Shown: piece after piece, positions 1-20,000 of the stretch
Numbering within the stretch: the first letter of the stretch is position 1
Layout of the letters: each line of letters begins with the position of its first letter
From: an uncultured virus (IMG/VR IMGVR_UViG_3300027026_000009)
Lineage: Duplodnaviria; Heunggongvirae; Uroviricota; Caudoviricetes
IMG/VR virus record: IMGVR_UViG_3300027026_000009
DNA: 20,000 nucleotides
Direction: 5' to 3' (one strand)
Position numbers and translations under genes: made by a program
The notes under the pieces: generated by a model
Seen by the model: the letters and a program-made list of their open reading frames with translations, nothing else
What the model was told of the DNA's origin: nothing
The model's database searches: none

Positions 1-549
1 TACTTGACAACTCTTGCTAACCTCAAAGCTACCTTTCTGCTGTTTTCTTACTTCTCTTTCGCCTTGTGGTGTATTATAGTAGAAAATCTTTCTACCGTTT
101 TCCAGTTTGGTTCTAACAAGCTTATCATTAACAACTATTTTCCGTTCTTCATCAAAATACTCCGTTAATCTGTAAAGACCTTTACTTGCTAACCCAAAGC
201 TAAAAACACCTCTCGGAATACTACTGAATTTTAATCTGCTTTGTTCAAAATCACCACCTAAATCAATATCTGCTTCAACTTGTCTTTTTATACCTAAAGC
301 ATCATCTAAAAGTTGTTGGTCTTGAAACCTAGATAAGTTTTCATAACTAGACCACTCATTAAATTCATTTATATTGTCACTAGCACCGTCATACCCACCG
401 AACCGATCACGCATAGCTAAATCTAAATATTGCTGTTCAGTGTAAAACTTATTTGTATTAGGCAAGTCTTTATTGTCCTCATACAATTCCCTAGCCGAAT
501 CAAATAAGCTGAAGTCAAAATTTCTTGCAATTTCTTCAAGTATAGTCAT
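1..549 (-). CDS. Partial CDS running off the window; probable partner (possibly vWA-type) of the adjacent MoxR-type ATPase
   Basis: Not in the ORF track. Hand translation from ATG at 549 is open for 183 codons to base 1 (MTILEEIARNFDFSLFDSARELY...IDLGGDFEQSRLKFSSIPRGVFSFGLASKGLYR...). Start overlaps the ATPase stop (TAATG). Partner role inferred from context only; no MIDAS motif in the visible part. Confidence 0.8.
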   Translation of the reverse strand, partial: MTILEEIARNFDFSLFDSARELYEDNKDLPNTNKFYTEQQYLDLAMRDRFGGYDGASDNINEFNEWSSYENLSRFQDQQLLDDALGIKRQVEADIDLGGDFEQSRLKFSSIPRGVFSFGLASKGLYRLTEYFDEERKIVVNDKLVRTKLENGRKIFYYNTPQGEREVRKQQKGSFEVSKSCQV

Positions 550-1880
550 TACAATTCAAGGGCTTGTTTTGCTTTTTGTTTTCTTTCCGCTTCTTCAATT
601 ATAGCTTCGGCAAGTGCTGTCTCTTTAGCTGTCGCTTTTTTGAGTTCGGTTACACTAGCTTCTTGTTTCTTTTCGGCAGTTGCTAAAAAGTCATCGTATT
701 CCTTTTGCATACTTTTGATTAAACCGTCTCTTTGTTCTTCACTAAATAAGCTTAAAAAAGAAGCAGTCGCATCTGCTAAAGTTTTAGGCTTAATAATTTT
801 TCTGGTCTGTCTGTTTTCAATATAGGCATTAAAAGTGTCACGATAAGAAACCATTAACCTCGTAGATACAAAAGCAACGCCATTTAAGTTTGCTTCATTT
901 ATCTTTTGTCGTAAGACGGCTAGGAAATTAAAGACAAATGTTAGATTGTATTTGAATTTTGATAAAAGTTCGTATTCAAATCTATAATTGTAAGTAACCC
1001 TATAACAGCTACCCGCAAACCTATCTTGTAACGAGAGGTCTTGCTTAAAGTTGGCTTCATAGTCTTTATTAGCTTCGTTCAATAAACTGTTACCAGTTGC
1101 TATAACGTAAAGATTCTTTAATTCAAATTGTTCGCCACGACCATTTGTAATTCTGGGTTTGTATTTTTTCTTTTCGCCAGTAGCACAATTTGTACCGTCT
1201 TTGTCACCATCTTTAATTTTTGAGAGTGCATCATTTAAAAGACCCGCAGTATTAGGGTCTAGCTTAGGTAATTCATCTAATAAAAGTAATGCACCGTCAT
1301 AAGGTTTACAATCTTTGTTCTCACCTAAATTTAGGTTTGCCCAAGCTTCAATTAAACGCCCTTCTTGATAGCCTTCAATGGTCTGTCCGCCAATAATGTC
1401 GGTTGGTGATGTAAATTGATTACAGTTTAGCGTTATCAATTTATAATTAATAGCATCAGCTATTTGACCCGCCATGTAAGTTTTACCAGTTCCCGCTTCA
1501 CCATAGAGATAGGAATTTAACCTTGCTTTTTGGTCGGACAAAAGAACAAAGAACAATCGCCTTTTATCTTTAAAAGTGCCACTGTAAACTACTTCATCAT
1601 CCCTAGTAATGTCATAGGTTACATTTTCGCTTGCGCTTGATAGGTTTAAAGACTTTATGCGTTCATCTATAAGTTTGTTAACTTCTGTCTTATTAACACC
1701 GCCAGAATCAACCTTTTTTGCTTCTTCTATTAGCTTGTTAACATCGTTAATCAACTCACTGAAATCGGCAGATTTTGACACAGCTTTTGCTTCGTCTCTT
1801 TGCCTTAATAGTTCAATCGCCTTTTGTCGAATACCTTCTGATGGGCTTTGCGTCAGTTTTATTAAATCTTCTCTAGTCAT
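549..1880 (-). CDS. MoxR/CobS-like (AAA_5, dynein-related) AAA+ ATPase, 443 aa
   Basis: Walker A GEAGTGKT, Walker B LLLLDE, pre-B 'DIIGG', sensor-1 'IATGN', Arg finger 'QDLSLQDRF', sensor-2-like 'VSTR'; helical N-terminal extension. Confidence 0.93.
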   Translation of the reverse strand: MTREDLIKLTQSPSEGIRQKAIELLRQRDEAKAVSKSADFSELINDVNKLIEEAKKVDSGGVNKTEVNKLIDERIKSLNLSSASENVTYDITRDDEVVYSGTFKDKRRLFFVLLSDQKARLNSYLYGEAGTGKTYMAGQIADAINYKLITLNCNQFTSPTDIIGGQTIEGYQEGRLIEAWANLNLGENKDCKPYDGALLLLDELPKLDPNTAGLLNDALSKIKDGDKDGTNCATGEKKKYKPRITNGRGEQFELKNLYVIATGNSLLNEANKDYEANFKQDLSLQDRFAGSCYRVTYNYRFEYELLSKFKYNLTFVFNFLAVLRQKINEANLNGVAFVSTRLMVSYRDTFNAYIENRQTRKIIKPKTLADATASFLSLFSEEQRDGLIKSMQKEYDDFLATAEKKQEASVTELKKATAKETALAEAIIEEAERKQKAKQALEL

Positions 1881-3291
1881 AATCTTCTATTATAAGTTCT
1901 GGGTCGTTTAGCACCTCGGTTAAATCAAAATTATTGTCGTTTTGACTGAAGCCGTCTTGATTTATTAAATAAGTGTCGATATTTTCTTCTATATTTTCTT
2001 CTAAAATGTCAAACCTATCATTGAGTGCTTGTTTTTCTAAATTTTCTTCTATTTGGTTAAAAGTATTCAAAAAGTTTTTAGGATCTGAATTTGAATCTCT
2101 TAATGGTCTTGCTTTGATAGTGTTTGGTTTAGTGTCTAGCTTAAAGGTGACTTCAACTATGTTATTTATTATTTCAATTTTTACAATGTCTTTTTTTGAT
2201 AAAAACAAATCTGGAATTACATCTTGAACTCTGTCATAAGACGACTTTAAGATATTGTTCCATATTCTTTGAACAATTAATTTGTTACGTTTGGTAACAT
2301 CATCTGTACCTTGACCGACTTGTTTCATTACAGTTTCCATAAATTTTTGTGAATCACGATTTACCCAAAAAGGTAACTCATATTCGATAGTAGCGTCACC
2401 AAATTGAATAGCCCTTTGCATTATATTTTCTTGCGTTTCCAAAAAGTCAATGTACGCTTCAAAATTGTCACCAGTATCTAAATCTTTAAGCCTTTGTGCT
2501 TGCGATTTTACAATTGCAATTTGACGTTCTAAACTGTCATTTTGTTCATTGTTTTGGTTTTCACTTTCGCCCTCACCTTCGCCATCACCTTCAGCTTGAC
2601 CTTCGCCATCGCCTTCGCCTTGACCTTCACCATCGCCTTCGCCTTGATCCTCACCTTCACCCTCGCCTTGACCTTCGCCTTCATCCTCACCTTCACCTTG
2701 ACCTTCGCCTTCATCCTCACCTTCACCTTGACCTTCACCATCGCCTTCGCCTTCGCCTTGACCTTCACCCTCACCTTCGCCTTCGCCTTGACCTTCACCA
2801 TCGCCTTCGCCTTCGCCTTGACCTTCGCCCTCGCCAATTTCATCATTGTCTGGGTCTTGCGATGAAGGACTACTACCAAATAAGTCATCTGCGTTCATGT
2901 CGCCATCAACGTTTTCCATTGCATTTGCTATCGCATCCTCGATTTCGTCTGGATTACCTTCAATTTCTGCTATCCCGCTATCAATATCACCAAACAGTTC
3001 ATTGTCGGCATCTATTTCGCCAATCGCTTCGGTATCTATGCCAGAGAAATCATTTTCAACCTTGTCAACCCTTTCAAATCTGTTATACATACCTAAAAGC
3101 CTTTTTCGGCTTTCTACCGTTTCTTCAATATCTGCATCTTCATCTAGGTCAAATATTTTGTCTATTTCGGCACTGGTTAAATCCCTTACCTTATCCTTAA
3201 ACTGACTTTCAGTAACAAGGTAGCTTTTAAAATCTGCATCAACTCCGCCAGTGACACTTAAAAATCTCTCTAAAATTTCTTTATCTGTCAT
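1873..3291 (-). CDS. Highly acidic protein with a 90-aa Gly-Glu repeat linker, 472 aa
   Basis: Long ORF overlapping both neighbours (11 and 8 bp); D/E-rich throughout; central GEGEGQGEGEGD-type tract. Confidence 0.88.
   Translation of the reverse strand: MTDKEILERFLSVTGGVDADFKSYLVTESQFKDKVRDLTSAEIDKIFDLDEDADIEETVESRKRLLGMYNRFERVDKVENDFSGIDTEAIGEIDADNELFGDIDSGIAEIEGNPDEIEDAIANAMENVDGDMNADDLFGSSPSSQDPDNDEIGEGEGQGEGEGDGEGQGEGEGEGEGQGEGEGDGEGQGEGEDEGEGQGEGEDEGEGQGEGEGEDQGEGDGEGQGEGDGEGQAEGDGEGEGESENQNNEQNDSLERQIAIVKSQAQRLKDLDTGDNFEAYIDFLETQENIMQRAIQFGDATIEYELPFWVNRDSQKFMETVMKQVGQGTDDVTKRNKLIVQRIWNNILKSSYDRVQDVIPDLFLSKKDIVKIEIINNIVEVTFKLDTKPNTIKARPLRDSNSDPKNFLNTFNQIEENLEKQALNDRFDILEENIEENIDTYLINQDGFSQNDNNFDLTEVLNDPELIIEDYD
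2566..2835 (-). repeat. Intragenic tandem repeat (6-nt core, 30-nt higher-order unit) encoding (GE/GD/GQ)n
   Basis: 2671-2700 is identical to 2701-2730; 2731-2760 is identical to 2791-2820. Confidence 0.95.
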
Positions 3292-6200
3292 GTTGATTAG
3301 TTTTTAATTTACCACCAAGTTCAAACCTAAAGTCATCTAGTATAGGATTAAACATTGTTGCATTTTTTAACTTAACTTGATTACTGTTAAAAATTGCACA
3401 AGCCTTGGTAATGTTTTCTTTACCATTAATTATGTCGCTAGGGTTGTTTTCCATATAAAAATAGCCATCATATTGGGTGTTTAGGCGTATGTGTCTATTA
3501 AGTTTTGGATATTGCCTTATAAGTTGCCAAGCACGTATTTTAAATTTAGTCATGTTTCCTTCAAGAATAGGTGCTTTGATTTTGCTCGGTAGGAAATCAT
3601 AAATGTTTGACGATGGATAAAATGTAGCAATATATCTTACGATTTCAGCAAAATCATATTGGTCGGTCTTAAAAGGTGTAAGATCAATAGGGTTCTTTAT
3701 GTCCACAAAGGTTTCCATAAGATATTTGCCTTCAGCATTAGGGCTTTGGGCGTTTTGAGCAAACCATAAGGCGTAACTTCTATTTTCGGCTAGATAAAAA
3801 ACACCGTTTGAGGTTTGTCTATAACTGTACTTTCGTCTCGCTGATCCGTTATAATAAATCTGTGGCATACCGTTTTTATCGACCGCTTTTGAAACACCTT
3901 CATTATTTCCTTTTTTTATTGCACGTTCCCAATCACCAAACCACTTTTTAAATTTTTCAGTATAAATAACATCTTTGTCAAAAACATTATTACCGATAAC
4001 TTGTACTCCGTCCTTTTCTTCATAAACTTCGCCTTTATGCAATCGTTCAAGAATACGGTAGATAACCCCTATTTCACCGCCTTGTTGGGTAAAGTAAATC
4101 TTATATTTTTGTTGTTGAAGTTCTTTTAACTCATTTAGTAAATCCAGTCTCAACGACCCTTCGTATTCTATTGGATCAAGCTGAAGTTGTATCTGTTTTT
4201 CTGCAATCAGTTCATTTATAAATTTAAGTGTGAGTTCATACTCATTCTTACTTAATTTAAAGGATTCTGACATGGCGTTATTTATGTTAACCAACGCTTC
4301 GTTTGTTATTGTTGAATATGCGCTATCCTCGGCATCTGAATTAAATTCAATCGGTCTTGGGTCACTTTTTATATAAAAATCTTTCTCGACATCAATTTCA
4401 TCATCTGTTATAGTTACCTTTCTGTCTGAAGTAAGATCTTCTAGCGTATATTCATTGCCTTTCCAACTTGACTTTATAATGCTTTTAACTTTGTAAGTTT
4501 TATAAACGTTATCTACTGGTATGTACTCATAAAAAAGGTCATTTGCTTCCAGTCTATATTTAATACCGAAGTCCACCCAACTGTCAACATTATAAACTTT
4601 ACCACTGTCCAGTTCCATTTTTAAAACATTGTTCTGGAAGTAAACACGCTCAACTTTATCATCACCGCCAGCAAATTTTATTGTGTCATATTTTTTGGGT
4701 ACAACCTTAGAAGGCATTAATTGATACGGCTGACCTTTTGTAAAATTTCTAGGCGAACCGTTCACCAAATTAATTCCATCCCATGATCCGTCATTCTTGA
4801 CATTAGTTACTTTGTATATTCTAGCACCTATTCTTACAACCTCAAACTGTTTAGGAGTATCTGTCTTTTGTGGTTCACTATTTGTTTCAGTTTCATTATT
4901 GTTTATGGTTTCATAATTAAGCGGTCTTAGAATCATAAAATCGTTACTGGCTCTATTCCAAGGTTGGCTGTTTGAAAAAGTTTCAGTTGAGTTTCCAGAT
5001 TGAGCAGTAATTTCGACCGTTGTAGTTCTAGGCGTATTACCACTAAATTTTACGTCTGTTATATTCCATAGATTTATAGTGCTGTATTCATAGCCGTTAC
5101 GTTTCGCTAATAAAGCACCTCTTTTGATTAATGGTAAAACATATCTTACCCTACGTCCGTTTGTTTTAAAAGCATCGCCATCTTTTGCTCTTACGGTATA
5201 TATAAACTCACCATTGATACGTTCAACTTTTTCAACTTTTAATTGTGTTTCATCTGTATCTAAAATTATAGTGTCGTTTTTTCTTATTAGTTGTTGGTCT
5301 AATAAAGAAAAATTAGAAACCTCTTGCCAAAGCTTTAATTGCCCACTGACAATGTTAACAAAAAATACTTTATCGCTCGATGTCTTAAAAACACGCCAAA
5401 TATTTACTGTATCATTATCTAAAAAATAAATTTGCCCAATCGTAAAGTCTTTTTCATAAACTGTACTTATATCTTTAAATACTTCATTTGTTTCTTCCGT
5501 ATTTTGTGATTGTTCTGAAGTTGATGTTAAATTGTTTGAAACTAAACTATCGGGTGCAACGGTATAATTTGGGTGATTTTTGAAAATATATTTTCTCTGT
5601 TCTGGTTTTATTTTAAGATAGTTTCCTTTTAAGAATTTTTCCCAATTAACCAGATTAGCCCAATAGCTTTTCTTTATGTACTTAAAAAACCTATCAACCT
5701 TTTCGGCTTCCGACATTTGATAGTAATTGTCTATATTGATTTGTTTAGACGTATTTCTTTTTGAGCCGTCAACTGTTCTAAACCCCCAAACAACCCTTTC
5801 ATTTTCCACATATATATAAGCGACCCTTCTTGGTTCGGTCAGTTCGTCAAGCTTTATAATTAAAGAGGACATAGTTTCAACAGCTTGCCTTTCGCCAAGA
5901 GAAATAAATCCCGCACACTGCAACATAGGATTAACCGTACTAAAAAGCTTTGGGTACTTTTCCATGGTTTCATTTGCTGTTGTGCTTAAAACGGATGTAA
6001 CGTCAATACACCAAAACCAATCTGACGGATTTGTGTCTGCTTTTATAAATTCTGTCCAGTCATAATTTTTAGCGTAAGGGATGGTTTTTATAATAGTTTT
6101 TAAAAAAAACGACAATCCATTATTAACACTTCCAACTGGATTATAGAGTAAAAGTGCATCGTAATTCCAATTACCGCTAATGTTATTCCATGAAATTACG

Positions 6201-6901
6201 ACCGCTTTTTCTGCATTTACAGCAGTCCTCATTTCCATTTTATTGAAATTGTTACTTCTAATGGTTCTAAAAAATGCTAAAAACTCTTTATAGCTATTTA
6301 TTTTAATGCTTATTTTTTCATTTTCAAAAACCATGTATTGAACCTTTGGATGGTAGCTTTGAAAAAGGTCTGCCACACCATCTTCGTTGTCTCGTATGAT
6401 TTCATCAAGACGTGCGATAGGGTCATTCAATACTCCACCATCCGCAAAAGTAATGGTGTTTTTCTCATCTTTACTGTCTGGTTTATCTTCAGTATGCTCA
6501 CACCCGCATTTGGACATTTCGTACAGTAAATGATCGGCATCTACCGTTTTGCCCCCAAACTCGTATTCGCCTTGCTCAACCTCAATTTCAAAATCCTCTG
6601 GAATTTCACCACCATCCGCAAAAGATACACCGCCACCGCTTACGTTTATTGCGCTCAATATTTCACGGTTGGTCATCATCTTGCCGTTAAAGCTTCTTTT
6701 TGTTTTGTCGCTTACAGCGTTTCTGGTTATAACAACTTCACCACCTTCCATTTCCAAGGGCTGACCAGTGCTTTTGTTTATAGCCTTAATCCCGCCAGAA
6801 GAATGTCTTTTTCCCACTAACATTCCGCCCGCAGAACCGCTTTTGTGTACTATCTTTCCTTTTAAGTCTGGATTGTCTGGATTGAAATTACCTTTGCTCA
6901 T
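3281..6901 (-). CDS. Large polyvalent-type (probably virion/injected) protein, 1206 aa, with a C-terminal ADP-ribosyltransferase-like (ART-PolyVal-like) domain
   Basis: C-terminus has the ordered motifs FKKWFGDW, SKAVDKNGMPQIYYNGS, GVFYLA, FVDIKNP, YDGY, AIFNSNQVK, FNPILDDFRF typical of that family. N-terminus has GGMLVGKRHSSGGI...EMEGGEVVI, a motif I associate with Bacteroidota phage virion proteins. Confidence 0.8.
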   Translation of the reverse strand: MSKGNFNPDNPDLKGKIVHKSGSAGGMLVGKRHSSGGIKAINKSTGQPLEMEGGEVVITRNAVSDKTKRSFNGKMMTNREILSAINVSGGGVSFADGGEIPEDFEIEVEQGEYEFGGKTVDADHLLYEMSKCGCEHTEDKPDSKDEKNTITFADGGVLNDPIARLDEIIRDNEDGVADLFQSYHPKVQYMVFENEKISIKINSYKEFLAFFRTIRSNNFNKMEMRTAVNAEKAVVISWNNISGNWNYDALLLYNPVGSVNNGLSFFLKTIIKTIPYAKNYDWTEFIKADTNPSDWFWCIDVTSVLSTTANETMEKYPKLFSTVNPMLQCAGFISLGERQAVETMSSLIIKLDELTEPRRVAYIYVENERVVWGFRTVDGSKRNTSKQINIDNYYQMSEAEKVDRFFKYIKKSYWANLVNWEKFLKGNYLKIKPEQRKYIFKNHPNYTVAPDSLVSNNLTSTSEQSQNTEETNEVFKDISTVYEKDFTIGQIYFLDNDTVNIWRVFKTSSDKVFFVNIVSGQLKLWQEVSNFSLLDQQLIRKNDTIILDTDETQLKVEKVERINGEFIYTVRAKDGDAFKTNGRRVRYVLPLIKRGALLAKRNGYEYSTINLWNITDVKFSGNTPRTTTVEITAQSGNSTETFSNSQPWNRASNDFMILRPLNYETINNNETETNSEPQKTDTPKQFEVVRIGARIYKVTNVKNDGSWDGINLVNGSPRNFTKGQPYQLMPSKVVPKKYDTIKFAGGDDKVERVYFQNNVLKMELDSGKVYNVDSWVDFGIKYRLEANDLFYEYIPVDNVYKTYKVKSIIKSSWKGNEYTLEDLTSDRKVTITDDEIDVEKDFYIKSDPRPIEFNSDAEDSAYSTITNEALVNINNAMSESFKLSKNEYELTLKFINELIAEKQIQLQLDPIEYEGSLRLDLLNELKELQQQKYKIYFTQQGGEIGVIYRILERLHKGEVYEEKDGVQVIGNNVFDKDVIYTEKFKKWFGDWERAIKKGNNEGVSKAVDKNGMPQIYYNGSARRKYSYRQTSNGVFYLAENRSYALWFAQNAQSPNAEGKYLMETFVDIKNPIDLTPFKTDQYDFAEIVRYIATFYPSSNIYDFLPSKIKAPILEGNMTKFKIRAWQLIRQYPKLNRHIRLNTQYDGYFYMENNPSDIINGKENITKACAIFNSNQVKLKNATMFNPILDDFRFELGGKLKTNQHDR

Positions 6902-6907
6902 TAGCTG

Positions 6908-6958
6908 AATTTTATCATCGCTAAATTATTAAAAATCGGATTATTACCTTTCGGTAAT
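6908..6958 (-). promoter_or_regulatory. Putative promoter/leader of the left operon
   Basis: -7-like TAATTTAG (6921-6928, minus). Motif AATTTAGCGATGATAAAATT ends 6 nt before the ATG. Small hairpin ATTACC-GAAA-GGTAAT at 6943-6958. Confidence 0.45.
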
Positions 6959-7111
6959 TGCATAAATAAGCACAATAAATCGCTATATGTGTATTTAATT
7001 GCAATTTTTCGGCTTTTTGGTGCTTAAAAATATCAAATTTTACCTATAAAATTGTGAAAACGCTAGTTTTGTTAAATAAGAATTGTCAATTCATTAAAAA
7101 ACAATATTGTT

Positions 7112-7231
7112 ATGAAAGATTTATTAGACATCAAAAGTCCTAACTTTTTAGGCGGGAACAACGTTCACAATTTAATCACTATCGGTCTTTTAACGGCTGT
7201 GGCTTGGAAATGTGGTGTGTTCAAAAAATAA
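7112..7231 (+). CDS. Small 39-aa predicted single-pass membrane peptide
   Basis: Hand translation MKDLLDIKSPNFLGGNNVHNLITIGLLTAVAWKCGVFKK*. A-rich start region (TTAAAAAACAATATTGTT-ATG); terminator 24 nt downstream. Confidence 0.7.
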   Translation: MKDLLDIKSPNFLGGNNVHNLITIGLLTAVAWKCGVFKK

Positions 7232-7254
7232 GCATTTGCTTTGAAAGAGAAAAT

Positions 7255-7288
7255 AAAAAAGGCTACCAGATCGGTAGCCATTTTTTTT
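7255..7288. terminator. Bidirectional intrinsic terminator
   Basis: A6-GGCTACC-agatc-GGTAGCC-a-T8 between convergent ORFs 7112-7231 (+) and 7304-7576 (-). Confidence 0.9.
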
Positions 7289-7303
7289 GGAGGAATTTTA
7301 CAT

Positions 7304-7576
7304 TTAAGACTTAGGTAATAAGCCAAAACGTTTAACGGTGATTGCAAGATCGCCTTTTGCGTAACCTACATAACCGTCTTTACTAATATACATAAAATAA
7401 TTTACCGAATTTGGTCTTTGCTCATTTTGCAAGGTTATTTTTATTTTCTCGTTCGGCTTGCCTTTGCGCACAAGTCGTTTTGACTTGACTTTAAGCACCA
7501 CTTCGTTTCCTTTCGCCATTGCACTATCAAAAAGTATTTTCACTCGGTCGTTGCGTTTTAAATTTTCTACTTTCAT
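7304..7576 (-). CDS. Hypothetical basic protein, 90 aa (possible SH3/KOW-like barrel)
   Basis: ATGA overlap with the upstream gene; 'VENLKRNDRVKI' start; ends just before a terminator. Confidence 0.8.
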   Translation of the reverse strand: MKVENLKRNDRVKILFDSAMAKGNEVVLKVKSKRLVRKGKPNEKIKITLQNEQRPNSVNYFMYISKDGYVGYAKGDLAITVKRFGLLPKS

Positions 7577-7767
7577 GCTCTCTTAATGATTTTGACGATT
7601 TTTCTGTCAGTTTCGCTTAAAGCGTTCATCCATTCTTCTGTAACTTCTGAAATGTGAACCGCTTCGCTAATATCAGCACTTGCGCTTCCGTCTGCGGATA
7701 ATGGGTAAGTATTGCCACAGCAAGGGCAAATTGAACATCCTACGCTTTCTAATTTAATTAGGTTCAT
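7573..7767 (-). CDS. Hypothetical protein, ~64 aa, Cys cluster (CSICPCC)
   Basis: 3' part of track ORF 7573-7854. ATG at 7767 preferred because it follows the upstream stop (7770) by 2 nt. Confidence 0.7.
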   Translation of the reverse strand: MNLIKLESVGCSICPCCGNTYPLSADGSASADISEAVHISEVTEEWMNALSETDRKIVKIIKRA

Positions 7768-7769
7768 AA

Positions 7770-8009
7770 CTATATCTTTTGGTTTGTTATTTGTTCTAAA
7801 ACAACATGAAGGTCTGCGCCCGCATTTACTGGGTGGCTTGACCCGCTTTCCCACTCGCTAGTGGTCATGTTCCATGTCTTGATGAAATAATCCTTGGAAA
7901 GATTATAATATCGATGGACTAGCATAAATAGATTGCTTGCTACAATGTGTTCGACAAAATAATCATTTGTCTTTAGGTTAATTCCATCAATTATTAAACA
8001 AATTGCCAT
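7770..8009 (-). CDS. Hypothetical protein, 79 aa
   Basis: Fills the gap between co-oriented genes; A-rich start region. Confidence 0.65.
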   Translation of the reverse strand: MAICLIIDGINLKTNDYFVEHIVASNLFMLVHRYYNLSKDYFIKTWNMTTSEWESGSSHPVNAGADLHVVLEQITNQKI

Positions 8010-8021
8010 ATCTAATTTTTT

Positions 8022-8405
8022 TTAAAGGTCAAAGATTGAAACTGCGCCACTGTTATTTGACTTGATAAATGACTTACCTACCGCTTCACCCGCAGTGGAC
8101 ATTATTTGGCTCTTAATCACTTTCCAGTCATCTTCGGCAAACTCAACTTCAGTAAGCTTGTCAATTTGTAGGTGAAGGAAGTAAGCACCGCCACTATGAG
8201 GTCGTGACATTTTGCCTTTGCCATTAACATCAATCCTAGCAATTCTAGTGCTACTTTGAATAGTGATGTTTTTGGCATCTTCGTCAATAGGATAAACAAT
8301 GAAGTCTTGGGGCTTTCTCATTCCTTGGGCTTTCATTTCAATAGAAATTGTACCCATGATGTTTTTCTTAATACTTAAAACTTGAACTGGTTGCATAACT
8401 AACAT
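8022..8405 (-). CDS. Hypothetical phage protein, 124-127 aa (alternative start 8396)
   Basis: First gene after a consensus promoter; plausible globular sequence (MRKPQDFIVYP...IQSSTRIARI...HSGGAYFLHL). Confidence 0.85.
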   Translation of the reverse strand: MLVMQPVQVLSIKKNIMGTISIEMKAQGMRKPQDFIVYPIDEDAKNITIQSSTRIARIDVNGKGKMSRPHSGGAYFLHLQIDKLTEVEFAEDDWKVIKSQIMSTAGEAVGKSFIKSNNSGAVSIFDL

Positions 8406-8458
8406 TTTTGATTACAGAACAAATGTAAGCTTTAAGTACGACTTATCCAAATAAAATT
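8394..8458 (-). promoter_or_regulatory. Bacteroidota primary-sigma promoter cassette, copy A
   Basis: Minus strand TTTG-N20-TACATTTG, an exact -33/-7 consensus. 23-nt and 11-nt blocks are identical to 18399-18463 with the same spacing. Confidence 0.88.
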
Positions 8459-8483
8459 TATTTTTTTTTCGTACATTAGCCGT

Positions 8484-8556
8484 GTTGTAACTTATAGGGT
8501 ATAACGTATCATGGTTGGTTAAACAAAAGAGGAAGCTTTCGGGCTTCCTTTTTTTT
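8484..8556 (+). ncRNA. Candidate small RNA (~70 nt), unit E
   Basis: -7-like TACATTAG at 8472-8479, ORF-less body, then a plus-oriented terminator with no plus-strand gene upstream. Body contains CAT-GGTTGGTTAAAC (antisense to GTTTAACCAACC-ATG). Confidence 0.55.
8530..8556 (+). terminator. Intrinsic terminator, plus-oriented
   Basis: GGAAGCT-TTCG-GGCTTCC followed by T8; the U-G closing pair and UUCG loop form only in plus-strand RNA. Confidence 0.88.
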
Positions 8557-8570
8557 GTCAATTTAAAAAG

Positions 8571-8606
8571 TGAGAACTTTTGAGAACTTTTGAGAACTTT
8601 TGAGAA
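8571..8606. repeat. 10-bp tandem repeat (TGAGAACTTT)x3.6
   Basis: Exact copies at 8571, 8581, 8591, partial at 8601; bracketed by inverted AAAAGTGA (8566-8573) / TCACTTTT (8607-8614). Confidence 0.95.
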
Positions 8607-8612
8607 TCACTT

Positions 8613-9119
8613 TTAAAATAGGCTTAATATTGCTACTATAATTGCACCAACGGTAGTTCCTAACAAGAAAGCTGTAAACTTGCCTTTAGCTTTTTCTTTG
8701 TAGTATAGAATTTCGTTTTCGTGAATCAATTTGTTGTTGTCAAATTGTTCATCCTTTATTGCTTTGATTGTTTCAAGTTGCCTTAGTTCGTTTTGAAGTT
8801 TTTCACGCACCACTTCACCAGAAGCAATTTTATTTTCCTTTAAGGTTATTTGCAATTTCAGACTTTCTATTTTGCTTTCAAGGATTTGGAAACGTAAATA
8901 TTTTAAGTTTATGCTGTCCATGTGCGTTTCACTAATGAGTACCGCATTCAAACCGTTTAAATTTGCTTTTATCGGTTTTATAAGATTAAACTTTTCGGTC
9001 TTTAAAATAATCGTGCTATCTGTCGTTCGGAATTGTGTGTGAATCGGTGACAAACTTTGTGAATGTAATAAAGTTTGGAACAAAATCACCAGAAGTATAG
9101 TCCTTAAAAGCGTCCTCAT
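8613..9119 (-). CDS. Signal peptide + coiled coil + C-terminal TM protein; spanin-like partner
   Basis: N-terminal MRTLLRTILLVILFQTLLHS-Q, heptad region, C-terminal FTAFLLGTTVGAIIVAILSLF; overlaps the upstream gene by 104 bp; no Cys. Confidence 0.65.
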   Translation of the reverse strand: MRTLLRTILLVILFQTLLHSQSLSPIHTQFRTTDSTIILKTEKFNLIKPIKANLNGLNAVLISETHMDSINLKYLRFQILESKIESLKLQITLKENKIASGEVVREKLQNELRQLETIKAIKDEQFDNNKLIHENEILYYKEKAKGKFTAFLLGTTVGAIIVAILSLF

Positions 9120-9402
9120 ATAATCTCAATTTATAATTGGCATAATCGACACGCTTTTGTATTCGGTTCTTTTCGGCTTCCAAATTTTCCAAGACTTCAG
9201 AATAAAAAATACTGTCTTTTTTCCTTTGGCGGTTTATGCTGTCCACTTTTTTTTGAAGCATTTCGTTCTTCAATCTTAGGTCACTATTAAACTTATTCAA
9301 CAATTTTTTACCGATATTCGGTTGGAAAATATTGAGGGTAATAATAACGATAAGTAAGACGGCTAAAAAGGTTGCCAACTTATTATTTTTTATCCATTCC
9401 AT
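9016..9402 (-). CDS. N-anchored coiled-coil membrane protein; i-spanin (Rz)-like
   Basis: TM LATFLAVLLIVIITLNIF followed by a charged coiled coil; Rz/Rz1-style overlap. Confidence 0.65.
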   Translation of the reverse strand: MEWIKNNKLATFLAVLLIVIITLNIFQPNIGKKLLNKFNSDLRLKNEMLQKKVDSINRQRKKDSIFYSEVLENLEAEKNRIQKRVDYANYKLRLYEDAFKDYTSGDFVPNFITFTKFVTDSHTIPNDR

Positions 9403-10201
9403 CAGTTGCGTGAATCATGTCAATTGTTACGGTTTCAACAAATTTACTGAAATCTTTTTTGGTCTTGAAATTGTTAAGAAAGGTTATTACGATGTACTGT
9501 TTCTGTAATTGAATAACTTTTTCATTAGCCTTCTGGCGTTTCTCTATGTGTTCTTTTCGGATAACAGCACCGTAATTTTTTTCCTTTACGGATTGCAAAT
9601 AAATCTTTCGTGCGTACTCGGTAGCACTTTGGATCATTTCTTTTGTAGGTGTCAGTAATTTGTTTGCTTTTATAAAATCATAAAGTACATTGCCCAAATC
9701 AACATAGTCGGATTCTTTATTTATGTCCTTTTGATGGTCATAGGCATTTTTCAAAATAGTTTTAAAAGTTTCCAGACGTTCATTTGGTTCTGGCTTAGGC
9801 AGTGGTTTTTCTGCTTCGATTTTTGCCCTTTTCTGTTTTTCCGAAACAATACTTTCACCTCGAAATTTTCGATATTCCGAAAGGATGGTATTTACGTAAA
9901 TGACACTAAAGTTTCCGTGGTATTGCGTTACGAACTTGCCCTCGCTAGATAAATCCCTAGCGGTTTTAATATCTAAAAGATTGTATGTCGGGAACGATTT
10001 TCGCACGGCACTTTCAATAACCTTTAATTCTTGTGCGGTGCATTTATAACCTACAAGTGCTGACCATACACCAAGTTCTGTAATTAAGGCTTGTTGGTCT
10101 TTGGATTTCGGCTCATAATCCCCAAGCTTTTTTTCAATTTGGCTTGCATTGTAAATACTCAATGATAATGGTATCTGTTTTTTAATTGTTGATGGCTTCA
10201 T
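9383..10201 (-). CDS. Hypothetical protein, 272 aa; possible helicase-loader-type partner of the upstream replication protein
   Basis: 20-bp overlap with 10182-10787 (O/P-like gene order); no NTPase motif. Function from position only. Confidence 0.6.
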   Translation of the reverse strand: MKPSTIKKQIPLSLSIYNASQIEKKLGDYEPKSKDQQALITELGVWSALVGYKCTAQELKVIESAVRKSFPTYNLLDIKTARDLSSEGKFVTQYHGNFSVIYVNTILSEYRKFRGESIVSEKQKRAKIEAEKPLPKPEPNERLETFKTILKNAYDHQKDINKESDYVDLGNVLYDFIKANKLLTPTKEMIQSATEYARKIYLQSVKEKNYGAVIRKEHIEKRQKANEKVIQLQKQYIVITFLNNFKTKKDFSKFVETVTIDMIHATDGMDKK

Positions 10202-10787
10202 GTATTGCTCTATTTATAGCGTTCAACTTTGATTCATTTTGGGTCGGGATGTGTTGGTTTAGATAACTGTCCATTTTATTTCCGAACAATGTCTCTGGTC
10301 TTAGGTAAAGATTTTGTGGAGTGTTCAACCATTCCATTGCTTTCAATCTGATGACGTGTTCAAAATCCAATTTATCAAAACCTTCCCTTAACCTTGCCCT
10401 AATATGTTTTCTATGTGACTTGGTTTTCAACCTAAAATTTTTTCCAGTGACTTTGTTTAAAGTCGTCAATATTTCATCTATTGTTTTTTCTTCTGATTCA
10501 GAAAGAAGTGAGGTTTTTGGTACGACTTTTTCAGTTTTCCACCATACCATATCGACCTCAATTTCGATACGAAGAACTGTGTCGTCCGTGATATAAAATA
10601 TGTTATTATGTGTCTTTAGAAAATGAAAGATTTCTTCACGGTCAATATCGAATAGTTTTCTAAAGTTTACTAGACTGTGAACTCGCTTTTTACCTTTGAC
10701 CAAATTGGTAAGGCAATAGTTAAAAAACAATATCTGTTTATGGCTTGCGGATTCATTGATTTTCTTTAATGTCTTAAATAGTCGCAT
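10182..10787 (-). CDS. Phage replication-initiator-like protein with conserved phage C-terminal domain (Phg_2220_C-like)
   Basis: 'EILTTLNKVTGKNFR...HIRARLREGF..DFEHVI...EWLNT...YLRPETLFGNKMDSYLNQ' fits the family pattern. Confidence 0.82.
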   Translation of the reverse strand: MRLFKTLKKINESASHKQILFFNYCLTNLVKGKKRVHSLVNFRKLFDIDREEIFHFLKTHNNIFYITDDTVLRIEIEVDMVWWKTEKVVPKTSLLSESEEKTIDEILTTLNKVTGKNFRLKTKSHRKHIRARLREGFDKLDFEHVIRLKAMEWLNTPQNLYLRPETLFGNKMDSYLNQHIPTQNESKLNAINRAIHEAINN

Positions 10788-10788
10788 A

Positions 10789-10961
10789 GTCGATGTTTAC
10801 TTGATTTGGTCAATATGTATTGATGTCGATTTGATAGGTTTTTTTTAGTTGTTTTTTGTTGTCGATTTAACCTCGGTTTACCACCTCGATATTGAAGTCG
10901 ATTTGTTGCTGTAATTGAGGTTAATTATAGACCTACAAATTTAAGTCGATTTGTCGCTTTG
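10789..10961. repeat. Dispersed GTCGATTT(G) direct repeats in the intergenic region
   Basis: GTCGATTTG at 10825, 10897, 10945; GTCGATTT at 10861; variants GTCGATG at 10789 and GTCGCTTTG at 10953. Confidence 0.8.
10936..10943 (-). promoter_or_regulatory. -7 element for the replication/spanin operon
   Basis: TAAATTTG (consensus TAnnTTTG) on minus, ~150 nt before ATG 10787; no well-spaced -33 seen. Confidence 0.6.
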
Positions 10962-10972
10962 ATTGATGTCAA

Positions 10973-11197
10973 TTAATCGATAATTTGATTCCAGTCCTTT
11001 AATTCTAGTATGTTAAATATTTCCTTTAATGTTTTTAATGTAAAGCTGTCACTTCCTTGCCTTTGCAATCTAGCAAAGTTGTACTTCATACGTCTTTTTT
11101 TGTTAGGGTTGTCTGGGTAATAGTCATCTATTAGTTTATAGACATCAACCAACAATAATCCCCTTCTGTGCATTAATGTTTGGACTTTAAATGGCAT
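10973..11197 (-). CDS. XRE/Cro-like helix-turn-helix protein, 74 aa
   Basis: 'LMHRRGLLLVDVYKLI...NFARLQRQG...FTLKTLKEIFNILE...IID' follows the HTH_3/HTH_26 helix pattern. Confidence 0.65.
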   Translation of the reverse strand: MPFKVQTLMHRRGLLLVDVYKLIDDYYPDNPNKKRRMKYNFARLQRQGSDSFTLKTLKEIFNILELKDWNQIID

Positions 11198-11354
11198 ACC
11201 GTTTTTTTATACTTAGTATAATATATTATATCTTTTATATTAACAAAACTATTAAATATAATTGTTTAATCCAATGATTATTGCACTTATTGTGGCTCAA
11301 AACACTGACATTAATTGATTTAAGCTTTAAATTTATCGAGATAAAATTTACAAT

Positions 11355-12227
11355 ATGCTTAAACTCGGGAGTAAAGGTGAAATGGTCAAGCGGTTGCAAC
11401 GTTTTTTGAACGTAACTGTCGATGGTCATTTCGGTATTGAAACAGAGAATGCTGTGAAAGAATACCAGACGAAAATGAACATTACAGTCGATGGTATTGT
11501 TGGACGGCAAACTTGGGCGGTAATGGAACTGGCAACTACCGATGAAAGTGAAAAGCATTTTGTAACGGAAAACGGTCTTTCAATTATTCCGTTTTATATG
11601 GATCATGGTGAGTACGTAAATGAGATAACCAAAAAGCGTTATCTGTTTCTACATCACACAATGGGTTGGAACAATCCTTACAACCAGATCAAGCAATGGG
11701 AAAATGATGAGCGTGGTGCTATCGGTACTGAATTTGTAATCGGTGGTAAAAGCATTCAAGGTGATTCAAAATATGACGGTCTGGTGCTTCAAGCTTTTCC
11801 AGAAGGATATTATGCTTGGCACTTGGGTAAAATAGGAAATCGTGAAGTGCATACGGATAGTGTCGGCATTGAACTATGTAATTTTGGTCAGCTTGTAAAC
11901 GGTAGAACTTGGGCGGGTCAAAAAGTGCTTCCAGAAGAAATATACCATATTGATTTTCGTGGATATGATATGTACCATAAATACAGTGAAGAACAACTTT
12001 ACAGTCTGCGGAAATTGATTTTGTATATTGCGGATAGGGATAACATCGATGTCTGTTCTGGTCTTATAGATAAGATAAATGAATTTGGTGTCCAAAAAGC
12101 GTTTTCTTGGCAACGTGAAGCTTATTACGGAACGGTAGAAGGAATGTGGACACACGCAAACACACGGACGGATAAACTTGATTGTTTTCCGCAAGATAAT
12201 TTTATAGATATGTTAATGACAATTTAG
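11355..12227 (+). CDS. Endolysin: N-terminal peptidoglycan-binding domain + N-acetylmuramoyl-L-alanine amidase (Amidase_2)
   Basis: LKLGSKGEMVKRLQ..VDGHFG..TENAVKEYQ..VDGIVGRQTW (PG_binding_1); LHHT, AWH, SVGIEL, TH..RTDKLD zinc-amidase motifs. Confidence 0.92.
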   Translation: MLKLGSKGEMVKRLQRFLNVTVDGHFGIETENAVKEYQTKMNITVDGIVGRQTWAVMELATTDESEKHFVTENGLSIIPFYMDHGEYVNEITKKRYLFLHHTMGWNNPYNQIKQWENDERGAIGTEFVIGGKSIQGDSKYDGLVLQAFPEGYYAWHLGKIGNREVHTDSVGIELCNFGQLVNGRTWAGQKVLPEEIYHIDFRGYDMYHKYSEEQLYSLRKLILYIADRDNIDVCSGLIDKINEFGVQKAFSWQREAYYGTVEGMWTHANTRTDKLDCFPQDNFIDMLMTI

Positions 12228-12229
12228 TT

Positions 12230-12571
12230 ATGAGTTTAAAAAGAACCGAAGGAAGATTTGTCCTTCAAGTGGGCGACAGCGAATTAGCTGTCTTTGTGGA
12301 TTTAGCCAGTGGTCGTTTAAAGGTAAAGGACTACGAAGGCAATGAAGCGTTTGCTAGTGAATTTTTACCTAATGCGGGTACAACTAGCACAAAACAAGTT
12401 TTTACATCAACAGCAAGCCAGACAGATTTTACCTTGACTGGTGAGCCTAATAATGTTGATGTTTGGGTAAACGGTGTTTACACCCAAGATTATACTTTGT
12501 CGGCATCGACCGTAACTCTTGGTGAAGCACCCATTACTGGTAGTGAAGTAGTAATTCGTAAATATTTTTAA
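12230..12571 (+). CDS. Small putative virion/fibre-associated protein, 113 aa
   Basis: C-terminal 'FTSTASQTDFTL...VDVWVNGVY..DYT...VTL..A...GSEVVI' beta module like those of phage tail/baseplate proteins; coupled to both neighbours. Confidence 0.65.
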   Translation: MSLKRTEGRFVLQVGDSELAVFVDLASGRLKVKDYEGNEAFASEFLPNAGTTSTKQVFTSTASQTDFTLTGEPNNVDVWVNGVYTQDYTLSASTVTLGEAPITGSEVVIRKYF

Positions 12572-12572
12572 G

Positions 12573-14180
12573 ATGAAAAAATTAATGGCAATTTTAATGT
12601 TTTTGGTAGTATCAACAATTTATGCACAGATACCGCCAGATTTTAAGAACGGTATAATCGTTGGTAACAATTCAAGCGCACCGACTGGTTATAAAATGGG
12701 TCAAATGTACTTTAACAGTGCTGATTCATTAATGTATTTTTATGACGGTAACAGATGGAAGCTTTCTGGTGTCCTTCAAGCTTTGGATGAAGGCAATGGT
12801 CTTGGATATAGATACGCAAATGCAGATTTATCTAAAATGACCGATATAGGTTCAAATGCACTGGATTTAACGACAGTTTTTGGCGGTGACACCGATTATG
12901 GTGTTGGTTCAGATAGCGGATTTTCTTTTGGGTCTGACAATAAGCTTCCAAGAACCGCTTCAAATTTTGGGATGCACCTTACAATGGGTTTTGGTAACAC
13001 CGTTCAAGGCTATTACAATAATATGGCTTTCGGACTAAGCAATACTATTACCAATGGGTACAGTTTTTTTACTGCGGGCTACGAGAATACTGCTAATATG
13101 ACACCTACCGTGGGTCAAGGTGCTTCTTTGGGTAATTTTAACAGTAACACAAATTACTGGAACTTTAATATCGGATCTGGTCTTATCAATAAATGGAAAG
13201 GAAGTGTTGCGGTCGGTATGGGTAATGTCGATAGTGCCGAAGGCGTAACCGCTTCTGACAGACCGATATTTATTGTTGGTAATGGCGACCTTAATTCGAC
13301 TACCGTAAATTATGGTCAAGTGCTGTCAAGAAGTGACGCTTTTAGGGTCTTAGCAAACGGTACGGTGGAAATGGGAAATAACTTTGTGACTGGTATTGGT
13401 AGTGTCATTAACGAAAGGTCACGTGACACGACTAATTCTAATTATCTGCCAGTGGTTTTTCAAAACGACCATGTTGCTACTACAAATAACACAAATTTAA
13501 CTTGGTTTTTAAATAATATAGTTGAATTGGAAGGTGATGCAAATACTGGGAGTACACGTGGTTTTAACAATAGATTAGGTATTGAAGGAAACGGTACTAG
13601 CGATTTTATTATTGGTGTTTATAATGACCTTAATTACAATAATGGTGGTAACAACGACATTACTGCTTTTTATGGTTTGTACAACGATATGAGTGTAGCT
13701 ACCGATAGTACGGCTACGCATGATTTTACAATTGCGGGCGTTTACAATGTTTCACTTACAGCACCTAATGTAACAACAGACAACCTTTACGGTGCTTCAT
13801 ACGATTTAAGCGTTCAGAATGGTACTGTTAATAACATTAATGGTCTTAGGATTGATATTGACCAGAACGGTACAAATTCGGATATTCTCGATGGGGCTTT
13901 TATTTTTGTTGATGGCGGGATTAATATAGCTGAAGCTGAAACAAACGGTATTTTGGTTATTGAATCCGTTGTTGACTTACCAAGCGAACTAGCGGGAACA
14001 TTACAAGCTAAGGCACTTATAACAGATACATTTACTTTTGCAACCTTACCCACTGGTGTTGTCGGGATGACGGCAACAATCACTGATGCAAGTTCCGTAA
14101 GTTATAGAGGTGTAGCTTCTGGTGGCGGTTCGGACACGGCATTAGTCTTTTATGACGGTACGCAATGGATTTATCACTAA
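12573..14180 (+). CDS. Fibre/adhesin-like protein with cleavable signal peptide, 535 aa
   Basis: MKKLMAILMFLVVSTIYA-Q; 'GQMYFNS..MYFYDGNRW'; YadA-head-like G..N repeats; 'IFIVGNG...RSDAFRVLANG'; Asn/Gly-rich beta-helix-like region; fibre-type end 'TFATLP..GMTATITDAS..SGGGS...VFYDGTQW'. Confidence 0.78.
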   Translation: MKKLMAILMFLVVSTIYAQIPPDFKNGIIVGNNSSAPTGYKMGQMYFNSADSLMYFYDGNRWKLSGVLQALDEGNGLGYRYANADLSKMTDIGSNALDLTTVFGGDTDYGVGSDSGFSFGSDNKLPRTASNFGMHLTMGFGNTVQGYYNNMAFGLSNTITNGYSFFTAGYENTANMTPTVGQGASLGNFNSNTNYWNFNIGSGLINKWKGSVAVGMGNVDSAEGVTASDRPIFIVGNGDLNSTTVNYGQVLSRSDAFRVLANGTVEMGNNFVTGIGSVINERSRDTTNSNYLPVVFQNDHVATTNNTNLTWFLNNIVELEGDANTGSTRGFNNRLGIEGNGTSDFIIGVYNDLNYNNGGNNDITAFYGLYNDMSVATDSTATHDFTIAGVYNVSLTAPNVTTDNLYGASYDLSVQNGTVNNINGLRIDIDQNGTNSDILDGAFIFVDGGINIAEAETNGILVIESVVDLPSELAGTLQAKALITDTFTFATLPTGVVGMTATITDASSVSYRGVASGGGSDTALVFYDGTQWIYH

Positions 14181-14197
14181 CCTTAAACACTTAACAG

Positions 14198-14225
14198 AAA
14201 AAGCCGTCCAAAGAGACGGCTTTTT
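14198..14225. terminator. Bidirectional intrinsic terminator
   Basis: AAAAAGCCGTC-caaaga-GACGGCTTTTT, perfect 11-bp inverted repeat; ends the fibre gene (+) and sRNA unit C (-). Confidence 0.92.
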
Positions 14226-14283
14226 CATTTCCCAAATCAAGCGTTTGACGCTCATAACTATCTTAACCTAACTTATGATAGTG
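14198..14283 (-). ncRNA. Candidate small RNA, unit C (~85 nt)
   Basis: -7-like TAAATTGC (14288-14295); body includes CAT-AAGTTAGGTTAAGATAGTT and an internal hairpin (14240-14252); ends at terminator 14198-14225. Confidence 0.5.
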
Positions 14284-14296
14284 TGGTGCAATTTAC

Positions 14297-14331
14297 AAAA
14301 AAAAGCTAGATTGTTGTCGCAACCTAGCTTT
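14297..14331 (-). terminator. Intrinsic terminator, minus-oriented
   Basis: Minus RNA GCUAGGUUG-cgacaa-CAAUCUAGC-U8; the G-U pair forms only on minus (A-C mismatch on plus). Confidence 0.85.
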
Positions 14332-14364
14332 AAACAAATACACTGTATGGGAACTTAAAATTCC
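14297..14364 (-). ncRNA. Candidate small RNA, unit B (~68 nt)
   Basis: -7-like TATATTTA (14369-14376); body ...GTTCC-CAT-ACAGTGTATTTGTTT; own terminator. Confidence 0.5.
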
Positions 14365-14378
14365 ATGGTAAATATAAT

Positions 14379-14407
14379 AAAAAAGCCAGTCAATGAAAAC
14401 TGGCTTT
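14379..14407 (-). terminator. Intrinsic terminator, minus-oriented
   Basis: AAAAAAGCCAGT-caatgaaa-ACTGGCTTT; U6 tail on minus. Confidence 0.85.
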
Positions 14408-14451
14408 AATTACACGAAATAAAAATGCAAAACTATGTCAAAGTTTATACC
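14379..14451 (-). ncRNA. Candidate small RNA, unit A (~72 nt)
   Basis: TTG (14484-14486)-N20-TACTTTGC (14456-14463); body GGTATAAACTTTGA-CAT-AGTTTTG-CAT-TTTTATTTCGTGTAATT; own terminator. Confidence 0.55.
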
Positions 14452-14469
14452 TCTTGCAAAGTAACAATT

Positions 14470-15003
14470 CTAAAACTTATTTTCAAGTGCTTTTAAATAA
14501 ATCTGCATATCTTTTTTAAATACCGCACTTAAACGACCTTTAATTCCCATATCAACTTCACCTCTTGTCTTTTTTGAAACGTTCATCTTTTTAAGGTCTG
14601 CTATATTAAAGTAATATCCATAAGTCGCTAAAAACGGCTGTAATTGATTTATTGCGATAACGTGTTGGCAACCTTCAGTCCAATATTCCAATGTTCTAAA
14701 AGGTTTAAAGCTTAATAGTTCTTCATTTGTAAGGTTCAATATTATTTCATTTAAGCTTACGTTGTTGTAGTGCGCATAATGCAACCTTCTCGGGAAATCA
14801 GCCCTTGGCTGTAATTCTTGAAGGCGGTAATTTAAAAGGCTAATAAAGCGATCAACTGGATGTCTTACGATTGTAAAATATGTTTTATTCTGGTCTTTTG
14901 GTCTTATATGACCATTGAGTTCGATTCCCATGTTATTCAATAAATGGTTTACCGAGATTCCACCGCATTTAGGAGTATGTACAAAGCATAAAGGTTTTTC
15001 CAT
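14470..15003 (-). CDS. Sulfotransferase family 2 protein, 177 aa
   Basis: 5'-PSB-like FVHTPKCGGIS, 3'-PB FTIVRHPVDRFIS, C-terminal 'N.S...FKKDMQIY'. Confidence 0.85.
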   Translation of the reverse strand: MEKPLCFVHTPKCGGISVNHLLNNMGIELNGHIRPKDQNKTYFTIVRHPVDRFISLLNYRLQELQPRADFPRRLHYAHYNNVSLNEIILNLTNEELLSFKPFRTLEYWTEGCQHVIAINQLQPFLATYGYYFNIADLKKMNVSKKTRGEVDMGIKGRLSAVFKKDMQIYLKALENKF

Positions 15004-15020
15004 GGCTCACTTTTAGGTAT

Positions 15021-15051
15021 AAAAAAACCGTTTCGACAAAAACGGTTTTTT
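15021..15051. terminator. Bidirectional intrinsic terminator / possible attenuator
   Basis: AAAAAACCGTTT-cgacaa-AAACGGTTTTTT, 12-bp inverted repeat. Confidence 0.85.
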
Positions 15052-15080
15052 CTACTAATTAAAAACAATCGTATAAATAT
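15021..15080 (-). ncRNA. Candidate small RNA or attenuated leader, unit D (~60 nt)
   Basis: Consensus TACATTTG (15084-15091), then (C)ATATTTATACGATTGTTTTTAATTAGTAG, then the terminator. Confidence 0.4.
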
Positions 15081-15104
15081 GAACAAATGTACGAAAGCAT
15101 AAAG

Positions 15105-15356
15105 CTACAATAAATTTTGTAAGAATCCTAACAGCCATATAAGGACAATAGGTGCTGTGTAGCTTATTGTCGCTTTTAGGTCAATTGGTTCTTTTTTGAA
15201 AAACATAGGTACTAGAATGTTCCATACACCAGATAACATAAGACCCATTAAGAATCCATTGAATCCAAAAAATAAAATAAGGATCCATCCAATGAAGAAA
15301 CCGTAGTAAAATTGTCTAAGGTTTTTTTCCGTAGGTTTTAAAAAATATTCAAACAT
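15105..15356 (-). CDS. Small multi-pass membrane protein, 83 aa
   Basis: Two to three hydrophobic segments; own -7-like TATCTTAG just upstream. Confidence 0.8.
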   Translation of the reverse strand: MFEYFLKPTEKNLRQFYYGFFIGWILILFFGFNGFLMGLMLSGVWNILVPMFFKKEPIDLKATISYTAPIVLIWLLGFLQNLL

Positions 15357-15387
15357 AATAATAATAGATTTAGACAGCTAAGATAAT

Positions 15388-15410
15388 AAAAAACCACTCA
15401 TTGAGTGGTC
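15388..15410 (-). terminator. Intrinsic terminator after 15421-15714
   Basis: Minus ACCACTC-aat-GAGTGGT followed by a T-run. Confidence 0.75.
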
Positions 15411-15420
15411 TTTATTTTTT

Positions 15421-15714
15421 TTACCAAAGTAGTTTATCTGCATAATAGCTGTTTGTGCCTTTTTTATTACGGTGCTTCTCGTGTCTTGCTTTGTAGGATT
15501 TTCGTTTTTTATTGGCAGTTCCTTTTTCTACTTTGCCTTTTTTCTCTAGGCTCATGTAGGTCGGGTAATCATTATAACCTATTGCACCTACCGAAGCGAC
15601 TTTTTTACCGTTTTTGAAAACGTCTATTTTCTTTCCTTTGTTCCTACTTGGCTTCACGGTAACACCTAGCTTTTTGGCTTGTTTTTTTGTGTAATTTGAG
15701 ATACGGTAGGACAT
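15421..15714 (-). CDS. Very basic 97-aa protein, DUF5754/Tlr6F-like
   Basis: 'VKPS.NK.KKIDVF...VGAIGYNDYPTY...RKSYKARH...SYYADKLLW' pattern, recognised from memory of that viral family. Confidence 0.7.
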   Translation of the reverse strand: MSYRISNYTKKQAKKLGVTVKPSRNKGKKIDVFKNGKKVASVGAIGYNDYPTYMSLEKKGKVEKGTANKKRKSYKARHEKHRNKKGTNSYYADKLLW

Positions 15715-15716
15715 GG

Positions 15717-16319
15717 TTATTTGTTTTTTCTGTAATGGTTTCTAACGTCCTTAGCTTCTTCTTGACGTTGCTTATAGGTGCTTCCCTTTAGCTTTGGAAA
15801 TTCCTTGGTTATTTTGCGTCTGGCACGTATAATGCTAATCGGGTTTGTGACGTTGTTCTGGTTCATAAGTTTTAGAAATTCAACGGCTCGGTGTTTGTTT
15901 GGGTCTAAGCTTGCGTAACGGCAGTCATCCAACCATAAGGACATAATTAGCTTCAAGTCGGAATCTCGGCATTGGCTACAATTGAACAACTGGTTCTTCA
16001 CGCGATCTTCAACCTTAAATTCACCGATAGGTGCTTTTTTGGTAAAGTTAAGTTCTGGATGTTCTTTTTCAACTTCACGTCTTGCACGAACGGTTGTTGA
16101 TGGGTTTCCAAATACTTTATTTGCAAAGTGGCTCATAAATAGCATGATGCTAATATTATTTGGATTTAACTTGTGATACTTTATAGCGTGTTCAAAGTAG
16201 ATGTGCGCCAGAAGCTTCATGTCGCTGTCTATTTTTGCGCCAAATCTACTCAATACTTCCTTGACCGCTTGTTTTTGATTCTTTATTTGTTTCAATACTG
16301 ATTGATGCTTTATTGCCAT
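15717..16319 (-). CDS. Hypothetical 200-aa protein made of two tandem homologous domains
   Basis: DSDMKLL..LNPN..F..NPSTTVRARREVEKEHPEL versus DSDLKLI..LDPN..F..NPISIIRARRKITKEFPKL. Confidence 0.85.
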   Translation of the reverse strand: MAIKHQSVLKQIKNQKQAVKEVLSRFGAKIDSDMKLLAHIYFEHAIKYHKLNPNNISIMLFMSHFANKVFGNPSTTVRARREVEKEHPELNFTKKAPIGEFKVEDRVKNQLFNCSQCRDSDLKLIMSLWLDDCRYASLDPNKHRAVEFLKLMNQNNVTNPISIIRARRKITKEFPKLKGSTYKQRQEEAKDVRNHYRKNK

Positions 16320-16560
16320 TTGGTGTATGTTTTATGGGTTCGTTAATTTGGCTTTCTAATCTGAAGTCTAATTTAGGGAATTTTTCTTTGACTGCTTGTA
16401 CGCTATTGCATTGTGAGCATTTATGATTGTGCGATGTTTCATGCCAATCGCCATGAACTACTGGCACTCGGACGCTTTCGTAAAAGTACATCATACCACC
16501 GCATTTACAGATTAAATCGGTGCGCCATGCCAGAACTGGATATTTCCTAAACCTTTCCAC
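16246..16560 (-). CDS. Putative zinc-ribbon protein, 104 aa
   Basis: CKCGG...HKCSQCN; GTG start overlapping the upstream gene; tail overlaps the next gene by 74 bp. Confidence 0.7.
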   Translation of the reverse strand: MERFRKYPVLAWRTDLICKCGGMMYFYESVRVPVVHGDWHETSHNHKCSQCNSVQAVKEKFPKLDFRLESQINEPIKHTPNGNKASISIETNKESKTSGQGSIE

Positions 16561-16765
16561 TATTCGCTTTACTTAATTCTTCTTTTAATTCTTCCATGGC
16601 TAATTTATAGCCAAAGTTCTTAGATAGTTGCATTAGTAACATATCGTTAGTTCCGTGGTTCGCTTTTGCAAAGGAATTTAGGTATTCCTCTGTCGGTGTT
16701 GCGACAATACTTCTGTCTAGTAAAGCTAGTTTTTCATCGATTATTTTAATAGTTTTTTTTGACAT
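16547..16765 (-). CDS. Hypothetical protein, 72 aa
   Basis: A-rich start region; sits in a co-oriented gene run. Confidence 0.78.
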   Translation of the reverse strand: MSKKTIKIIDEKLALLDRSIVATPTEEYLNSFAKANHGTNDMLLMQLSKNFGYKLAMEELKEELSKANSGKV

Positions 16766-16777
16766 CGTTTTTTATTT

Positions 16778-17191
16778 TTATTTGTTGATATTCGCAACGT
16801 TGCTTTGCTTTATATGTTTTTCTAAACAAGTAATGTACTTCAAAACGCTTATAGGTGCTTTAATGTAATCTTCTTCGGCATTATTTTTCCAATAATTTAA
16901 AGTGTGTCCGTCATATTTTCTCATTTCAATTTTATTGTTTTTAAGATACATTTTAACCCAATCTTCTGGGCTTGTCATAGTGCAAGTAAAGTCTTTTTCA
17001 AAAAGCCACTCGCAAAAAGGAAGTAACTGTTCTATTTGCCCTACAACATTAGATGTGCGCAATTGCTCAATCTCTGCAAGAAGCTTATGTATTTCTTCAA
17101 CCTTTTGCTTTAGTTCATTAGCAAGTCTTTCAAATAACCATTCATCACTTTTACCTTTCCAAGCTTGTCTATGTTCTTCTAATTTTGTCAT
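16778..17191 (-). CDS. Hypothetical mosaic protein, ~137 aa
   Basis: Track ORF 16778-17209; ATG at 17191 (AAAAAACCA-ATG) preferred over the TTG at 17209. Confidence 0.78.
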   Translation of the reverse strand: MTKLEEHRQAWKGKSDEWLFERLANELKQKVEEIHKLLAEIEQLRTSNVVGQIEQLLPFCEWLFEKDFTCTMTSPEDWVKMYLKNNKIEMRKYDGHTLNYWKNNAEEDYIKAPISVLKYITCLEKHIKQSNVANINK

Positions 17192-17198
17192 TGGTTTT

Positions 17199-17612
17199 TT
17201 AAATTTCAAAATATGCTGTTTGTAAAATCACTGCGTAACCTATATCTAAAACATCATAGATACCAGTATTTCCACTATTCCCTCTATTAGCTACCCATAA
17301 TCGGGTATCTACGTCCATTTTAAACTCACCGCCCTTCCATCCATGGTACGTTTGACCAATACCAGATTTCAATTCTTTCAAAAAACTTTCTACGGTAACT
17401 TGAAACATACTATTTGCATGGTCATCATATCCAGTCAGCTTGTAACCAAGTGCTAACTCGGCATATATTCCCCGCCAACTGTCTAAATCAGTAGGTATTG
17501 CAGTACCAAAATCATATTGCACACTTTTAGGATCGTTATATTCGTCTCTTGGTTCAATTGCTTCGATTTTCCCAATAAGATTGCCAAGGGTTAATTGTTC
17601 AATGTTTTTCAT
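17199..17612 (-). CDS. Conserved hypothetical phage protein, 137 aa
   Basis: 'TLGNLI...DSWRGIYAELAL...GQTYHGWKGGEFKM..DTRLWVA' resembles an uncharacterised phage family (recall, unverified). Confidence 0.82.
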   Translation of the reverse strand: MKNIEQLTLGNLIGKIEAIEPRDEYNDPKSVQYDFGTAIPTDLDSWRGIYAELALGYKLTGYDDHANSMFQVTVESFLKELKSGIGQTYHGWKGGEFKMDVDTRLWVANRGNSGNTGIYDVLDIGYAVILQTAYFEI

Positions 17613-17615
17613 TGG

Positions 17616-17873
17616 TTATTTATTTTCTAAGTGTTCAGTTATAAGACTGTCTTTTGTGACGTTTATAACTTCCATTTCGGTATCGTTTCTAAATAAAATA
17701 TATTTCATACCCCCTTCTTGTATCTCGTATTTCGTTATGAACCTTATTCCGCTTTCGACCGATTTTATATTAGGTTGCTTAATTGGTGTTGCGTTCTTCT
17801 CGTCACACTTAAAAAAAACGCACCCCACAAGAATAAAGAGTGCGTAGAAAGAAAATTGTTTAAAGTCAATCAT
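17616..17873 (-). CDS. Small membrane-anchored protein / possible lipoprotein, 85 aa
   Basis: Hydrophobic FSFYALFILVG-C with lipobox-like LVGC (Cys18). Confidence 0.7.
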   Translation of the reverse strand: MIDFKQFSFYALFILVGCVFFKCDEKNATPIKQPNIKSVESGIRFITKYEIQEGGMKYILFRNDTEMEVINVTKDSLITEHLENK

Positions 17874-18021
17874 TTTTACTTATTAATCGGTTAATTGTAT
17901 TGTGTATTCCCATAACGAATGACACCCTTAGTTCTTCACTATCTGGAAAGAACTTTGTAGAACATATGTCTATTTCTAATTCGGTAGGGATGTAGGGTTG
18001 ATTTTGGTTTGATTTTGACAT
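17866..18021 (-). CDS. Hypothetical 51-aa protein
   Basis: Not in the track. Hand translation MSKSNQNQPYIPTELEIDICSTKFFPDSEELRVSFVMGIHNTINRLISKND*; AAAACC-ATG start; ATGATTGA overlap with the next gene. Confidence 0.72.
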   Translation of the reverse strand: MSKSNQNQPYIPTELEIDICSTKFFPDSEELRVSFVMGIHNTINRLISKND

Positions 18022-18032
18022 GGTTTTATGAT

Positions 18033-18410
18033 TTAGGATAAAGTAAATTCTTTAAAGTTTACGGATTTTCCACCTAATGAAAGATAGTAACCCGAATTTT
18101 CTTCAACCAACGTTTTTAACTGGTCAAAGTATATTTCTTTTTGCTCGTTCATAACCTTCCAAATTGAAGTTTTGCCCGCTTCTGGATTGCCCGCATGAAA
18201 TTTCATAACTGACATCTTAAAAAAATCATAGTAGTAAGTGATCTCGATTCTGATTTTGTTCGGAAAGGTGATTCTTAGACCGTCATCAATAATCACCAAC
18301 TTTGCGCCAGTAAACGCTTGAAGCTTTTTTATTCCGCCCAAACAATTTGCAATGTAAATAGCCATTTCTTTACTGGCTGAAGGGTTTTTTAATTTTGCCA
18401 TAACTAACAT
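18033..18410 (-). CDS. Hypothetical phage protein, 122-125 aa (alternative start 18401)
   Basis: First gene after promoter cassette B; 'IANCLGG.KKL.AFTGAK...IYFDQL..LVEENSGYYLSL'. Confidence 0.82.
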   Translation of the reverse strand: MLVMAKLKNPSASKEMAIYIANCLGGIKKLQAFTGAKLVIIDDGLRITFPNKIRIEITYYYDFFKMSVMKFHAGNPEAGKTSIWKVMNEQKEIYFDQLKTLVEENSGYYLSLGGKSVNFKEFTLS

Positions 18411-18463
18411 TTTTGATTACATGGTAAAAATAGGTAAAAGGTACGACTTATGCAAATTAAATT
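18399..18463 (-). promoter_or_regulatory. Promoter cassette, copy B
   Basis: TTTG-N20-TATTTTTA; collinear with 8394-8458. Confidence 0.82.
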
Positions 18464-18577
18464 CATATTATACGTGTGCGGGTGTAAAAGAACATTTTTA
18501 AGCTGTTTTATACCTTGTCGGTTATATCACCGTTTTAGTATTTTTTTGAGATTTACACCCTTATCTGGTGTAGTTCT

Positions 18578-18781
18578 TTAATTTTTTCTATAAAGCTTTT
18601 TAGATATAATGGCTAACCTTAGATAAGAAATATAAAAAGGCAGTACAGCAGTCCATAGAATAGGGATAGAACCGCCAATAGTTAATATTGCAATAAGTGT
18701 ATAAGCTACAAAATATGCAAAAGAGCCAATCTGACCAAAGCTAGACGCAAGGTATTGTATTGTTTCAAAAAAGTCACTCAT
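18578..18781 (-). CDS. Small membrane protein, ~67 aa
   Basis: Long hydrophobic stretch; ATGAGTGA overlap with the HD gene stop (track start 18787). Confidence 0.7.
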   Translation of the reverse strand: MSDFFETIQYLASSFGQIGSFAYFVAYTLIAILTIGGSIPILWTAVLPFYISYLRLAIISKKLYRKN

Positions 18782-19412
18782 TACCATTAGAAATAAAATT
18801 AAGTTCCTTAAAACGGCTTATTTTGGCTTCAAGACTTGTACATTTTTCATAATCCCCATATGAACCGCCAGAAGCTACTCTTGCAAATTCTAAAACGGCT
18901 TGATCGTTCCATTTTGTGTATTTAGTAACCACGTTAAAGATTTTTTTTGCTAATTTTTCATAATCCGCTACTATTTTCTTGTTACGGACTTGTGGCGATA
19001 GCGACCGCATAAAGTAATGTTCGCTTTTGTACTTTTCTATAAGCTTAGTCTGTGAAGCTTTAAGGTTTTGTAGATTAGCAATTCTGTCAAGATATTTGAC
19101 CTCGGAAGCTGTACTTGATAAACGTATATCATTGAAATAATCTACATTATTTTGATGCGTTTTTCTGGTGAGTTTTTCAACGGTTCTGGATATGTCTGAA
19201 TTAAATACTCGTCTTAAAAATTCTTCTGTAATTTCAGTATCTTCAATAATATCATGTAACCACGATACGATAATTCTATTTGTACCAAGTCCATACTGCT
19301 TTGCTAAATTAACAACTTGACGTAGATGGTACATATAGCTTTTTCCACCATACTTCTGTCCGTGATGCGCTAGTGAAGCTAACATCTGTGCATTTTTTAC
19401 GGCTAATTCCAT
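18774..19412 (-). CDS. HD-domain protein, RelA/SpoT-hydrolase (small alarmone hydrolase/Mesh1)-like, 212 aa
   Basis: AHHGQ, Y..HL..V, WLHDIIEDT, V..LT, VKYLDRIANL motifs in order; no synthetase domain. Confidence 0.88.
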   Translation of the reverse strand: MELAVKNAQMLASLAHHGQKYGGKSYMYHLRQVVNLAKQYGLGTNRIIVSWLHDIIEDTEITEEFLRRVFNSDISRTVEKLTRKTHQNNVDYFNDIRLSSTASEVKYLDRIANLQNLKASQTKLIEKYKSEHYFMRSLSPQVRNKKIVADYEKLAKKIFNVVTKYTKWNDQAVLEFARVASGGSYGDYEKCTSLEAKISRFKELNFISNGNE

Positions 19413-19420
19413 ACTTGTTC

Positions 19421-19440
19421 TTGATTACACTGCAAATGTA
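19421..19440 (-). promoter_or_regulatory. Promoter of the HD gene, same -7/start geometry as cassettes A and B
   Basis: TACATTTG-N3-TGTAATCAA, same elements and spacing as copy A. Confidence 0.78.
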
Positions 19441-19463
19441 CTAAAAAAAAGCTGAAAGTATGA

Positions 19464-19706
19464 CTATTTTTTTAAAGTATTGTCTGCGACAGCTTGATTT
19501 ACTTTTTTCCGAAGGTTTCTTTTAGCCAACCTTTTTTCGTAAACTTCAATATTTCCATTGATTAAGGTGAGTAGTGATTCAAGTCTGTTCTTAAAGATGG
19601 TCTGGCGTAAAAATTGGCTGTTATCAACTTTTTCGGCAATTTTTTTAGCGTCCGTTTTAAGATCTTTTAATTCTTCAAGAGATTTTTTGATGTCTAGTGA
19701 TTCCAT
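19464..19706 (-). CDS. Hypothetical coiled-coil protein, 80 aa
   Basis: Heptad-rich K/E/L sequence; upstream TATCTTTA (19727-19734) and GTAATCAA (19712-19719). Confidence 0.75.
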   Translation of the reverse strand: MESLDIKKSLEELKDLKTDAKKIAEKVDNSQFLRQTIFKNRLESLLTLINGNIEVYEKRLAKRNLRKKVNQAVADNTLKK

Positions 19707-19757
19707 ATGCTTTGATTACTAAAGCGTAAAGATATAAAAAATAATAGCTTTTTAAAA

Positions 19758-19876
19758 TCGAGATTTTTTTTGACTTAACCGATCAAGAACGGAACATTTT
19801 TTAAGAATGGTAAAAAACTACTCCGATTATATTCGAGATTTTTTTCTTATAGAGGTTCTAAATTCGAGATTTTTTT
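19758..19876. repeat. Three direct copies of TCGAGATTTTTTT in non-coding DNA
   Basis: Exact 13-mers at 19758-19770, 19833-19845, 19864-19876; the last two extend to ATTCGAGATTTTTTT. Confidence 0.9.
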
Positions 19877-20000
19877 ACTTCTGGAATATAATTTAAGTTT
19901 TTTATAGAAATAATTTTACTTAATAGAAAATTGTTATAGGTCAATACGTGCTACTATACTTTATTTTTTTTCACACATAGTACCCCCCTTGGTGTTCCTG

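Follow-up and report, generated by a model that had tools for sequence, protein, structure and literature searches.

The 289-bp gap between positions 14181 and 14469 of this marine phage appears, with a confidence somewhat better than even, to be a cluster of transcription terminators at a convergent gene junction, with one embedded promoter that would produce a short RNA. The gap holds three hairpins with adjoining T-runs and a full match to a Bacteroidota promoter, and a large part of it diverges slowly compared with the neighboring coding sequence. Judging from the arrangement of these elements, the main role of the gap would be to stop transcription where a rightward gene cassette meets a leftward gene train.

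The gap is the sole convergent junction among the 30 ORFs listed for the window, that is, the entire 20,000-nucleotide stretch of DNA that was analyzed, and lies at the edge of a plus-strand cassette surrounded by minus-strand genes. The rightward cassette consists, in this order, of an endolysin (11355..12227, plus strand) that contains the PG_binding_1 and Amidase_2 domains and matches endolysin PHROGs, a 113-aa gene, and a 535-aa gene (12573..14180, plus strand) with two relatives, P0046 (79% identity) and P0047 (62% identity). The leftward train ends at the stop codon at 14470 with a 177-aa sulfotransferase-like gene (14470..15003, minus strand), the 3' UTR of which extends into the gap; this gene matches PHROG 3347 and has 44 homologs, several of these with PF03567, and its own score for PF03567 is 21.9 bits, slightly under the cut-off of 22. 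The host of the phage is probably a member of Flavobacteriia.

The absence of ORFs from the gap, noted previously when the sequence was inspected without any searches (hereafter, the sequence-only reading), is borne out, with the only ORFs that touch it being 21-39 aa long and each overlapping a hairpin or a flanking gene. The frames of 27, 37 and 39 aa were rejected as genes, given that each crosses a terminator stem or extends into a flanking gene; a 9-codon plus-strand frame, whose start at 14435 has a favorable context, was rejected as well because the gap has no plus-strand promoter box. No tRNA or tmRNA was found, the Rfam search over the whole window yielded no match in the gap at E values up to 1, and in the search with the gap alone, no family threshold was reached, the best score being 24.9 bits compared with a threshold of 47.

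The three hairpins described in the sequence-only reading are present where they were claimed to be. H1 (14197..14226, both strands) has a 12-bp stem free of mismatches, a loop of 6 nt, and A5 on one side and T5 on the other, and was detected as inverted repeat I4, with 12-nt arms (14197-14208 and 14215-14226) that are 100% complementary. H2 (14294..14331, minus strand) has a 12-bp stem interrupted by one mismatch, a loop of 6 nt and a run of 8 T, and was detected both as inverted repeat I6 (12-nt arms 14302-14313 and 14320-14331, 92% complementary) and by the terminator scan (minus strand, 14331..14302, 12 pairs, tail TTTTTGTAAA, with the stem already using 3 T). H3 (14376..14407, minus strand), with a 10-bp stem, a 6-nt loop and a 6-T run, was identified by the terminator scan (minus strand, 14407..14382, 10 pairs). 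The scan missed H1 because the T-run of this hairpin is absorbed into the stem. In a 34-nt sliding fold, the minus-strand energies of H1, H2 and H3 are -19.5, -14.4 and -13.8 kcal/mol, respectively (-19.1 kcal/mol for H1 on the plus strand), which places all three among the seven strongest minus-strand hairpins in the window. The gap as a whole folds better than its shuffled versions (minus-strand z of -6.1, plus-strand z of -5.6, with 0 of 200 shuffles as good), whereas folding of the three spacers alone is no better than that of shuffles (z of -1.1, 0.0 and -0.2), so that the structure signal comes entirely from the hairpins.

All three hairpins possess the sequence traits of terminators, namely a GC-rich stem of 10-12 pairs, a 3' T-run and a location past the end of a gene. 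On the minus strand, T-runs are present 3' of each of them, with 5 T on both strands for H1, and on the plus strand, the 8 nt after the stem include a single T in H2 and two in H3. Being symmetric, H1 equally resembles a plus-strand and a minus-strand terminator. This symmetry had gone unmentioned in the sequence-only reading. H1 is located 17 nt past the plus-strand stop codon at 14180, and H3 63 nt past the minus-strand stop codon at 14470, similar to the 53 and 59 nt between stop codon and hairpin in two other cases in the window, with H2 behind H3. Other genes, too, are followed by similar hairpins between A and T runs (7255-7286, 8525-8554, 15021-15052 and 15385-15416). The presence of three in one place is unusual: among the convergent gaps, crudely called, of 84 unrelated loci, 1 of 22 contains at least three strong hairpins.

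Under the preferred reading, a terminator cluster with an embedded promoter, H1 would be a bidirectional intrinsic terminator that, active both ways, closes the rightward cassette and, on the minus strand, halts whatever read-through remains, whereas H3 is the predicted first terminator after the stop codon of the minus-strand gene and would end the sulfotransferase-like mRNA. H2, likewise a predicted terminator and the only hairpin beyond the first terminators of the flanking genes, is read as a minus-strand fail-safe. Polymerases passing H3 would be caught by H2 and then by H1, sparing the lysis cassette antisense transcription. The sequence-only reading had named stacked terminators between convergent operons as its fallback, and this fits the gene map, with H1 and H3 at the expected sites.

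A comparable arrangement is known from the Pseudomonas phage LUZ7, where bidirectional terminators are described between convergent genes (PMC9163698). As in the gap, these have GC-rich stems and T-runs just past stop codons and include a symmetric hairpin between head-to-head gene ends, the place that H1 occupies. Unlike the LUZ7 case, the gap packs three hairpins into 289 bp, of which two share a strand and are one-directional, its terminators are predicted, and its host is Bacteroidota-like. Partial termination is listed in the Flavobacterium psychrophilum study as a named class of transcribed region (PMC9723704).

The promoter in the gap, P1 (14428..14460, minus strand), is a full match to the Bacteroidota sigma-A-type promoter, TTTG-N21-TAGTTTTG, with the -33 element TTTG at 14460..14457, a 21-nt spacer and the -7 element TAGTTTTG at 14435..14428, and is followed by no ORF. 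P1 was overlooked in the sequence-only reading. The window includes two full TTTG-N19-21-TAnnTTTG matches, P1 and one upstream of gene 8022..8405. Of 5000 shuffled versions of the gap, 2.2% contain a full match, or 7.1% if a looser -33 element (TTG at N18-22) is accepted; on a minus strand as T-rich as that of the gap, TAnnTTTG by itself is no rarity, with 40% of the shuffles containing one. Across the window, where intergenic DNA accounts for 9.8%, 6 of the 20 minus-strand and 1 of the 22 plus-strand matches to TAnnTTTG are intergenic, and five of these six minus-strand matches lie upstream of minus-strand genes. A sigma-70 promoter scan was uninformative (72 sites compared with 71.1 in shuffles). 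The -7 box occupies positions -12 to -5 in the F. psychrophilum study (PMC9723704), and transcription from P1 would start near 14423. If P1 is active, a non-coding RNA of ~48 nt, ending at H3, would result, with longer forms of ~130 nt (to H2) and ~230 nt (to H1) upon read-through. These would be nested RNAs with a common 5' end rather than three separate units.

Three separate units had been proposed in the sequence-only reading, each with its own promoter marked by a -7-like box. The letters of these boxes are found at the positions given for them, but none of the three fits TAnnTTTG. TAAATTGC and TACTTTGC fit the variant TAnnTTGY, which is equivalent to motif SM5, tied to real start sites of F. 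psychrophilum (PMC9723704). For TAAATTGC (14288..14295, minus strand), there is no -33 element at 19-21 nt, with the nearest TTG at 24 nt; TATATTTA (14369..14376, minus strand) has the form TAnnTTTA, with the final G changed to A, and no -33 element either, the nearest upstream TTG being at 14 nt. The proposed promoters thus amount to two off-consensus boxes that lack a -33 element, and a third, TACTTTGC, that is better read as the -33 element of the perfect promoter P1. Minus-strand boxes of the three kinds number five in the gap, compared with 1.73 in shuffles (2.1% of 3000 shuffles reach five), one of the five being situated within the stem of H2. A paralogous promoter of the same phage has TATTTTTA in the -7 place.

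The slow divergence of the gap is apparent from a ~90%-identical relative that spans 13849-14695 and is represented by aligned reads. The region 14190-14342 (153 nt) differs from the relative by at most five substitutions, a number that comes from subtraction (45 differences in the contig piece minus the 40 listed) and not from direct reading, compared with 26 of the 110 third codon positions in the adjacent gene, so that the H1-H2 half of the gap is ~7-fold less diverged (Fisher p of 8e-7). The similarity begins abruptly at 13849, and five of the nine positions in 14181-14189 differ; recent recombination could be the source of the low divergence. The low divergence of the spacers is left unexplained by plain terminators.

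More distant relatives were not informative with respect to the gap. Among the INPHARED phages, no match was detected by DNA or by the two flanking proteins; in IMG/VR, one flanking protein had no match, the other matched in just a 30-residue motif at four loci, and the exact hairpin patterns had no match. A 9-sequence alignment of the 177-aa family recovered 80 loci from JGI metagenomes, the best with 46% protein identity, which is too distant for alignment of non-coding DNA; the GTDB genomes gave none with a 3-sequence alignment and none with the H1 pattern. Comparison of the gap with 84 fetched loci by BLAST and nhmmer produced chance-level matches only, with a best score of 29 bits. A T-tailed hairpin within 370 nt past the stop codon of the homologous gene was found in none of 19 loci (near-full-length matches chosen from the 80), so the architecture is not tied to the 177-aa gene family.

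A further property of the gap is complementarity to translation starts of the phage itself. An anti-start segment (14417..14442, minus strand), which the sulfotransferase-like mRNA would carry in its 3' UTR and most of which precedes the predicted start of P1, is, as minus-strand RNA, complementary at 23 of 26 positions to -18..+8 of the 72-aa gene 16547..16765 (start region 16758..16783, minus strand) and at 13 of 14 positions to -6..+8 of the 51-aa gene 17866..18021 (start region 18014..18027, minus strand), in both cases with the start codons in register. The latter start region and the plus strand of the gap have the motif AAAACNATGTCAAA in common, which was defined post hoc, after the data had been seen. 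The -7 box of P1 overlaps the anti-start segment, so that either reading may simply follow from the other. The search for complementarity covered 29 gene starts in 20 of the ~75 kb, or ~27%, of the phage genome. Within this scope, the 28.2-bit match to a start is equaled or exceeded by 1.65% of 2000 dinucleotide shuffles and by 0.9% of 2000 natural decoys, and the same score is reached by 5 of 388 sliding windows of this phage (11 of 394 if the paralogous pair is included). Taken as the best match of the gap against the whole window, 28.2 bits are attained in 21% of the shuffles and in 19% of the natural decoys.

The sequence-only reading had assigned pairing over start codons to all three bodies that precede the hairpins. 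Complementarity to a start region is seen for one, body A; bodies B and C score at most 20.3 bits with any of the 29 start regions. No preference for start regions over internal control windows is seen in duplex energies: on average, bodies B and C pair more weakly with start regions than with the controls, body A gives a Mann-Whitney p of 0.09, and the energy of the body A duplex, predicted to be A/U-rich, is matched by 16.5% of 200 shuffled bodies. The best duplex of body C (-25.9 kcal/mol, with the start of gene 10182..10787) is within the control range, which has a minimum of -27.5. Neither are plus-strand ATGs enriched, with 6 in the gap compared with 4.17 expected (18.6% of shuffles reach 6). 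The start contexts of these ATGs fall in the 70, 95, 84, 74, 86 and 98.6 percentiles among 623 ATGs, according to a matrix that was trained on 29 starts only and chiefly rewards A-richness; the terminator tails make the gap A-rich on its plus strand.

The best surviving alternative, possible although rather unlikely, is that the gap consists of stacked stops only and encodes no functional RNA, with the promoter, the anti-start match and the low divergence being due to chance or recombination. Such an explanation agrees with the gene map and the hairpin positions, the off-consensus boxes, the lack of ATG enrichment, duplex energies at starts that are no better than those of internal windows, the common occurrence of 28.2-bit matches between gap and window among shuffles and decoys, and the Rfam scores far from threshold. 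It is less easily reconciled with a full promoter that appears in so few of the shuffles, with an anti-start match reached by only 0.9-1.65% of the controls, and with an H1-H2 half that is ~7 times less diverged than the neighboring third codon positions; each of these observations is modest and, in part, post hoc, yet they all point in the same direction. Pointing towards a regulatory RNA are the full promoter that lacks a gene, the 23 of 26 and 13 of 14 anti-start matches, and the slow divergence of the gap.

A second, rather doubtful alternative assigns the activity to the 3' UTR itself: the segment 14442..14417, carried by the sulfotransferase-like mRNA in its 3' UTR or by an RNA begun upstream of the segment, would pair over the starts of the early genes 16547..16765 and 17866..18021 and lower their translation, with H3 as the common terminator. 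Provided that no terminator lies between the stop codon and H3, transcription has to cover the segment, which is predicted to be mostly unpaired; the in-register matches to both genes and their low frequency among shuffles, decoys and windows of the same phage are compatible with such a role. These points are offset by the A/U-rich duplex, which 16.5% of the shuffled bodies equal in energy, by the choice of AAAACNATGTCAAA after the fact, by the ~27% share of the phage that the search covered and by the A-richness of the plus strand of the gap. A-rich leaders followed by Met-Ser-Lys starts may also simply be common.

The enterobacterial sRNAs of the DapZ/MicL type are derived from 3' UTRs, have their own promoter, use the terminator of the mRNA and depend on Hfq. 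P1 is likewise embedded in a 3' UTR, that of the gene upstream, and the mRNA and the short RNA would both end at H3; the predicted P1 RNA differs in being very short (~48 nt) and in having candidate targets only. The OOP RNA of phage lambda is a short transcript with its own promoter and terminator, situated between opposing genes and antisense to a target that it overlaps in cis, whereas the candidate targets of the gap lie at distances of 2.3 and 3.6 kb and would pair imperfectly. The intergenic sRNA1 and sRNA2 of LUZ7 have one common start and alternative terminators (PMC9163698). The gap resembles this sRNA hotspot in being an intergenic space free of ORFs, with one promoter followed by serial terminators and predicted nested RNAs, although the LUZ7 RNAs have been sequenced whereas those of the gap are predicted only, and there is no sequence similarity.

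The possibility that the gap is a modular antisense array without repeats or ORFs, aimed at translation starts, is improbable. In such an array, each short RNA would combine a single-stranded body with a terminator of its own; the first body would act on the two early genes of the phage itself and the other two on genes beyond the 20 kb or on host mRNAs. The hairpins and the unrelated bodies, which indeed are linked by no repeat family, are as the proposal of a three-unit sRNA array describes them; the promoters and, among the 29 start regions covered, the start matches of two of the three bodies are not supported. The likeness to CRISPR or guide arrays is confined to the idea of several guides in a row; a repeat unit, a common scaffold sequence and, nearby, an associated protein gene are all absent, and the hairpins differ from one another in sequence. 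With its full set of three modules, a guide array appears very unlikely.

Very improbable, too, is a relic, in which an extra hairpin and an orphan promoter were left behind by small genes or morons lost from the junction. The promoter without a gene, the one terminator beyond need, the start-like context at 14435 that opens a mere 9-codon frame and the moron-like layout of neighboring genes, each with its own hairpin, all accord with such a history, but relic DNA is expected to drift at no less than the synonymous rate, yet the gap is much better conserved, no ORF remnant with similarity was found, and the gap scored at most 29 bits against the 84 loci. About as improbable is the original version of the array, with three promoter-body-terminator modules producing minus-strand RNAs of 70-90 nt that silence host or phage mRNAs at start codons, for which the spacing of boxes, bodies and terminators is as described, the boxes are in excess, two of these fit TAnnTTGY, the paralogous promoter has TATTTTTA in the -7 place, the bodies are predicted to be unstructured and the gap is slow to diverge, but all three boxes lack a properly spaced -33 element, TACTTTGC belongs more readily to P1, one counted box is in the H2 stem, bodies B and C have no match above 20.3 bits among the 29 start regions, the body C duplex is unremarkable and body B has a 1-nt insertion in the relative.

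If the array were nevertheless real, it would be a silencing locus invisible to ORF, CRISPR and Rfam searches. If the ordinary reading is true, the gap is a clear case of a phage insulating an inverted lysis cassette from the surrounding transcription, nothing new in kind, with hairpins that would be usable as terminator parts in Flavobacteriia. What most deserves follow-up is how slowly the non-coding gap diverges in comparison with synonymous sites. Among the listed titles on phage small RNAs, which do not amount to a full survey, none reported a small RNA of a marine Bacteroidota phage. Should P1 or the 3' UTR segment be active, the RNA would be among the first candidate regulatory RNAs in a phage of marine Bacteroidota, and one that offers a concrete pairing with two named start regions.

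The window (34.9% G+C) is phage-like, encoding an endolysin (11355..12227; domains PG_binding_1 and Amidase_2), a Phg_2220_C replication-initiator-like protein (10182..10787) and an AAA ATPase (549..1880); for most of the remaining genes, no known family was found. Contigs on record for proteins of the window reach 74,836 bp in length. Just upstream of the Phg_2220_C gene, about five minus-strand copies of a ACAAATCGAC-like word (10788-10972) look like replication-origin iterons. The host is probably a member of the Bacteroidota, and probably marine: A is abundant in the start regions of genes, the start listing shows no Shine-Dalgarno-like motif, the Bacteroidota -7 box TAnnTTTG is concentrated upstream of minus-strand genes, and a weak relative of a 535-aa protein is source-named Psychroserpens mesophilus.

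Among the 30 ORFs accepted as genes in the window, 27 lie on the minus strand. The 289-bp gap at 14181-14469, the sole convergent junction in the window, is the meeting point of a plus-strand cassette, consisting of the endolysin gene, a 113-aa gene (12230..12571) and the 535-aa gene (12573..14180), and a leftward gene train that ends with a minus-strand 177-aa sulfotransferase-like gene (14470..15003; PF03567 at 21.9 bits, where the cut-off is 22), for which 44 homologues were found. The 535-aa protein starts with a hydrophobic, signal-peptide-like stretch (window 12573-12630), its database versions are 527 aa long and start 8 residues further in, and its only named distant relative carries the YadA-head-type repeat family PF05658. 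At the window end, a 294-bp gap (19707-20000) contains AAAAAAATCTCGA(A/T)T three times; these repeats are operator-like and lie upstream of the leftward train.

As the sequence-only reading had it, the gap is ORF-less (here, free of ORFs of at least 40 aa) and holds three hairpins, which are strong and are borne out by their arms, T-runs and folding energies; the coordinates, spacings and letters given there are all correct. ORFs of 21-39 aa in the gap cross stems or overlap the flanking genes, a tRNA search returned none, and the best Rfam match in the gap scored 24.9 bits against a threshold of 47. Hairpin H1 (14197-14226) has 12-nt arms with 100% complementarity, a 6-nt loop and A5/T5 flanks, and is predicted to be an equally good terminator in both directions (-19.1 kcal/mol for plus, -19.5 kcal/mol for minus); it is absent from the consensus terminator scan because its T-run is taken up into the stem. 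H2 (14302-14331; 12-nt arms 92% complementary; minus-strand 8-T run, -14.4 kcal/mol) and H3 (14382-14407; 10 pairs; minus-strand 6-T run, -13.8 kcal/mol) are minus-strand signals, given that only 1 and 2 T, respectively, occur in the 8 nt past the stem on the plus strand. The folding z of the gap is -6.1 and -5.6 on its two strands, with none of 200 shuffles as good, and that of the three spacers on the minus strand is -1.1, 0.0 and -0.2, so that the three hairpins account for the whole fold signal.

The hairpins are very probably terminators at a convergent junction. H1 starts 17 nt past the plus-strand stop codon and H3 starts 63 nt past the minus-strand one, and elsewhere in the window A/T-flanked hairpins follow genes at distances of 8 nt (15385-15416), 19 nt (7255-7286), 53 nt (15021-15052) and 59 nt (8525-8554), so that H1 and H3 are what an annotator would expect and H2 alone is surplus. 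As a crude base rate, 22 convergent gaps were called across 84 metagenomic loci unrelated to the window: 14 have no strong hairpin, four have one, three have two and one has at least three; three hairpins per convergent gap are uncommon, not unique. A report on Flavobacterium psychrophilum treats partial termination as a recognised class of transcribed region (PMC9723704), and one on phage LUZ7 maps bidirectional terminators between convergent genes (PMC9163698), so that a fail-safe before an inverted lysis cassette is sufficient reason for H2. Elsewhere, the symmetric hairpin at 7255-7286, which follows gene 7304..7576, is succeeded by about 350 bp of ORF-less DNA and then by a 1206-aa gene, and AAAGTTCTCA occurs three times head to tail (8570-8600) in the stretch from the gene 8613..9119 stop to the hairpin at 8525-8554.

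The same F. psychrophilum report places the sigma-A -7 box TAnnTTTG at -12 to -5, with a variant TAnnTTGY in the same position (PMC9723704). Perfect boxes number 20 on the minus strand of the window, six of them intergenic (intergenic DNA amounts to 9.8%) and five of these six just upstream of minus-strand genes, which makes the motif informative for this phage; on the plus strand, 22 boxes include a single intergenic one, at 7064-7071 in the ORF-less stretch before the 1206-aa gene. The gap had been read as three promoter-body-terminator units, yet none of the three -7 boxes proposed is perfect: TATATTTA has its final G replaced by A and its nearest upstream TTG just 14 nt off, TAAATTGC fits the variant with the nearest TTG 24 nt off, and TACTTTGC supplies the upstream TTTG (14460..14457) that a spacer of exactly 21 nt separates from a perfect box, TAGTTTTG (14435..14428), which had been missed. 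We conclude that the gap contains one credible candidate promoter, P1, formed by these two elements, and that neither of the remaining two units has a convincing one.

Across the 20 kb, the two strands together hold the arrangement TTTG-N19-21-TAnnTTTG just two times, once upstream of gene 8022..8405 and once in the gap; it is present in 2.2% of 5000 shuffles of the gap minus strand (7.1% for the looser TTG-N18-22). A lone -7 box in this T-rich strand is not rare (40% of shuffles); boxes of three kinds number five, one of them within the H2 stem, against 1.73 expected, and 2.1% of shuffles have as many. The start regions of genes 8022..8405 and 18033..18410 are identical over 23 nt, and the promoter spacers of these genes resemble each other (ATAAGTCGTAC; 8405-8451 and 18410-18460), with TACATTTG at the -7 position of the former and TATTTTTA at that of the latter; the two are paralogous early genes with paralogous promoters.

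P1 has no ORF behind it, and its predicted start is near 14423, from which an RNA of about 48 nt would extend to H3, with read-through products of about 130 nt to H2 and about 230 nt to H1. This predicted layout resembles that of LUZ7 small RNAs in intergenic space, for which one start and alternative terminators are described (PMC9163698). That P1 is active, and that short minus-strand transcripts with nested 3' ends therefore exist, has, in our estimate, an even or slightly better chance of being correct. In the gap 15004-15104, stop codon, -7 box and strong hairpin again follow one another, and there a gene comes after the hairpin: a perfect box TACATTTG (15091..15084) and an A/T-flanked hairpin (15052..15021, -14.0 kcal/mol) precede the sulfotransferase-like ATG at 15003, a succession that suggests attenuation or another short RNA.

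Complementarity to start codons, the proposed function of the three bodies A, B and C, was seen in one identity match and drew no support from duplex energies. The plus strand at 14417-14442 is identical in 23 of 26 positions (28.2 bits) to the mRNA-sense start of gene 16547..16765 (-18 to +8, ATG on ATG), so that a minus-strand RNA would be complementary to this start; the segment also matches the start of gene 17866..18021 at 13 of 14 positions, and the motif AAAACNATGTCAAA, defined post hoc, has three copies in the window, one at each of these starts and one in the gap. With the 29 start regions as target, 28.2 bits or more are reached by 1.65% of 2000 dinucleotide shuffles and 0.9% of 2000 natural decoys; the same score is reached by 11 of 394 of the phage's own sliding windows (5 of 388 without the paralogous pair 8405/18410) and, with the whole window as target, by 21% of shuffles and 19% of natural decoys. 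This anti-start segment lies mostly upstream of the predicted P1 start and overlaps the P1 -7 box, so that the promoter and the anti-start readings compete for the same letters; if RNA-active, it would be carried by the sulfotransferase-like 3' UTR, which, provided that H3 is the first terminator, must contain the segment, or by a transcript begun further upstream. Regulation of the two early genes, 16547..16765 and 17866..18021, by such a 3' UTR segment we regard as unlikely.

Less probable still is the three-module silencing array, which we regard as very unlikely. The pairing of the three bodies with the window's 29 gene starts, a check proposed with the sequence-only reading, gave no support by energy: the best start-region duplex is equalled by 16.5% of 200 shuffled bodies for A, 62.5% for B and 1.5% for C, the last (-25.9 kcal/mol, gene 10182..10787) falling inside the range of 286 internal control windows (minimum -27.5), mean pairing of B and C with start regions is weaker than in controls, nothing above 20.3 bits was found for B and C against these regions, and plus-strand ATGs are not enriched in the gap (there are 6, with 4.17 expected, and 18.6% of shuffles have as many), their start-context scores mostly mirroring A-richness.

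Searches of INPHARED, IMG/VR, JGI metagenomes and GTDB genomes found no alignable DNA of a relative; a contig in runs X3 and X4, from one sample, spans 13849-14695 of the window and remains collinear with it over the whole gap. Its implied amino-acid changes match P0046, the relative's version of the 535-aa protein, which identifies it as the phage of P0046 and of P0002, the 177-aa counterpart, or close kin. Indels in the gap are limited to one extra A after each of 14192, 14344 and 14378. The 153 nt at 14190-14342, comprising H1, a spacer and H2, contain at most five substitutions, by subtraction (the X4 piece 13849-14342 has 45 differences, 40 of them up to 14189), and the adjacent gene has changes at 26 of 110 third codon positions, with 23 of 29 changed codons synonymous (Fisher p = 8e-7 for the gap against third codon positions and 0.007 against all coding positions). 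The X3 piece adds 27 differences in 14343-14695; few of these can fall in 14343-14469, since 12 amino-acid changes in the 177-aa protein need at least 13 of them. In the sulfotransferase-like gene of the X3 relative, a +1 insertion and a -1 deletion lie 7 nt apart (14606-14613) and a 66-nt block (14696-14761) is too diverged to align; P0002 is still 177 aa long.

The gap, spacers included, changes much more slowly than the neighbouring synonymous sites. This slow divergence points either to selection beyond the stems or to recent exchange of the segment, and a mosaic history is a live alternative because similarity begins abruptly at 13849 and five of the nine bases of 14181-14189 differ. Of 19 distant loci, picked from 80 carrying a homologue of the 177-aa family, not one shows a T-tailed hairpin in the 370 nt past the stop of the homologous gene; the hairpin architecture belongs to this phage lineage and not to the gene family. 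The finding is mostly an ordinary one, with a real lead in it.
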